Shown here: positions 1 through 64,000 of the stretch, piece by piece
How positions within the stretch are numbered: the stretch's first letter is position 1
Layout: each line of letters begins with the position of its first letter
Origin: Thermoproteota archaeon
GTDB lineage: Archaea; Korarchaeota; JAOZGF01; JAOZFZ01
NCBI GenBank assembly: GCA_027492035.1
Contig: JAOZFT010000001.1
Span: 1-64,000, forward strand
Direction of reading: 5' to 3'
Length of the DNA: 64,000 nt
The notes under the pieces: generated by a model
The model's database searches: none
Seen by the model: only the letters and a program-made list of their open reading frames with translations
What the model was told of the DNA's origin: nothing
Translations under genes and position numbers: made by a program

Positions 1-98
1 ACTACTGCATTACCTACTTTGCCGGGATGCCTTGAAGCACCTATCACTGCCACACTTGATGGATTAAAGAGTTTTTGTACAGCATCCTCTGAAGCCAT
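1..98 (-). CDS. acdA: ADP-forming acetate/acyl-CoA synthetase alpha subunit, N-terminal fragment (runs off window edge)
   Basis: Manual translation from ATG at 98: MASEDAVQKLFNPSSVAVIGASRHPGKVGNAV, matching the CoA-binding N-terminus LFxPxSVAVIGAS..GKVG; not in the ORF track. Confidence 0.85.
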   Translation of the reverse strand, partial: MASEDAVQKLFNPSSVAVIGASRHPGKVGNAV

Positions 99-815
99 GT
101 TTCCAACCCTTCTTTTTTGTAAGTGAACACATAGAAAAGACAAGGAAAGAATATTTATTCTTAAATTTTTACTGAATTTTAAAACTTTCCTTTCTGACTA
201 ATTTTTAAACAATTAAACCAACCTGTTAAGTTATGTTTTTTTAATTTTATTTCTGAAAGCTCCTCCTTCAAGTTTTAGGAAGGTAAGAGTTTGTGTAAGC
301 TACTTTAAACATACATGCCGTAAAAAAAAGGATCAGTTTTCATGTGAGTTAAAAATTAAAAGAAATAATTTCATCTTTTGCAGAGCCAAAGTGAAAGATA
401 ATCAAGTAAACGTAGAATTGAGAGAATATTTTTGGTTCCATAAATGTAGACTTTAAGATAAAGGTAAAAGAAACCTTTTTCCAGTTTAAGAAAAAATTGC
501 TATGTTTCGTAAAAGCTGTGTTTGGAGAGTAAATCAATTATTCACAACTTAGGTTTCAGTGAAAAATATAAGGAATTACAGAGAGAGTTTACTGGAGCAA
601 ACTGTTGCAAAAAATCTGTTAAAAACAATAATGTTTAAGCATTTTCTTTTAATTTACTGGTTGAACCAAGTATTTAAGTTTAAGGAGGGGTCCAAGGTTT
701 CTGCTGCCCATTATAGGAAATGTGGAAGAAAGACTCATTTAAAGATTGGCCACAAGGTTTTAACTGTTTTAAAGAAAAATTTAAGAGAAATTCTTTAGGT
801 AAAAATTTTAAAAAT

Positions 816-1103
816 TCAGCCTCCACCTATTAACGGCATAAAAACTATTTTGCTTCCGTTTTTAAGTTTCAATTTTTCTCCTCCTTTTAAAGATGAGCCG
901 TCGATTAAAACAATGATATTCCTTTTCACTTTCCCTTTTTTAATAACTGCTTTGCATAACTCTTTATTTCCAATTTTTTCCAGGAGAGAAGCGAGGCTGA
1001 CTTTGTTCCTTGTTTTAAATGACATTTTTCCGCAGCCTGTAACTTGGGTAAGGAAACCAAGAAATCTAAGCTCAACCTCTACATACTTCTCAGCTTCACT
1101 CAC
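816..1103 (-). CDS. MoaD/ThiS/SAMP-family ubiquitin-like (beta-grasp) protein
   Basis: 95 aa, V.V.F.G N-terminus, I.VLIDG core, C-terminal di-glycine (PLIGGG). Confidence 0.85.
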   Translation of the reverse strand: MSEAEKYVEVELRFLGFLTQVTGCGKMSFKTRNKVSLASLLEKIGNKELCKAVIKKGKVKRNIIVLIDGSSLKGGEKLKLKNGSKIVFMPLIGGG

Positions 1104-1244
1104 TTAAAACACCTTTATTGTTAATTTTTTAGTTAATTCCTTACTTTTTTATATACGTCACCAGGTTTCCTAATTTTTTTGCTTATTCCCCAGTTCTTTC
1201 TTTACTTTGATACAGGGCTCTTCTAAAATTTTTTGCAAGTTTGT

Positions 1245-1286
1245 GTTAAAAAAACTTTTTAAATGGTTCTTTTTATGCATAAAGAG
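1245..1286 (+). promoter_or_regulatory. Putative BRE/TATA promoter plus palindromic operator for the ABC operon
   Basis: TGTTAAAAAAACTTTTTAAA followed by CTTTTTATGCATAAAGAG (1269-1286; perfect 12-bp core TTTATGCATAAA). Confidence 0.4.
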
Positions 1287-1365
1287 TATTAAACCTTTTT
1301 CAAGTAACCTTACTCCAGCCTCTTTTCACGCTTGGATGTTGTTTAATTAAAAAAAAGGGAAATGT

Positions 1366-2922
1366 ATGAGGCGGAGAAATGAATTTAAGGAAATGAATGA
1401 AAATATATACAGTGAAGTAACTGTTGAAATGAAAGGAATAACCAAAACCTTTACTGGTGTAGTTGCTAATTATAAAGTAGATTTTAAAGCTGAAGCAGGG
1501 AAAATTCATGCTGTTTTAGGTGAAAACGGAGCTGGAAAAACAACTTTAATGAATATCCTTTACGGCATTTACCAACCTGATGAAGGTGAAATTTTTGTTA
1601 AAGGAAGGAGGGTAAAATTAAAATCACCCAGAGACGCCATAAATTTAGGAATCGGAATGGTTCATCAACACTTCATGTTGATTCCCCCCCACTCTGTTGC
1701 TGAAAACATTGTTTTAGGTTTAAAGGGAAGCAGTTTCTTTTACCCTGCTGAAAAAATAAAAAAGAAACTTTTAGAGATTTCCAGTAAATACGGTTTAGAG
1801 ATAAACCCCGACGCTAAAGTATGGCAGCTTTCAGTTGGTGAGCAACAAAGAGTTGAAATACTTAAAACTTTGTTCAGAGGATCTGACATATTGATCCTGG
1901 ATGAACCTACTTCTGTCCTTACTCCTCCTGAAACCAAAAACCTCTTTAAAACCTTGAAAAAAATGGCTGATGAAGGAAAAACAATAATTTTTATCACACA
2001 TAAATTAGAGGAGGTAATGAATGTAAGCGACGAAGTAACAGTGTTAAGGGAAGGAAAAGTAGTTTTTACAAGTGAAACTTCAAAAACAAACAAAAAGGAG
2101 TTAGCTAAAGAAATGGTTGGTAGAGAAATTCTGTTTAATTCAGAGCTTGGAAACGGTAAATTTGTGAAAGACAGGGTTTCTTTGGAAGTTGAAAAAATTT
2201 CTGTTTTAAACGATAAAGGGCTACTTGCCTTAAAAAATGTGTCTTTCACTGTTTCTGAAGGAGAAATACTTGGAGTAGCTGGTGTAGCCGGTAATGGACA
2301 GAAAGAACTTGTTGAAGCCATTACTGGATTAAGAAAAGTTTTAAAGGGAAAAATAAAGATTTTAGGCAAAGACTTAACTAACAAATCCCCAAGAGAAATC
2401 CATGGCATAGGGGTTTCCCATATTCCTGAAGAAAGAGTCAAGACAGGTATTGTCCCGAACTTAAGTGTAATGGAGAATGTTGTACTTAGGGATTACTATC
2501 ACCCCCCCTTCTCTAACGGGTTCTTTCTAAACTGGAAGTTTATACGGGCTTACACACAGAACTTAGTGGATCAATACAGAATTTTAACTCCAAATCTTAA
2601 CACTCCTGTTAAGCTATTATCTGGAGGAAACATACAAAGAATTATTCTTGCACGTGAAATTTCTCGCCACCCTAAATTAATAATTGCTTCTCATCCCACT
2701 TACGGTTTAGATATAGCAGCAACAGAGCATATTCACAAGTTGTTGCGTGAACAAAAGGGGAAAGGAGCAGCTGTGCTTTTAGTTTCAGAAGATTTGGATG
2801 AAATAATGAGTTTAAGCGACAGAGTAATTGTTTTGTTTAGGGGGGAAATAATAGGGGAATTCAAAGCTTCTGAAGCTAAAATTGAGGAAATAGGTTTAAT
2901 GATGGCTGGAGTAAAAGGGTAA
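1366..2922 (+). CDS. Nucleoside/purine ABC transporter ATP-binding protein (CUT2 family, two NBDs)
   Basis: Walker A GENGAGKTT, LSVGEQQ, ILDEPT, second NBD LSGGNIQ; true start may be slightly downstream. Confidence 0.92.
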   Translation: MRRRNEFKEMNENIYSEVTVEMKGITKTFTGVVANYKVDFKAEAGKIHAVLGENGAGKTTLMNILYGIYQPDEGEIFVKGRRVKLKSPRDAINLGIGMVHQHFMLIPPHSVAENIVLGLKGSSFFYPAEKIKKKLLEISSKYGLEINPDAKVWQLSVGEQQRVEILKTLFRGSDILILDEPTSVLTPPETKNLFKTLKKMADEGKTIIFITHKLEEVMNVSDEVTVLREGKVVFTSETSKTNKKELAKEMVGREILFNSELGNGKFVKDRVSLEVEKISVLNDKGLLALKNVSFTVSEGEILGVAGVAGNGQKELVEAITGLRKVLKGKIKILGKDLTNKSPREIHGIGVSHIPEERVKTGIVPNLSVMENVVLRDYYHPPFSNGFFLNWKFIRAYTQNLVDQYRILTPNLNTPVKLLSGGNIQRIILAREISRHPKLIIASHPTYGLDIAATEHIHKLLREQKGKGAAVLLVSEDLDEIMSLSDRVIVLFRGEIIGEFKASEAKIEEIGLMMAGVKG

Positions 2923-3981
2923 ATGAAGATTAAAATTGAAAAAACCAGTTTCCCATCTAAAACAAAATCTTTAACAGTTACCCTTTTTTCAGTAATTACT
3001 GCTTTACTTACAGCTGCAGCTATTTTCCAATTTTACGGTGTCAACCCTTTAAGTGCATATGAAAAAATTCTTTATGGAGCATTCGGAACTCCTTATGCAT
3101 GGTCTGAAACAATAGTCAAAACAATACCTCTCCTTCTTTGCAGCATAGGTTTAGGTGTTGCTTTCAAAGCAGTCATTTGGAACATAGGCGCTGAGGGTCA
3201 GCTTTTAATAGGGGCAATAACAGCCACATGTGTAGCGCTTAATTTCCCAAACCTGCCGTCTATTTCACTTTTACCTTTAATGTTTATTTCAGGTTTCATA
3301 GGGGGGGCTGTTTGGGGGTTAATACCTGGTTTCTTAAAAGCTGAATTTGAAGCTGATGAAATAATAACCACGTTAATGCTTAACTATATAGCTGAAAACT
3401 TACTTAAATACCTTGTTTACGGCCCTTGGAAAGGATCTGAAGAATGGGGCTTCCCCTACACAAACAAATTCTCGGTTTCAGCTCAATTGCCAAGGATTCC
3501 AAACACAAGGATACATTATCCAACCTTACTAATAGGTTTGATCTTAACTGTTCTTCTGTACATTTTAATGACTAAAACCAAGTTAGGATATGAAATAAGG
3601 GTGGTTGGGGAAAGCAGAGAAGCTTCAAAGTATGCAGGAATAAATTTCAAAAAGATTATTTTGATAGTAATGATTATAAGTGGAGGATTAGCTGGTTTAG
3701 CTGGCGTAGGAGAGGTAGCAGGGATACATCACCGTTTAAAAGTGGGTATATCTCCAGGGTACGGTTACACAGCCATAATAATTGCTTGGCTTGGGAAATT
3801 AAATCCTTTAGGTATATTAATAGCTTCTGTGTTGTTTGGAGGGTTAATGGTTGGGGGAGATATGATTCAGGTTTCGCTGGGATTGCCCTTCTCTGTTATA
3901 AACATGTTTAATGGGTTAATTCTTTTCTTTGTGGTTAGTGGAGAGTTCCTTATGAGGTATAAAATAAAAATAAAGCGGTGA
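2923..3981 (+). CDS. Nucleoside ABC transporter permease 1
   Basis: Multi-TM, WNIGAEGQ motif, GYGYTAIIIAWLG. Confidence 0.9.
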   Translation: MKIKIEKTSFPSKTKSLTVTLFSVITALLTAAAIFQFYGVNPLSAYEKILYGAFGTPYAWSETIVKTIPLLLCSIGLGVAFKAVIWNIGAEGQLLIGAITATCVALNFPNLPSISLLPLMFISGFIGGAVWGLIPGFLKAEFEADEIITTLMLNYIAENLLKYLVYGPWKGSEEWGFPYTNKFSVSAQLPRIPNTRIHYPTLLIGLILTVLLYILMTKTKLGYEIRVVGESREASKYAGINFKKIILIVMIISGGLAGLAGVGEVAGIHHRLKVGISPGYGYTAIIIAWLGKLNPLGILIASVLFGGLMVGGDMIQVSLGLPFSVINMFNGLILFFVVSGEFLMRYKIKIKR

Positions 3982-4913
3982 AAAACCGGATGGAAGTAGA
4001 ACTTATAATTTCTGTTCTGAAATTAACGATGGAGGCAGGGACTCCTTTATTACTAGGAACCTTAGGTGAAATTTACGCTGAAAGATCAGGAGTTTTAAAC
4101 TTAGGAGTTGAGGGAATGATGATCATGGGTGCTGTAACAGCTTTTGCTTCAACAATATATACCGGGAATCCTTGGGTTGGGGTAGCTGCAGCAGCTGCAG
4201 TTGGTGGTTTAATGTCTCTTATTCATTCCTTTATAAGCATAACTTTGAAAGGAAACCAAATTGTTTCAGGTTTAGCTTTAACAATGTTTGGTTTAGGGTT
4301 AAGCGGCTTAATAGGGAAAAACTATATAGGTTTAACAGTGAGAAGAATAAATGAATTCTCCATCCCTGCACTTTCAAAAATTCCTTTTTTAGGACCTATT
4401 ATTTTTCAACATGACCTCTTAGTTTATTTATCCCTTGCCCTTGTACCAATTATGTGGTTCATCCTTTTCAAAACAAGAATTGGGATAAACATCAGGTCAG
4501 TAGGTGAAAACCCGGCAGCTGCCGACACATTAGGAGTAAATGTGGTTTTGACAAGGTACCTCTGCGTATTTACAGGTGGAGTGTTAGCAGGTGTTGCAGG
4601 AGCTTATCTCTCTTTGGTTTATACTCCAGAATGGATAGAAGGAATGACAGCTGGGAAAGGATGGATTGTTATTGCTTTAACAATTTTCTCAACATGGAAC
4701 CCCTTAAATGCCCTCGTTGGAGCGTATCTGTTTGGGGGAATTGACGCTATACAGTTTAACCTTCAGCCTTTAGGCATACCTGTCAACGTTCTAAAAATGC
4801 TGCCTTACCTTATGACAATTATTGTTTTGCTAATGGTGACGCGAAAAACAATCAGAAAAAAGATAGGTGCACCTGCAGCATTAGGGATACCTTACTCAAG
4901 AGAAGAAAAATGA
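3978..4913 (+). CDS. Nucleoside ABC transporter permease 2
   Basis: ERSGVLNLGVEGMM, RSVGENP, C-terminal APAALGIPY.RE. Confidence 0.9.
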   Translation: MKNRMEVELIISVLKLTMEAGTPLLLGTLGEIYAERSGVLNLGVEGMMIMGAVTAFASTIYTGNPWVGVAAAAAVGGLMSLIHSFISITLKGNQIVSGLALTMFGLGLSGLIGKNYIGLTVRRINEFSIPALSKIPFLGPIIFQHDLLVYLSLALVPIMWFILFKTRIGINIRSVGENPAAADTLGVNVVLTRYLCVFTGGVLAGVAGAYLSLVYTPEWIEGMTAGKGWIVIALTIFSTWNPLNALVGAYLFGGIDAIQFNLQPLGIPVNVLKMLPYLMTIIVLLMVTRKTIRKKIGAPAALGIPYSREEK

Positions 4914-5318
4914 AAAATATGTATTTTCCCAGATTTTCACTTAAAAGGGGGGTTTATGAAGCAGTTTCTTTTTCAGGAAACTGAATCAAACCAAAACCAA
5001 AAACATGTACTGTACTCCTATAAGTTTTTGAAAAGAATTAGGGGTTCATTTTTCAATTCCTGTAAACATGTTTTTTAAGTCACCCTTGTCAATTATATCC
5101 GTTTTATAAGCTCTGCTAACCTTCCCTGAAACTGAAAAATATTGTTTCAAACAGATACGTTTTGTTTTCTTCTCTTTTCTTTCTCTGTTTGAAAGGAAAG
5201 GAAAGACTCCACTATGCTCTATCTCTCTCAAACACTGATTCGGAAAAGAAATTTCTTTTGAAACAATTCAAGTTTCTGAAAAATATTTTTATAATTCCTT
5301 TATTTTATCAAAAGAAAC

Positions 5319-6023
5319 ATGGATAAATTAAGCGAAATCAAAAATAAAATTTTTGCGGTAGAGATTCTTCAGACTCTTAAAAAGAGTTACTCTTACAACG
5401 AGATTTCAAACATGTTCCAGTTACCTATACCTACATTAAGTAGATACATTAACGGCCATGTTTTGCCTAATATGGAAAGAGCTGCGGAAATAATTAATTT
5501 TTTCAAGGAAAAAGAACTTATTGGATTGGTGAAGAAAAAAACAAAACGTCAAGGTAATGTGGTTGATGATTCACGGGTTCTCTGCAATATTTCTCTTCTA
5601 GATAAAATCGCTAAAGTTGTTTGTTACGAGTTCAGGAATACACAAATCGATAAAATAATGACTAAAGAAACCGATGGTGTACCATTGGCTGTTTTAACAG
5701 GTAAAAATTTAGGAGTTGATGTTTTAGTTGTTAAGAAAAGGAAAGATGTTGCGGTAAGCGATTTTATAGAAGCGAAAATAAGTTACCCCAGCGGCCTTTA
5801 CAGTTACATTTATCTTCCTTCAGGTGAAATTAAGAAAAACGAAAAAATCTTGCTGATAGATGACATAATAAGGACAGGGTCAACCATTAGAGGGTTATAT
5901 GTTCTATGTAAGAAAGTAGGCGCCCAAGTAGCCGGTGTATATACCATTTTTTCTCTAGGCACTTTAACTGAAAAGTTGGAAAAGGAATTAAAAGTCCCTG
6001 TAAAATGTCTTGTTCATTTATGA
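5319..6023 (+). CDS. HTH-phosphoribosyltransferase fusion (PurR-like archaeal purine/PRPP-responsive regulator)
   Basis: N-terminal HTH (SYNEISNMFQLPIPTLSRYING) plus PRPP-binding loop LLIDDIIRTGST; embedded in the nucleoside transport cluster. Confidence 0.8.
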   Translation: MDKLSEIKNKIFAVEILQTLKKSYSYNEISNMFQLPIPTLSRYINGHVLPNMERAAEIINFFKEKELIGLVKKKTKRQGNVVDDSRVLCNISLLDKIAKVVCYEFRNTQIDKIMTKETDGVPLAVLTGKNLGVDVLVVKKRKDVAVSDFIEAKISYPSGLYSYIYLPSGEIKKNEKILLIDDIIRTGSTIRGLYVLCKKVGAQVAGVYTIFSLGTLTEKLEKELKVPVKCLVHL

Positions 6024-6559
6024 ATAACATCTATAACCCTTTCTTAATCCTTCTTTAAAAAAGAATAGCATTAAAAAAATAATTGAGTGATTTTCGGTAT
6101 CCGAAACTTATCTTTACATCTCTGCTGCTTCCTCGTACACCTTTATCAACTCTAAATCCGAGGAGAAACCTCACTAAAAAATTTTTTGGAAAATAAAAGG
6201 TTAAGCGGCTTTTTCCTCTTTCAATTATTTTCCTTAAATTAAAATCTTCCTCACCCTCATTTAGGGAAAAATGTTGATTCTGCATTGATTTTATCAAGTG
6301 ATTTCGGGTTAAGTTGCTTCACATTACCCTTCTTAACTTATAAACTGCATTTTATTCAGTTCTGCTTAATTCAACTGCATTAGTAGGTTTTAAGTTGCCC
6401 AAGAAAGATGCAGGTAGTGTCTCTTAAGCTATAAATAACTTCTTTCTTTATTTGCAAAAATATGTTAAAAAAGATTTAAAAAGAGCATTATTTTATACAT
6501 ATCCAATACTTCTGTATTACAGATTTAATAGAGAATCATGAGGAGGTATGTAGTAAAAA

Positions 6560-7813
6560 ATGAAATCTAAATATGGAATAATTGGTTTAGCGTGGTTTCT
6601 ACTTCTTTTGTTGATAGCAGGCTGTGTAGGACAGCCACCTTCTCCATCACCTAAACCTACAACAGTTACACCGACACCAACCTCAACTCCCACACCTAGC
6701 TCTGTTTCTGAAAAGAAAATAAAGGCTGCGTTCATTTACGTAGGCCCAATAGGTGACTATGGTTGGACGCATGCTCACGACAAAGCCCGAAAATATGTTG
6801 ACAACTTGTTTCCATGGCTTAAAACCTCTTACGCAGAATCTGTAGCTGAAGGAGATGCTGACAGGTACATTGATAGATTCATTCATGAAGGATACGACGT
6901 AGTTTTCACAACAAGCTTTGGTTACATGGATTCCACTATCGAAGCTGGTAAAAAATACCCTGACAAAATATTTTTCCATTGTTCAGGGTATAAAAGGTAC
7001 AAAAACGTTGGAACCTATTTTGCAGAGTTTTATCAACTTTACTACTTAAACGGTTTAATGGCTGGTGCATTAACGAAATCCAACAAAATAGGGTACGTAG
7101 GTGCTTATCCAACACCTGAAGTTGTTAGACACATTAACGCTTTTGCTTTAGGAATCAAGGAAGTTAACTCTGAAGCAAAAGTTTACGTTAGATGGCTTTT
7201 CTCTTGGTACGACCCAAGCAAGGCTAAAGAAGCAGCTGAATCATTAATAGCTGAAGGAGTAGACACTTTAGCATTTACTGAGGATTCCCCCACAGTTGTT
7301 GAAGTAGGCCAGGAACATACAGAGAAAGGGCAACAAATTTACACATTTGCTCATTACAGTCCCATGTTAAAATTTGGTCCAGATACTGTTGTAAGCGGGC
7401 AATTGGTTCATTGGGAGAAAATATATGAGGATATTCTTTCAAAAATTTACACTGGCATTTACAACTCAACTAACCTTGAAAACGTAGATTACTGGTGGAT
7501 GCTTAAGGAGCATGCTGTAGAACTAGGAGTAGACTATGGCACCCCTATTAATCCAAAATTCATCAACCAGTTGAAAGCTGTGAAAGTGAAAGAAAAAGTT
7601 ACTGGGCAGGAAATGAGTGTTTACGATTTAGTGATGTTGCGTTTGAAACAAATGAGTGAAGAAGTACCTACTTTTGACCCTTATACTGGACCTATTTATG
7701 ACCAGAACGGAAAACTCAGGGCTAAACCTGGGGAAAGATTAGGGCATGATCCACTTTGGACTATGGATTGGTTTGTAAGCAATGTCGTCGGAGAAGTACC
7801 TAAACCTTCCTAA
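6560..7813 (+). CDS. BMP-family ABC substrate-binding lipoprotein (purine/nucleoside)
   Basis: Signal peptide with lipobox IAGC, P/T linker, YVGPIGDYGWTHAHD, INAFALG, WYDP. Confidence 0.9.
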   Translation: MKSKYGIIGLAWFLLLLLIAGCVGQPPSPSPKPTTVTPTPTSTPTPSSVSEKKIKAAFIYVGPIGDYGWTHAHDKARKYVDNLFPWLKTSYAESVAEGDADRYIDRFIHEGYDVVFTTSFGYMDSTIEAGKKYPDKIFFHCSGYKRYKNVGTYFAEFYQLYYLNGLMAGALTKSNKIGYVGAYPTPEVVRHINAFALGIKEVNSEAKVYVRWLFSWYDPSKAKEAAESLIAEGVDTLAFTEDSPTVVEVGQEHTEKGQQIYTFAHYSPMLKFGPDTVVSGQLVHWEKIYEDILSKIYTGIYNSTNLENVDYWWMLKEHAVELGVDYGTPINPKFINQLKAVKVKEKVTGQEMSVYDLVMLRLKQMSEEVPTFDPYTGPIYDQNGKLRAKPGERLGHDPLWTMDWFVSNVVGEVPKPS

Positions 7814-7821
7814 TCTAGGCT

Positions 7822-7851
7822 TTCATTTTTCTTTTCCTTTTTTCTTTTTTT
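7822..7851 (+). terminator. Oligo-T archaeal terminator between convergent genes
   Basis: T-rich tract ttcatttttcttttccttttttctttttt directly after the BMP stop. Confidence 0.45.
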
Positions 7852-7861
7852 GGGAGGTGGG

Positions 7862-8623
7862 TTAATCCATGTATCTTCCGCCATTTATGTTGATTGTTTC
7901 GCCTGTTATGTAATCGTTACTTAACAGAAAAATAATTGTTTCAGCTACTTCTTCAGGTTTTGCTATCCTGCCTAATGGACATAACTTTTTCAGTTTCTCC
8001 TTCATTTCTTTTGAAATCATTTCAGTGTCCACTGGACCTGGAGCTACTGCGTTAACTGTTATATTGTAAGGGGCTAACTCCCTCGCTAAAGCCATAGTTA
8101 AACCTATTACCCCTGCCTTTGAAGCTGCGTATGCAACTCCAACTGTTCCTCCGTTTTTTCCAGCTATCGAAGAAACATTAATTATTTTTCCTCCTCCCTG
8201 TTTTATCATGTACTTTGCTGCTTCCTTGGCGCAATTAAAGACTCCTTTCAAATTTACATTAATTATTTCATCCCATTCCTCTTCATTTATTTCTGTTATT
8301 TTATAGTGTTTAGGCAGTATTCCAGCGTTGTTCACTAAAATATCTATTCTTCCAAACACTTCCATTATTTTTTTAAACATTAATTTACAATCTTTAGTTT
8401 TTGAAACATCAGCTTCTACAGCTATTGCGTTCATCCCTTTACTTTTTATTTCTTTAACTGTTTCTTCTGCTTTCTTCTTGTTTTTAACGTAATTAATTAT
8501 TACATCCGCCCCTAACTCAGCTAAAGCTAAAGCTGTGGCTTTACCTATTCCTCTACTTGAACCAGTCACTAAAGCAACTTTCCCTTTCAAATTCACTTTT
8601 TCTACACCACCTTGTTTTTCCAA
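7862..8623 (-). CDS. fabG: SDR family oxidoreductase (3-oxoacyl-ACP reductase FabG-like)
   Basis: TGSSRGIG, NNAG, YAASK catalytic motif. Confidence 0.85.
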   Translation of the reverse strand: MEKQGGVEKVNLKGKVALVTGSSRGIGKATALALAELGADVIINYVKNKKKAEETVKEIKSKGMNAIAVEADVSKTKDCKLMFKKIMEVFGRIDILVNNAGILPKHYKITEINEEEWDEIINVNLKGVFNCAKEAAKYMIKQGGGKIINVSSIAGKNGGTVGVAYAASKAGVIGLTMALARELAPYNITVNAVAPGPVDTEMISKEMKEKLKKLCPLGRIAKPEEVAETIIFLLSNDYITGETININGGRYMD

Positions 8624-8735
8624 GTTTTCTTAATTGTTCCTTGACTAGGTTTACTTTTTAAGACAAAACATTTACTTTTTTGTACCCATATTTCTTTTAT
8701 ATTTTCTTCTGAAGCTTTTAATTTTTCAAGTTGAG

Positions 8736-9464
8736 ATGAAATTGACTTTTACAAACAAGGACTTAGTTAAAGAACTTTTGAAAAATTTTGGAGTTAAATA
8801 CTCCACTATAATCGGGGTAAATCTCTCAAATGGGGAGTCTCAAGAAGTTTTTAAATGGTTTATAGCCTCTATTCTTTTTGGTGCCCCCTTGTCTGAAACT
8901 ATTGTTTTTAAGACTTACCGCGAATTCGAAAAAGAAAAACTTTTAACTCCGGAAAAAATACTAAACGCTGGTTGGGATAAATTAGTTGAAGTGTTGGATC
9001 AAGGATCATATGTGAGGCTCGACTTCAAAACAGCAACTAAACTTTTAAATGTAATAAATAATTTGGTTAGTAATTATCAAGGCGACTTAAACCTTCTCCA
9101 TAAAAAAGCTTTAAACTTTGAAGACTTAGAAAAACGCTTGAAAGAACTTGGTAAAGGTATAGGGAATGTAACAGTTAGTATATTCCTTAGAGAATTAAGA
9201 GGCATCTGGGTTAAAGCGGATCCAAAGCCAACTTATTTCACAATCTTAGCAGCAGAAAATTTAGGAATCGTAACTACAAAAGAACCAGGAAAAGCTTTAA
9301 TTCAACTTAAAAATTTTTGGAGAAACAATGAAGTTTCAGGAATGGATTTCATAAACTTTGAAACAGCATTAACTAGGCTTGGAAAAAACCTCTGCAGGAA
9401 GAATAAATGCAAGAGATGCCAATTTGTAAAGACTTGTAGGTTTTTTAATTCATCTTGGAAGTAG
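8736..9464 (+). CDS. HhH-GPD/endonuclease III-like protein with C-terminal Cys cluster
   Basis: HhH motif LKELGKGIGNVTVSIFL; C-terminal CRKNKCKRCQFVKTC resembles an FeS-loop motif. Confidence 0.6.
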   Translation: MKLTFTNKDLVKELLKNFGVKYSTIIGVNLSNGESQEVFKWFIASILFGAPLSETIVFKTYREFEKEKLLTPEKILNAGWDKLVEVLDQGSYVRLDFKTATKLLNVINNLVSNYQGDLNLLHKKALNFEDLEKRLKELGKGIGNVTVSIFLRELRGIWVKADPKPTYFTILAAENLGIVTTKEPGKALIQLKNFWRNNEVSGMDFINFETALTRLGKNLCRKNKCKRCQFVKTCRFFNSSWK

Positions 9465-9529
9465 AAGTCTTAATGCTTAGTAGGAAGGAGTTAAATATAT
9501 AATTTTTAAGAATTTAAATTTTCTTAAAA

Positions 9530-11329
9530 GTGGAAAAAGTGATGCCTATGCTTCTTCTGAAAAAGAAAAAAGTTGTTAATTCTTTATTAACAATAACAAT
9601 TGTTTTCTCTGTTTACTTCTTTGTCTTTGCTGCATCTCCTGTGGCTTCACAAAACAGCAAAATTTATTATGTGTCCCCAACAGGCAATAATTCCAACCCA
9701 GGTACAAGAGATAAACCGTGGGCTACTCCTGGCTACGCCTGTAGACAATTGAAACCAGGTGACACTTTAATAATACTAGGAGGAAAATATCATTTAAGCC
9801 AATATCCCGACGACATATTGATGCCTCCATCAGGAACAGAAAACGCCTGGGTAACCATAAAGGGGGAGGAAGGAAATAGGCCTGTTCTTGCCGGTAGCGA
9901 AAACCTTTTGACAGCTATTGATATTTCAGGTAAAAGCTACATAAGAATAGAGAATCTCGAAATAACAAGTGATAACGGAGCCCAATTTAGAGATGGAATA
10001 GAAGCTCTCGGCGGCCCAGTAAACCATATTATACTGAAGAATCTTTATATTCACCATATAGATGAAATGGGGATAAACATAGGCGACGCTAATGACTTAC
10101 AAATAATTAACTGTTCAATCACTTATTGCGGATTCGGTTCAATAGGAGGACCTGCAGGGAAACATGGAGGCTGGAGAAACGTAGTTATAAGACATTGCTA
10201 CTTAGCATATGCAGGTCATTATTATCAAGGAGGGCCAGGGCCCTCAATTTATGAAAGACCTGACGGTTTCGGAATAGAACCGTCTACAGGGCCTATTGAA
10301 ATTTCTTACACAGTTTCTGAACATAATAGGGGCGACGGCCTTGACTCAAAAGCAGAGAACACCCATATCTATAACTGCATAGTTGCAAACAATAAATGCG
10401 ATGGCGTTAAGTTATGGGGAAGTGGAAGTAAAGTGGAAAACACCCTCATATACGGCAGAGGGGACGGTGACACCCAAACCACGCCGTGGTCACCAATAGT
10501 AATCAGCACTGAAAAAAGTAACGCCAAATTTGAAATTGTGAGTGTAACTGTGGATGATTTTGTTGGCAATAATTACATAATGCATGCACAATATGACCAT
10601 CCGGAAATACCTATAACTCTTACAATAAAAAACTCTATTTTTTGCGGTAGAGGACCTGACTCCCCTATCTTTTTATCTGCATCCGTTAAACTTGCTTTAG
10701 AAAACAATTTATTTTATTTTCCTAAGAGCCCTTTCGTGTTAGCTTACGGCGATAAAACTTACGACCCTTCTCAAATTTCTCAATTAGGTTCAGGAAACAT
10801 TTACGGGAACCCCCTTTTTGTTTCCCCAGCATTTGGGACAGTTGGGGATTACCACTTAAAACCTGAAAGCCCTGCAATAGATGTTGGTGCATCTACTGTT
10901 CCTAACTTTGATTTAGATGGGGGAAAAAGACCGGTGGGTTCAGGGTATGACATAGGGGCGTATGAATACGGTTCAAAACCAGGAGAAATAACCCCTCCCC
11001 CTGTTTCCCTTCCCCCAAGCCCAACTCAAACCCGTCCATCACCCACTGTTTCACCTGTTTCTGTAACACCTTCAACCCCTACTTCACCCACCCCTTCTCC
11101 AGCTGCAACTGTTTCCTCTTTCCCAACATTAGCTGTAGTTGTTTTGGTGGTTGTAGCAGCTGCGGCGGCAATATTTTTCCTGAAAACTAGGGGTGAAAAG
11201 TATCAGCCACCCGCCAAAGAAACTCCTCCAGCTATTTCTAGTGAAACCTTCAAATACTGCCCCTTCTGCGGTGCACCTGTTAAACCAGGGGACATTTACT
11301 GTACAAACTGCGGCAGAAAACTGAAATAA
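9530..11329 (+). CDS. Secreted, membrane-anchored right-handed beta-helix protein with P/T/S linker, TM helix and cytoplasmic zinc ribbon
   Basis: Signal peptide; YYVSPTG..SNPGT..KPWAT start; beta-helix repeats; DYHLKPESPAIDVG...DIGAYEY; Pro/Thr/Ser linker; TM; CPFC..CTNC tail. Confidence 0.8.
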   Translation: MEKVMPMLLLKKKKVVNSLLTITIVFSVYFFVFAASPVASQNSKIYYVSPTGNNSNPGTRDKPWATPGYACRQLKPGDTLIILGGKYHLSQYPDDILMPPSGTENAWVTIKGEEGNRPVLAGSENLLTAIDISGKSYIRIENLEITSDNGAQFRDGIEALGGPVNHIILKNLYIHHIDEMGINIGDANDLQIINCSITYCGFGSIGGPAGKHGGWRNVVIRHCYLAYAGHYYQGGPGPSIYERPDGFGIEPSTGPIEISYTVSEHNRGDGLDSKAENTHIYNCIVANNKCDGVKLWGSGSKVENTLIYGRGDGDTQTTPWSPIVISTEKSNAKFEIVSVTVDDFVGNNYIMHAQYDHPEIPITLTIKNSIFCGRGPDSPIFLSASVKLALENNLFYFPKSPFVLAYGDKTYDPSQISQLGSGNIYGNPLFVSPAFGTVGDYHLKPESPAIDVGASTVPNFDLDGGKRPVGSGYDIGAYEYGSKPGEITPPPVSLPPSPTQTRPSPTVSPVSVTPSTPTSPTPSPAATVSSFPTLAVVVLVVVAAAAAIFFLKTRGEKYQPPAKETPPAISSETFKYCPFCGAPVKPGDIYCTNCGRKLK

Positions 11330-11678
11330 CCCTTCTTCCTCTTTTTTCTTAAACTTTCTACTTTGTTTTAAACTTGTTCCTTCCTCACTTCACTACTAAC
11401 CCTATTTAATAAAAGCCTTCACCAGTTTTCTTTTTTTATTTATAGTCCCTTTTGTTTGAGTAGTCTTTCTACTTAGAAAACAGGCTTGATATTTCGGTAA
11501 AGCAAACCCGTTCTCTTCCTTTTTCGCTTGTTTTACTGTTTAAAATTAAAAAATAAAAAGGAGCATCCCTTTCTTCGAGGTTTTCATTTCATATTTTTAA
11601 AAATTTTTTAAAAGAGTTAAATGTGAAAAAAGTTTTCATAGGTTAGTAAAAAAGTGAAGTAAAAGGTGGACAGCAAAA

Positions 11679-12554
11679 ATGAAATTTAACGAGGATAAAT
11701 TAGTGAAGGTAGCTGTTTTAGGAACAGTTTCTCACCCAGCACTTGCAGAACCTCCCTACAAAGTAAACCCTGAAGGGGAAATAATTATTTCTCCTTCAGT
11801 AGGAGGAATAAGGTATAACTTTAGAGTGGGGGATTTGGCAACTGGTTTAGTGGCAGACCATGTTGAACCAGGTGTAAGCATAAAAAACTTCGACAAAAGA
11901 CAAGAACATAACAATGCATTAAATATTTTATCTTGCGTAGGGAACAAAGCAAAAATTGTTTCTGGTGAAGCTAAAGGATCTGAGGGAGTAGTTACTGGTA
12001 AACACGGAGGAATTGAACATGTACTTGTAGACTTTAACCCTGAAACCCTTGAAAAAATAGTTATAGGGGATAAAGTTCAAGTAAAGGCTTTTGGGCAGGG
12101 ATTAAAAATACTTGACTACCCAGAGGTCAAAGTAATGAACATTGACCCGGGAGCCTTTAAAAAATTAGGCATAAAAGAAGAGGGAGAGAATTTAGTTGTT
12201 CCGGTAACGCATCAAATACCTGCTAAAATAATGGGTTCAGGCTTGGGACGTGTCCATGTTTACCGTGGAGACTACGACATCCAATTGTTCGATGAAGGAA
12301 TAAAAAGGAAATATAACCTTGGAAATTTAAGGATAGGGGACTTAGTAGCTATAATAAACGCTGACCATAGTTTTGGAAGAATATACAAGGAAGGGGCAAT
12401 ATCTGTAGGAGTTGTTGTTCACAGTGACTGCGTCTTAGCTGGTCACGGTCCAGGAGTAATGACCATACTTACCTCAAAGAAGGGAAAAATAAAACCTGTA
12501 CTAGATGAAAAGGCGAATATAGCGATAAAGCTAGGGATAAGAAAAGACATCTAA
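11679..12554 (+). CDS. DUF4438 family protein
   Basis: Conserved ADHVEPGVS, GKHGGIEHV, GDYDI, HSDC..AGHGPG motifs. Confidence 0.8.
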   Translation: MKFNEDKLVKVAVLGTVSHPALAEPPYKVNPEGEIIISPSVGGIRYNFRVGDLATGLVADHVEPGVSIKNFDKRQEHNNALNILSCVGNKAKIVSGEAKGSEGVVTGKHGGIEHVLVDFNPETLEKIVIGDKVQVKAFGQGLKILDYPEVKVMNIDPGAFKKLGIKEEGENLVVPVTHQIPAKIMGSGLGRVHVYRGDYDIQLFDEGIKRKYNLGNLRIGDLVAIINADHSFGRIYKEGAISVGVVVHSDCVLAGHGPGVMTILTSKKGKIKPVLDEKANIAIKLGIRKDI

Positions 12555-12720
12555 AGCTTCACCATTCTAGAGATTCCCTGATGCCGACGACCGAAAGTCT
12601 TTCGCCTTTTTTTCTTGAGTAATGTTTCAACTCTTATTGAAATTATTAACTTCGTTGCTCCTTTAGAAGCTTCCTGTAAACTCTGGAATCACCTTTGCTA
12701 CCCTTAAGGTTGAGGCGTTT

Positions 12721-12809
12721 TATAAGTTACTTATATTTTTCTAAAAATTTTTAATATAAATATTTTACACTTTTCCGAAGTAAGTTCCTTAAAAGATAAC
12801 TTACTTAAC
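12721..12809 (+). promoter_or_regulatory. Three related 15-bp palindromic boxes upstream of the thiamine salvage operon (candidate ThiR-type operators)
   Basis: TATAAGTTACTTATA (12721-35), AGTAAGTTCCTTAAA (12779-93), GATAACTTACTTAAC (12795-809). Confidence 0.5.
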
Positions 12810-12846
12810 TTTCCCCTCAAAAAAGGGGGGGATATGTTGGAAAAAG

Positions 12847-14169
12847 TTGGATAAAGGGAAGGAGGCTGCTTACATGGTTTTAAAAATAAAAAAGCCGCAG
12901 GAATGGGGAATTAATCCTGTACCTGAAGAAAAGAAAACCCTGAATTCCCTTGATTTTTTTGTTCTTTGGTCGAGTTTAGGGGTTGGGTTACTTGTCTTAT
13001 TAGCAGGTTCACTGCTTGTTCCAGGTTTAGGTTTCGTTATGGCTGCAGTTTCAATTTTAGTTGGTTCAGCTATAGGTTGTTTACTTCTGGCTTTAACCGG
13101 TGTGATAGGCAGTGAAAACAGTGTTCCAACTATGGTTTTGCTACGTCCCTCTTTGGGGATAAGAGGGTCTTATCTTCCCTCGGTACTGAACATTATTCAA
13201 TTGATAGGATGGACTGCTTTCGAGTTCACAATAATGGCTGAAGCTGCAAACCATATTTCAAGTGTTTACTTAAATTTTTCAAATTATTACCTTTGGCTGG
13301 TGTTCTTCACTGTTTGGTGTGTATTACTTGCATTGGGGGGGCCTTTGGTTGTAGTTAGGCAGTGGATTGAAAAATTCGCTATATGGCTTGTTTTCGGTGC
13401 AACAGTTTGGATAACTTACTTTTTGTTGACAAGTTTCCCAGGGGACATTTTATCTTTTAGAGGGACGGGGGAACTGCCTTTCTCTTTAGCTGTGGATTTA
13501 GTTGTTGCAATGCCTATTTCCTGGCTTCCTTTAGTTGCTGACTACAACAGATTCGGGAAGGATTCTAAATCCTCATTTACAGGAACATTCACCGGTTACT
13601 TTTTAGCTAATGTTTGGTTTTATGTCTTGGGCGCCATCTCTATTTTAGCAATTAAAACACAGGACCTTATTTCAGCCATTCTTTCCATCACTTTGGGAGG
13701 GTTTGCTTTAGTAGCTATTCTCGTGGATGAAACAGACAACGCCTTTGCTGACATTTACTCTTCAGCAGTATCTCTTCAAAACGTAATTGCGAAAGTTAAG
13801 CAGTGGAAACTTGTTTTAATTGTAGGGACCATAAGTTTCTTTTTAGCAGCTACTGTTCAAATAGCTCAATATGAATGGTTCCTTCTTTGGATAGGGTCAG
13901 TTTTTGTTCCATTGTTCGGTGTAGTAGCTGGAGATTATTTCCTTCTCAGAAAAAGAAAGTATTTAACTGAAGAACTTTACCGTTTAAGGGGGAGGTACTG
14001 GTACTGGAAAGGAGTAAACTTGATAGCTTTATTTTCATGGTTAACAGGTGTAATTGTTTACTACGTAATTGTTTCCTTTATTGCTTGGTTAGGTGCATCA
14101 ATTCCAAGCTTTCTTGTTTCATTAGTAATTTACTTTGCAGTTTCTAAAATAAAGGAGGTGAAAGGTTGA
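12847..14169 (+). CDS. cytX: Putative hydroxymethylpyrimidine transporter CytX (NCS1 family)
   Basis: About 12 [26 protein letters not shown]; likely start ATG 12874 after GGAGG; coupled to thiDN. Confidence 0.85.
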
Positions 14170-15539
14170 TGAAGAACTCCATACCTAAAGCTTTAACTAT
14201 TGCTGGTTCAGATTCAGGTGGTGGAGCCGGTATCCAAGCTGATCTAAAAACTTTCGCGGCTTTAAAAGTACATGGAATGGCTGCAGTTACTTCAATAACT
14301 GCTCAAAACACTTTCGAAGTAATTGGAGTTTATGACGTCTCTCCTCAAATGATTCAGAAACAAATAGATGCTGTAGTTAGAGATTTAGGTGTGGACGCAG
14401 CTAAGACAGGTATGCTCCACACTCAAGAAATAATAAGGGCGGTAAGTGAGAAAATAGAAGAATACAAGTTCCCTGTTGTAGTGGATCCTGTGATGGTGGC
14501 TAAAAGTGGAGCTAAACTCCTTAAACCTGATGCGTTAGAGGCTTTAACTAAATATTTAATTCCTTTAGCGAAAATCGTAACCCCAAACGCCATGGAAGCT
14601 TCTGTTTTAACTGAACTGAAAATAACCAATGTGGAAGAAGCAAAAAAAGCAGCCTTAAAAATAATAGATCTAGGCCCTGAAGCAGTAGTGGTTAAAGGCA
14701 GCCATTTAAAAGCTGAAAAAAAATCAATTGACGTGTTATACTTTGACGGAGAATTTCATCTTTTTGAAACTGAAAGAATAAACACAAACACAAACCACGG
14801 CACAGGATGCAGCTTCTCAGCAGCTATAGCTGCCGAACTTGCAAAAAAGAGGGGGGTGGTGGAAGCTGTAAATACAGCTAAAAAACTCGTAACTGCAGCC
14901 ATCAGGTTCGGTTTAGAAATAGGGCATGGCCATGGCCCAGTAAACCCTTTAGTTCACCTTTACAAGGAAGCAGAGAAATATAAAATTTGGAGACTTGTTA
15001 AGGAATCTGTCAAAATACTTGAAAAACACCCCGAAATAAGTTCTTTCGTCCCTGAAGTGGGTTTAAACCTGGCAATGGCTTTAGAGTATTCAGAAAACTC
15101 GTCAGACATAGTTGCTGTACCTGGTAGGTTAAGGGATGTGGAAGGAGAAATTAAAGCAGCTGCATGTCCAGAATTCAAAACTTCAAAGCATTTATCTAAC
15201 TACATCCTTACAGCTAGGGAACATGATGAAAAAGTAAGGGCAGCTGTAAACATTAAGTATTCACAGGAGATCTTGTCTGCCTTGGAAAAACTAGGTTTAA
15301 AAATTTCATGTTACGACAGATCGAAGGAACCTGAGGAGGTGAAAAACAAAGAGGGAATGTCTGTTCCATGGGGGGTTAAACAAATAATTAAGGAAACAGG
15401 GGGGGTGCCAGATGTTATCTACCATAAAGGGGACATAGGTAAAGAACCAATGATTGTGTTGTTAGGGAGAAACCCTGTTGAACTGGTTGAAAAACTATTG
15501 GCAGCCTCTAAAGTTTTGGTGGGTGGAAGTGAAAACTGA
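14166..15539 (+). CDS. thiD: Bifunctional HMP/HMP-P kinase and thiamine-phosphate synthase ThiDN
   Basis: [17 protein letters not shown] and HGTGC; C-terminal ThiN domain with VPEVGLN and GDIGKEPM. Confidence 0.93.
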
Positions 15540-16062
15540 AAGGAAGCCATCAATTAAACAATTATCTTTTTCAATAATTTTAACAGCTTTAGGTGTGGTT
15601 TTGGCCTCTTTCCTCTGGTTTCCTTTCTTTACAACAAAATGTTTCCCGGGTCAACACTTAATAAACGCTCTTTCGGGGGTTTTACTTGGTCCAGTATGGG
15701 CTCTAATAATTTCTTTACTTATAGGGTTAATAAGGATGGGTTTAGGTGTAGGGACAATTTACTCAATACCGGGAGGTGTGCCAGGGGGTTTAGTAGTTAG
15801 TTTCTTTTACTACTTGTTAAAGAAAACAGGAACAAAACACTTGGAAATAGCAGCCTTCACTGAACCAATAGGAACTGTGCTTATAGGTGGAACGCTTACT
15901 GTTTATTTATTTGCTCCATTGATAGGAGACATGAGAATAATTGGTGCATTGCTGCCTATCTGGCTTGCTTTCGCAGTTAGTTCAATACCTGGAAGCATTA
16001 TCGGCTTCATTGTCTTGGAGGCTCTTAAACGTGAAAAAATCACTAGAGAAACCTTTAAGTGA
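15478..16062 (+). CDS. thiW: ECF-type thiazole transporter S component ThiW
   Basis: FPGQHLINALSGVLLGP and EPIGT motifs; likely start GTG 15529. Confidence 0.85.
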   Translation: MNWLKNYWQPLKFWWVEVKTERKPSIKQLSFSIILTALGVVLASFLWFPFFTTKCFPGQHLINALSGVLLGPVWALIISLLIGLIRMGLGVGTIYSIPGGVPGGLVVSFFYYLLKKTGTKHLEIAAFTEPIGTVLIGGTLTVYLFAPLIGDMRIIGALLPIWLAFAVSSIPGSIIGFIVLEALKREKITRETFK

Positions 16063-16633
16063 ACTCTTAACCAGCATCAGTTTTTTTTTAGGTAAAAAAA
16101 CCCTTATTACAGGTGAAGTGGGGACTGGCAAAACTAAATTGACAGCTGACTTAACAAAAAAACTCGTTGAACTCGGTCTATCAAGAAAAATAACGGTTAT
16201 AGATATTGCCCCAGACACTTTTGAAAAGGATGGTGTAAAGGTAGGAGGTAAATTAAGGCAATACCTTAAGGAAATAACTAATGTGAGGACTTTAATCCCG
16301 AAAAAAGTTTATGCGCCTAGATTAACAGCTAAAAACAAGAAAGAATTAATAAAAATGGTGGAAAAGAATAAGGAGTTGATTAAGCCTGTTCTTAACAAGT
16401 TCCTGCTTAAACCTACTGAAATATTGATAATTAACGATTTATCTATTTATCTCCAAACAGGAGACTTTGAAACAGTTGAAAAAATTGTCTTTGAACCTAA
16501 AACGTTCATAGCGAACGCTTACTTAGGTGAATACCTGAACAAAGATTTCAGTTCAGGAATTTCAAGACTTGAAAGGAAGTTAGTGAATAAGTTAATGGAG
16601 AAAGTTGATATACACTTATCATTAAACCCTTGA
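16031..16633 (+). CDS. Uncharacterised P-loop NTPase
   Basis: Walker A GEVGTGKT, hhhhD (LIINDLS); in-frame GTG at 16031 with GGAGG upstream (ORF track start 15941). Confidence 0.65.
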   Translation: MKKSLEKPLSELLTSISFFLGKKTLITGEVGTGKTKLTADLTKKLVELGLSRKITVIDIAPDTFEKDGVKVGGKLRQYLKEITNVRTLIPKKVYAPRLTAKNKKELIKMVEKNKELIKPVLNKFLLKPTEILIINDLSIYLQTGDFETVEKIVFEPKTFIANAYLGEYLNKDFSSGISRLERKLVNKLMEKVDIHLSLNP

Positions 16634-16714
16634 AAAAAAAGTTTACATCTAAGCATGAAAGGTAGAGCTGTCAAAACCTCTTTTCCAACAATTAACGAAG
16701 ACACAGTCTCTTAC

Positions 16715-19174
16715 CTACTTTCCTCTTTGTTGAATTTCCAGTTTACTGTTTCCTCCTTCCTTAAACACTTTTACATGGGTTTGAAACAAGGGGTTATTTT
16801 CAATATCCTCTAAGTGGGAAATAACCAAAACTTTTTCATACTGGTCACTTATTTCTTTCAAGGCTGCCAGAACACTTTCCCTGAATTCTCTGCTTAAAGG
16901 ACCGAAGCCTTCATCTATTATCAGGAACTTCGGCGGATTTATCCCTTTCAGAAGCGACAAAGTATTTATTATCCCTAACCTTAAAGCAAACCCTATAAGT
17001 ACTGTTTCACCCCCTGAATAGGTGGTTATGTCCCTTGCGTAAGTTTGGTCGATAACCAGGATCTTAACATTTCCGTTTTCATCTATTTCTATCTTTAGGT
17101 CTTTGTCGTCAAGAAACTGTGTCAAGTATTTCCTCGAATAAGTTTCAACATGAGAAAGATAAGTTTTTAACAAGTGGAGAGGCAGTCCCTTGTCGTGAAA
17201 AATTTGTCTGTACAGAATTTTGTATGCTTCCTTTTCCTTTTCCAACTTTAAAAACTTTTTTTTCTCTTTCAAAAGCTGCGTTTCAAGTTCATTTATTTTT
17301 TGCATTTCCTTCTGTAAACTGTTTTTCTTCTCTTGCAGAGTTTTTATTTCTCCATATATTTCTTTATTCTTCTCTGTTAACTCTTCCTCCTCCCTCCTTA
17401 TTTTTTCAAGTTCCTCCTTTAAAGTAGACAACTTCTTTTCTTCCCCTCTAACTTTTTCTTCGTCGACCTTTTTTGAAAGGGTTTCTATTGCTTGATTAAG
17501 TCTTTCAATGTTTTTTTGTAAAGCTCTTAATTCGCCTTCTGCTTTGTTTATTTCCTCATTTCTTTTCCGGAAATTGATTAGTTTTTCATTTAATTCGTTT
17601 ATTTCTTGCTTTATCTCTTGAAGAGAGACTTCCTTGTGAAGAAGTTGCCTTTTCAATTCATTTATTTCCGAGACCAGTTTCTCTGTTTCTTCTTTAACCC
17701 TTTTGATTTCCTCTTCTCTGCCTTTAATTTCTTCTTCCTCCTCTTTTAATTTAGTGAATTCGAAACTTATTTTTTCAATTTCTGAAAAACGTTCCTTTAA
17801 CACCTTTAATTCTCTTTTTGATTTTTCCAGTTTATTTTTTAGCACCGCCTCCTCTTTCTTACATTTCTCCATTTCCCTCACAATACCTGTTTTAATTTCT
17901 TCTCCCTTCTCTTTTGGAAGGTGGGAACCGCATAAAGGGCATTTTCTTGTTTCTTCTGATTCTTCAAGCAATTTTAGGTTTTGTTCTAGTTGTAAAACAA
18001 ATCCTCGTAACTCGTTAATTTTTTCTTGAATTCTTTCTTTTTCCTCTTCCTTTTCAGAAATTTTTTCTTTTATTTCCTTCTCTTTCTTTATTTCTTCTTT
18101 TATTCCTTTTATTTTACGTTTAATTGTTTCTAATTTGTTTTTTTCTTTTTCAAAAGTTTCAAGCAATTTCTGGTTGGCTTTCATAATTTCTTCTTTACTT
18201 TTTAATTCAGTAATTGCCCCATACTGTTTATTTAGTTTCTTTTCCCTTTCTTCTAAAGCTTTAATCTCAGTTTTCACTTTTTCTCTTTGTTCTAACACAT
18301 TTTTCAATTCTTTAATTCGTTTTTCCAGTTCATTCCTTTCTTTTTCGTTCTTTTCTAATTGGTTAAGCAGGTTTTTCAAGTTATGAACTTCTGAACTTAG
18401 TTTTTCATATTTAGTTTGTTTATCTAAGACTTCTTCCCTTTTCTTAGCTAATTCCTTTTCAATTTCCTTGATTTCAAACAATTTAGTATGTAGTTTCTGT
18501 TTCAGTTTCTTCATTTCTTCTTCAATTTCACTTTTCTTTCCTATTTCTTCCTCCATTTCTTTTATTTTCTTTTCTTTTTCCTGTAACGTGTTTTGGAGTG
18601 ACTTAAACCTGTCCCCAGCTTCCTCTTTTTCTTTCTTGAAAGATATTCCGAAAACTCTAAGGAATATATCCCTTCTTTCACTTGGTTGAAAATCTTTACT
18701 TATTAGTTCAGCTACTTCTCCTTGTCTCACAATGTTTGTCTGTTTAAAGGATCGGAAATCTAACCCTGTTATTTTCTCTATTTCTTTATCTACTGCTTTG
18801 ACGGAGTCAGCTACCAGTTTCAATCTGCCTGTATCCTTTATTTCGAAAAGCTGAGCTGTTGAAGGTTTATTTTTTATGCTGTAAATCTTTCTAACTACTT
18901 TATACCTTCTCTTGTTTACTTCGAAGTAAAGGTCAACCTTCGTTGCAACTTGGTTTGGAGGTATTAATTCCTTAGCGAAACTTTTGTCAAGTTGGCCGTA
19001 GGCTCTTCCAAACAATGCAAAGGTTACAGCGTCTATGAAGAAGGTTGTTTTACCGGCGCCTGTGGGCCCCTGAATAAAGACAGTTTTACCCACATTTTCT
19101 AAGTTAAATTCCTCCCTTTTAAACGTTGCTAAGTTCTCAACCCCTATTTTTTCAATAAACATCTCATAATTCAT
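16715..19174 (-). CDS. rad50: Rad50/SbcC ATPase
   Basis: Walker A GPTGAGKTT, Q-loop RQGE, coiled coils, central CPLC zinc hook, YSGGE signature, IIDEGFG. Confidence 0.93.
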   Translation of the reverse strand: MNYEMFIEKIGVENLATFKREEFNLENVGKTVFIQGPTGAGKTTFFIDAVTFALFGRAYGQLDKSFAKELIPPNQVATKVDLYFEVNKRRYKVVRKIYSIKNKPSTAQLFEIKDTGRLKLVADSVKAVDKEIEKITGLDFRSFKQTNIVRQGEVAELISKDFQPSERRDIFLRVFGISFKKEKEEAGDRFKSLQNTLQEKEKKIKEMEEEIGKKSEIEEEMKKLKQKLHTKLFEIKEIEKELAKKREEVLDKQTKYEKLSSEVHNLKNLLNQLEKNEKERNELEKRIKELKNVLEQREKVKTEIKALEEREKKLNKQYGAITELKSKEEIMKANQKLLETFEKEKNKLETIKRKIKGIKEEIKKEKEIKEKISEKEEEKERIQEKINELRGFVLQLEQNLKLLEESEETRKCPLCGSHLPKEKGEEIKTGIVREMEKCKKEEAVLKNKLEKSKRELKVLKERFSEIEKISFEFTKLKEEEEEIKGREEEIKRVKEETEKLVSEINELKRQLLHKEVSLQEIKQEINELNEKLINFRKRNEEINKAEGELRALQKNIERLNQAIETLSKKVDEEKVRGEEKKLSTLKEELEKIRREEEELTEKNKEIYGEIKTLQEKKNSLQKEMQKINELETQLLKEKKKFLKLEKEKEAYKILYRQIFHDKGLPLHLLKTYLSHVETYSRKYLTQFLDDKDLKIEIDENGNVKILVIDQTYARDITTYSGGETVLIGFALRLGIINTLSLLKGINPPKFLIIDEGFGPLSREFRESVLAALKEISDQYEKVLVISHLEDIENNPLFQTHVKVFKEGGNSKLEIQQRGK

Positions 19175-20390
19175 CCCCTACATGCCTAACTTTATCAATT
19201 ATTTCCTTTCCCTTCTTTATCACTAACTCAATCACTTCAGGGTTTGCTTTTCCTGACAGAGTTTTTTTGACATAGTCTTCAAAGGTTACTTCTATTTTCT
19301 CAGGTTCAGGAGAGGACTCTAATTTTTCAGGGGAAAGATATTCCCTTTTAATGAACCAGTAAAAGATGTTTTTCTCCGTCATTGCCTTATTTATTTCTCG
19401 AAGATTAAGCATTTGACCAGGTCCAAGTAAACATTTTAACCTTACAATTGATCCTTCCGTTACTTTTCTTCGACTCATTGTTTGAATTAATGCTTTAGAA
19501 GGATTGATGGAGTTATGTAGTTGAAAGTAACTTCCTTCTCCCTTACTTGGAAGAGTTAGCATCGGTCTACAGTTAAGTTTTTGAAACTTTAAAGCCAATT
19601 CTCCGTTTTGTTCAGTGAGGGAAATGAACCCCTTTTCCTCCTTTTCTTCACTGAAATCAATTCTTTCTACTGAACCAGGATAAACTGTCTTTTCTGACAG
19701 TTTCTGGCAGGCATGTATGTGTCCCATAGCTACATAATCTACATCGGCTTTCTCAAAAATTCCCCTGTTAAGTTTAACATCTTTCATAAACATTATTTTT
19801 TGTTCAGCTCCAGGCCTGGCTCCCTCAACCAAGAAATGTGCAACCACGACTACGTAGTCGGCTTCCCCTTTTTCAAGGTATTGTTTAACCCTTTCCTCAA
19901 TTGTTTTCCTATATTCTCTTTCATCCCTAAACTCAACAGGTGAGACATAAGGCAAAGCTATGAATTTAACTTTCCTATTTCTTTCCCTGTTTTCGAGAGT
20001 TACATAGCCTGATTTCCTGAAAAAGAAAAAATTCGGTGGTTTTGCTTGTTTCAAAGCCTCTAAGTATGTTTTTGTATAAGTTTTTGTTTTTGGTTGGTCG
20101 TGGTTCCCAGCTACAGCTACAGTCTTTACTTTGTTTTCACCTAATGTAGAAATTGTTTCTGCGAAGGCTGACAAGACATATCCTGAAGGCCTTAAGTTGT
20201 GGAAAATGTCGCCGGAAATTATTAAGTAATCAACTTTCTCCCTTATAGCGAAATCCCTTATTCTTTTCAAGTTTGACAAGAAGTCATCTACCCTTGCTTT
20301 TCTTTTCTCCCAATTTAAGAAAGGGGTTTCTAACAGAGTGGCTCCCAAGTGAAGATCAGCCGTGTGAACAATCTTTATGGACAAAGGCAT
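19164..20390 (-). CDS. mre11: Mre11/SbcD nuclease
   Basis: HTADLHLG, SGDIF, GNHD, GHIH, YPGS.ERIDF.E phosphoesterase motifs. Confidence 0.93.
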   Translation of the reverse strand: MPLSIKIVHTADLHLGATLLETPFLNWEKRKARVDDFLSNLKRIRDFAIREKVDYLIISGDIFHNLRPSGYVLSAFAETISTLGENKVKTVAVAGNHDQPKTKTYTKTYLEALKQAKPPNFFFFRKSGYVTLENRERNRKVKFIALPYVSPVEFRDEREYRKTIEERVKQYLEKGEADYVVVVAHFLVEGARPGAEQKIMFMKDVKLNRGIFEKADVDYVAMGHIHACQKLSEKTVYPGSVERIDFSEEKEEKGFISLTEQNGELALKFQKLNCRPMLTLPSKGEGSYFQLHNSINPSKALIQTMSRRKVTEGSIVRLKCLLGPGQMLNLREINKAMTEKNIFYWFIKREYLSPEKLESSPEPEKIEVTFEDYVKKTLSGKANPEVIELVIKKGKEIIDKVRHVGDEL

Positions 20391-20422
20391 CCCACCTTAA
20401 TGCAACCTGTAAAAGGAAGGGT

Positions 20423-22222
20423 TTAATAATCTGGTGGTTCAATTTCTTCTTTTCTCCTTCTTTCACTGAACTCTTGTAGACAACTTTTTATCCCTTCTTT
20501 GTAGTTAAGTATTTCTAAAACAGCAGGTATGGTTATTGATTCACCGAAGACAAGCACTTCTTTCCTTTTAAGCCATTCAATTATTGGTTGAAACATTCTT
20601 TGAAACCTTAAACCTCTTGTACAGGCTTGAATGTCTGCTTCATCTGTTAGATTCATGATGAAAGAGTTCCAAAGCATTCCTCTAACGTCTTCATCTATTT
20701 GGGAAGGCCTTTGGTCAATTATGCACAGTACAACTCCTCTCTTTCTCAGCTCCCTCGCTATGTCCCCAAAGGGGGTCATGTAAAAGGTTTTAGGTCCTAA
20801 AAATTTATGAGCCTCCTCCAAAAAAATCACTAACCTATAAAAGGTTTTTTTACCCTTAAGCGACAACTCAACATATTTCTCCCACAATCTTCTAGCTACC
20901 ATGTTCGCTATCAACATATAAGCTATTTTGTTGTCTCCATACCTCCCGAAACTAACAATTACGCTTCTTCTCCCCTTCAAAATTTCATTAATTATTTCTT
21001 CGATTGAATCCTTCCCTTCAGTCCAGTCGATGAAATCCAGTTTCTTAAGTTTCCCTAGACGGGTTTTGCCTGCCTTAAATGATTGGTAGGCACCTATCCC
21101 CAACTTACCCTGTATCTTTGTAGCTATCTCCTCTTCTTCACTCGGGGAAGTTTCAGTTTTTCCACATAAGACCTCAAGCCAATTTTTACCGGTTACCTCC
21201 TGTATTATTCTTTTAAAACTTGTTAAATAAGCTAGGAAGGCAGGTGTTAAACCTAATGTTTCAGAAATTATTTCTATGTCTTCAACACATATTTTTCCAG
21301 GGTTCACCTTTAAAGTTTCCAGGTTCCGAGTTTCAGCTGTTTCTTTGTCAGGTGTTAAAATAAAGAATTGGTCCCTGAACACTTGGCCAACTCCCTTTGC
21401 GTAATCTCTCCCAACTTGATCCTTCAGCATTAAACCGTATTCACTATGCATGTCAAAAATTAAAAGTTTCAGTTTTCCCCCTTCACTTAACGACTTATTC
21501 GTTAAAATAATGAAGAAAGCTAATAAGTTGCCTAGAAAAGTTTTACCAGCTCCGCTTTTGCCAAAGATACCGAAAGATCCTCTAACCAATGTTTCAACGT
21601 TTAAGGGAATATATACCTTCTCCTCTTTCTCTATTAGTGGAAGTTTAGGTTTACCTAGAGGCCAACTGGTTAAATAATTAGGTTTCCCGTAGAAGAGATT
21701 TATTTCTTCCTGGAAAGGATAAATTACTGGTGCACAGTAGTCAGGGATAGAGTCAACTTGCTCCACTTCGCCTCTGTAAACAGCTAAAGGAGCAATATGT
21801 AAAACAGTGGGTAATGAACCACTGCTTCTTAACCCTTTCTCTGTCCTCTCCCTTATTTCAGAGGCCACTCTGTCCTTGTTTGTTTCCTTCCCTATAAAAG
21901 ATTCTAGAACGTTTGACCCCTTAAGTTCAATGTCTGAAACAACACCTAAAAACTTCGTCTCCTTCCTCACTCCCTTAATTAAAACCACAGACCCTACCTT
22001 TATTTCCTCAGCTGAAAAGTCCTTCAAAAGCCTACCTTGCAACCCCTTAGTTAAGTTCCCGCTCACTATCCTTGCAAAAAGGGTTTTAACTTCCCCACTC
22101 ATTATTAATTTTCCTCCAACACTTAAGCCTTCACCCAGAAACAATGTTCTCAATTGTTGACAGCACTTCCTGAAGCTTTTCTTCCCCATACCTTTCAGAA
22201 ACAATTTCTGTGATTCTTTCAT
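20423..22222 (-). CDS. herA: HerA helicase/translocase
   Basis: N-terminal HAS barrel, GKSGAGKT, FDMHSEYG, EEAH, RE.RK.G, DQRP; likely start at MSGEVK (about 22102). Confidence 0.9.
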   Translation of the reverse strand: MKESQKLFLKGMGKKSFRKCCQQLRTLFLGEGLSVGGKLIMSGEVKTLFARIVSGNLTKGLQGRLLKDFSAEEIKVGSVVLIKGVRKETKFLGVVSDIELKGSNVLESFIGKETNKDRVASEIRERTEKGLRSSGSLPTVLHIAPLAVYRGEVEQVDSIPDYCAPVIYPFQEEINLFYGKPNYLTSWPLGKPKLPLIEKEEKVYIPLNVETLVRGSFGIFGKSGAGKTFLGNLLAFFIILTNKSLSEGGKLKLLIFDMHSEYGLMLKDQVGRDYAKGVGQVFRDQFFILTPDKETAETRNLETLKVNPGKICVEDIEIISETLGLTPAFLAYLTSFKRIIQEVTGKNWLEVLCGKTETSPSEEEEIATKIQGKLGIGAYQSFKAGKTRLGKLKKLDFIDWTEGKDSIEEIINEILKGRRSVIVSFGRYGDNKIAYMLIANMVARRLWEKYVELSLKGKKTFYRLVIFLEEAHKFLGPKTFYMTPFGDIARELRKRGVVLCIIDQRPSQIDEDVRGMLWNSFIMNLTDEADIQACTRGLRFQRMFQPIIEWLKRKEVLVFGESITIPAVLEILNYKEGIKSCLQEFSERRRKEEIEPPDY

Positions 22223-22781
22223 AAATCTCCATTTTATAACCTAAACCTAATGACTCAGTTAAGTAAGGAAAGAAGGTTTCAAGGAAAGAAGTTACTTCGC
22301 TTGAGTTTAAGGAATTAATTAATAAAGGCAAGTAATTGATTTCAAGTTTTCCATTCCTGAAATGGAACTGTTTCACAAACTCTTTTGAAGGAATATAAGC
22401 TAAGTCATGAATTAAAGGTTTACGTCGCGGCAGCTTCTGGAAAAATGTTCCTTTCTCGAAGTAACCTACTGAAACACAGAAATAAATATCTATAAACCTG
22501 TCTTCTAAATCCGGGTACCTTTGAATTATTTCTTTCCTTGTAGCTTTCAAAGGAGTTGGAACAGAAGGTAAACCAGGTGAAGGAACCATTTCTGTCCCTG
22601 TAACGGCACCTACCACAATAAAGGATTCACAATTAACTACTATGAAGGAACCGTACTCAGGGGTAGTGTTAATTTTGTAGGATTGGACACTAAATGTTTT
22701 ATGGGTTGAAGAAACAACTTCTCCAAAAGCTTTTTGGTTGCCGCTGTACACCTGAACCCAGTCAAACTCGCTACTCTCCAT
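22131..22781 (-). CDS. Stand-alone HAS-barrel domain protein
   Basis: GEVVSST..F.VQ.Y....PEYGSFIV and Q.LP...P.IHD.AY pattern of HAS-barrel proteins; lies between nurA and herA. Confidence 0.7.
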   Translation of the reverse strand: MESSEFDWVQVYSGNQKAFGEVVSSTHKTFSVQSYKINTTPEYGSFIVVNCESFIVVGAVTGTEMVPSPGLPSVPTPLKATRKEIIQRYPDLEDRFIDIYFCVSVGYFEKGTFFQKLPRRKPLIHDLAYIPSKEFVKQFHFRNGKLEINYLPLLINSLNSSEVTSFLETFFPYLTESLGLGYKMEIYERITEIVSERYGEEKLQEVLSTIENIVSG

Positions 22782-22807
22782 TCCCCCCTAACCTCTTACA
22801 AAAAACT

Positions 22808-24025
22808 TTAAACTACCCCCTTAATTTTCTTTTCCTGTTTCTTTGAAAAAAGCAACCTCAAATTATATTTTTCATTCAGTAATTTGTTTACGTAACTTAA
22901 AACCCACCGTCTCTCTGCATTTTTTATTAAAGCCTGCTCATGAGCCCTCTCCAACAAGTAAGGGTAACCCCCACCTAAACCAGCCTGTCCAGCTACCACC
23001 GAATAAATTTGTTGGACATTAGCCGCCGCCCAAAGAGGGAACTCAACCCTGAAAACGTTTCTTTCCCCAGCTTTAAAATAAAAACCTGCAACTTCTAAGC
23101 TGTTCTCAGTTACAATCTTGTTCACGACTTTAAAAAGGGAACTTCTCCAGCTGTTACTTAATAAATAATTGAAAAGCAGTTTATCCTCTATTAACAATTT
23201 TTCGCACTCTAATTTCCTTTTTTCTTTCATGCACACGCTGCAAGATTTCTTTTCTTCACAAACAACTGCTCTTATTAAAGAAGCTGAAACAGCTGATGAA
23301 TTTGTGTAGAAAACACCTACAGGTATTATTTTTTTGTTCTTCATTTCTGTCCATGCTTTTTTCATGGCTTCAACAGTTTCCTTCCTTTCTTTTTCAGTTT
23401 TTGAAGCTAAATAGTTAACAGAGAAGCTTTCATCGAATAAAACATAGATTTCACTGCTTAACTCTTCCCTCAACTTGAATAAACTATTTTTTATTGTCTC
23501 TAATTCGCTTTCAACCCTTTTCCTCTGAATATTCCATAAGTAGTTTTCAGTTTCCCCTTCTCCAACAAAGTAAAAATAAGGCTCACTTTTCTCTATATGC
23601 CGCAATTTATCGCCGTAACTTATGAAAGTTAACCCTACATTAATTAAAAGAAAAGGAGGAGAGAAATGGACAGAAGGAGTTATTTCGCTAGTGTCAACAC
23701 CAGCTACACAGTAATTCTGCAAAACTTTTAAAGGCCATTTAACACCTTTCAAGGAGTAATTCTGCATGTCTGGCCTAGACCTGCAGAAAATCTTATTTTC
23801 CAGAAAAATTACGGTTTCACGGAATCTTGCTCTCCAACATGAGGAGTCTTTTTCTAAAACGTTATTTAAGGGTTTAAGATCCTCTACTTCAATTAAGTAG
23901 TTGAAAAGTTCCTGTAAAGAATCCTTTGAAGCTTTAACTTTACTTGCTAAAGAAACAATTCTTTCTAATATAATTTTTTGAACAAGTGGAACATTAAGCA
24001 ATTTAAAAAACCTCACTTTAAACAC
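22808..24025 (-). CDS. nurA: NurA nuclease with Cys4 insert
   Basis: AGVDTSEI, VLFDES, RVEFP.W, GYPYLLERAHEQA; internal C..CxxC..C. Confidence 0.85.
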   Translation of the reverse strand: MFKVRFFKLLNVPLVQKIILERIVSLASKVKASKDSLQELFNYLIEVEDLKPLNNVLEKDSSCWRARFRETVIFLENKIFCRSRPDMQNYSLKGVKWPLKVLQNYCVAGVDTSEITPSVHFSPPFLLINVGLTFISYGDKLRHIEKSEPYFYFVGEGETENYLWNIQRKRVESELETIKNSLFKLREELSSEIYVLFDESFSVNYLASKTEKERKETVEAMKKAWTEMKNKKIIPVGVFYTNSSAVSASLIRAVVCEEKKSCSVCMKEKRKLECEKLLIEDKLLFNYLLSNSWRSSLFKVVNKIVTENSLEVAGFYFKAGERNVFRVEFPLWAAANVQQIYSVVAGQAGLGGGYPYLLERAHEQALIKNAERRWVLSYVNKLLNEKYNLRLLFSKKQEKKIKGVV

Positions 24026-24214
24026 TCTTTAATTGCCTTATTAATTTTTCCCACCTTTAAAACCCACCTTAAAGGGAGGAAAGATTTATTTTTGTTCCTG
24101 TCCTTGCTGGTTAAAAGAGCAGATAATGGGGTTTCCGCTGCAAAAAATTTTAATTAACAAGGGTTTCTTGAAGAAAATGTTGAAAGAATAACTTTGTAGT
24201 TAAGAAAAACAGAA

Positions 24215-24383
24215 AAATTTTTAAAGGGAGCCGTTGAATAACTCTTCACGGCCTTTTTCTAAGGTAGCGACTTTCAAAAACCTTTTCTTTGATAATTCCT
24301 CAAAAAGAGTTGTTCATTGGTTTCCTTTATTCTTCTCTTACCTGTGAAAAAGGCTTAAACCGTGTTTAGAGGTGAAAGGTAAG
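24215..24383 (+). promoter_or_regulatory. csp promoter and structured 5' leader
   Basis: TATA-like TTTTTAAAG at about 24218-26; inverted repeat GCCGTTGAA-N6-TTCACGGC (24230-52); GCCTTTTTC (24251-59) complementary to GAAAAAGGC (24346-54); SD GAGGTGA 24369-75. Confidence 0.5.
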
Positions 24384-24584
24384 TTGACAACAGGCACCGT
24401 AAAGTTCTTCAACAGACGCAGAGGCTTCGGTTTCATTGTGCGAGACGACGGTGGAAGAGACGTATACGTCAACATAGTTGACGTTCAAGGAAGAACTCCT
24501 TTAAATGAAGGAGATAAAGTTCAGTTTGACATAGTAGAAGAGGAACGTGGACCTAGAGCTAAAAATGTTGTACTTGTGGAGTGA
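24372..24584 (+). CDS. csp: Cold-shock domain protein
   Basis: GTVKFFN..RGFGFI (RNP1), DVYV (RNP2), GPRAKNV; probable start TTG 24384 downstream of GAGGTGA. Confidence 0.92.
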   Translation: MKGKLTTGTVKFFNRRRGFGFIVRDDGGRDVYVNIVDVQGRTPLNEGDKVQFDIVEEERGPRAKNVVLVE

Positions 24585-24699
24585 AGAAAACAAGGAAAAA
24601 TACTAAGAATTAATTAAAACCCGCCTTCTTTATTGAAGGCTTGTTTTTTACTTGTCCCTATCTACTTTTCTATTTTTTTCTTTTTGAAGATGTTAATTT

Positions 24700-24870
24700 C
24701 TTTAGCAGCGGCACCTCCTTCCTACATCCTCAGTAGTTTTTATTGCTCCAATAACACATAAACTGTTTCCCTATCCTTCACAAAACCATCATAATCCATG
24801 TTTTACAAAATTGACAGCGTCTTTAGGCTTCAATCATATCTTCTACATAATTCTAAAAATTCCTTTTTTA
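24700..24870 (-). pseudogene. Degraded HEPN (DUF86) toxin remnant
   Basis: Broken frames read NYVEDMIEA* then MDYDGFVKDRETVY, resembling the DUF86 N-terminus; directly downstream of the MNT remnant. Confidence 0.55.
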
Positions 24871-25170
24871 TAGGTTTACAATTTCCTTCAGGATAATTTT
24901 CTCTACCCTTAGTTTTAAGATGCTCCTTTCAACTAAGCCTACCTTTAACACCTAGCTTTTCACTTAAGTAATTCCCTAAACCGGTGAAATCTAAAAGACT
25001 TAAACTTGCTGATTCCTTAAATTCAGCTAAGGCATCCAAGTCATTCCCCTTTTTCTCCTCGCCTCTAGTATAGGAGCCAAAGATGCCGATTGGTTCAACT
25101 TTAAACCTCTCTCTTAATAAGGTTTTTCAACTCCCCTCAATTTCCCTTTTACTTCTTCTCCGTAATCTCT
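24868..25170 (-). pseudogene. Frameshifted minimal nucleotidyltransferase (MNT) antitoxin
   Basis: LRERFKVEPIGIFGSYTRGEEKKGNDLDALAEF...LSEKLGVK, then a frameshift into VGLVERSILKLRVEKIILKEIVNL*; no intact start. Confidence 0.8.
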
Positions 25171-25469
25171 TTAATTTGCTGATGACTTTTCAATTTGTTG
25201 CCTCATTGTTTCTAGGAACTCTAAGACCCTCTCTTTCTCTGTAAGCCTCGTTATACTTATTGCTGAGCTACGGAAAAACTTGCGAAGTACTTGGCAAAGG
25301 AAAGAAGGAAACTGTCTAAGTAAAGGAAGAGTTTATTCAAAAATAAAAAGCTTATAAAAGTAAATGTTAAATTTTTTGGAACATTTTTTAGGTTATTGGA
25401 AACTTCTTGGAAAGCTGTGAAATTTTAAATACCTGTTGAAGTTATCATTAATTATTTGGTGAGTTCTTT

Positions 25470-25586
25470 ATGAGTTCGAAACATGTTTCAAAACAGGCTT
25501 TTAACCAAACAGTTAAGTTAAAGTTTAGGAGAAGGGTAGGTAGAGTTAAACGTGGGAAGAAATTGGGTGTAATCAGGAGTAAGTGA
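25470..25586 (+). CDS. Small basic ORF (38 aa) coupled to the downstream aspartyl-protease-like gene; possibly a remnant
   Basis: GGTGA SD, MSSKHVSKQAFNQTVKLKFRRRVGRVKRGKKLGVIRSK*, GTGA overlap with the next start. Confidence 0.3.
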   Translation: MSSKHVSKQAFNQTVKLKFRRRVGRVKRGKKLGVIRSK

Positions 25587-26011
25587 GTTTTTTTATGCCT
25601 GTTAGAGTGAAGGTAAAGCTAGAAAGCGTGAAAAGCAAAGTTGAAACTGCAGCTCTCCTCAACACTGGATTCACAAGCATGGAACCTGAAATTCTTTTGC
25701 CAAGAAAGTTAGCTGAAAAAATGAGTTTATGGCCTCCACCGGAAAATTCCACACTTGAAACCCTTGACACAGCAGGAGGGGAAGTTTTGAGTTATGTAAT
25801 CCCTAAATCTGTTGAGGTAGCTGTTGAAACAAGGAATGGTTTCTCTAAAAGCGTTAAATGTAACGTGATAGTTTCAACTCATGAGAAAGAAGTGCTTTTA
25901 AGCGATGCTTTAATGGAGGAGTTAGGGATAGAAATAATTTCACCTAAGACCGGGGTGTGGAGAGTTAAGGGAGGGAAGGAAGAGGGAAGCATTGAACCGG
26001 AGTACTGGTGA
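25583..26011 (+). CDS. Archaeal clan AA aspartyl-protease-like protein (Asp to Asn)
   Basis: ALLNTGF motif, TAGG flap, EVLLSD...ELGI, G.WR. Confidence 0.7.
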   Translation: MSFFMPVRVKVKLESVKSKVETAALLNTGFTSMEPEILLPRKLAEKMSLWPPPENSTLETLDTAGGEVLSYVIPKSVEVAVETRNGFSKSVKCNVIVSTHEKEVLLSDALMEELGIEIISPKTGVWRVKGGKEEGSIEPEYW

Positions 26012-26239
26012 AAGGGTGACAAATGTTTCGGTTCAATTCCTAAAAGTTTTTGATTAAACTTGTTAAATGTCGAAAACAGAAGTTTGAGGAGAATTTCTGG
26101 GAAGTGAAGAACAGTACTATTTGAAAATGTAAAACGGGGATTTAGCTGAAACAATTATTTTGAACTAGTTAGAGTACCGTAGAGTCTTAAACATGTCCTC
26201 CACTGAAGAAATGATGGATAAGTTGAGCAAAATAAACAA

Positions 26240-26525
26240 TGAAATAAAGTTTATAGTTAAAGAAAGGTGGAGGGAGCTTCTTTAACAGATTCAGCAACAA
26301 AGGAAATGATTTAAGTGAAAAGGTTACATATTGAAGAGTTAGGTTGAAAGCGTTAATACAGTGGGTTATGGAAACGTATTCATAAGTTTTCTTGCAGCTG
26401 CAAAACCGTTAATTTAAGCGGTGAAGAAGCTTTGAAGCTGGGGTGTGCAGCAAGAGTTTTTAGGACAACAATAAAGGAAACAAGAGGAAACCCGACATTA
26501 AAGGAACTGAAAATATTTCTTCAAA
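26240..26525 (+). pseudogene. PfkB/ribokinase-family C-terminal remnant
   Basis: Segments in three frames: VESVNTVGYGNVFISFLAA*, SGEEALKLGCAA, FRTTIKETRGNPTLKELKIFL, collinear with the PfkB signature 2 region (DTxGAGD.F..GFL...EEAL..ANAA....G.PT). Confidence 0.6.
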
Positions 26526-26603
26526 TGTTACCGAAAAAAAGAACAATATTAATTTTTCTTGTTTCCAACAGTTTCACGGGAAAAAAGTGAATTACGGAGG
26601 TAA

Positions 26604-27140
26604 ATGTCTCAAATGGGTTTTGAAGATTTTAAGGAAGGAAAAGAAAATAAGGAGGGGGGCAAAGTTAAGCACCCATTCAAAACCATTTGTTGTGGAGGCA
26701 CATTCGACCCTTTCCACATAGGACATAAAAAATTTTTAGAAGAAGCTTACTCGCTTGGGGAAAAGGTGGTTATTGGCTTAACGTGTGATGAAATGACACA
26801 TGGAAAAGAAGTAAGTTCTAAAATTAAACCATTCAAGGAAAGGAAGAAAAATTTAGAGAAGTACCTTGAAAGTAAAGGGTGGCTTGAAAGAACAGAAATA
26901 GTTGAAATAAAAAATCCTCTAGGCACTGCAGCTGAAAACAAAAAATTTCAAGCAATAATTGTAACAGAAGAAACCTTAAAAAACGCGTTCAAAATAAACG
27001 AGGAAAGGAAAAAGAGAGGGATGAATGAATTAACAATTATAGTTGTCCCCCTTGTTAAGGACAGCACAGGTGAACCTATTTCATCAACAAGGATAAGGAA
27101 GGGAGAAATAAACGTGAAGGGGGAAATTCTCAGAAAATAA
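26604..27140 (+). CDS. coaD: Phosphopantetheine adenylyltransferase (archaeal type)
   Basis: GGTFDPFHIGH, IIVTEET, ISSTRIR.GEI. Confidence 0.9.
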   Translation: MSQMGFEDFKEGKENKEGGKVKHPFKTICCGGTFDPFHIGHKKFLEEAYSLGEKVVIGLTCDEMTHGKEVSSKIKPFKERKKNLEKYLESKGWLERTEIVEIKNPLGTAAENKKFQAIIVTEETLKNAFKINEERKKRGMNELTIIVVPLVKDSTGEPISSTRIRKGEINVKGEILRK

Positions 27141-27272
27141 TCCCAGAAAATAAAAGATACAAACAAGGAAGTTAGAAAATTAAGGAACAGATGCATATGA
27201 AAAACAAATAGTTCCGACAAAAAAATTTAAAGGGATGCAGAAGGTTACAGGGAAGGAGGGAAGTGAAAAAGG

Positions 27273-28547
27273 TTGAAGATTTTCTTGGATGCACACATTC
27301 ACAGTAAATACTCAAGGGCCACAAGCAAAAACATGGATTTGGAACATTTAGCTGCATTTGCCAAAATGAAAGGGCTAGACATGTTAGGAACAGGAGACGC
27401 ACTTTTTCCGGCCTGGTTTAATGAACTTAAAAAGAAATTAAAACCGTTAAGTGACACAGGAATATACTTATACAAAGGGATATACTGGGTTTTAACAACC
27501 GAAGTAAACACTGTTTATTTACAGGAAGGTAAAGTGCGAAAGGTTCATCACTTAATTTTTATTCCTGATTTTGAAGCTGCCGCCCAAGTAGGAGATGTTT
27601 TAAGTAAGTATGGGGACCTTTCAATAGATGGTAGACCGACCCTTAAAGTTTCATCCCCTGAACTTGTTGAAATTTTAATGGAGGTTTCACGTGAAATCTT
27701 AGTTATTCCAGCCCATGTATGGACGTCATGGTTTGGTGCGTTAGGTGAATTCTCAGGTTTCAACTCCCTTGAAGAGTGTTACCAAGATCAAGTGAAAAAT
27801 GTTTACGCTCTTGAAACAGGAATGAGTTCAGACCCTGCAATGAATTACCGTGTAAGTTCCCTAGACAAGTTTACGCTGGTTAGTTTCTCAGACGCCCATA
27901 GTTTCTGGACATGGAGGCTTGGGCGTGAATGTGTCTGTTTAAATTTGCTAGAGGTAAGTTATAGAGAAATTTTTGAAGCAATAAAAAATAAAGACAAAAA
28001 GAAAATTCTTTTCACCGTAGAAACTCCACCCAGTTATGGTAGATACCATTGGGATGGACACAGGAACTGCAATGTTTCTCTTAGCCCAAGGGAAGCAATT
28101 AAATTGAACAACATTTGCCCTAAATGCGGAAAAAAGTTAACTATTGGTGTTTTGCACAGAGTTGAAGAATTGGCAGATAGACCTGAAGGTTTTACACCTT
28201 CAAAAACCATCCCTTTTAAAACACTTATACCGCTTTACGAGTTGATAGCTCACCAATTCAGAATTAATAAACTTTACTCTGAGAAGGTTATGAAGGAACA
28301 AAATAAAATGATAAATTTTTTCGGAAATGAATTTGAAGTTCTTTTAAACGCTTCAAGGGATGAACTTGAAAAAGTTACTGATCCGGCTGTTGCAGATATT
28401 ATTATCAAAAACAGAGAGGGAAAAATAAACGTGAAACCAGGATTTGACGGAGTCTATGGCATAATTTTAAACAACAAAAGAGAAATTACAAAAGTGAGAA
28501 CTGGTGGTTGGAAAGGGGAAAAGTTAAACTTGGAAAAATTCTTTTAG
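27273..28547 (+). CDS. endoQ: Endonuclease Q (PHP domain plus zinc ribbon)
   Basis: DAHIHSKYSRATS, LGTGD, PAHVWT, SDAHS, GRYHWDGHRNC, CPKCG, PGFDGVYG. Confidence 0.9.
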   Translation: MKIFLDAHIHSKYSRATSKNMDLEHLAAFAKMKGLDMLGTGDALFPAWFNELKKKLKPLSDTGIYLYKGIYWVLTTEVNTVYLQEGKVRKVHHLIFIPDFEAAAQVGDVLSKYGDLSIDGRPTLKVSSPELVEILMEVSREILVIPAHVWTSWFGALGEFSGFNSLEECYQDQVKNVYALETGMSSDPAMNYRVSSLDKFTLVSFSDAHSFWTWRLGRECVCLNLLEVSYREIFEAIKNKDKKKILFTVETPPSYGRYHWDGHRNCNVSLSPREAIKLNNICPKCGKKLTIGVLHRVEELADRPEGFTPSKTIPFKTLIPLYELIAHQFRINKLYSEKVMKEQNKMINFFGNEFEVLLNASRDELEKVTDPAVADIIIKNREGKINVKPGFDGVYGIILNNKREITKVRTGGWKGEKLNLEKFF

Positions 28548-28581
28548 ACTCCATTTAAAAACTTTCCTTGAAAAAAGGGAG

Positions 28582-29394
28582 ATGAGAGTGTTAAAAATGA
28601 ACAGTAAATGGAGAGAAGTTTTTAAGGAGGATAAAGTAATTATAGGTATGGTTCATTTACCTCCTTTACCGGGGACCCCCCTCTACAACGGTTCAGAAAT
28701 CAACCAAATAATGAATTTCGCAGTTAAAGAAGCAGTAAAACTTGAAAAAGGAGGCATAAACGGGGTTATGGTTGAAAACTTCGGTGACAAACCTTTTAGG
28801 AAATATGTTGGGCCGGAGACAGTGGCAACAATGTCTGTCATCTGTAAGGAAATAACTGGAGAAGTGAATGTGCCAGTTGGTGTAAACGTTTTAAGGAACG
28901 ATTCGAAAGCCGCTTTAGCAATTGCTAAAGCAGCTGACTGCAAATTTATAAGGGCTAATGTTCAAACTGGAGTTTACGTAACAGATCAAGGCTTAATTGA
29001 AGGAAAAGCCTTTGAAACCCACATGTTCAGAAAAATTATTGGGGCGGAAAACGTTTTAATCCTGGCTGATGTTTTCACTAAACATGGGTCTCCCTTGTCA
29101 AAGAGGGGAATAGGGGACGAAGCTTATGATTTAGTGGATAGAGGACTTGCTGACGCAGTAATCGTTACAGGAGCTAGGACAGGTTTACCTCCAAACTTGG
29201 AACTTGTTAAAAACGTCAAAGAAGCTTTAAGGGAAGGTGTAGTTTTAATTGGAAGTGGTTTAAATTCAAAAAACTGCAAAAAATTCTTAGAAATAGCTGA
29301 CGGAGCAATTGTAGGCACATCCTTGAAAAAGAGGGGGGAAATAGATGCTGAAAAAGTTAAAGATTTAATGAGGAAAGTTAAAGGTTTAGTTTGA
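28582..29394 (+). CDS. btpA: BtpA/SgcQ family TIM-barrel protein
   Basis: GMVHLPPLPG, ENFGD.PF, GVNVLRND, ADV..KH. Confidence 0.9.
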   Translation: MRVLKMNSKWREVFKEDKVIIGMVHLPPLPGTPLYNGSEINQIMNFAVKEAVKLEKGGINGVMVENFGDKPFRKYVGPETVATMSVICKEITGEVNVPVGVNVLRNDSKAALAIAKAADCKFIRANVQTGVYVTDQGLIEGKAFETHMFRKIIGAENVLILADVFTKHGSPLSKRGIGDEAYDLVDRGLADAVIVTGARTGLPPNLELVKNVKEALREGVVLIGSGLNSKNCKKFLEIADGAIVGTSLKKRGEIDAEKVKDLMRKVKGLV

Positions 29395-29503
29395 AAAATC
29401 AACAATAAACGAAATAAGTTAGATTTTTAAACTTAACAAAGGTTGTTCAGAGGAAGTAAATAGGAAAGGATGGAAAGGAAGAAAATGAGCGAAGGTTCTT
29501 AGA

Positions 29504-30313
29504 ATGGATTTTTTAGTGAGGATTTTTCTAGGTTTCATAGTAGTTGGTGCTTTTGGAGCTATTTCCTACTTAAAGAAATTAGTTAATTTTTCAGGGTTGA
29601 TAATGGGTTTCATAGTGGGTTTCACAGTATTTGTTTTTCCTCAACAAGGTTTAGAGCTTTTCCTTTTACTTTTAACCTTTCACTTAACAGCTGGTTTATT
29701 CACCAAGTACAAATACAATGTAAAAAATAGGTTAGGGGTAGCTGAGGAGAAGAAGGGGGCAAGGGCTTGGACAAACGTTTTTGCTAACGGTTTAATTCCC
29801 GCAGCTTTAGCTTTCATGGAGGGAATGAGAAGTGATCCTGTGTTTGTTTACGGTTTTGTTGGCGCTGTAAGTTCAGCTATGGCCGATACCCTTTCAAACG
29901 AGATAGGGGTGTTGTACAAATACAAGCCTCGAATGATCACTAACTTAAAAGAAAAAGTTAACCCTGGAACTTCAGGGGCGATTTCACCTTTAGGTGAAGC
30001 AGTAATTGCTTTAAGTGGTTTGTTAATTGGTTTCATGGCTTACTTAGCCGGATTAGCTCCTTGGTTCATTATTCCTGTTTCCTTGGTTTCAGCCTTTATT
30101 GGAAACACTGTGGACAGTTTCCTTGGAGCCACTGTCCAAGCAATTTATTACTGTGAGAATTGCAGAAAAGAAACTGAAAAGAAGGTTCACAGCTGCGGCT
30201 CAATCACTAAATTAGTTAGGGGAAACGAAAAAATCAATAACCATGTTGTTAACTTCTTCATGAGTTTAACAGGTTGTTTAACAGGTATTCTTCTTTATTA
30301 CTTCTTCATTTAA
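29504..30313 (+). CDS. DUF92 (TMEM19) membrane protein
   Basis: R.WTNVFANG, ADT.S.EIG, PGTSGAIS..G, DSFLGATVQ, NNHVVN. Confidence 0.88.
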   Translation: MDFLVRIFLGFIVVGAFGAISYLKKLVNFSGLIMGFIVGFTVFVFPQQGLELFLLLLTFHLTAGLFTKYKYNVKNRLGVAEEKKGARAWTNVFANGLIPAALAFMEGMRSDPVFVYGFVGAVSSAMADTLSNEIGVLYKYKPRMITNLKEKVNPGTSGAISPLGEAVIALSGLLIGFMAYLAGLAPWFIIPVSLVSAFIGNTVDSFLGATVQAIYYCENCRKETEKKVHSCGSITKLVRGNEKINNHVVNFFMSLTGCLTGILLYYFFI

Positions 30314-30350
30314 AACCGTTAAAAAACACAAAAAGTGTAGTGGCAGTTTT

Positions 30351-31619
30351 TCACAGAGTGTAAACGTCACCATTTTTCGGTGCCACAGCGTTTATGTCAA
30401 GAGATTCACTTATTTCCTGTGCAAAAAACCAAATTTTCTTTTTTTCACCGTGAACTGTAAAAACTGTCAAGTCTTTATGGAGGAAATGTTTAATTATCTC
30501 CATCAACTGGGATTTTCCTGCGTGGGAGGAGAAATCAAATTTTTTAATTTTTATTCCTGGTTCAATAAGTTCTTCTCCTACTTGAATAACTTTTTCGTCA
30601 AGTAAACGTCTTCCAGGAGTTCCTTCAATCTGGTAACCGACAAAAAATAAAGCATTCCTTTCGTCCTCTATTAAATGTTTTAAATAATTGCGTACAGGTC
30701 CTCCTTGGAGCATACCCGCGGGTGAAACAATAACTGAAGGCTTAAAGAGGGCTTTCCTCCTCATTTTGTCACCTACTACAAACTTGACATGTCTCAAGGC
30801 TTGCTTGTAGAAGTTAGGGTTTGCAAGAAATTCACTGTAATTCTCAAAAACTTTACTTATTGACCTAGCCATTCCGTCCAAATACACTGGGTAGGAGGAA
30901 GAAACACCGTATTTTTCAAGAACCATCAAAATTTCTTGCGACCTTGAAATAGAAAAAGCAGGAACCAAAACTTTACCTCCCTGATTAAGCACTTCATAAA
31001 CTTCGTCAATGAACTGTTTCTCAAGTTCCTTTCTTTTGGGGTGATCTATGTCGCAGTAAGTGCTCTCTATTATTAAACAGTCAGGTTTAATATTGGGAAG
31101 GTAAGCTCCATTAATTAATTGGGTGTTTATTGTGTTTATGTCTGAAGTGTAAATTAATTTCTTCCCGTTTATGTCTAAAGAAACATAAAAACTTCCGGGG
31201 ATGTGGCCTGAGTCATAGAAGTGAATTCTCCAATCCTTTACCTTAACTTTTTGGTTGTAACTGATTTTTTTGGCAGACTTAAAAACATTCTTCACCTCCT
31301 GCAGACCAAAGTTTAGACTTTCCCTGCTCAACTTTATTTGGTCCCTTATTAAGAAACGGAAAAGCTCAAAACTGACGGCCGTACTTAAGACAGGTCTTGA
31401 CTTGGTTAAGTAAAGGGAAGGAGCTGCACCTGTATGGTCTAAATGTGCATGGGTGAGAACAAGTAAATTGTAATCATTTGGTGACACGTACCCAGGGAAG
31501 TGAGGGTGGTCATTCAGTAATATACCGTAATCAAGAAGCACTCCACTTCTTCTGTTTTCAACAAGGATAGCCGCCCTCCCAACTTCTTCACAACCACCTA
31601 GAAACTCAACTTCAGGCAT
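30351..31619 (-). CDS. Beta-CASP metallo-beta-lactamase RNase (aCPSF2-like)
   Basis: GGCEEVGR, THAHLDH, GHIPGS, ESTY, FSSHAG, VHGE. Confidence 0.88.
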   Translation of the reverse strand: MPEVEFLGGCEEVGRAAILVENRRSGVLLDYGILLNDHPHFPGYVSPNDYNLLVLTHAHLDHTGAAPSLYLTKSRPVLSTAVSFELFRFLIRDQIKLSRESLNFGLQEVKNVFKSAKKISYNQKVKVKDWRIHFYDSGHIPGSFYVSLDINGKKLIYTSDINTINTQLINGAYLPNIKPDCLIIESTYCDIDHPKRKELEKQFIDEVYEVLNQGGKVLVPAFSISRSQEILMVLEKYGVSSSYPVYLDGMARSISKVFENYSEFLANPNFYKQALRHVKFVVGDKMRRKALFKPSVIVSPAGMLQGGPVRNYLKHLIEDERNALFFVGYQIEGTPGRRLLDEKVIQVGEELIEPGIKIKKFDFSSHAGKSQLMEIIKHFLHKDLTVFTVHGEKKKIWFFAQEISESLDINAVAPKNGDVYTL

Positions 31620-31692
31620 AAAGAAACCTCTAAAGTTTAAAACTCTTTTTAATAGAACAAATCCTTAAACTTCCCTTTCCTATCTTCACTTT

Positions 31693-32616
31693 TTAATCTT
31701 CAGACCTAGATAATACGTCTTTTTCTTTTTGACGTGCCTCATATCTTTCTCTGACCCTACGTATATCCTTCTTTAATGCTTCACTTAGTTTCTTATATTC
31801 TGAAGAGGGTAAAGTCCCTGTTTTATGCCTTGTTTCAATTTCTTCAAGTTTTAAGTTTAACTCGTTTAATTTGGTTGAAAGCTTTTCCAGTTCATTTTCA
31901 ACCCTAACTCTTTCTTCCCCCATTTTACTTTCTAAACTGGAAACTTTGTTGGTGTACTCCTCTTTTAATTTACTGTAAACAGCTTCGGAAACTTTACCTT
32001 CCTCATGATCTTTTTCAAGTTTGTTTAAAGCATCAGATACTTTCCTGTGTTCCTTAACTAATTTAACCACTTCACTCCTAACTTCAGGAGCCTCCATCCC
32101 CCTAACTCTCCACCTAACCCTTGCAGCCTTAATTTTTAAGTAGAAACCTAGAATTATCAGCAACAAAATAACAAGTGCAAGTAAATAGTAAAAGTCACCA
32201 ACCTCTACCTCAAGCTGCAACTCATTTGAAACTTTCTGTTGATTAGAAATAACAGATAATTTAACAGTGTACTCACCTGGAGGAGTGTAAAAAGGAACAA
32301 CTATTCTTTTCCTGTGAACATCAGTGTCACCAGGTGAAATAACTTGTTTCCAAACATCTTTATAGGAATAAATTGAGAACTTGTAGTTAATTAAGGGGAT
32401 GAGGAGGTAAATTTCAATGTCTATGTAATCGGTACGAAGGTCTTCGTCACCGTGGTTGGAGATATACAGTTTAGCTTCAACATAATCTCCAGGTTTAATT
32501 TTCTTTTCACTTAACACTAGAACTGTGGTTACAGGTTGACATGCACTATGTTGCAGGAAAACAGAGAAAAGTAAAACAAGAAAAATACTTAAAGTTAAAA
32601 TTTTGTTTTGAAACAC
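31693..32616 (-). CDS. Single-pass membrane protein: extracellular Ig-like domain plus cytoplasmic CdvA-like coiled coil
   Basis: Signal peptide, beta-rich domain ending PPGEYTVKL, TM helix, then two helical-hairpin repeats (LEKDHEEGKVSEAVYSKLKEEY; LEEIETRHKTGTLPSSEYKKL). Confidence 0.6.
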   Translation of the reverse strand: MFQNKILTLSIFLVLLFSVFLQHSACQPVTTVLVLSEKKIKPGDYVEAKLYISNHGDEDLRTDYIDIEIYLLIPLINYKFSIYSYKDVWKQVISPGDTDVHRKRIVVPFYTPPGEYTVKLSVISNQQKVSNELQLEVEVGDFYYLLALVILLLIILGFYLKIKAARVRWRVRGMEAPEVRSEVVKLVKEHRKVSDALNKLEKDHEEGKVSEAVYSKLKEEYTNKVSSLESKMGEERVRVENELEKLSTKLNELNLKLEEIETRHKTGTLPSSEYKKLSEALKKDIRRVRERYEARQKEKDVLSRSED

Positions 32617-33132
32617 TCATATTCTCCTCAATAAAAAGGTTTAATGCATCCTTAAAAATAAAACAAGAAAAAAGGCATATTTCTAACAATTTAAAAATTT
32701 GTTGGTTAAACATACCCATCTGAAACACTTTTGGTTTTTATTTGTTAGGAACTGTCTTGAACCGTAAAAATCAGTGTTTCAAGTCATAAGTGTTATTTCA
32801 AGCTAGGTAAGTAATTCAGCAACTTCATCGCTTCTTATCCGGGACAATGAAAAACAAAAAACAAATTCATTTAACAACAAACCTTCCTATAAGCTGCTGA
32901 GCCAAAAAACTTATTTAATCCTTTGATAAATTACTTGTTTCAACTTTTTTCAAGAATCCAAAAAAGGTTTCCTACACCTTTTTTAGCCCCCCTCTCTTCT
33001 TTTTACCTCAAGACCTTTTGAAACCAGCAAAAAATTTTTCTATTCTTGAATACATTACTTTAAAATTTTTTAAAAGAATTAAAAAGGCAGTTTATTAAGA
33101 AAGGATAAGTTAAGCATGTGCAGGAGTAAGAT

Positions 33133-33906
33133 ATGAGCGCCGAAATAATTTCAACAGGTAATGAACTTTTAATGGGGTTAATTGAAAACTCAAACGCTAA
33201 ATGGCTTGCTAGAAAACTGACGGAACTAGGTTTTGAAGTAAAGAGGATAACGGTGGTAAGTGACAAGAAAAGAGATATTTCACAGGCTTTTAAAGAAGCA
33301 ATTGAAAGAGAAACAAACGTAGTAATTTCAACAGGAGGTTTAGGGCCCACGCTTGATGATAAAACATTGGAGGCATTAGCTGAAACCTTGAATTTAAAGA
33401 TTGCAACAAACAAGGAGGCTTTAGAGATGATCAAGTTGAAATGTAAGGTTCACGGTTTAGAATTAAATCAAGCAAGGCTCAAAATGGCTTTGCTTCCTGT
33501 AAACGCTGAACCAATTGAAAACCCTTCAGGTTTAGCTCCTGCAGTGAAAATAAAAACAGGCAAGACCATTATTTACTGTTTACCAGGAGTACCCGTGGAA
33601 ATGAAGAAAATTTTTAGGAAGAAAATCCTGCCTGAGTTAACGCAAAAAAATAAACAATTGCTTTTTAAGGAAAGGAAAGCGAAGCTTGAAGGAGTTTTTG
33701 AATCTGAATTGGTTCCCGTGCTTAAGAAAGTAAGAGAGGAATTCCCTGATGTCTACGTTAAAACAAGGGTGGTTCCAACCAAAGGAATAATTCTTTATTG
33801 CTCAACCAAGGGATTGAAGAAGGAGGCACAAGAAAAACTGAATAAAGTAATAAAAATAGTAGATAGTTACGTCAACTGGTTAAGCAAGGAAAGGGGAAGG
33901 AGGTAA
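33133..33906 (+). CDS. cinA: CinA N-terminal/COG1058 molybdopterin-binding-fold protein (ADP-ribose/FAD pyrophosphatase-like)
   Basis: GNELLMG...NSN..WLA, TGGLGPT.DD.T, LPGVP.EM. Confidence 0.85.
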   Translation: MSAEIISTGNELLMGLIENSNAKWLARKLTELGFEVKRITVVSDKKRDISQAFKEAIERETNVVISTGGLGPTLDDKTLEALAETLNLKIATNKEALEMIKLKCKVHGLELNQARLKMALLPVNAEPIENPSGLAPAVKIKTGKTIIYCLPGVPVEMKKIFRKKILPELTQKNKQLLFKERKAKLEGVFESELVPVLKKVREEFPDVYVKTRVVPTKGIILYCSTKGLKKEAQEKLNKVIKIVDSYVNWLSKERGRR

Positions 33907-33908
33907 AG

Positions 33909-35057
33909 GTGAAAATTAAACCTGGAAAATATTTCCTTCAAGGAAACATAGCCTTAGCTGAAGCAGCTATAAAAGCAGGTTGCCTGTTCTATGCAGGTTA
34001 CCCAATAACTCCCGCAAGTGAAATAATGGAACATATGGCTAAAAGGTTACCAGAGGAGAAAGGAGTGTTCATTCAAATGGAGGATGAAATAGCTTCAATA
34101 GCCGCTTGCATAGGGGCAAGCTGGGCTGGGGTTAAAGCAATGACAGCGACTTCAGGTCCAGGTTTTAGTTTAATGCAAGAAAACATAGGGTTAGCTGTGA
34201 TGACAGAAACTCCCTTAGTAATTGTGGATGTGCAAAGAACAGGGCCTAGCACAGGACAAGCAACAAAAGCGGCACAGGGAGATATTATGCAAACTAGGTG
34301 GGGGAGACATGGAGACCAGGAAGTGATTGTTTTAGCTCCAAACTCTGTTCAAGAAATGTTTAACTTAACAATTAAAGCTTTTAATTTAACTGAAAAATAT
34401 AGAACCCCGGTTATTGTGTTAGCTGACGAAGCAATTGCACATTTACATGAAAACTTGACAGTGAAGGAGGGTATAGAAGTATTTAATCGTGAGAAACCTA
34501 GAAAAAAAGAAAAAAGGTTTTTTGGGTGTGAAAAAAAGGATTGTGTCCCGCCGATGCCTTCAGTAGGCGAAGGATTTGATGTTTTAGTTACTGGTTCAAG
34601 CCATGACGAATACGGCGTAAGGTTTACAGCAAACCCTCAAGTTCATGAAAAACTCGTGAATAGACTTGTGAACAAAATAAGGTTGAGAAGGAAAGAAATA
34701 ATTGAAGCTGAAACATATATGGTTGATGAGTGTGAAATAGGGGTTGTAAGTATAGGTTGCGTCTCAAGAGCTGTTTATGAAGCTGTTGAATTAGCTGAAA
34801 AAGAAGGGTTTAGAGTAGGTTTCGTAAGACCTAAAACTGTTTGGCCTTTCCCTGAAGAACAAGTGGAGAAACTAGCCTCCAATGCAAACTTCATCTTGGT
34901 GCCTGAATTAAACACGGGGCAATTGATTAAAGAAGTTGAAAGGGTAACCGTAACCAAGAAAAAGGAGAAAGTGATACCTTTCAACAAAATAGGTGGGGGA
35001 AGAATGATTTCACCCACTGAAATATTGAAAGAAATAAAGAGGTTAAGCAGAAACTGA
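33909..35057 (+). CDS. korA: 2-oxoacid:ferredoxin oxidoreductase alpha subunit
   Basis: YAGYPITPASE, QMEDEIAS, TATSGPG, QRTGPSTG. Confidence 0.92.
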   Translation: MKIKPGKYFLQGNIALAEAAIKAGCLFYAGYPITPASEIMEHMAKRLPEEKGVFIQMEDEIASIAACIGASWAGVKAMTATSGPGFSLMQENIGLAVMTETPLVIVDVQRTGPSTGQATKAAQGDIMQTRWGRHGDQEVIVLAPNSVQEMFNLTIKAFNLTEKYRTPVIVLADEAIAHLHENLTVKEGIEVFNREKPRKKEKRFFGCEKKDCVPPMPSVGEGFDVLVTGSSHDEYGVRFTANPQVHEKLVNRLVNKIRLRRKEIIEAETYMVDECEIGVVSIGCVSRAVYEAVELAEKEGFRVGFVRPKTVWPFPEEQVEKLASNANFILVPELNTGQLIKEVERVTVTKKKEKVIPFNKIGGGRMISPTEILKEIKRLSRN

Positions 35058-35186
35058 AAAAGAAAAGTGAAGAGAACCCTTAACAACCTTATAAACTAAG
35101 TTAAAGCAGCATCTATAACAACTCCTTGAATTAAATAGTAACTTTAAATACTGTAAATATTGTTTTGTTATATAGGCTGAAGTACT

Positions 35187-35413
35187 ATGTCATTAACTAA
35201 AGTAACTCGAAACTATCAGGTGACTCTTCCTGCAGAAGTTAGGAGGACACTTGGCATCAAAGAAGGGGATTGCTTAGAGGTAAAAGTAGAAGATGGAAAC
35301 ATCGTTACGAGTAAATTGGAGAGAAAAAGGAAAAGGATTAAACTTGGAAAAAACTTACGTTAGAGGAGATTGAAAAAGAAATTGAAAGAGGGTTTACTGA
35401 ATGTATGCAGTGA
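35187..35413 (+). pseudogene. vapB: AbrB/MazE-type VapB antitoxin, frameshifted near the 3' end
   Basis: MSLTKVTRNYQVTLPAEVRRTLGIKEGD...LGKNLR* (stop 35361-63); another frame continues LEEIEKEIERGFTECMQ* to 35413, overlapping vapC. Confidence 0.8.
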
Positions 35414-35820
35414 TAGACACCAACATTTTAATCTATGACACCTTTGAAAACTCAGAAAAACATGAACCCGCTGAAAAACTACTGAATTCTTTGAGTAAGT
35501 GGCTGATTCCAGTTATGCCACTTTGCGAGTATATTTGGTTCTTTAAAAGGCAGAAGCTTGACACTTACGAAGTTAAAGGCCTTGTTGAAGGCTACATATT
35601 AGATCCTCACTGCAAAATTCATGTAGACAACGGAACTCGCTTAAAAAACGCTTTCGAAACTGTAGCATCTCAAAAACTCCCCTTAACACAGATCAAGGAC
35701 ATGGTGATACTTTCACATGCGAAACTTAGCAAAGCACCCTGGCAATCTTTGATTGGAAACTTAGGAGAAAAGCCATGGAACATAGGGTTAGAACAATACT
35801 TTAAGATGAAGCAAAACTAA
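35401..35820 (+). pseudogene. vapC: PIN-domain VapC toxin with frameshifted C-terminus
   Basis: VIDTNILIY, conserved E and D residues; frameshift at about 35738 hides the canonical end LAIFDWKLRRKAMEHRVRTIL* (stop 35802-04). Confidence 0.8.
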
Positions 35821-35825
35821 GGTTT

Positions 35826-36686
35826 TTGACAACTGGAAAAGGAAATGTGGAGATGAAGGGGAGATATTACTTAAGGAAGTTTTTAAGGGAGGAGCATTTA
35901 CCCACAAAATTCTGTCCAGGCTGCGGATTAGGCATTGTAATGAACCTATTCCTTAAAGCAGTTGATGAATCAGGGTATAAAGAGTTAAGTGGAAAGTTTG
36001 TTTTTGTTTCAGGAATTGGGTGTTCAGCCTGGATTCCGTCTCCATATTTTAAAGCGGACTCAATCCATGTTACACATGGACGAAGCATCCCTGTTGCAAC
36101 AGGTATAAAACTTGCTAAACCTGAATTGAAAGTTGTTGTTTTCGGTGGAGACGGAGACTTAGCTGGGATAGGTTTACATCACTTAATTTTTGCAGCACAT
36201 AGAAATGTTGAATTAACTGTTATAATGTGTAACAACATGACTTACGCCATGACAGGTGGACAAGCTGCACCCACAACTCCTTATGGAGTAAAAACGGTTA
36301 CCACCCCTTACGGAAAAATATCGAAAGAACTGGATATTTCAAAAATATTGGTGGATGCAGGTTCATCCTATGTTGCCAGGTGGACAACAGCCCACCCTAT
36401 CCAGTTAAAGAAATCCTTCAAAAAGGCTTTAGAAATAAACGGTTTCTCATTTGTAGAAGTTTATTCACAGTGTCCTACCCGTTTTGGGAAAGAACTAAAC
36501 ATGTTTAAACCTGTAGAAATGATGGAGTGGTTTAAAAGAAACAGTAAAGTTTTGAAGAAGGGGGAGACAATTGAAAATGGAGAAATGAAACTTGTTTTGG
36601 GTGAATTTGTCGAAAGAAAAAGACATGGATACTGTGAACTTTACTACAGAAATATTTTAGGGGAGGAGTTGGAAAAATGGAGATAA
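35826..36686 (+). CDS. korB: 2-oxoacid:ferredoxin oxidoreductase beta subunit
   Basis: FCPGCG, SGIGC, HGR, TPP motif GGDGD...NN, MTGGQ. Confidence 0.92.
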   Translation: MTTGKGNVEMKGRYYLRKFLREEHLPTKFCPGCGLGIVMNLFLKAVDESGYKELSGKFVFVSGIGCSAWIPSPYFKADSIHVTHGRSIPVATGIKLAKPELKVVVFGGDGDLAGIGLHHLIFAAHRNVELTVIMCNNMTYAMTGGQAAPTTPYGVKTVTTPYGKISKELDISKILVDAGSSYVARWTTAHPIQLKKSFKKALEINGFSFVEVYSQCPTRFGKELNMFKPVEMMEWFKRNSKVLKKGETIENGEMKLVLGEFVERKRHGYCELYYRNILGEELEKWR

Positions 36687-37249
36687 AGGATAAAATCCAA
36701 ATTGTAATTGAAGGAGTTGGAGGGCAAGGGATAATTTTTGCAGGTTATGTTTTAGCTTATTCAGCCTTCAAGTCAGGCTACTTTGTTGCCCAGTCAAAGG
36801 AATACGGTTCAGAATCGAGGGGCACAAGAGTAAAAAGTAAAGTAGTTGTTTCTAAAAAGGAAGTAAAGCATCCCTTCGTTGAACAATGCAACGTGTTAGC
36901 GGCGTTAACGGATCCCTCCATCGAAACCCTTAAAACTTTAACTCCAGAATCAAAAATCTTCTTAAACTCTTCCTTGATAAAGAAACAGTTACTTACAAAA
37001 TTTTCTGAAAAGACGGAAATTTATTTGATTCCAGCCACTGAACTTTCAAACAAAAAATTCTTAACCCCCCTATTTGCAAACATTATTTTGCTAGGTTACC
37101 TAATTAAAGGAACTGGTTTTTTAAGGTTTGAAACAGTGAAAAATGTTTTAAGAGAGGAGATAGGTGGGACTAGAAGTGAAGAAAACATTTCAGCCCTTGA
37201 AACCGGTTACTTTTATGAAGAAGAAAAGTTTGAGAGAGTTAAGGAATGA
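36677..37249 (+). CDS. korC: 2-oxoacid:ferredoxin oxidoreductase gamma subunit
   Basis: GVGGQG, YGSESRG, ANIILLG. Confidence 0.88.
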   Translation: MEIKDKIQIVIEGVGGQGIIFAGYVLAYSAFKSGYFVAQSKEYGSESRGTRVKSKVVVSKKEVKHPFVEQCNVLAALTDPSIETLKTLTPESKIFLNSSLIKKQLLTKFSEKTEIYLIPATELSNKKFLTPLFANIILLGYLIKGTGFLRFETVKNVLREEIGGTRSEENISALETGYFYEEEKFERVKE

Positions 37250-37491
37250 TTAAGAATTACAGGGTTAATTCAGGGAAGGGGAAAAGAACTATTTCCATCG
37301 ATGAAACCCTTTGCAAAGGATGCGGGATCTGTGTTTGGGTTTGCCCAAAAAAAGTTTTCACTTTCTCAAATAACCTCACTTCTCAAGGCTTCTATGTTGC
37401 TAAGGTACTTAACAAAAGGGAATGTTTAGGGTGCAGACTTTGTGAAATACAATGTCCAGACTTTTGCATAAATGTTTCTGAGTTATCATAA
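37246..37491 (+). CDS. korD: 2-oxoacid:ferredoxin oxidoreductase delta subunit (2x[4Fe-4S])
   Basis: CKGCGICVWVCP and CLGCRLCEIQCPD. Confidence 0.9.
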   Translation: MIKNYRVNSGKGKRTISIDETLCKGCGICVWVCPKKVFTFSNNLTSQGFYVAKVLNKRECLGCRLCEIQCPDFCINVSELS

Positions 37492-37583
37492 AAAGGGTTT
37501 TTCAGTAAGGAACTTTTCCTAAACCCTCAAAAAGTTTTTGTAGGGGTAATTTTTGCGACGCAACCTTCCTTTTAATGAAAAAA

Positions 37584-38201
37584 TCAAAACCCTTTATTTT
37601 CCAGCTTAAAAACATTTCTCCTAAGTAGTTCCTTATAAATTTTTAGGAAGAGTTTTTTCATTTTCTTGGCTGAAACCTTTATTTTCTTTTTTCCTTTTAA
37701 AGTTTTTGGGATGTTCCTTTCTTGTAGAAAGTTTACCAAGATTTTTTTGTTTTTGTTTTCCAAGTTAAGATGCTTTAATGCTTCTTCAGCTAATTGTTCC
37801 TCTGAGTAACCGCAGTACTGAAGCTCTTTCTCTGAATGTGTCAAGGTATAGTTTTCAACAAGTTCAAAAAAGATTTGTGTAAATACTTGGTTCGGTTCTA
37901 TTTTTCCGTAATAGTTTTTTAAGGCTGTAAATAAATCTTTTTTCGTTTTAAACCCATCTATTTTAGCGTCTTCATCCGTTATTTCATGTAAAGTTTTTGT
38001 CTTAACCTTTTTAATCTTTACTTTACCGATGAGTTTTCCATTGCAGTGAATATAGAGCACAGATCCCCTTTCCACTTTGATTTTTCCAAGTCTTAAGGTT
38101 GATTTCTTCTCCCCCGAAAGGATTTGCTGTTCGAAAACTTTGTCAAAGAATAAATGTTTAATTCTTTTCTTTTTATTCATCCCTTTCCTCCGTTTTTCCA
38201 T
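37584..38201 (-). CDS. ASCH-domain protein with C-terminal helical extension
   Basis: ILSGEKKSTLR (GxKxxTxR), ITDEDAKIDGF; likely ATG at 38180 overlapping the tmcA stop. Confidence 0.85.
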   Translation of the reverse strand: MEKRRKGMNKKKRIKHLFFDKVFEQQILSGEKKSTLRLGKIKVERGSVLYIHCNGKLIGKVKIKKVKTKTLHEITDEDAKIDGFKTKKDLFTALKNYYGKIEPNQVFTQIFFELVENYTLTHSEKELQYCGYSEEQLAEEALKHLNLENKNKKILVNFLQERNIPKTLKGKKKIKVSAKKMKKLFLKIYKELLRRNVFKLENKGF

Positions 38202-40548
38202 AGTAATAAGTGAACAATTTATTCAAAGATTCTTTTGAAATGTTTATTGTTTGCTTCTTGTTTAAACCAAGTGTTTTACTTGCTTTAATCCATCCTCTGC
38301 ATTGGAGAAACTTCACAATTAATGTTTTCTCTTCTAAACTTGTCAATCTAGGTTTTTCAGGTTCAAGGAAGTACTTAACAGCTAATGTTCTAGCTACATC
38401 GCTTACATACTCAAAAAAGATTACGTCACTTAAGTAGTTTCTTAACCTTAAAATTTCTTCTTCCGTTAAATTGATTGAGTAAGTTTGATTTTTTATTTTA
38501 AGTGTTGAGTGTAAGAGGTGCTGAGCCACGTCAGGGTTCATGTCGTAAAGTATTCCTGCAAGCCAACCCATGAACCTTTTCTTAAAATCTACACTTGAAA
38601 CCTGTATTATTTCTTTCATTTCATCCGTTAAGGGTTTAATTAGGCAAACTGAGTATTCCCCACTTATTGGGTTCTTTACAAGGGTTACATGTACAGGTTC
38701 GAATTTATTTTTCATCCAAAACTTCATCAACTCAGCTGACGCCCCGAATACTGAACCAATCCAGGACAACCCTTTCTCTTTAGCATGCTCCGTTATTTTT
38801 TTAAGTGCAAAACTCCCTATTCCTTTGTTCATTACTGCAGGGTGTGTAGCTATCCTGATTACCCTTAACCCTTTCTTAAAGGGGAAGATATAGCTTCTAT
38901 GATATTTCACCATTAAAGTAGGGATTATATGGCCTTGAGGGTCTTTCCCTCTCTTTATTTCTTCAATCATTCCATTGTTGAACTCTCCTTCGTAAGCAAC
39001 CTGTAAAGCGTTCACTATTTTATTGGTTTTCGTTTTAACGTACCATGCTTCATGGTGTGGAGCATCTGCCAAGAGAGCCGCATCACTTGGCCTGTTCCTG
39101 TAGTGGGCATAAACGTATATACCTATAAATTTTCTCAATTCCTTTTCTTTCACCAGAAACCATTTTTCTAGGTCTGCCTTTTCAAAAATTAATTCCCCTT
39201 TTTCTATACATTCTAAGTCCTTTTTTGTTATTTCGTCAGGTTCAGCATCTAAAAGGAGGGTGTCATAGAGCCATTTCTCAACCGGGTCGTTTCCACTGTA
39301 CCTTACAGGTTCCTTTAATTTAATTTCCTTCAAAGTTAAGTTCTTCGATTCCTTCAGTTTTTTTAGCAGCCTTATCGAGAATCCTCTACCTGCTCCTTCA
39401 TAGCCGTGAGTGGTGGAGGCTAAAACTACAAACTCACCCTTCCCTATTAATTCGTAAAGGATTGGTAAAGGAATCCCTGCAGCCTCGTCCACGACCAAAA
39501 TATCTGTTTTTGTTTTTATTTTTGGTGGAGGCAGGAAAGTTGCTTGTAAATTGCAACAGGAAATTTCCGTGATGCCTTCAGCCTCAGCACTTTTATTTAC
39601 TTCTTTGTACAGCCTCTTTAAACCAACTTCTAAAAATTTCATCAATATACTTGCATTTGATAATTCAGGAGCAGTTACAACTATTTCTCTCCTTTTTTTG
39701 TTTTTTATCAAGTAATCAATTAAACCGGCTAAGCTTAAACCTACAGCTGCGGATTTACCTCTTCCCCTGTCCGCTATAACAACTAATATTTTTTTGTTTC
39801 TGCTTTTACTCCTGAAAAGTTTATCTATGCTTTCAACAACTTTAACTTGGTCTTGGGTTAGACACAAAGTATAAATTCTCCTTGCAAAAACTATGTCGGT
39901 TGGAACCTTCACCCTCTTTTTTTCCCTTTTTTTTGAAAAACCCAATTCAAAGTCTTTAATTATTACTCCCCTATCAACGTCAACAATCATCACCCCCTTG
40001 TGTTCATGTAGTTTATTTATTACCCTTTTTTCGAACAAGGTTTTTACTTGTTCTAAAGTGTAGGGGTAGGTTACAAGTTTTTTATGGAATTTGTTTCTGT
40101 GGTTTTCCCATTTCTTGTAAGGTGGAGCCAAGAAAATAATTAATCCACCACCTCTTACAGTGCCTATTATCCTTCCTAAGTCGTCAGGGTTTGAGTTATG
40201 TACCAAGTTAATTATCAGTATATCTATTGTTTTACCCATGATTTTGAAGGTTTCAGGGAATGTTACAGGTTCAAAGTCGATTTTTTTAGTTGAAACAAGT
40301 TCTTTGAGAAACAGTTTGCAGTCTAGGTTTTCCGCTGGTTTTCCGGTTGAGGAGGTTACATAGAAAATTTTAACCTTTTTCTCTTCCCCCATTATTTTAA
40401 CAGCTTCAGCTGTTACTTTTCCAGCTAATTCTGCATTGACCCAGTTTTTACCGCATAAAACAATAAGTCTCCTATGGTTTGCTTCCTTTCCCGACTTAGA
40501 AGTTTTACGGATTCTTGAAAGCACAGTTTCAACCAGCTCCTCCTCCAA
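38173..40548 (-). CDS. tmcA: RNA cytidine N4-acetyltransferase TmcA/NAT10
   Basis: NHRRL, ADRGRGKSAA, VDEAA, STTHGYEGAGRGF, AHYRNRPSD, RIATHP...GIGS GNAT motif. Confidence 0.93.
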   Translation of the reverse strand: MEEELVETVLSRIRKTSKSGKEANHRRLIVLCGKNWVNAELAGKVTAEAVKIMGEEKKVKIFYVTSSTGKPAENLDCKLFLKELVSTKKIDFEPVTFPETFKIMGKTIDILIINLVHNSNPDDLGRIIGTVRGGGLIIFLAPPYKKWENHRNKFHKKLVTYPYTLEQVKTLFEKRVINKLHEHKGVMIVDVDRGVIIKDFELGFSKKREKKRVKVPTDIVFARRIYTLCLTQDQVKVVESIDKLFRSKSRNKKILVVIADRGRGKSAAVGLSLAGLIDYLIKNKKRREIVVTAPELSNASILMKFLEVGLKRLYKEVNKSAEAEGITEISCCNLQATFLPPPKIKTKTDILVVDEAAGIPLPILYELIGKGEFVVLASTTHGYEGAGRGFSIRLLKKLKESKNLTLKEIKLKEPVRYSGNDPVEKWLYDTLLLDAEPDEITKKDLECIEKGELIFEKADLEKWFLVKEKELRKFIGIYVYAHYRNRPSDAALLADAPHHEAWYVKTKTNKIVNALQVAYEGEFNNGMIEEIKRGKDPQGHIIPTLMVKYHRSYIFPFKKGLRVIRIATHPAVMNKGIGSFALKKITEHAKEKGLSWIGSVFGASAELMKFWMKNKFEPVHVTLVKNPISGEYSVCLIKPLTDEMKEIIQVSSVDFKKRFMGWLAGILYDMNPDVAQHLLHSTLKIKNQTYSINLTEEEILRLRNYLSDVIFFEYVSDVARTLAVKYFLEPEKPRLTSLEEKTLIVKFLQCRGWIKASKTLGLNKKQTINISKESLNKLFTYYYGKTEERDE

Positions 40549-40623
40549 AAAAGGTTCACCTTTTCCTTGAGAAGAAAAATTGAAGAATTAAAGGTTTTAA
40601 GAATTTTAAAAGGCTTTAAGAGC

Positions 40624-41502
40624 TTAGGGGAGGTATAAATAAGCTGCGTTTTCACCTACGTTGATTTTTAACGATTCAGCCACAGGTTTACATTTAGCTT
40701 TTAGAAGATAAAGGATTGGTTTGTTTATTTTCAGTTCAGGTAGGGTTTCGTAGTTAGCCATCCCTTTCGAAATTACCAGGTCTGATTCGTTAATTTCTTT
40801 CTTTAACTCGTTTAACTCGTTAAGGTTCATTATGCTGGAGAAGTCTTTATTTACTGGAAGAACCTTATTAACCACTTCCCCAAACCCCAACTTTCTTAAT
40901 TCATTAACTGTTACGTCGTTTTGGTAGGGGTTGAATTTAGCCACAGCCACTGTCTCCACATCAAAAATTTTCTTTATCTCCTTTAAAACTAATTTGTCAA
41001 ACACAGCCTCCCCTGCGTTATCAAGTAAATAAACAATTTTTTTGGATTTACTTAAAAGGTTGAAGGCTTTGTTTAAATCATTGATTCCGAAATTTTCCTT
41101 TTCCAGCTCCTTTTCAAGTTTCTTGAAACTGAAAGAGTAACCGGCGACGCCTGGATCTAAAGAATTGGCGTTTACAGAGTAAATAATTAATTTCTTCAGT
41201 TTTTCAATTGGTTTTTCATTTTCTAATTCGCTTTCTACTTTTCCAGCCAGGATTGAAGCTGCCTTATTTACTTCTTCTTTCATTTCACGGTAGGGGTCAC
41301 TGTCACCAAGCAACTCCTTAACCCTTTTAAAAACTATGCTTGCTACGTAAGTAACGGTTGTTTCTGTGTTTGAAAGTTCCAAAACCATACGGGAAATTTC
41401 TTTAACAGCAACGAACTTCTCTTTTTCCGGCAAATTTGAATTTAAAATTTCTTTTGTCCTAACTGAAATTAAACAAGGGATGCACCATGGCTTCAGTTTC
41501 AT
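40624..41502 (-). CDS. ARMT1/DUF89 damage-control phosphatase (subfamily I)
   Basis: C.PC N-terminus, DPY...K, DNAGE, NDVT, KGMANYE, KAKC. Confidence 0.9.
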   Translation of the reverse strand: MKLKPWCIPCLISVRTKEILNSNLPEKEKFVAVKEISRMVLELSNTETTVTYVASIVFKRVKELLGDSDPYREMKEEVNKAASILAGKVESELENEKPIEKLKKLIIYSVNANSLDPGVAGYSFSFKKLEKELEKENFGINDLNKAFNLLSKSKKIVYLLDNAGEAVFDKLVLKEIKKIFDVETVAVAKFNPYQNDVTVNELRKLGFGEVVNKVLPVNKDFSSIMNLNELNELKKEINESDLVISKGMANYETLPELKINKPILYLLKAKCKPVAESLKINVGENAAYLYLP

Positions 41503-41622
41503 TTTTCAATCAACCTACACGTATCAATTCTAAAAACTTTCCCCTTTCCCCAAACAATTAAAAAAGATATAAAAAATGAAAAACTTAAGAAAGATTTTTT
41601 TAATGCATCGGAGGAAGTTAAG

Positions 41623-41775
41623 ATGGATTTCAAAAGTAAGTGTCCACGCTGCGGAGCTAAAGCGGCTAAGCTTGGAAACCCAATCATTGCGGTGGGTAAG
41701 ACAAGAGGGTTAAGAATTAATGTTTTCAGATGTCCAGAGTGTAATCTAGTGTTTTATGAAGGTTTTGAAGAATAA
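41623..41775 (+). CDS. Small CPxCG zinc-ribbon protein (50 aa), not in the ORF track
   Basis: GGAGG SD; MDFKSKCPRCGAKAAKLGNPIIAVGKTRGLRINVFRCPECNLVFYEGFEE*; followed by a pyrimidine-rich tract. Confidence 0.75.
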   Translation: MDFKSKCPRCGAKAAKLGNPIIAVGKTRGLRINVFRCPECNLVFYEGFEE

Positions 41776-41866
41776 CTGAACCCCCTTTCCAACACCCCTT
41801 TTCTTTTTATTTCACATTTTTAATTTTTTATCCCCCTCTACTTTCCCTGTCTTTCTTCCGAAGAAC

Positions 41867-44773
41867 TTATATTTTAGTGAAGGAAAATTCCACTTTATCA
41901 TTCTCAAACTTTATGTTACCTGTTATTTCCCCTTTTAGTATGCCAAACTCTATTTTTTCAGCACTTACGTCACGTTTAAAGTCTTCAATGAGTTTCTTTA
42001 ACCCCTTCTCTAAGTCACTGGTTGTTTTAATCGTTAAGAGTATTTTGTCAAGCACTTTGAAACCATGTTTCTTTCTTGTAAGCTGGATTCTGCGTGTGAG
42101 TTCCCTATAAACCCTCTCACTTAAAATTTTATCGTCAACCGTTAAGTCAATAAACACCTCACCAAAAGAGAATTTCTCAGAAACAAAGCTTCCTTTAATT
42201 CTTTCTTTTCTAAACTCCACATCTTTTGCGTTGCTCATTTTGAGAAACACTTGCTTAAACCTGTTCAATGTTTTTTCCACTTGTTTTGACTCAGAAACCA
42301 CCACTACCTTTTTGACAGGCCACCTAAGTTTAACCTTTGCTTTCTGTCTAGCTGAGGAAACAGCTTCAATTATTTCCCTTAAAACCTCCATTTCCTCCTC
42401 TAATTCCTTATTTATGTGTTCTTTCTCCGGTTCAGGAATTAAGAGGAAATGAATCGACTCTTCTTCACAAACTTTACCTCTGAGTAGTTTTTGGTAGAGT
42501 TCTTCAGCCGTGAAGGGAGCAAATGGAGCCAGCAGCTTCAGTGTTTCTTCTGTTGTTTTGAGTAAGGTGTAGAAGGCTGCTTTTTTATCTTTTCCTTGAT
42601 AAAGAGGCCAAACTCTGTCTCTGACAGCTTTGATGTACCATCGAGATAAGTCGTTTAGGATGAAGTCCATGAGGAGTTTTGCTGCTTTAAAGTGGTTATA
42701 TTTTAAACAAGCTTCTCTGTATTCTTTAATTGTTGAATAAAGTTTAGAAAGCAACCATTTATCTTCAGGGAGCAAATCAACTTTTTCAGGAGGCTTCTCT
42801 GTTACATACATTTCTATAAAGTGGAAAGTATTCTTTAAAACATTAAATTGTCTACTGACTTCTTTAACTTCATCCATGTTGAAAAAGAAATTGTTCCAAG
42901 GGGCACTGGATAAAAGATAAAACCTTAAAATGTCTCTACCATATTTTTGAGTTACGTCTTCAGGTAAGATGACATTCCCCCTTTTCTTAGCCATTTTTAC
43001 TCCGTGTGCATCCAAAATGAAACCGTGAAACATTATTGTTCCAAAGGGGCTTCTTCCAAACGTTAACACACTGGTTATTAACTGAGAATTCCACCACCCC
43101 CTTATTTGGTCAGGGCCTTCAGTTTCGAAATCTGTAGGCCAAAGTTTCTTCCACAAGTCTTTCCTTTTAGGGTAACCTAGTGAGGCCCATGAAGCCACTC
43201 CTGAATCAAACCACACATCCAATACGTCAGGTATCCTGTACATAGTTCCTCCACATTTTGGACATTTCAGTTTCACCTGGTCGATGTAAGGCCTGTGAAG
43301 GTCTTTAAGCTCAACTCCCAATTCATCTGCAGACCCTACAACTTTTACTTCACCGCATTTTTCACAGATCCAAATGGGTAAAGGGATACCCCAATATCTT
43401 TGTCTTGAAATAGGCCAATCTCCTAGGTTTTCAATCCAGTTAAGGAATCTTTCTCCAGCCCATTTAGGAACCCAATTAACTTTTTTGCTTTCTTCAATTA
43501 ATTTATCCTTTATTTCTGTTACTTTAAAGAACCATTGAGGCATAGAAATTAAGAGGAGAGGGGATTCGCATCTCCAACAGTGAGGATACTCATGTTCAAT
43601 TTCCTCTTCTAAAAGCAAAAGCTTCCTTGACTTCAATTCATTAATTATTAACTTATCAGCTTCTTTAACGTACATGCCTGCAAATTTACCGCAAGATTCA
43701 TCGAAAACCCCGCTTATTTTAACAGGGGAAACAACTGGTAAACCTGTTTCTAAACCTACCTTGTAGTCTTCTTGGCCGTGTCCAGGTGCACTATGAACTA
43801 AGCCTGTACCTTCAGTTAAGGTAACGAATTGTTCAGATAAAACAACTCTATGAGCGTTTTTCAGTTTCTTTTGGAAAGGGAATAGGTCAGCTAAGGGGTG
43901 TTCATACCTTAACCCCCCTAAATCCCAGCCTTTAACTGTCCCTAACACTTCATAATTGTTGAAACCAAGTTTATCCAAAACAAAGCCAGCTAAAGCCTTG
44001 GCTAGAATAAAAACTTCACCTGTGGGAACTTTTACTTTAACGTATTCAGCACTTGGCTTCACCATTACGCCGGTGTTCCCAGGCAGAGTCCATGGAGTAG
44101 TTGTCCAAATGACTAAGAAAACATTTTTCTCTCCCTCAACTTTAAATTTGACATAAATAGCTGGATCTTTAACTGTTTTGTATTCTATTTCGTTGTAAGC
44201 GACAGCTGTTTCACAGCGGGGGCAAACATGAACTGGGTAGCTTCCTTTGAAAAGGTATCCTTTCTCATATGCAGCCTTAAAAGTTGTCCAGGCTCCTTCA
44301 ATGTAGTTATTGGTTAAAGTCAGGTAAGGATTATCCCAATCCATCCAAACCCCTAAGTTTTTGAACTGCTGCGTCATAACGTCAATGTATTGAGTTGCAA
44401 ATTTTCTGCATTCCTGAATAAAATTTTCAACACCGAATTTTTCAATGTCGCTTTTTACTTTGAAGTTAAGTTTCTTTTCAACTTTGTTCTCAATAGGTAA
44501 ACCGTGGCAATCATATCCTGGTTGATCCCAGACGTCGTAGTCCAGCATTCTGTGGAAGCGAATATAAAAATCTTTCAGGATCTTGTTTAAGGCTGTTCCT
44601 AAATGTATGGCTCCTGTTGCGTATGGAGGCCCGTCCATGAAAAACCATTTCTTTTTTCCTTTACGTAACTTTCTTGCTTTACTTAGGATGCTGTTCTCCT
44701 CCCAGAAATTCAGTATTCTTTCCTCCATTTTAGGTTGAGGCTCAAATTCCATGTAACCCGCCTTTCTTCCCAA
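41867..44773 (-). CDS. ileS: Isoleucine-tRNA ligase (archaeal/eukaryotic type)
   Basis: DGPPYATG.IHLGT, GYDCHGLPIE, WTTTPWTLP, DWPISRQRYWG, EGPDQ.RGW, KMAKK. Confidence 0.95.
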   Translation of the reverse strand: MGRKAGYMEFEPQPKMEERILNFWEENSILSKARKLRKGKKKWFFMDGPPYATGAIHLGTALNKILKDFYIRFHRMLDYDVWDQPGYDCHGLPIENKVEKKLNFKVKSDIEKFGVENFIQECRKFATQYIDVMTQQFKNLGVWMDWDNPYLTLTNNYIEGAWTTFKAAYEKGYLFKGSYPVHVCPRCETAVAYNEIEYKTVKDPAIYVKFKVEGEKNVFLVIWTTTPWTLPGNTGVMVKPSAEYVKVKVPTGEVFILAKALAGFVLDKLGFNNYEVLGTVKGWDLGGLRYEHPLADLFPFQKKLKNAHRVVLSEQFVTLTEGTGLVHSAPGHGQEDYKVGLETGLPVVSPVKISGVFDESCGKFAGMYVKEADKLIINELKSRKLLLLEEEIEHEYPHCWRCESPLLLISMPQWFFKVTEIKDKLIEESKKVNWVPKWAGERFLNWIENLGDWPISRQRYWGIPLPIWICEKCGEVKVVGSADELGVELKDLHRPYIDQVKLKCPKCGGTMYRIPDVLDVWFDSGVASWASLGYPKRKDLWKKLWPTDFETEGPDQIRGWWNSQLITSVLTFGRSPFGTIMFHGFILDAHGVKMAKKRGNVILPEDVTQKYGRDILRFYLLSSAPWNNFFFNMDEVKEVSRQFNVLKNTFHFIEMYVTEKPPEKVDLLPEDKWLLSKLYSTIKEYREACLKYNHFKAAKLLMDFILNDLSRWYIKAVRDRVWPLYQGKDKKAAFYTLLKTTEETLKLLAPFAPFTAEELYQKLLRGKVCEEESIHFLLIPEPEKEHINKELEEEMEVLREIIEAVSSARQKAKVKLRWPVKKVVVVSESKQVEKTLNRFKQVFLKMSNAKDVEFRKERIKGSFVSEKFSFGEVFIDLTVDDKILSERVYRELTRRIQLTRKKHGFKVLDKILLTIKTTSDLEKGLKKLIEDFKRDVSAEKIEFGILKGEITGNIKFENDKVEFSFTKI

Positions 44774-45403
44774 CTGTTGGTTTCCTTAAAAGATGTAGGA
44801 AGGGTGTAAAAGGAACCTTTCCCTTATTTTAAGAAATTTTTAAAGAATTTTTTAATGCAAAGATGTTTTGGATGGTTTCTTTATGTCCTGACTCTTTATT
44901 AAAAATTTAACTTTTTCGATAGGAGAAGATGCGAAGTTCTTTTGCAGAGGAAGTCTACAAGAGTTTAACAACTCATTAACAGCAAAGTTGTTTAAGAGTT
45001 AAGGAAAGAAAGTTAATTCCTTAATTGAAGGCCTCAAATAGAGCCTTTTGCTTAACGTTCAATAACCTTTTTAGCAAAAATATGAAACTTAGTTTTCTTT
45101 GCCATCGAGTTCTTCCTTGTCTCTATAACACTCCAAACAAGCGCAAGCAAGTTTTTACGCTTAAAAATTCATCAGTCTTTTTTATCAATAACTCTTAAAC
45201 CTAAAAAATGGTGAAACCTTTATTGAAGAGTTAAACTGAGGGAGATCCGGTCTAAAGAAAAACTGAGAGGATAGTAGTACAAAACTTTTCTTGTTTCTAT
45301 TTCTAATAAAGTTTTCTTACTTCTAAAAAACTTTATAGGGTGCTGAATTAGGAAAACAATAAATTTTCTAAGCTACAAAAATAAAGGTTTAGAGATGAAT
45401 TTT

Positions 45404-46027
45404 TCAGTGCTTCTTTATTTTTTCGCCTATTTTATAACCTACATTGAAAGCTTTAAGGTTTAACTCTTTGAAATCAACGGGGGTATTCTTTATTATTGCC
45501 TTTTCAACTGCTTCTTTATTTATTAAAGGGAAGAGTTTTGTGAAGACACCTAGAAGTAAAGTGTTAGCTACAAGTTTGTTTCCGAGTTCTTCAGCCAATT
45601 TAGTTGCATGAACAGGAACTTTTTCCACGTCACTCCTTTCTCCTTGATTAATTTGGACAAGGTCAGGGTCGTAAATTAGCACTCCGCCTTTCTTCAGTTT
45701 TGGCAAATACTTTTCATAGGCGAGTTTAGATAGAGCAATTAAAACATCTGACTCTGCTACTTTGACGAAATTTATTTCTTTCTCTGAAATGATTACTTCT
45801 GAGCTGGTGACTCCTCCACGTGAAGCTGGGCCGTATGATTGAGTTTGAACAGCTTCCTTCCCTCCATAAAGTGATGCAGCCATTCCTAGGATGATTCCCA
45901 TTTTCACTATTCCTTGACCGCCTAAGCCTGCAATTCTTATTCTAAATTCACTGACCCCCTTAGTGGTTCCTCCACTGTTTCGTTTATTCATTTTTAACAG
46001 TCCCCGAACAACTATACCTCTCTTCAA
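45404..46027 (-). CDS. korC: 2-oxoacid:ferredoxin oxidoreductase gamma subunit (second operon)
   Basis: AGLGGQG, QSYGPASRGG. Confidence 0.88.
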   Translation of the reverse strand: MKRGIVVRGLLKMNKRNSGGTTKGVSEFRIRIAGLGGQGIVKMGIILGMAASLYGGKEAVQTQSYGPASRGGVTSSEVIISEKEINFVKVAESDVLIALSKLAYEKYLPKLKKGGVLIYDPDLVQINQGERSDVEKVPVHATKLAEELGNKLVANTLLLGVFTKLFPLINKEAVEKAIIKNTPVDFKELNLKAFNVGYKIGEKIKKH

Positions 46028-46097
46028 CTTTCTTTACCATTTTTCAAAATAGGGAAAAATTTAACATTTCTCACGGAATAAACAGTATAACCAAGTT

Positions 46098-46961
46098 TTA
46101 TTCTTTGTGATAGGTCCGTTCCACTTTACCAATCTTTCCCCAAATTAGGTCAGTGTATTCAGGCTTCTCTTTATCCACAAACTCCCCCACAACTATTATG
46201 TTTTGAGTAATTTCAGCCTTTATGGGGTCTATCTTATTTTGGATTATTGACGCTTGTTTCAGCCACTTCATCATCTCAACAGCGTTCATGTGTTTAGTAT
46301 GTCTTCCATAGATTTCTGGACAGGGGGAAATGACCTCAATGAAACTGAACCCCTTTTTTAAAAGGGCCTTCTTTATGGAGTCAACTAAGTTTCTGACATG
46401 GTAGGCTGTCCACCGGGCAACATAAGTTGCTCCTGAACCTGCAGCTAAATAAACAGCATTAAACGGGTGTTCAACGTTTCCGTAGGGAGAAGTTGTTGTT
46501 ACAGCGTTTAAAGGAGTTGTGGGGCCACATTGACCCCCAGTCATTCCATAATTGAAATTGTTTGAGAGTATAACTGTTAATTCAATGTTTCTTCTCGCCG
46601 CCTGAATTAAATGGTTTGCACCTATGGCTAAAAGGTCTCCGTCTCCACCGAAAACAACAACTTTCAATTCAGGTTTAGCAAGTTTAACACCTAAAGCAAA
46701 AGGTATTGCCCTTCCGTGGGTGGTGTGGAACGCGTCAGCGTTTATGTAGCCTGAAATCCTACCCATGCAACCTATACCCGAAACAACGACTAAGTTGTCC
46801 AAGTTAAAGTGCAGTTCCTTCAATGCCTGAAGGAAGCAGTTAAGGATTACTCCGTTTCCGCACCCTGGGCACCAGATGTGGGGAATCATCCCTTTTCTTA
46901 AGTAACTGTCCAAAGGATGTTTCCTTTCATGGTTAGTTAAATGTTTAATTGATTCTTTCAT
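46098..46961 (-). CDS. korB: 2-oxoacid:ferredoxin oxidoreductase beta subunit (second operon)
   Basis: WCPGCG, SGIGC, HGRA, GGDGD, MTGGQ. Confidence 0.92.
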   Translation of the reverse strand: MKESIKHLTNHERKHPLDSYLRKGMIPHIWCPGCGNGVILNCFLQALKELHFNLDNLVVVSGIGCMGRISGYINADAFHTTHGRAIPFALGVKLAKPELKVVVFGGDGDLLAIGANHLIQAARRNIELTVILSNNFNYGMTGGQCGPTTPLNAVTTTSPYGNVEHPFNAVYLAAGSGATYVARWTAYHVRNLVDSIKKALLKKGFSFIEVISPCPEIYGRHTKHMNAVEMMKWLKQASIIQNKIDPIKAEITQNIIVVGEFVDKEKPEYTDLIWGKIGKVERTYHKE

Positions 46962-46971
46962 TTTTTCCCCC

Positions 46972-48120
46972 TTAACTGGTGTTTTTCTCTATTATTTTCA
47001 GTATTTCGTTAGGGGTAGGTGGCTCTTCACCAACTTTAGGGAATGAAATTATTGGTGCGGTTGAAGAAGCTGCCTTCACCTCCCTAATTATTTGTCCTTG
47101 ATTCATTTCTGGTACAATTATCAGTTTTGCTTCAGAAACAATTTTCGCCACCTCCTCCTCTGGAAAAGGCCAAACTGTTATTAATCTTAACAGTCCCACT
47201 TTTAATCCTTTTTCACGGCCTATTTTAACTGTTTCTTTGGCAGCTCTTGCAGGTGTACCGAAAGCTATTATTACAGTTTCAGCGTCGTCTAAAAAGTATT
47301 TTTCAACTGTTATTATTTCTTTTTTATTTTTCCTTATTTTTTCACAGAGTCTACTGGTTAATTCCCTTTGTGTTTTGGCTGACATGTCTGGGTGACCTGA
47401 TTCATCGTGTGTTAAGCCTGTGGCGTAGAATCTGTACCCTTCACCAAAACAAGACATTGGTGGAACAAGATCTTCATCCGGTTTAAAAGGTAAGTACTCT
47501 TCCGGCGGAACTTTCGGCTTCTTCCTATCCACTGTTTTTATTTTTTCAGGTTCCGGAATGACTAGTTTTTCTCTTGTGTGCGCAATTATTTCATCGGCTA
47601 AAATGAAACATGGAACCCTGAATTTCTCCGCTAGGTTGAATGCTTTAATTGTTAAATCAAACATTTCCTGAACAGAGTAAGGAGCTAAAGTTATTATTTC
47701 GTAGTCTCCATGAGCAGCCCACCTGACCTGCAAAACATCTTGTTGACTTGGTTTCGTAGGTTGCCCTGTACTTGGGCCTCCTCTCATCATGTCAGCTATT
47801 ACACAAGGGGTTTCTGTCATTATAGCTAACCCTATGCTTTCAACCATTAAGCTTAATCCTGGACCTGAAGTCGCTGTCATTGCTTTAACCCCAGCCCAGC
47901 TTGCCCCTATGACTGACATCAGGGACGAAATTTCATCTTCAAGCTGAATAAATATTCCCCCAACTTGAGGCATTCTCAAAGCCATCCTTTCAGCTATGCT
48001 GCTTGCAGGGGTTATGGGGTAAGCGGAGTAGAACCTACAACCTGCAGCTATTGCCCCTTCAGCTAAAGCGAAGTTTCCTTGGACAAAGTATTCCCCTGTT
48101 AAAACATCTGGTTTTTTCAA
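46972..48120 (-). CDS. korA: 2-oxoacid:ferredoxin oxidoreductase alpha subunit (second operon)
   Basis: YPITPAS, EDEI, TATSGPG, RGGPSTG. Confidence 0.92.
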
Positions 48121-48359
48121 GACACCTCAACCTTTTCAGTTTCTTCTAAATAAATTGCGAAATCTGGACAGATGTTTTGACAGAATTTACAACCTATACA
48201 GTTATTTATGTATTTAGGTATGGGGTAATGGTTTCCGCGTTCATTAAAGTTCTCAGAAAAAACTAAAACTTTTCTTGGACAAAATTCTATGCAGTAACCG
48301 CATCCCTTACACCTTTCAGGAATAACGATAACGTTTCTAATTATTTTTAAGCGGCTCAT
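48117..48359 (-). CDS. korD: 2-oxoacid:ferredoxin oxidoreductase delta subunit (second operon)
   Basis: [12 protein letters not shown] and [13 protein letters not shown]. Confidence 0.9.
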
Positions 48360-48495
48360 ATTTTAAACTCCTTGTTTTTGTTTTCACCCTTTAAAGAGTG
48401 CACGGAGCTAAAAACAACTTCTTCCTTTAAGAAAAAATATTATTTAAAAGATTATCTTTACCTTCTTTTTCAGTGGTTTTTGGAGGAGAAGAGCA

Positions 48496-49053
48496 GTGGC
48501 GCTGCCAAGTAGAGATGAAGCTTTTGATTTTTTGAGACGGTACGTGAAGAGTGACAAGTTAATAAAGCATTGTTTAGCTGTGGAAGCTATAATGAAAGAA
48601 TTAGCAAAGTATTTAGGTGAAAATGTTGAAGTTTGGGGTTTAACAGGCTTACTTCATGACATAGATTACGAAACAGTTAGGGATATGAGTAGACATGGGT
48701 TAGTTGGGGCTGGGATACTGGAAAAGGAGAACTACCCTAGTGAAATGATTGAAGCCGTTAAAAGGCACAATTACTTGGTTTCAGGACCTCCAACTAACAA
48801 GTTAGAGAGATGTTTAGTTGCTGCTGATTCAGTTTCAGGCTTAATAATTGCCGCCGGTTTAATGATGCCTGACAAAAGACTGAAAACAGTGACTGTGAAA
48901 ACAATTAAGAAGAAGTTTAAGGATAAGTCATTTGCTAGAGGCTGTAACCGGGAAGAAATAAAAGAGATATTAAAAGTGGGCCTTACTTTGGATGAATTCT
49001 TCGGAATAAGTCTAAAGGCTTTACAGAAAATTTCTTCCGAACTAGAGCTTTAA
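48496..49053 (+). CDS. HD/HDIG-domain metal-dependent phosphohydrolase
   Basis: HCLAVE, GLLHDIDYE, H..H, AAD, K.F..K.FA.GCNR. Confidence 0.85.
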   Translation: MALPSRDEAFDFLRRYVKSDKLIKHCLAVEAIMKELAKYLGENVEVWGLTGLLHDIDYETVRDMSRHGLVGAGILEKENYPSEMIEAVKRHNYLVSGPPTNKLERCLVAADSVSGLIIAAGLMMPDKRLKTVTVKTIKKKFKDKSFARGCNREEIKEILKVGLTLDEFFGISLKALQKISSELEL

Positions 49054-49088
49054 CATGTTTCTATGTTAAACAGGATCAAAATAAATGA

Positions 49089-49223
49089 TTAGGGACCGTG
49101 CTGTTCTCCCCAGCATGGAGATAAATTGTAGTATTTATCACAAAAATCTTCAAAGATGCACTTTTTACCGTTAGCAATTGGACATTTCCCTTTAGTTTCT
49201 TCTTCAATTTCTTTTTCAAACAT
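49089..49223 (-). CDS. Small Cys4 protein (44 aa)
   Basis: GAGGTGA SD before ATG 49223; MFEKEIEEETKGKCPIANGKKCIFEDFCDKYYNLSPCWGEQHGP*. Confidence 0.5.
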   Translation of the reverse strand: MFEKEIEEETKGKCPIANGKKCIFEDFCDKYYNLSPCWGEQHGP

Positions 49224-49686
49224 CAATAAAATCACCTCTTCCCTTTTAAAATGAGGAGAGAAATAAGCAAATGTCTGAAGGAAATACACTTTATTTTTTG
49301 GAAAATAGATGAAGGAAAGAACATGCCCTTATGTAGTTTTAGGGATGGAGAGGTTGAGGTAGAGGTTACACAAGATGAAGAGATAAACTGAGATATGACC
49401 CCCCTGAAACAATTCATTATTGTGTTACAGGTAAACGAGGCTGTGGATGATTCTGTTTTTTTGCCTATATGTGTATTATGGCAATGGCAAAACTTTAACA
49501 CCTTTCATGCAGAGAACCTCTACTTTTTTCATTTTTTCAATCATTTTATTGGATGAAGCCCAATAAAGTATGTTTTCCTTTAAAAATTTTACGTTTTTGT
49601 ATTTTTTGAGCAGTTTAGTATTAATGTTGAAAAATTTAAAGAGGATCTCTCTTTTCCCATTCGCTAAAAAGGAAGGAAAATAAATT

Positions 49687-50499
49687 TTATTTCTTTTTAA
49701 TAAATGCTTCAGTTCTTTCTCTGTATTCTTTGGTTTGCGAAAGGAGAACTAAGTCTTTAATTGCTTCTTTAAACCTCTTATTTTTCCTTTTCCTGTTCAA
49801 CCAAATTTTTATTAGTTTTAGGGAGTATTCGGGCAAGTTAGCTATTTCTTCAGCTATTTTTTTGGTTTCTTGAAAGAATTTATTTTCCGGAAAGAAGTCA
49901 TTAATTAACCCTATTTCTTTAGCTTCTTTAGCTGAGATTCTTTCCCCTGTAAAAATTAAGTAAGCTGCTCTTTTGTAACCTATTAAATCTGGGAGCAGGG
50001 AAGTAGCTATCGGGGGAAAAGCGCCTATTTTGATTTCAGGCACTGCAAAAAAAGCTTTTTCAGAAGCGAAAGCTAAATCACAAAGTAAAGTTATTTCACA
50101 ACCTCCCCCTACAGCTAAGCCGTTAACCGCTGCTATACTTATTTTTTCAAGCTTTAAGAAGGCTTCTAAGGAGGGATAAACAATTTGAAGAAAGAAATCC
50201 CAGGATTGACGGAAAGTCTCAGCTTTAAACATTTCATATATATCATCACCTGCTGAGAAAGCTCTCCCTTCCCCTGTCAAAACAACAACTTTAACTTCCT
50301 CGTCTAAATTGACTTCTTCCAGCTTCTTTTTAATTCCAATCCACATTTCCTTGTTTAAAGCATTCAGTTTTTCAGGCCTTTTCAACGTAACAAAGGCTAC
50401 TTTACCCTTCATTTCAAGTTCTACAGAACCCAATAAACCACCCCCCTTTCTTCCCCCAAAAAAATCAGGTGAGAATTTAAAAAATATTTTTAGAATCAA
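49687..50499 (-). CDS. Enoyl-CoA hydratase/isomerase (crotonase) family
   Basis: LKRPEKLNAL, FSAGDD, GGGCE, PE..IG. Confidence 0.88.
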   Translation of the reverse strand: MILKIFFKFSPDFFGGRKGGGLLGSVELEMKGKVAFVTLKRPEKLNALNKEMWIGIKKKLEEVNLDEEVKVVVLTGEGRAFSAGDDIYEMFKAETFRQSWDFFLQIVYPSLEAFLKLEKISIAAVNGLAVGGGCEITLLCDLAFASEKAFFAVPEIKIGAFPPIATSLLPDLIGYKRAAYLIFTGERISAKEAKEIGLINDFFPENKFFQETKKIAEEIANLPEYSLKLIKIWLNRKRKNKRFKEAIKDLVLLSQTKEYRERTEAFIKKK

Positions 50500-50576
50500 T
50501 GAAAAAAAGGAAGTTTTAAAAGTTGCCCTTTATCGAGAGACAGAAAAACATAAAGCTTTTTTAGAGGGGATTTTGT

Positions 50577-51527
50577 TTGCAGCAATTAGTAAGTTACGAC
50601 AGGGGCTTATTTTTTCATCCTTTAAAGATATGGCTGGATGCAAGAGGCAAAAAGCCCTTTTCTTTTGTTTCTCATGCTCACATTGACCATTTAGGAAACC
50701 ATAGGAAAGTTTTCCTCAACATGGAAACCGCCCCCTTCTACCTTAGAAGAACAGGAAAAAGGAACTTCTTGGTCAGAGAATTTAATAAACCTTTTTACAT
50801 AAATGATTACAAAGTCGAGTTGTTTCCTTCAGGCCACATGCTTGGGTCAGCTCAAATAATTTTTGAGAAGGATTTAAAAATTGTTTACACAGGTGATTTT
50901 AAGCTTAAAAAGGGGTTAACTTCAGAAAAAATTCAAATAAAGAAATGCGACGTATTAATAATGGAAGCTACCTATGGAAACCAGGAATTTTGCTTTCCTA
51001 AGAGGGAAGAAGTTATAGGGGAGTTAGTTGATTATGTAGATGAAGTTTTGGTGAATGAAGAAGTACCTGTTATTTACGCCTACCCCCTAGGTAAAGCTCA
51101 AGAGGTAATAAAGATACTTACCTCTAAAGGGTTCCAGGTGAGGGTCCATAAATCCATTTTCTTCAACTCAAAAATCTATGAAAAATTAAGTGTTAACTTG
51201 GGACATTACACAATTTTTGATGGAGGAGAAACAAGGAGTGAGGTAATTATTTTGCCTACTTCCACAAGAGGGAGGAGAAACATTAAAATTAAGAAAAAAA
51301 GAGAGATAATTGTTACTGGATGGGTTGCATCAGAAAAAATGAAGAAGAAGTTTAGAGAAGTGAAAGGTTTCCCTTTAAGTGATCATGCTGATTTCCCTGA
51401 CTTACTCAATTACGTAAAGAAGGCAGATCCAGAAATTGTTTACGTAATAAAAAGTTACAGCCCCTTCACAATAGATAATTTTCTGAAACAACTTTCAAAA
51501 CAGGGATTTAATGCTTTACCGCTTTAA
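50577..51527 (+). CDS. Beta-CASP MBL-fold nuclease (SNM1/ligase-associated exonuclease-like)
   Basis: SHAHIDH, GHMLGSAQ, YTGDF, EATYG, LGKAQE, LSDHADF. Confidence 0.82.
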   Translation: MQQLVSYDRGLFFHPLKIWLDARGKKPFSFVSHAHIDHLGNHRKVFLNMETAPFYLRRTGKRNFLVREFNKPFYINDYKVELFPSGHMLGSAQIIFEKDLKIVYTGDFKLKKGLTSEKIQIKKCDVLIMEATYGNQEFCFPKREEVIGELVDYVDEVLVNEEVPVIYAYPLGKAQEVIKILTSKGFQVRVHKSIFFNSKIYEKLSVNLGHYTIFDGGETRSEVIILPTSTRGRRNIKIKKKREIIVTGWVASEKMKKKFREVKGFPLSDHADFPDLLNYVKKADPEIVYVIKSYSPFTIDNFLKQLSKQGFNALPL

Positions 51528-51777
51528 CCTTTCCCCCCCAGTTCTTTAAACCTTAAAAACACTTAACGTAAATGCTGGATTTCTTGGATATGAAGTGAAG
51601 GAAACTTGTAACTGAAAATATAATGTCAACGCTATGTGTCGCAAATTTAAGTTTTTCGTTGCAAAAATACGTTGCAGATAATACTGAAAAACTTCAAGAG
51701 AATGCAGTGACTTGGTGTAAGTTACTTGTCACCAGCACCAAAATTTTTTTAAGAAGAATTTAGCGGTTAAAAAAATT

Positions 51778-52482
51778 TCACTCTAAACTTTTCATTAATT
51801 TCTTAGCTTGAAAATGGGCAAGTCTCAGCGGTTCAGGTGTCCTGTGCTTTATTAGAGAAGTAACTATTTTTAGTGAAGTTTCAAGTGAAACCTTGTGGCC
51901 TGGACTCACATAAATTGGTTTCCTTTTTCCTCCAAGAGTTATTTCGTAACCCACTAGTTCACCCTTGTAGATTACTCCTTTAACGTTTCTGATGCCTAAA
52001 TCACGAAGGTTTCCGCATAAAAGATTTTTTGCTACGCCTATGGTTGGAATGTTAAAGTAAACCCCAATCAATGTTGCTTCTCCTGCCTTAAATGGATGCA
52101 ATAAGCCGTTGCCATCTATTAATAATAGGTCAGGCTTGTTTTCTAATTTTTTAATTACAGAGATTATGGGTGAAGCTTCCCTGAAGAAAAGAAAGGTTGG
52201 GACATACGGAAATTTAACGTTGGTTATTGATTTTTGAACTTCTAAAATTTCCAGATGGGGAAATTTAATCGATACAGCAGCTGAGAAAGCCTTGTCCCCT
52301 TTATAGGACACATCGACACCAGTTACTACATTTATTGTTGAAGGTAAGTTGTTTTTGAAAACAGCTTTATTTGCAAGTAATTTCTGGGCTTTACGTGCTT
52401 TTTCGAAGTTGAATTTTTCAATTGTGGTTTTCAAAAAGAAACCCCTCATCGAAAAAAACATGTTTTCTCTTTGCCTTTCCAA
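51778..52482 (-). CDS. nfi: Endonuclease V
   Basis: GVDVSY, FPYVP.FL.FRE, DGNGLLHP, IGVAK, YVSPGH, PEPLRLAH. Confidence 0.92.
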   Translation of the reverse strand: MERQRENMFFSMRGFFLKTTIEKFNFEKARKAQKLLANKAVFKNNLPSTINVVTGVDVSYKGDKAFSAAVSIKFPHLEILEVQKSITNVKFPYVPTFLFFREASPIISVIKKLENKPDLLLIDGNGLLHPFKAGEATLIGVYFNIPTIGVAKNLLCGNLRDLGIRNVKGVIYKGELVGYEITLGGKRKPIYVSPGHKVSLETSLKIVTSLIKHRTPEPLRLAHFQAKKLMKSLE

Positions 52483-52648
52483 AAGGTCTTTACTTTATTA
52501 AAACTTCTTTTCTTTTCTTCCCTTCTCTCCTTTCACCATTCTTCTTTTTTCCTGATTTAAAAATGAAATAGAAAAAGCTTAAAAAAGGTTACTTGTTAAA
52601 AAATTAGGGAAAAAAGAAAAAGCAGTTTAAAGGATAGGAGAGAGTGAA

Positions 52649-52918
52649 ATGTCAGCAATTAAAGTTGTTAAGGAATTAGGTGCAAGAATAATAGCTATGA
52701 AAGACGATGGCACACCTAGGCAGATACTGAAAGGGTACATAAAAGAGGGAAGGTATGGAAAATTTATTTCTATAGAGAAACATTGGGTGCAGACTGACTT
52801 AGAGGAATTTACTGATTCAAAATGGGCTAGATGGTCCATCTCAATACCTTACGACAGAGATAAAGCCATAGCTCTAATTGAAAATATGAAGGAACTGGTT
52901 GAGGAAGCTTTCAAATAA
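52649..52918 (+). CDS. Small hypothetical protein, possible PC4/PUR-like ssDNA/RNA-binding fold
   Basis: GGAG SD; beta-rich aromatic core GKFISIEKHW...WARWSISIP plus C-terminal helix. Confidence 0.55.
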   Translation: MSAIKVVKELGARIIAMKDDGTPRQILKGYIKEGRYGKFISIEKHWVQTDLEEFTDSKWARWSISIPYDRDKAIALIENMKELVEEAFK

Positions 52919-53123
52919 AATTGTTAATTTTCAAGAATTTGAAGTGTTTAAGGGAGAAATACCGGGAAACATACTTAATAACTTGAATCAATCACAGCTT
53001 GAAGAGGAAATTCTTTAAGGAATCTGTAAGTGAAGGCAAAAACTCAATAAGGTAGACATTGCCCCAATCTTTTATTAATTTTCCTTTAATAAGGTTTTTC
53101 AACTGTTAAGGAAAGGGGTACAA

Positions 53124-54392
53124 ATGAAAATGAGCAAAGAAGAAGTCAGTGACAGGGAAATTGAAAAAGTAAGCCTTAAACTTTCTAAGAGTCTTTTTTT
53201 AGTTGCTGGTTTCTCTTCTTTTTCAGTCAGCTTATTTAACCCTTTCCTAAATTTTTACGCTGTTTTCATTGGAGCCTCATTTACTGAACTTGGTTGGTTA
53301 ACTTCTGCGAAAAACTTGTTTCTAAACGTTTTCCAACTTTTTTGGGGTTATTTAAGTGACTTAAAGGGTAAAAGAATTTTTTTGGGGGTTGGTTATTTAT
53401 TTACGGGTTTATTGGTTTTAACTGTTTGTTGGGTTAACTCAAGCTTGGTCTTAATAGGTTTAGTTACACTTCTTTATTTTCTTTACTCAATGACTTTGCC
53501 TTCATGGACTTCTTTACTTGGCGATTACAGTGAAGAATCTACTAGAGGGAAAGTTTTAGGCATTGTTGGTTTTGTCTCCCAATTTGCAAGTGTAACAGCT
53601 TACTTAGTTGTTGTCACACTCACTTTCAACTCAAAGTTAAGTAATGAGTTCCTGATAAAGATACCTTTCATATTGGCGGGTTTTACGTCTTTAACAGCAT
53701 CTTTTTTCGTTCTCCCATTGAAAGAAAAGAGAAACAACCAAATTAGAAAAATAGCTGAAAGTTTCACTGGAAGTTTTAAAGTGGGAAATTATAGACGTTT
53801 CCTTTACCTATCAAGCTTTAATGCTTTCTCAATGTCTCTTGTTTGGCCTATTTTTTCATATTTAACCGTCTTATTAACAAATAATACTGTTTGGGAAATG
53901 GCTTTGATTTGGGGGGCTTGGAGCATTTCTAATTCATTAGGTCAAAGATTTCTAGGTAAACTCATTGATTTATATGGCAGGAAACCTTTTCTCATAATCA
54001 GTAAGTTTTCTTTATTCGTGGTTCCCTTAGGTTACATCCTTTCCAACCTTTCCAGTTCATGGGTTGAATTGTTTGTTGTTATGTTAACTGCTGGGGTTTT
54101 TATGTCCCTTTCAATAGTTTCAGAAACAGCTTATATTTTGGATTGTGCAGAGGAAGGAGAAAGAGCTTCCTTCACAGCAATGTTTAACTTTCTTACAGGT
54201 ATTTTCTCATTTACGGGTTCAATGGTAGGAGGCTTTCTTACAGATTTGTTTAAATTCTCATTCACAACTTCAACCTCCCTTAATTTGGTGTTGCTTGTTT
54301 CTTTAGTACTAAGGGTAGTTTCAGGTCTCTCCTATAAAACTTTGAAAGAAGTACATGTTCCAATAAGGCAGCAATCCAGCTTTTCTTCGTAA
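53124..54392 (+). CDS. MFS transporter
   Basis: About 12 TM, GYLSDLKGKR and GKLIDLYGRK motif A copies. Confidence 0.88.
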   Translation: MKMSKEEVSDREIEKVSLKLSKSLFLVAGFSSFSVSLFNPFLNFYAVFIGASFTELGWLTSAKNLFLNVFQLFWGYLSDLKGKRIFLGVGYLFTGLLVLTVCWVNSSLVLIGLVTLLYFLYSMTLPSWTSLLGDYSEESTRGKVLGIVGFVSQFASVTAYLVVVTLTFNSKLSNEFLIKIPFILAGFTSLTASFFVLPLKEKRNNQIRKIAESFTGSFKVGNYRRFLYLSSFNAFSMSLVWPIFSYLTVLLTNNTVWEMALIWGAWSISNSLGQRFLGKLIDLYGRKPFLIISKFSLFVVPLGYILSNLSSSWVELFVVMLTAGVFMSLSIVSETAYILDCAEEGERASFTAMFNFLTGIFSFTGSMVGGFLTDLFKFSFTTSTSLNLVLLVSLVLRVVSGLSYKTLKEVHVPIRQQSSFSS

Positions 54393-54463
54393 AGGGGACT
54401 TCATTTTGAACTTTAAAGTATTTCTGAACAAGGCAAGATCCCAGTTGGAAATTCAGAGAAGGT

Positions 54464-56588
54464 TTATTTCAGTTTTCTTCCGCAATTAGTGCAATAAATG
54501 CCATCTGGGTTAACAAGTGCACTGCAGAAGGGACAGTAACCCTGCTGCTTTCTTTTGAGCAGGTGGTGGGTAAGTGGAGGAAATAGGTGTTTGAGGCTTA
54601 AAACCTCTCTTACGCAAAAGATATACAGCAATAATAACAGCTACTACCCCAACTATAAGAATTAATGTGAATGAAGGTGCTTCGTAAGGGGATGGTGAAG
54701 GTGAAGCAGTAAAGGAGGGTTTTGGGCTTTGATAAGTGGGGGTTGAAGTTGGCGTGGGAAATGATGGTGGAGAGGGGGAAGGGACTGAAGGGGATGGAGT
54801 TAAAGTTGGGGTAGGAGAGGGAGTTGGTGAAGGAGATGAAACCGGTACTGCAGTTTCTGGGTAAGTGTATACTTCCGTTAACTGGTCGTTAGATGATACT
54901 TCATCATCTCCATCAACATCTTCCCATTCAACCACCAAATACTGGGCTGGTTTAGGATTTTGGGCAAGTTTCCAAAAGTTATTCCTTAGATATTGGAGGG
55001 CTGCATCTGTACCTTGTTTAGTTATCCCCTCGATTAAAATAGAGGGGCTGTCGGATTTAACTTGAGCAGTGAATGCAATTATGCCATAATCCCTTTTTCC
55101 AACTTGGGAAGGATTTATTGAACCTCGAAATTCACCAATTTTAATTGTGTCACTTGTTAGGGTGATATTAAATATTTTGTTCAGTTTTGCTGTGGCAGGG
55201 TTATTTGAGGGGTTACCGATCACGTAACTATTAGGTTCCGGTTTATCCGTATATTTAACAGTTCCCTTAATTTTGTTTGCGAAGTCTAAAGCTTGTTTTT
55301 TGTTTGGGGAATTTACACCTATGATTATCGTGGGTTGTGGTTTAAGGTTTCCTAATGATTTAGAGTCAACAGAGTGCCATTTATTCAATGTTTTTTCTGC
55401 CTCGCTTAAGCATTCACTCCATTTACCGTTCAGGTAAAGGTTTTCAACTGAGGAAACAGCGCTTGAAACCCAGTTCAAATTCAACTTATTACTTCTTTCC
55501 TTAAGTAAGTCTAGAGCTGAAAGAGCTTCACCTCTTTCAGGGTCTATTTTACTAAGCATTTCTTTCCAGTTTGAAGATGATAAGGCAAGATTCCTTAATT
55601 CATCAAAGGCTTGGTAAATGTCAAACCCCTTTTCCTGTCTCAGTTCTTCATAGATTTCGTAGATGGTTTTTTGCGGAGGAGCCTCTAAAATAAGTTTCCA
55701 AAAGGTTTGAAGGATGCCTCTACCATATTTCTTGTCAATATAGTAAAGGAGGGTGTAACCGACAGAGTAAATGTCTAAAGCTGCGCCTTTGTAGTAAAAG
55801 TTGTGAAGGTAATGTTTGGGATATGTCTCAAACCAGTACTGTGAATTGTAGTCTACATTTATTGTTTCACCACTTGCTTTCTTGTAGTAAGAGTTGGGGT
55901 TTCGGAACATTTGGTAAGCCAGTTTAAAGTGTTCTTCTTCAGGGTTGATGCCGCATTTAACTTGTACCTCATCATCCTGAAAGAAAAGGTCGCATCTTAT
56001 CGCTTTCTCAAATTGATTTGTTTCCCTTAAAAGGTTTAGTGAGACATACTCCGCAGAGGCTTCATCAACCCATAAACCAGTCCAGAAATTCTGCTGACTC
56101 CAAAGGGTAGTATCATAAAAATAGGAGTGAACTGCTTCATGAAGAACAGTTTGCTGATGATCAAGGAAAAGTTCATAGTTATGTAAAACGATGTTTTTCT
56201 CTGCGGAGCGGATAGTATAAGCACCGCCTACAAGCCAATAAGTGCCAATTGATTCGAAAACAACCTGAACTTCACCTCTGTACCTAGGAGGAGTACCGAT
56301 AAAGTCTTTCATGTAAGGAAACAATTGATTCAAGAAATTAGTGTAGTTTTCGCCTTGAGCCCGCATATTCACAGGAAAGTGTAGATATGGTTCAAGTTCA
56401 GGATGATATTTCTTAATCCATTCCCTACATGCAACAATAGACGAGGCAGTTTGAGGGAATTTATTAACAAAGATGATTTCAGGATTTTGGGCATGTATTG
56501 AGGGAACAGGAGTAATTAACAGGATCAACAATATTGTAAATGTATAGGGAAAAATTTTTCTTCTTTCCATTTTTTTTCCATCTTTCAA
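54464..56588 (-). CDS. Secreted, membrane-anchored HEXXH (gluzincin-like) metallopeptidase with P/T/S linker and TM helix; zinc-ribbon tail out of frame
   Basis: Signal peptide, VLHEAVHSY...WVDEASAEY, P/S/T linker, TM; called ORF stops at 54510, but the +1 frame encodes YCPFCSALVNPDGIYCTNCGRKLK* (54538-54464). Confidence 0.75.
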
Positions 56589-56869
56589 AACAAGTACATA
56601 GACTGCAAAAATTTAGGGAAGATTTTGTAATTTTTAAACTTTTTGTTAAAAATTTTTCTTGAAATTGTAAATGAAGTTGAGGTTTAAATAATGGAAAGGC
56701 TAGTTTTTAAAACATGAAATATAAAGGTGAAAGTATGTTACAGTTCCCCTATAACATCCTCTCGTTTTTCCTTTAAAAATACGTTTTGTACAGGTTGAAT
56801 TTATTCCCTTTTTTACTCCTTCCCAAATAAGAAACTGCCTCCTCAAAAAAAACCTTTTTTTAGAGTTTT

Positions 56870-58048
56870 TCAAATAACGGTTTCCATCACTTTGTTTATT
56901 TTCATGATTAACCCGTTAAGGAAAGCGTTTAGCTCTGCTGTTTCAACTCCACTTACCCCTATTTTTGTTAATCCCTTGATTTCTATTAATCCCTTATCGG
57001 CTAGGTTTTGAAGTTGTTCATCTATCTCTTTCCTTTTCCTTTGTTTTAATTCTTCACAAACAACTTTGTAAACTTCCTTTATTTTATTGTAGGGTACATA
57101 AGGTTCTTCTTTCCGTTGCAGTGCACGGGCTACACTTAAAAGAACAACTTTTTCTTGGAAAGGTAGATTTAATATTTCGTCTGTGGTGATTAAGTAGGAT
57201 TTTTCTTTGAAAACGCTCCTAACGTGTTCGGGCATTATTTTCCTAAAACCTTGCGCTTCAGCCAGTGTCCCTGCATAGAGTAAAAGATCTAAAGCTGCCC
57301 TTGCGTCACCATTTATTGGAGGTTTAGAACAGAGGTCTGAAATAAATTCAACAAGGTCTTCACTCACCACTCCAGGTTTGAAAGATTCGTTAACTCGAAG
57401 CAATAAGATGTCTTTCAGCTGTTTGTGATTGTATGATTGAAATCTTATGTAGTTCCTTCCTAGAGTGCTTAATTCAGCTGGTTCAAGTTTTTCATGAAAC
57501 TTCTTAGACCTAGCAATGAATATTTCTCCTAGGAAGTTTAAAGGTTCACCTGGGCTTAATTCGCTGAGCCTGGTCAACTCATAAACTAATTTTTCCCTGC
57601 TATAATTTACGAAGTAGTCTATCTCATCAAAAACAGCTATTAAGTAGGTTTTTTTCTTTTTTAAATAATTTATTAATTCATTAAGCATTTCAAGAGCACT
57701 TAAGTTTTGAGAAAAAATTTCAGGTGCTGCCTTTAAAACCATTGTGCGGTAAAGAACTACTTTGCTTGTACCCAGCAGCCTTAAATTCAAATAAACTGAC
57801 TTAATCCTTAATTTTTTCTTTAAAGCTTCTTTTTCAAATTCTTTAGTGAAAAGGATAGCTGTACATGTTTTCCCTGAACCTGTTACGCCGATTAATTGAG
57901 CTATTTTCAAAAATTTTTCAGAGGGTTTTTCCAATGAATCAAAAAACAAAAGTTTAAGCTGATTTAACTGCTTCCCTCTATGGGGGAGAGAGTTAGGTAT
58001 GTAAGTGGGTAGGAGTTTATTTTTATCTTTAAAAATTAGACTTCGCAA
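56870..58048 (-). CDS. cdc6: Cdc6/Orc1 family AAA+ replication initiator
   Basis: L.P.YIP..LPHR, GVTGSGKT, FDEID, GDAR.A.DLL, C-terminal winged helix. Confidence 0.9.
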   Translation of the reverse strand: MRSLIFKDKNKLLPTYIPNSLPHRGKQLNQLKLLFFDSLEKPSEKFLKIAQLIGVTGSGKTCTAILFTKEFEKEALKKKLRIKSVYLNLRLLGTSKVVLYRTMVLKAAPEIFSQNLSALEMLNELINYLKKKKTYLIAVFDEIDYFVNYSREKLVYELTRLSELSPGEPLNFLGEIFIARSKKFHEKLEPAELSTLGRNYIRFQSYNHKQLKDILLLRVNESFKPGVVSEDLVEFISDLCSKPPINGDARAALDLLLYAGTLAEAQGFRKIMPEHVRSVFKEKSYLITTDEILNLPFQEKVVLLSVARALQRKEEPYVPYNKIKEVYKVVCEELKQRKRKEIDEQLQNLADKGLIEIKGLTKIGVSGVETAELNAFLNGLIMKINKVMETVI

Positions 58049-58095
58049 GGAAAACCTCTCAACACATTAAAAGGTCTTTCTTCATAGAAATCTTC

Positions 58096-58608
58096 TTAAG
58101 TAAAAGATTGAGAAATTTTAATCAATACATCATCTTGGTTGACGAATGCACCTTCCCTCACCATTACTTCGGTAATCACTCCCTCAACCGGGGAACGAAT
58201 TTCATTTTCCATTTTCATTGATTCAATAATCAAAAGCAGTTCACCCCGAGCTACTTTTCCTCTATTCTTCACTTTTAAAGAAACAACTTTACCAGCCATT
58301 GGAGCCTTAACAATCACTTCCCCCTTTTCTCCCCTCTTCCCAATCTTTAATTCCTTAACTGAAACAAGATGTTTAACCCCGTACTCTTCTACTAAATACA
58401 CTCCTTCCTCTATTTCTTTAACGTTTACATAAAAGGGTTTGTTCTTTTGAGCAGTCTTAACTTGGACGTAGTTTCTGTTTTGCGGAGAAATTTGAAACCT
58501 TTCTTCTTTTTCGTTAATTACCAGCTTCACCGAATCTTCTAGGCTTAAATTTTCCTTTTTCACCCTGAACTTTTTCCCATCCACTGTGACTTCGAATTCC
58601 TTAACCAT
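58096..58608 (-). CDS. accB: Biotin carboxyl carrier protein
   Basis: APMAGKV, ESMKMENEI biotinylation motif. Confidence 0.9.
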   Translation of the reverse strand: MVKEFEVTVDGKKFRVKKENLSLEDSVKLVINEKEERFQISPQNRNYVQVKTAQKNKPFYVNVKEIEEGVYLVEEYGVKHLVSVKELKIGKRGEKGEVIVKAPMAGKVVSLKVKNRGKVARGELLLIIESMKMENEIRSPVEGVITEVMVREGAFVNQDDVLIKISQSFT

Positions 58609-60143
58609 TTAATCACCGAAAAGTGTTGATTAGCGTTAATTAATTCCCTCCTTCCCTGAATCAACCATCCATTGGAAGCCTTCGTTTCTCCTATCAAGTA
58701 TTCGGTTTTAGTTTTTCTACCTGTTCTTAAATGGTAGTTTAGTGCTGCCGCTATTAATGGGGAGCATTCGTCAATTCTTTTTTTAAAGAGGCTGCTTTTG
58801 TTTTCGTTTATGAATTGAGTATGGGTTTCTCCCTTGATAAATTTTTTATTTCTGACTAGGTTTCTAAAGAAAGGAATATTGGTTTTGACACCCGTGATTT
58901 CGAATTCTTCCAAGGCGTTACGCATTCTTTTAATTGTTTCCTCCCTGTTTCTTCCCCAAGTGATCAATTTAACTAATAAAGCGTCATAAAATGGAGAAAC
59001 TGTGAAGCCTGGGTAAACTGCACTCTCAATTCTCAACCATCCCCCGCATGGAAACCTTAAACTTTCAATTTTTCCAGATGAAGGAGCAAAATCCCTTTCA
59101 GGATCTTCGGCGTAGATTCTGCATTCCATAGCATGCCCATTTAGTATCAATTTTTCTTGTTTTAAGTTTATTTCCTCTCCATAAGCTATTTTTATTTGTT
59201 CCTTAACTATATCTACGCCTGTAACCATTTCAGTGATAGGGTGTTCAACTTGTATACGGGTATTTGCTTCTAAAAAATAGAAGCTGCCCTCTTCATCTCT
59301 TAAAAACTCTATCGTGCAGACGTTATCATAATTTGCCTCTTTAACAAGTTTCACAGCATCTGAACAGATTTTTCTCCTCACTTCATCATCAACAACTGGT
59401 GAGGGGGTTTCCTCCAATAGTTTCTGATGCCTTCTTTGAATAGAACACTCCCTTTCAAACAAATGAATAACGTTACCGTGTTTATCGCTTAAAATCTGAA
59501 CTTCGACGTGTCTGGGCCTACTTAGTTTTTTTTCAAGGTATAAGGTGGAGTTTCCAAAGGCTTTCAAAGCTTCCATTTTAGCTGATTCAAAAACATTAGC
59601 CAGTTCCCTTTTGTTTTTAATTAACCTCATACCTCTCCCGCCTCCTCCTCCTGAAGCTTTAAGGAGCACTGGATACCCTATTTTATCTGCCTCCTCCACT
59701 GCCTCGCTTAATTCCTTCACTGGTTTAAGGCTTCCAGGAATAATTGACCCCCCAATTTTTTCCATCATTTGTCTGGCGTTTATTTTATCCCCTAACTTTT
59801 CTAAGGCTTCAGGGTTTGAACCAATAAACGTTATCCCTTCTTCTTCACATCTTTTTGCAAAGAAGGCGTTTTCAGCCAAGAAGCCGTAACCGGGGTGAAT
59901 AGCTTCTGAACCTGTCTCTTTACAAACTTTAATTATTTTTTCAATGTTGAGGTAGCTTTCGCTGGGTTTAGCTTCCCCAATTAAGTACGCTTCATCTGCA
60001 AATTTCACATGTAGAGAGTTCAGGTCCACTGTAGAGTAAATGGCAACTGTTTTTATTCCTAATTCTTTACAGGCTCTAATCACTCTTAGAGCTATTTCCC
60101 CTCTATTAGCAACTAAAACTTTCTTAAACAAGGAGCAACACAC
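58560..60143 (-). CDS. accC: Biotin carboxylase subunit of acetyl/propionyl-CoA carboxylase
   Basis: ANRGEIA, HPGYGFLAEN, GGGGRGM, RECSIQRRHQK, E.NTRIQVEH. Confidence 0.93.
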   Translation of the reverse strand: MCCSLFKKVLVANRGEIALRVIRACKELGIKTVAIYSTVDLNSLHVKFADEAYLIGEAKPSESYLNIEKIIKVCKETGSEAIHPGYGFLAENAFFAKRCEEEGITFIGSNPEALEKLGDKINARQMMEKIGGSIIPGSLKPVKELSEAVEEADKIGYPVLLKASGGGGGRGMRLIKNKRELANVFESAKMEALKAFGNSTLYLEKKLSRPRHVEVQILSDKHGNVIHLFERECSIQRRHQKLLEETPSPVVDDEVRRKICSDAVKLVKEANYDNVCTIEFLRDEEGSFYFLEANTRIQVEHPITEMVTGVDIVKEQIKIAYGEEINLKQEKLILNGHAMECRIYAEDPERDFAPSSGKIESLRFPCGGWLRIESAVYPGFTVSPFYDALLVKLITWGRNREETIKRMRNALEEFEITGVKTNIPFFRNLVRNKKFIKGETHTQFINENKSSLFKKRIDECSPLIAAALNYHLRTGRKTKTEYLIGETKASNGWLIQGRRELINANQHFSVIKWLRNSKSQWMGKSSG

Positions 60144-60154
60144 CTTGAAACAGT

Positions 60155-61741
60155 TTAAAGGGGAATATTACAGTGTTTTTTAGGGGGCCTTCTCTCCCTT
60201 TTATTCCTTAAAATTTCGAGGAATTTGATCAAAGCAGGCCTTGTTTCAGCTGGGTCTATTACGTCATCAATATACCCTAACCTGGCTGCCACGTAAGGGT
60301 TAGCGAATTCTTTCCTGTACTCTGAAAGAAGTTTCTCCCTGTATGTTTCAGGGTCAGAAGCTTTAGCTAATTCTTTTCTGAAAATAATGTTTATAGCTCC
60401 ACTTGGACCCATTACTGCTATTTCTGCACTTGGCCAAGCCAGGTTAATATCTGCACCTACATGTTTACTGTTTAAGACATCGTAAGCTCCGCCATATGCC
60501 TTTCTCACAATAACAGTCATTCGAGGCACTGTTGCTTCGCAGAAAGCAAATAAAAGCTTTGAACCATGTTTAATTATTCCTCCATGTTCCTGCGCCGTAC
60601 CTGGAAGGAAACCTGGAACATCAACAAACACAATGAGAGGGATATTAAATGCGTCACAGAACCTTACAAACCTAGCTCCCTTTATTGAAGCATTTATGTC
60701 CAATGCACCAGCCAGGTGGTTAGGTTGATTTGCAACTATCCCTACAGAGTAACCGTTTAACCGAGCAAACCCTGTAATTATGTTTTTAGCCCAGTGTTTA
60801 TGAACTTCCAAAAACTTGCCTTCATCAATTACCCTCCTAATTATTTCTTTCATGTCATAAGGTTTATAAGGGTCTTCAGGCACAATCACTCTTAATTCTT
60901 CGTCTCTTCTAGCAGGGTTATCTTTAGGTTTAGCCCTTGGCGGGTCTTCCATGTTGTTGTTGGGAATGTAACTTAGTAACTCCCTCACTATTCTAAAAGC
61001 CTCTTCTTCATTTTCGGCCAAGAAATGGGCAACACCACTTTTCACATTATGAACTTCAGCTCCCCCTAATTCTTCAAAAGTTATTTCTTCACCTGTTACT
61101 GCTTTAATAACGTTAGGGCCTGTTATAAACATATAACTTGTTCCTTTCACCATTATGATGAAATCTGTAAGTGCAGGTGAATAAACAGCTCCACCGGCAC
61201 ATGGTCCAAGCACAACAGATATTTGAGGAATAACCCCGGAAGCCAAGGTATTCCTGAAGAAAATATAAGCATAACCAGCTAAACTTAAAACCCCCTCCTG
61301 TATCCTCGCACCCCCTGAATCATTTAGACCAATAAAGGGTGCACCCACCTTCATAGCTAAATCCATAACTTTACAGATTTTCTTAGCATGCATTTCACCC
61401 AGTGACCCACCGAAAACGGTGAAGTCTTGGGAAAAAAGAAAAACAAGTCTTCCACTTATTTTACCGTAACCTGTAACTACACCGTCTCCAAAAATTTTCT
61501 TCTCTCCCATCCCAAATTCTGATATTCTGTGCGTAACGAAAGGGTCAATCTCTGTAAATGTCCCTTCATCAACTAAAAGGTTTATTCTTTCACGTGCAGT
61601 TAACTTCCCCCTTTTATGTTGCTCTTCAATTTTCTTTTTCCCTCCTCCAAGTTTTGCCTTCTCTTTCAGCTGTTTTAATTCTTCAATTTTGTCCTTTTCC
61701 ATTAACAATCGACCCCTCAAATACTTCAACAACTTCTCCAT
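60155..61741 (-). CDS. pccB: Acyl-CoA carboxylase carboxyltransferase (PccB/MmdA type)
   Basis: [43 protein letters not shown]. Confidence 0.92.
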
Positions 61742-62495
61742 TCAATTTTTTAATCAATAAACCACCTTTTGGACTTAAAGTTAAAGCTAAGCCTTCAATT
61801 ACTTCCCTGTTACGAATTTTTACTTTTCTCCCAAAGACAGGAGAGAGTTCTCTATAAAGCTTTAATAATTTATCCTTCCCCCCCTTTTCTAGACTAAAGT
61901 AAAGAGAATCGATCTTTTCTAAGAGTTTTTTACATAGATTAAAAAAATCAATTTCGTGTTTTAATTCACTATAAAGAGTTGTTGCGGTTTTTCTTAAAAT
62001 ATGAGGGAAAGACTCGACAGGAAAGTTTATGTTTAAACCTATTCCTCCAATTGCAGCTTCCAAAATGTTTCCTGAGAATTTATTTTCAACTAGGACACCA
62101 CAAACCTTCTTTTCTTCAATTAGGACGTCATTAGGCCATTTAATGGCTGTTTTTACGCCTAAAAACTCCTTTAAAACCAGGGATACAGCAATGCAAAGTA
62201 GATATTGGATAAAGTAAATTGTTTCAGGGTTACGGGGGGAGAAGATAATGGAAAGCCATAACCCCCCCTTCGGAGAAAAAAAATTTTTTCCTTTCCTCCC
62301 CCTCCCTTGGGTTTGAGTATCAGCCAAAACAACTAGCCCCTCCTTAAACCCTTTCTTTAATAGAAAGTAGGCCACGTCATTGGTTGAAGAAACTTTTTCA
62401 AACCAAAAAATATTTGACCCTACAAATTTTGTTTTCAACAATTTTTTCAACTTACTTCCTCTAACAAAGGCTTCATTAAATGAAGGCTTAAACAT
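61683..62495 (-). CDS. birA: Biotin-protein ligase
   Basis: SSTND, QT.GRGR.G, KWPND, KVCGVL. Confidence 0.92.
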
Positions 62496-62540
62496 TCCTA
62501 ATTAAACCCTCCAAAAGTGAAATTACTTGATAAAATTGGT

Positions 62541-63368
62541 TTAAGAGAAGAATATAAGTGGAATGAATAAAATCAGCCAAAACAAAGTAGGTAATGGGAG
62601 GCCAGGCATTACTCCTTTCTTTTCAGCTTCTTTCCTTAAAAGAGCAAGCCCTACATAAAAAGATATTAACGGAAGCGGAGCGAGTGGAAGCTGCAGATAT
62701 CTAAATGGAAGGGAAGCCATTAAAGAGTACGAAATAATGTCACCCATCCCTATTTGAACCTCACCTAGATTTACAAGGAACAAATTAAGATACCCCCTTT
62801 CACTCCTCTCGGATTCCTCACCCAATTTTCCTGCACTTAAAAACTTCTTTAATGGACCTTTATAGACAGACCACAAATCATAAACAGCAAGTAAAACAAC
62901 GAAGATTAAGGGAAAGAAGCTGCCGAAAGTTATAATTAAAGCCGCTGAAAAACCTCCCCCACAAATTATTTTCAAAAGATTAGAATAGAAACCTTTAACC
63001 ATCAAGAAAGTAATAAAAGCAGCCGCTGAAAACATAGGAAGGAGAAGATTTAAGGAAAAAACTATATCGCTGTAGATTAGAAGGGAGAGGGTAGCGAAAT
63101 TCATAAAGAAGAGACCGAGCACCCCCATTGCTTTTATTAGAAGTGCCAGTTTCCACTTTGCAAGAAAAAGAATTAAATAAGTGACTAAGGTTATTCCAAT
63201 GATTAAGGTAATGGAGTAAGAAAAGGATTCAGTTGTAGATAAAGGCAGAATGTATTCTTCTCTGTATCTTAACAGGGAAAAAATGGAGACAAGCTGCGAA
63301 ATAGCTATTAAAAAGGATTCTTTCAAGAAATTTTTCAAAGAAAAACACCTTCCAATATTTCTCACCAA
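62541..63368 (-). CDS. Presenilin-like GxGD intramembrane aspartyl protease (A22)
   Basis: Multi-TM; LAVYDLWSVYKGPL (YD), IGMGDII (GxGD), MPGLPLP (PAL variant). Confidence 0.8.
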   Translation of the reverse strand: MVRNIGRCFSLKNFLKESFLIAISQLVSIFSLLRYREEYILPLSTTESFSYSITLIIGITLVTYLILFLAKWKLALLIKAMGVLGLFFMNFATLSLLIYSDIVFSLNLLLPMFSAAAFITFLMVKGFYSNLLKIICGGGFSAALIITFGSFFPLIFVVLLAVYDLWSVYKGPLKKFLSAGKLGEESERSERGYLNLFLVNLGEVQIGMGDIISYSLMASLPFRYLQLPLAPLPLISFYVGLALLRKEAEKKGVMPGLPLPTLFWLILFIPLIFFS

Positions 63369-63461
63369 CTTTTTAAAGTTAACTTGTGGAAAAGGGAAAA
63401 AGTTTGGGAAGAAAGTTGAAGAGAGACTATTTTCACGAAAATAATTTCACACATATAATTT

Positions 63462-64000
63462 TCACTGCATCCACTTTTTAACAATTGCGACAGTTTCTCT
63501 AAACACTTCATCTATTGATTTGTTGCCATCTACAATTTCTAGAATGCCCTTTTCTCGGTAGTAGTTAATTAGAGGCTCTGTTTTTTTCCTGTACTCCATA
63601 ATTCTTTTTTTAACTATCTCCTCTTTATCATCTTCCCTTTGAAAAAGTTTACTCCCGCACTTGTTGCAGATTTCATCCTTTTTAGGTGGATTAAAAAGTA
63701 AATGATAAACCATTCCACATTTAGGACATTGTCTTCGATAACTTATCCTTTTAATTATTTCTTTTTCGTCAACGTTCAAGTAAATAGCCAAATCAAGTTT
63801 TTCAGGTTTAAGAATTTCCTCTAAAGCCTCAGCTTGAACAGTTGTCCTTGGATACCCATCTAAAATGAACCCTTCACAATCCCTTCTCCTCAATTTCTTT
63901 TTTAGAAGTTCAATAACTATTTTATTTGGCACAAGCAAGCCTTTGTTAAGGTAACTTTTAACTTTATTGCCTAGTTCACTTTCTTCTCTTGAAACCTCCC
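63462..64000 (-). CDS. adk: Adenylate kinase with Zn-lid (5' end outside window)
   Basis: G.LVP, ILDGYPRT..QA, RR.CPKC...CNKC, QREDD; frame open to the window edge. Confidence 0.93.
   Translation of the reverse strand, partial: EVSREESELGNKVKSYLNKGLLVPNKIVIELLKKKLRRRDCEGFILDGYPRTTVQAEALEEILKPEKLDLAIYLNVDEKEIIKRISYRRQCPKCGMVYHLLFNPPKKDEICNKCGSKLFQREDDKEEIVKKRIMEYRKKTEPLINYYREKGILEIVDGNKSIDEVFRETVAIVKKWMQ

Follow-up and report, generated by a model that had tools for sequence, protein, structure and literature searches.

The tmcA gene of an uncultured, deep-branching archaeon and the ASCH gene directly downstream of it form a translationally coupled and evolutionarily conserved pair, a conclusion supported by the sequence of their junction and by the recurrence of the pair in other archaea. 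The window (the whole stretch of DNA analysed, 64,000 nucleotides of contig JAOZFT010000001.1) contains the two genes together with a gene for a DUF89 phosphatase (Table 1). As originally predicted, the three genes are co-oriented; they are minus-strand open reading frames with products identified by Pfam. The locus probably encodes the acetyltransferase TmcA, which writes N4-acetylcytidine (ac4C), coupled to a tailed ac4C amidohydrolase of the YqfB clade, and the DUF89 gene is unrelated to both. By analogy with its homologues, the ASCH protein is predicted to be, very probably, a YqfB-like enzyme that removes the acetyl group from cytidine in RNA.

Table 1. Positions of genes, protein domains, and the gene junction of the tmcA locus within the window
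Feature	Coordinates	Strand	Details
DUF89/ARMT1-type metal-dependent phosphatase gene	40624..41502	-	292 aa; Pfam PF01937, E 1.4e-52
tmcA, RNA cytidine N4-acetyltransferase (TmcA/NAT10 family)	38173..40548	-	791 aa, TTG start; identified by Pfam domains
Two-domain ASCH-HTH gene	37584..38180	-	198 aa, coupled to tmcA; based on ORF, junction, homologue lengths, and model
ASCH (PUA-like beta-barrel) domain	37851..38159	-	residues 8-110; Lys25, Thr28, Arg30, Asp75, Tyr91
C-terminal basic helical domain	37587..37850	-	residues 111-198; probable helix-turn-helix, archaeal ASCH-associated type
Coupling junction	38173..38191	-	GGAGG 38191-38187, ASCH ATG 38180-38178, tmcA TAA 38175-38173

Where tmcA meets the ASCH gene, the sequence is ...cGGAGGaaagggATGAATAA. 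The stop codon of tmcA and the ATG of the ASCH gene lie in an 8-nt overlap, and the GGAGG positioned 6 nt 5' of the ATG resembles a Shine-Dalgarno site. This arrangement agrees with the earlier proposal that the overlap implies translational coupling. A second possible ATG of the ASCH gene is located at position 38201, but the starts of homologues correspond to 38180 instead. Other archaeal loci have similar start/stop overlaps between tmcA and the ASCH gene.

The product of tmcA has the three domains of the TmcA/NAT10 family: the N-terminal domain (TmcA_N, E 2.3e-39), the helicase/ATPase domain with a Walker A motif (NAT10/TmcA helicase, E 1.5e-52), and the GNAT domain (GNAT_acetyltr_2, E 2.6e-36). 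The Pfam match to tRNA_bind_2 is weak. The Walker-type sequence R-G-R-G-K, formed by residues 261-265, is invariant in an alignment of 36 sequences. The NCBIfam TmcA model matches the protein with 471 bits (E 5.5e-141), which is under the haloarchaeal equivalog cut-off of 700.

The pairing of tmcA with an ASCH gene is not limited to the window genome. A survey of named archaeal genomes and MAGs covered 80 tmcA loci with up to 6 kb of flanking sequence on each side and identified an ASCH gene directly 3' of tmcA in 29 of them, with a same-strand ASCH ORF starting from -127 to +44 nt from the tmcA stop. The 29 loci comprise 26 of the 74 that have at least 330 nt downstream of tmcA and three at contig ends, and all 29 partners pass the Pfam ASCH cut-off. 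Both genes were found in 30 of 40 relatives from the same phylum, and they are adjacent in 13 of these 30; the 13 belong to six genera. Because the adjacency recurs in many lineages, it is far beyond what is expected by chance. The operon of tmcA with a YqfB-clade gene and its interpretation as a writer and an eraser are not new, as both are already in two 2026 preprints (10.64898/2026.02.27.708502 and 10.64898/2026.08.01.741249).

The ASCH domain is recognized by Pfam PF04266 (E 8.5e-14, residues 18-116 in the 205-residue reading of the gene), and the predicted structure of the 198-residue protein has a pLDDT of 95 and a pTM of 0.87. Superposition of the predicted structure onto Escherichia coli YqfB, suggested in the original prediction, shows that the N4-acetylcytidine amidohydrolase is the closest structural match of the domain. 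YqfB chain 9kyf_A aligns with a Z score of 15.3 and an rmsd of 1.5 Å over 97 of 102 residues, with the runner-up at Z 12.1, and the best three Foldseek matches are all YqfB chains (E 2.3e-7 to 3.5e-7), so that YqfB ranks first by both structure-search methods. PUA domains of TruB and Cbf5 are also among the structural matches, with Z scores of about 5. The profile alignment to YqfB by hhalign has a probability of 96.2 % and an E value of 2.4e-9, and the sequence identity is about 23 %.

The catalytic Lys, Thr, and Arg of YqfB have counterparts in the window protein. The hhalign alignment pairs Lys25, Thr28, Arg30, Asp75, and Tyr91 with Lys21, Thr24, Arg26, Glu74, and Tyr89 of YqfB; Asp71 replaces His70, which together with Tyr89 positions the substrate in YqfB. 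The octapeptide GxKxxT/SxR is present as G23-E-K25-K-S-T28-L-R30 (GEKKSTLR), as is the sequence AKIDGF, and the mapping bears out the claim that the protein keeps Lys, Thr, and Arg and has an aspartate in place of the glutamate. Among 64 two-domain sequences, Gly23, Lys25, Thr28, and Tyr91 are at least 90 % conserved, Arg30 is invariant, and the aspartate at the Glu74 position is the family consensus (DGF). The K21A, T24A, and R26A variants of YqfB are reported to be inactive, and E74A to be about 1000-fold slower (PMC6972931). The window protein scores 19.1 bits against the NCBI equivalog model of YqfB, NF003443 (PRK04980), which has a cut-off of 93; it is therefore not an equivalog of the enterobacterial enzyme, and the kinship at the level of the clade rests on motif and structure. 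The retained catalytic Lys, Thr, and Arg and the predicted fold support the assignment of the window protein as a putative YqfB-clade enzyme.

YqfB (PDB 9KYF/9KYH, 1TE7; PMC6972931) and the window protein have in common the fold, the GxKxxTxR motif, the tyrosine corresponding to Tyr89, and an acidic side chain in place of Glu74. In contrast to YqfB, the window protein has aspartates at the positions of Glu74 and His70 and an additional C-terminal tail. The genomic contexts also differ: the gene in E. coli is positioned between trhA and bglA, and that of the window is coupled to tmcA. The similarity to human EOLA1, described as a deacetylase of free ac4C in nucleotide salvage (10.64898/2026.08.01.741249), is more distant (5y7d, Foldseek E 3e-3). 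The two proteins share the ASCH fold, the lysine and arginine of the octapeptide, and ac4C as a substrate, which for the window protein is a prediction. However, EOLA1 belongs to the TRIP4-like ASCH clade, has a glutamate in place of the threonine of the motif, and lacks the tail.

The original prediction of an extra basic helical domain of about 90 residues proved accurate. The tail is formed of 88 residues (111-198), which contain 22 lysines and arginines and ten aspartates and glutamates, with a pI of 9.9. In the predicted model, it has helices formed by residues 127-137, 142-154, 157-162, and 171-187. No Pfam family matches residues 111-198 at E <= 0.01. The tail has weak fold matches to helix-turn-helix domains similar to sigma region 4: 1xsv (Z 5.4), WhiA (3hyi, Z 5.0), and region 4 of SigA (6ono, Z 4.5). 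Its sequence can be aligned with the C-terminal domains found in 63 homologues of two-domain architecture. Full-length homologues, which have 175-205 residues, match the window protein end to end; those from Archaeoglobaceae and Thermococcus genomes have profile E values of 6e-60 to 5e-70 over positions 5-192/194, and proteins from Archaeoglobus profundus (179 residues) and Pyrococcus abyssi (191 residues) are also members. These alignments place the tail in a two-domain ASCH family that is widespread among archaea.

Proteins of this architecture have been characterized in a February 2026 preprint (10.64898/2026.02.27.708502), which reports that 19 of 19 ASCH proteins tested removed ac4C from tRNA in vitro. 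Its AAAD_HTH proteins Afu3ASCH, Pku4ASCH, and Pku2ASCH, compared here by their description, combine a GKTR-type ASCH domain with a helical tail of 80-90 residues without a Pfam family, as in the window protein. The C-terminal domain of the archaeal Afu3ASCH (residues 100-177) and Pku4ASCH (residues 104-190) is described there as necessary and sufficient for tRNA binding, which supports the earlier idea that the basic extension could direct the ASCH protein to RNA. However, the GSIRxAAxxLG motif conserved in the tails of homologues is degenerate in the window protein (RNIPKTLKGKK), and its RNA binding may therefore be weaker or less specific. Hydrolysis of ac4C and tRNA binding by the tail are known from the literature on homologues, and by analogy we infer the same activities, and the physiological substrate, for the window protein.

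The two-domain form is rare among the partners of tmcA. Single-domain proteins of about 100-140 residues, without the RNA-binding tail, account for 28 of the 29 adjacent partners. A two-domain partner beside tmcA is present in the window genome, its two closest relatives, and the Baldrarchaeota MAG L071. Whereas the window copy is coupled to tmcA, none of six two-domain copies from four Archaeoglobaceae and Thermococcus genomes has tmcA within flanks of 1.5 kb. The tmcA/Nat10 operon with a YqfB-clade ASCH gene, as described in an August 2026 preprint (10.64898/2026.08.01.741249), has the same gene order and clade, with the ASCH gene directly downstream of tmcA; the window differs from this usual arrangement in that the partner has two domains.

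The tmcA and ASCH genes would be expressed as a bicistronic, translationally coupled pair. TmcA would acetylate N4 of cytidines in RNA using ATP and acetyl-CoA, and the 198-residue amidohydrolase would hydrolyse the N4-acetyl group of ac4C. Lys25 may act as the base, Thr28 as the nucleophile, Arg30 as the oxyanion hole, and Asp75 as the acid, with Tyr91 positioning the substrate. The basic C-terminal domain, a probable helix-turn-helix, may tether the protein to tRNA or other RNA. Co-production of the two proteins would link the ability to erase ac4C with the ability to write it, and the targets of removal could be RNA, accessible or degraded RNA, or free ac4C from turnover. The salvage role of EOLA1 provides a rationale for a remover accompanying the writer. 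A writer and an eraser present in a fixed ratio and acting on the same RNA sites would run a futile cycle, which counts against this explanation. So do two reported results: tRNA ac4C is unchanged in E. coli without yqfB (10.64898/2026.02.27.708502), and EOLA1 is described as active towards unstructured RNA and free ac4C and inactive towards structured cellular RNA (10.64898/2026.08.01.741249). The aspartates in place of Glu74 and His70, the low score against the YqfB equivalog model, the degenerate tail motif, and the weak fold matches of the tail also weigh against it.

A start/stop overlap that recurs at the junction across many lineages favours equimolar synthesis of the two proteins, and the ASCH-HTH protein could bind TmcA in a fixed ratio. 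THUMPD1/Tan1 is an adaptor that recruits or selects tRNA for NAT10/Kre33. The ASCH-HTH protein might similarly recruit or select tRNA for TmcA, or proofread off-target acetylation, rather than being a free-standing salvage enzyme. The reported tRNA binding by the tails of homologues (10.64898/2026.02.27.708502) and the PUA-like fold, which is a common RNA-binding module, are consistent with this role. Since the only ASCH gene of the window genome carries the probable helix-turn-helix and is coupled to tmcA, a stoichiometric writer-eraser complex could form. Nevertheless, the catalytic residues, unneeded in a purely structural adaptor, are conserved throughout the family, the prevailing single-domain partners lack the tail, and no TmcA-ASCH fusion is present among the seven longer representative matches scanned. 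An adaptor or complex partner is therefore unlikely, and it is quite improbable that the tail recruits tRNA to a TmcA-ASCH complex in which the ASCH site trims off-target or excess acetylation, as a proofreading subunit or THUMPD1-like adaptor.

The coupled writer and free-standing amidohydrolase also differ from the three-gene salvage route contained in the original prediction, in which the DUF89 phosphatase makes ac4C from ac4CMP, the ASCH protein converts this ac4C to cytidine by deacetylation, and both are co-expressed with the writer. The three genes are on one strand, the gap between the DUF89 gene and tmcA is only 75 nt, and the small divergent ORF on the opposite strand between the trio and IleRS means that the DUF89 gene could head the transcription unit. 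Subfamily I DUF89 enzymes are reported to act on nucleotides. The ARMT1/DUF89 Pfam match spans the full length of the DUF89 protein encoded in the window, which also matches the archaeal NCBIfam damage-control phosphatase models. Its closest known counterparts are the DUF89 proteins of Pyrococcus (PDB 2G8L) and Archaeoglobus, which are placed in subfamily I (PMC9062747). However, the NCBIfam scores of the window's DUF89 protein, 143-149 bits, are below both curated equivalog cut-offs (440-500), and the AT-rich gap could house a promoter of tmcA.

The neighbourhood of the DUF89 gene and tmcA is restricted to the window genome among all genomes examined. DUF89 was found in none of the 80 tmcA loci within flanks of up to 6 kb (phmmer E <= 1e-5; four-seed HMM E <= 0.01). 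It does not adjoin tmcA in any of the 33 relatives that have both genes, out of 40 examined; the two genes are on different contigs in 30 of these, and 86, 118, and 151 kb apart in G005, G007, and G019. In a genome of the same order (G002), no tmcA is present in the 1.5 kb downstream of DUF89, and in a 94 % complete genome of the same family (G001), no DUF89 was found with the DUF89 protein of the window as the query. The absence of a conserved linkage of DUF89 to tmcA or ASCH leaves the three-gene salvage idea unsupported and largely refuted, and we regard it as very unlikely. DUF89 is an unrelated neighbour, and of the proposed ac4C write/erase module, the coupled and conserved tmcA-ASCH pair stands, whereas the membership of DUF89 does not.

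It is equally doubtful, to the point of being highly improbable, that the ASCH protein is a regulator with a DNA-binding tail and an ASCH domain responsive to ac4C or cytidine, controlling transcription of the operon or of other genes: the tail weakly resembles the DNA-binding domains of sigma region 4 and WhiA, is likened in the February preprint to LysR-type helix-turn-helix domains, and Pku2ASCH weakly bound both tRNA and DNA, but Afu3ASCH and Pku4ASCH are reported to bind tRNA but not, at a detectable level, any of the DNA substrates assayed (10.64898/2026.02.27.708502), the catalytic residues are conserved, and the ASCH gene is the last of its unit, convergent with an oxidoreductase operon.

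The coupled writer and tailed YqfB-clade amidohydrolase remain the preferred explanation of the locus. The ac4C content of RNA is higher in archaea than in other organisms, and the removal and recycling of ac4C in archaea are only now being worked out. The locus opens no new question, as the 2026 preprints already report what the family does, the operon, and the binding of tRNA by the tail. The DUF89 phosphatase has no place in models of ac4C salvage on the basis of this one neighbourhood alone. The locus provides a further pairing of genes for a writer and a YqfB-type remover, in a lineage that branches deeply and has been sampled sparsely, and indicates that the two-domain form of ASCH, predicted here to bind RNA, can hold the position after tmcA.

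The tmcA and ASCH genes of the window are joined at a junction that reads GGAGG, six bases and ATGAATAA, in which the ATG at position 38180, preceded by a Shine-Dalgarno-like site, gives an 8-nt overlap with the tmcA stop. Of the two possible starts of the ASCH gene, this ATG was adopted, and the protein was taken as 198 amino acids long, because homologues start at the equivalent position. The gene calls, the shared strand and the start/stop overlap had been predicted correctly in every detail that could be checked against the open reading frames, the Pfam matches and the junction sequence. NCBIfam models agree with Pfam on the identities of TmcA and DUF89, with scores under the equivalog cut-offs (471 bits versus 700 for TmcA, and 143–149 bits versus 440–500 for DUF89). 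The ASCH protein scores 19.1 bits on the YqfB equivalog model, the cut-off of which is 93.

Coordinates of the DUF89, tmcA and ASCH genes and of features flanking them in the window
Feature	Position	Strand	Remarks
Alpha subunit gene of the 2-oxoacid:ferredoxin oxidoreductase cluster	33909-35057		flanks the PIN-domain gene
PIN-domain gene	35401-35820	+	PF01850, E 1.1e-10
Beta subunit gene of the 2-oxoacid:ferredoxin oxidoreductase cluster	35826-36686		flanks the PIN-domain gene
ASCH ORF	ends 37584; possible starts 38201 or 38180	-	Pfam ASCH, E 8.5e-14
tmcA ORF, 791 aa	38173-40548	-	Pfam TmcA N-terminal domain, E 2.3e-39; NAT10/TmcA helicase, 1.5e-52; GNAT_acetyltr_2, 2.6e-36
DUF89/ARMT1 ORF, 292 aa	40624-41502	-	Pfam ARMT1/DUF89, E 1.4e-52; first in order of transcription
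50-aa ORF	41623-41775	+	two CxxC pairs (CPRC ... CPEC)

Downstream, four 2-oxoacid:ferredoxin oxidoreductase genes form a cluster that converges on the ASCH gene. The PIN-domain gene inside that cluster looks like a VapC-type insertion within the operon, and the 343-nt gap ahead of it might contain the gene of a small antitoxin. At the other end, the 50-residue open reading frame is positioned between DUF89 and the gene for IleRS, divergent from the former and convergent with the latter. Its sequence suggests a probable zinc-ribbon protein, with all Pfam zinc-ribbon matches below threshold; a 62-residue minus-strand frame that overlaps it is probably spurious. Since this frame intervenes on the opposite strand, IleRS lies outside the unit and was ruled out as a member. 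DUF89 and tmcA are separated by 75 AT-rich nucleotides. A scan of positions 36000–46000 against Rfam returned zero families at the gathering score. The G+C content, profiled in 2-kb steps, is 32–41 %. The host is a deep-branching archaeon of the broad Thermoproteota/Nitrososphaerota grouping. Its lineage is represented among the relatives by one family-level and one order-level genome, and the remaining relatives, which are related at phylum level, have TmcA fragments with best matches in records labelled Thermoproteota or Nitrososphaerota.

The pairing of tmcA with ASCH is conserved. Eighty tmcA loci were gathered from named archaeal records by a search with the aligned C-terminal halves of TmcA proteins, and ASCH open reading frames were detected in them with a 15-seed HMM. 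A same-strand ASCH frame starts between -127 and +44 nt from the tmcA stop in 29 of these loci (26 of the 74 with at least 330 nt of downstream sequence, and three that are cut by a contig end). All 29 adjacent frames pass the Pfam ASCH cut-off, and start/stop overlaps occur at many of the junctions. The paired records are labelled Bathyarchaeia, Nezhaarchaeota, Methanomethylicota, Thermoproteota/Nitrososphaerota, Aenigmatarchaeota, Micrarchaeota, Baldrarchaeota, Mnemosynella, Scotarchaeum and Archaeoglobaceae (2/6). Among the 80 loci, the pair is absent from all those labelled Thermococcus/Thermococci, Thermofilaceae, Pyrodictiaceae, Desulfurococcales, Vulcanisaeta, Nanobdella or Methanodesulfokora. 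Two loci have a more distant ASCH gene: a two-domain form 1.9 kb downstream of tmcA in L022, and a gene 4 kb away on the opposite strand in L082. Both genes were detected in 30 of the 40 relatives and are adjacent in 13 of them, which belong to six genera. In genus g4, by comparison, none of the 17 genomes that contain both genes has them side by side: they occupy different contigs or, in G005, which is a single contig, are separated by 811 kb. Within one phylum, the link is thus kept in six genera and lost in genus g4. In genus g8, the window query found no ASCH gene in any of the four genomes, all of which have tmcA. The recurrence of the adjacency in both the loci and the relatives supports the original interpretation on this point. 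A conserved operon of tmcA/Nat10 with an ASCH gene of the YqfB clade is already described in 10.64898/2026.08.01.741249.

The same interpretation had proposed DUF89 as a third member of a candidate module. A DUF89 frame was found in none of the 80 tmcA loci, either by phmmer or with a four-seed HMM (E <= 0.01). Of the 40 relatives, 33 were found to have both DUF89 and tmcA. The two genes occupy different contigs in 30 of these genomes, and distances of 86, 118 and 151 kb separate them in the remaining three. The order-level relative G002 has no tmcA in the 1.5 kb following DUF89, and in the family-level relative G001 no DUF89 was found with the window query. Linkage was therefore seen in 0/80 loci and 0/33 relatives, and adjacency of DUF89 to tmcA is confined, among the genomes examined, to that of the window, the outcome that had been named in advance as refuting its membership. 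The available text of neither 10.64898/2026.02.27.708502 nor 10.64898/2026.08.01.741249 mentions DUF89. By the surveys of loci and relatives, the earlier interpretation holds for the tmcA–ASCH pair and fails for DUF89, which is what the finding would have added to the known pair.

The structure of the ASCH protein was predicted from a 64-sequence alignment, which consisted of the window protein, 61 proteins of two-domain length chosen among the 150 representative matches listed, and two locus frames. The resulting model has a pLDDT of 95 and a pTM of 0.87; the single-sequence fold has a pLDDT of 43. A Foldseek comparison with the PDB ranked three E. coli YqfB chains highest, among them the ac4C complex 9KYH (E 2.3e-7 to 3.5e-7, TM 0.86–0.87 on target). 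An independent structure search also placed YqfB first (9kyf_A, Z 15.3, rmsd 1.5 Å over 97 aligned residues), three Z units ahead of the next ASCH structures. Sequence searches with the ASCH protein returned only chance matches from the PDB (best E 0.3, filovirus nucleoproteins) and, with a word index, only the window's own protein. YqfB, as annotated for E. coli K-12, aligns to the family profile with a probability of 96.2 % and an E of 2.4e-9. In this alignment, K25, T28 and R30 of the window protein correspond to K21, T24 and R26 of YqfB, D75 to E74, Y91 to Y89, and D71 to H70. The retention of Lys, Thr and Arg, with Asp at the Glu position, had been noted before and is confirmed. K21, T24 and R26 are essential in YqfB, and its Glu74Ala variant is ~1000-fold slower, according to the available text of PMC6972931. 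R30 is invariant across the 64 sequences, and conservation reaches 90 % or more at G23, K25, T28, G76 and Y91.

The extra basic domain of about 90 residues that had been noted in this protein corresponds to residues 111–198, which form four helices in the predicted structure, have a pI of 9.9 and match zero Pfam families. The sequence comparisons indicate that this tail is not peculiar to the window's lineage. An exhaustive search of representative proteins with the ASCH protein gave 308 matches at E <= 1e-3, and many of 175–205 residues align from query residue 8 to about 190. Positions 5–192 of the 194-position two-domain profile match frames of 179–180 residues in two Archaeoglobaceae genomes and, in each of two Thermococcus genomes, a pair of frames of 189–194 residues. 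In the latter genomes (G043 and G044), the match to the second paralogue (L112 and L113) spans one in-frame TAG each; its lengths in the ORF table are 190 and 194 aa. Named cluster members of the two-domain type include a 179-aa protein of Archaeoglobus profundus and a 191-aa protein of Pyrococcus abyssi. A Pfam scan of seven longer representative matches detected a TmcA domain, and hence a TmcA–ASCH fusion, in none. One of the representatives, P0116 (556 aa), has a YqfB-like ASCH domain at 459–553 behind a 455-residue N-terminal part without a Pfam match, an unexplained fusion.

The window protein shares its architecture with the archaeal ASCH-associated HTH proteins described in the available text of Statkeviciute et al. 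(10.64898/2026.02.27.708502), a comparison made by description only. According to that text, in which gene neighbourhoods are not discussed, the tails of Afu3ASCH (100–177) and Pku4ASCH (104–190), both of the GKTR type, are necessary and sufficient for tRNA binding and dispensable for catalysis, and 19 of 19 tested ASCH proteins removed ac4C from tRNA in vitro. The fold matches of the window tail to HTH domains are weak (Z 4.5–5.4), and the GSIRxAAxxLG stretch conserved in the tails of homologues is degenerate in the window protein in the 64-sequence alignment.

The form of ASCH coupled to tmcA differs among lineages. At 28 of the 29 adjacent loci, tmcA is paired with a gene for a single-domain ASCH protein some 100–140 residues long; the only two-domain partner (208 aa) is that of the Baldrarchaeota locus L071. 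The two-domain form is also present in the window, in G001 and in G002, where the frame is cut by the contig end past the start of the tail. Two-domain copies in the searched Archaeoglobaceae and Thermococcus genomes have no tmcA within the flanks fetched, and one Archaeoglobaceae genome has a short tmcA-linked copy and a separate two-domain copy elsewhere. A single ASCH gene is present in the window's genome, which is 93 % complete. A tree of the ASCH domain (197 rows, 103 columns, quick method) was calculated without P0001, P0002, representatives shorter than 95 or longer than 260 aa, duplicate loci and frames cut short at a contig end. Its resolution is poor, with 97 of 192 inner branches open. 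In it, the window, G001 and G002 cluster (SH-aLRT 88) amid mostly two-domain forms, separate from the short tmcA-linked ASCH of the phylum relatives. The two-domain partner may have arisen by gain of the tail in place, or the partner may have been swapped.

The best-supported reading of tmcA–ASCH is a coupled writer/remover pair. TmcA would make ac4C, and the ASCH protein would hydrolyse it by a Lys-Thr-acid triad with an Arg oxyanion hole, while the basic tail may keep the enzyme on tRNA or other RNA. It is quite likely that the window protein has amidohydrolase activity. Intact RNA, RNA that is accessible or decaying, and free ac4C are about equally probable as its substrate in the cell. On this question the two preprints point different ways: the ASCH proteins of 10.64898/2026.02.27.708502 act on tRNA in vitro, whereas the deacetylase activity of human EOLA1 extends to free ac4C and unstructured RNA and not to cellular structured RNA, as stated in the available text of 10.64898/2026.08.01.741249. 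It would be wasteful to make the writer in equimolar amounts with an enzyme that truly erased the mark at the same sites. The boldest reading left by the data is that TmcA and the ASCH protein may form a physical complex. With the DUF89 extension not upheld, the window provides a further example of a two-gene pair, writer and putative remover, that is already in print.
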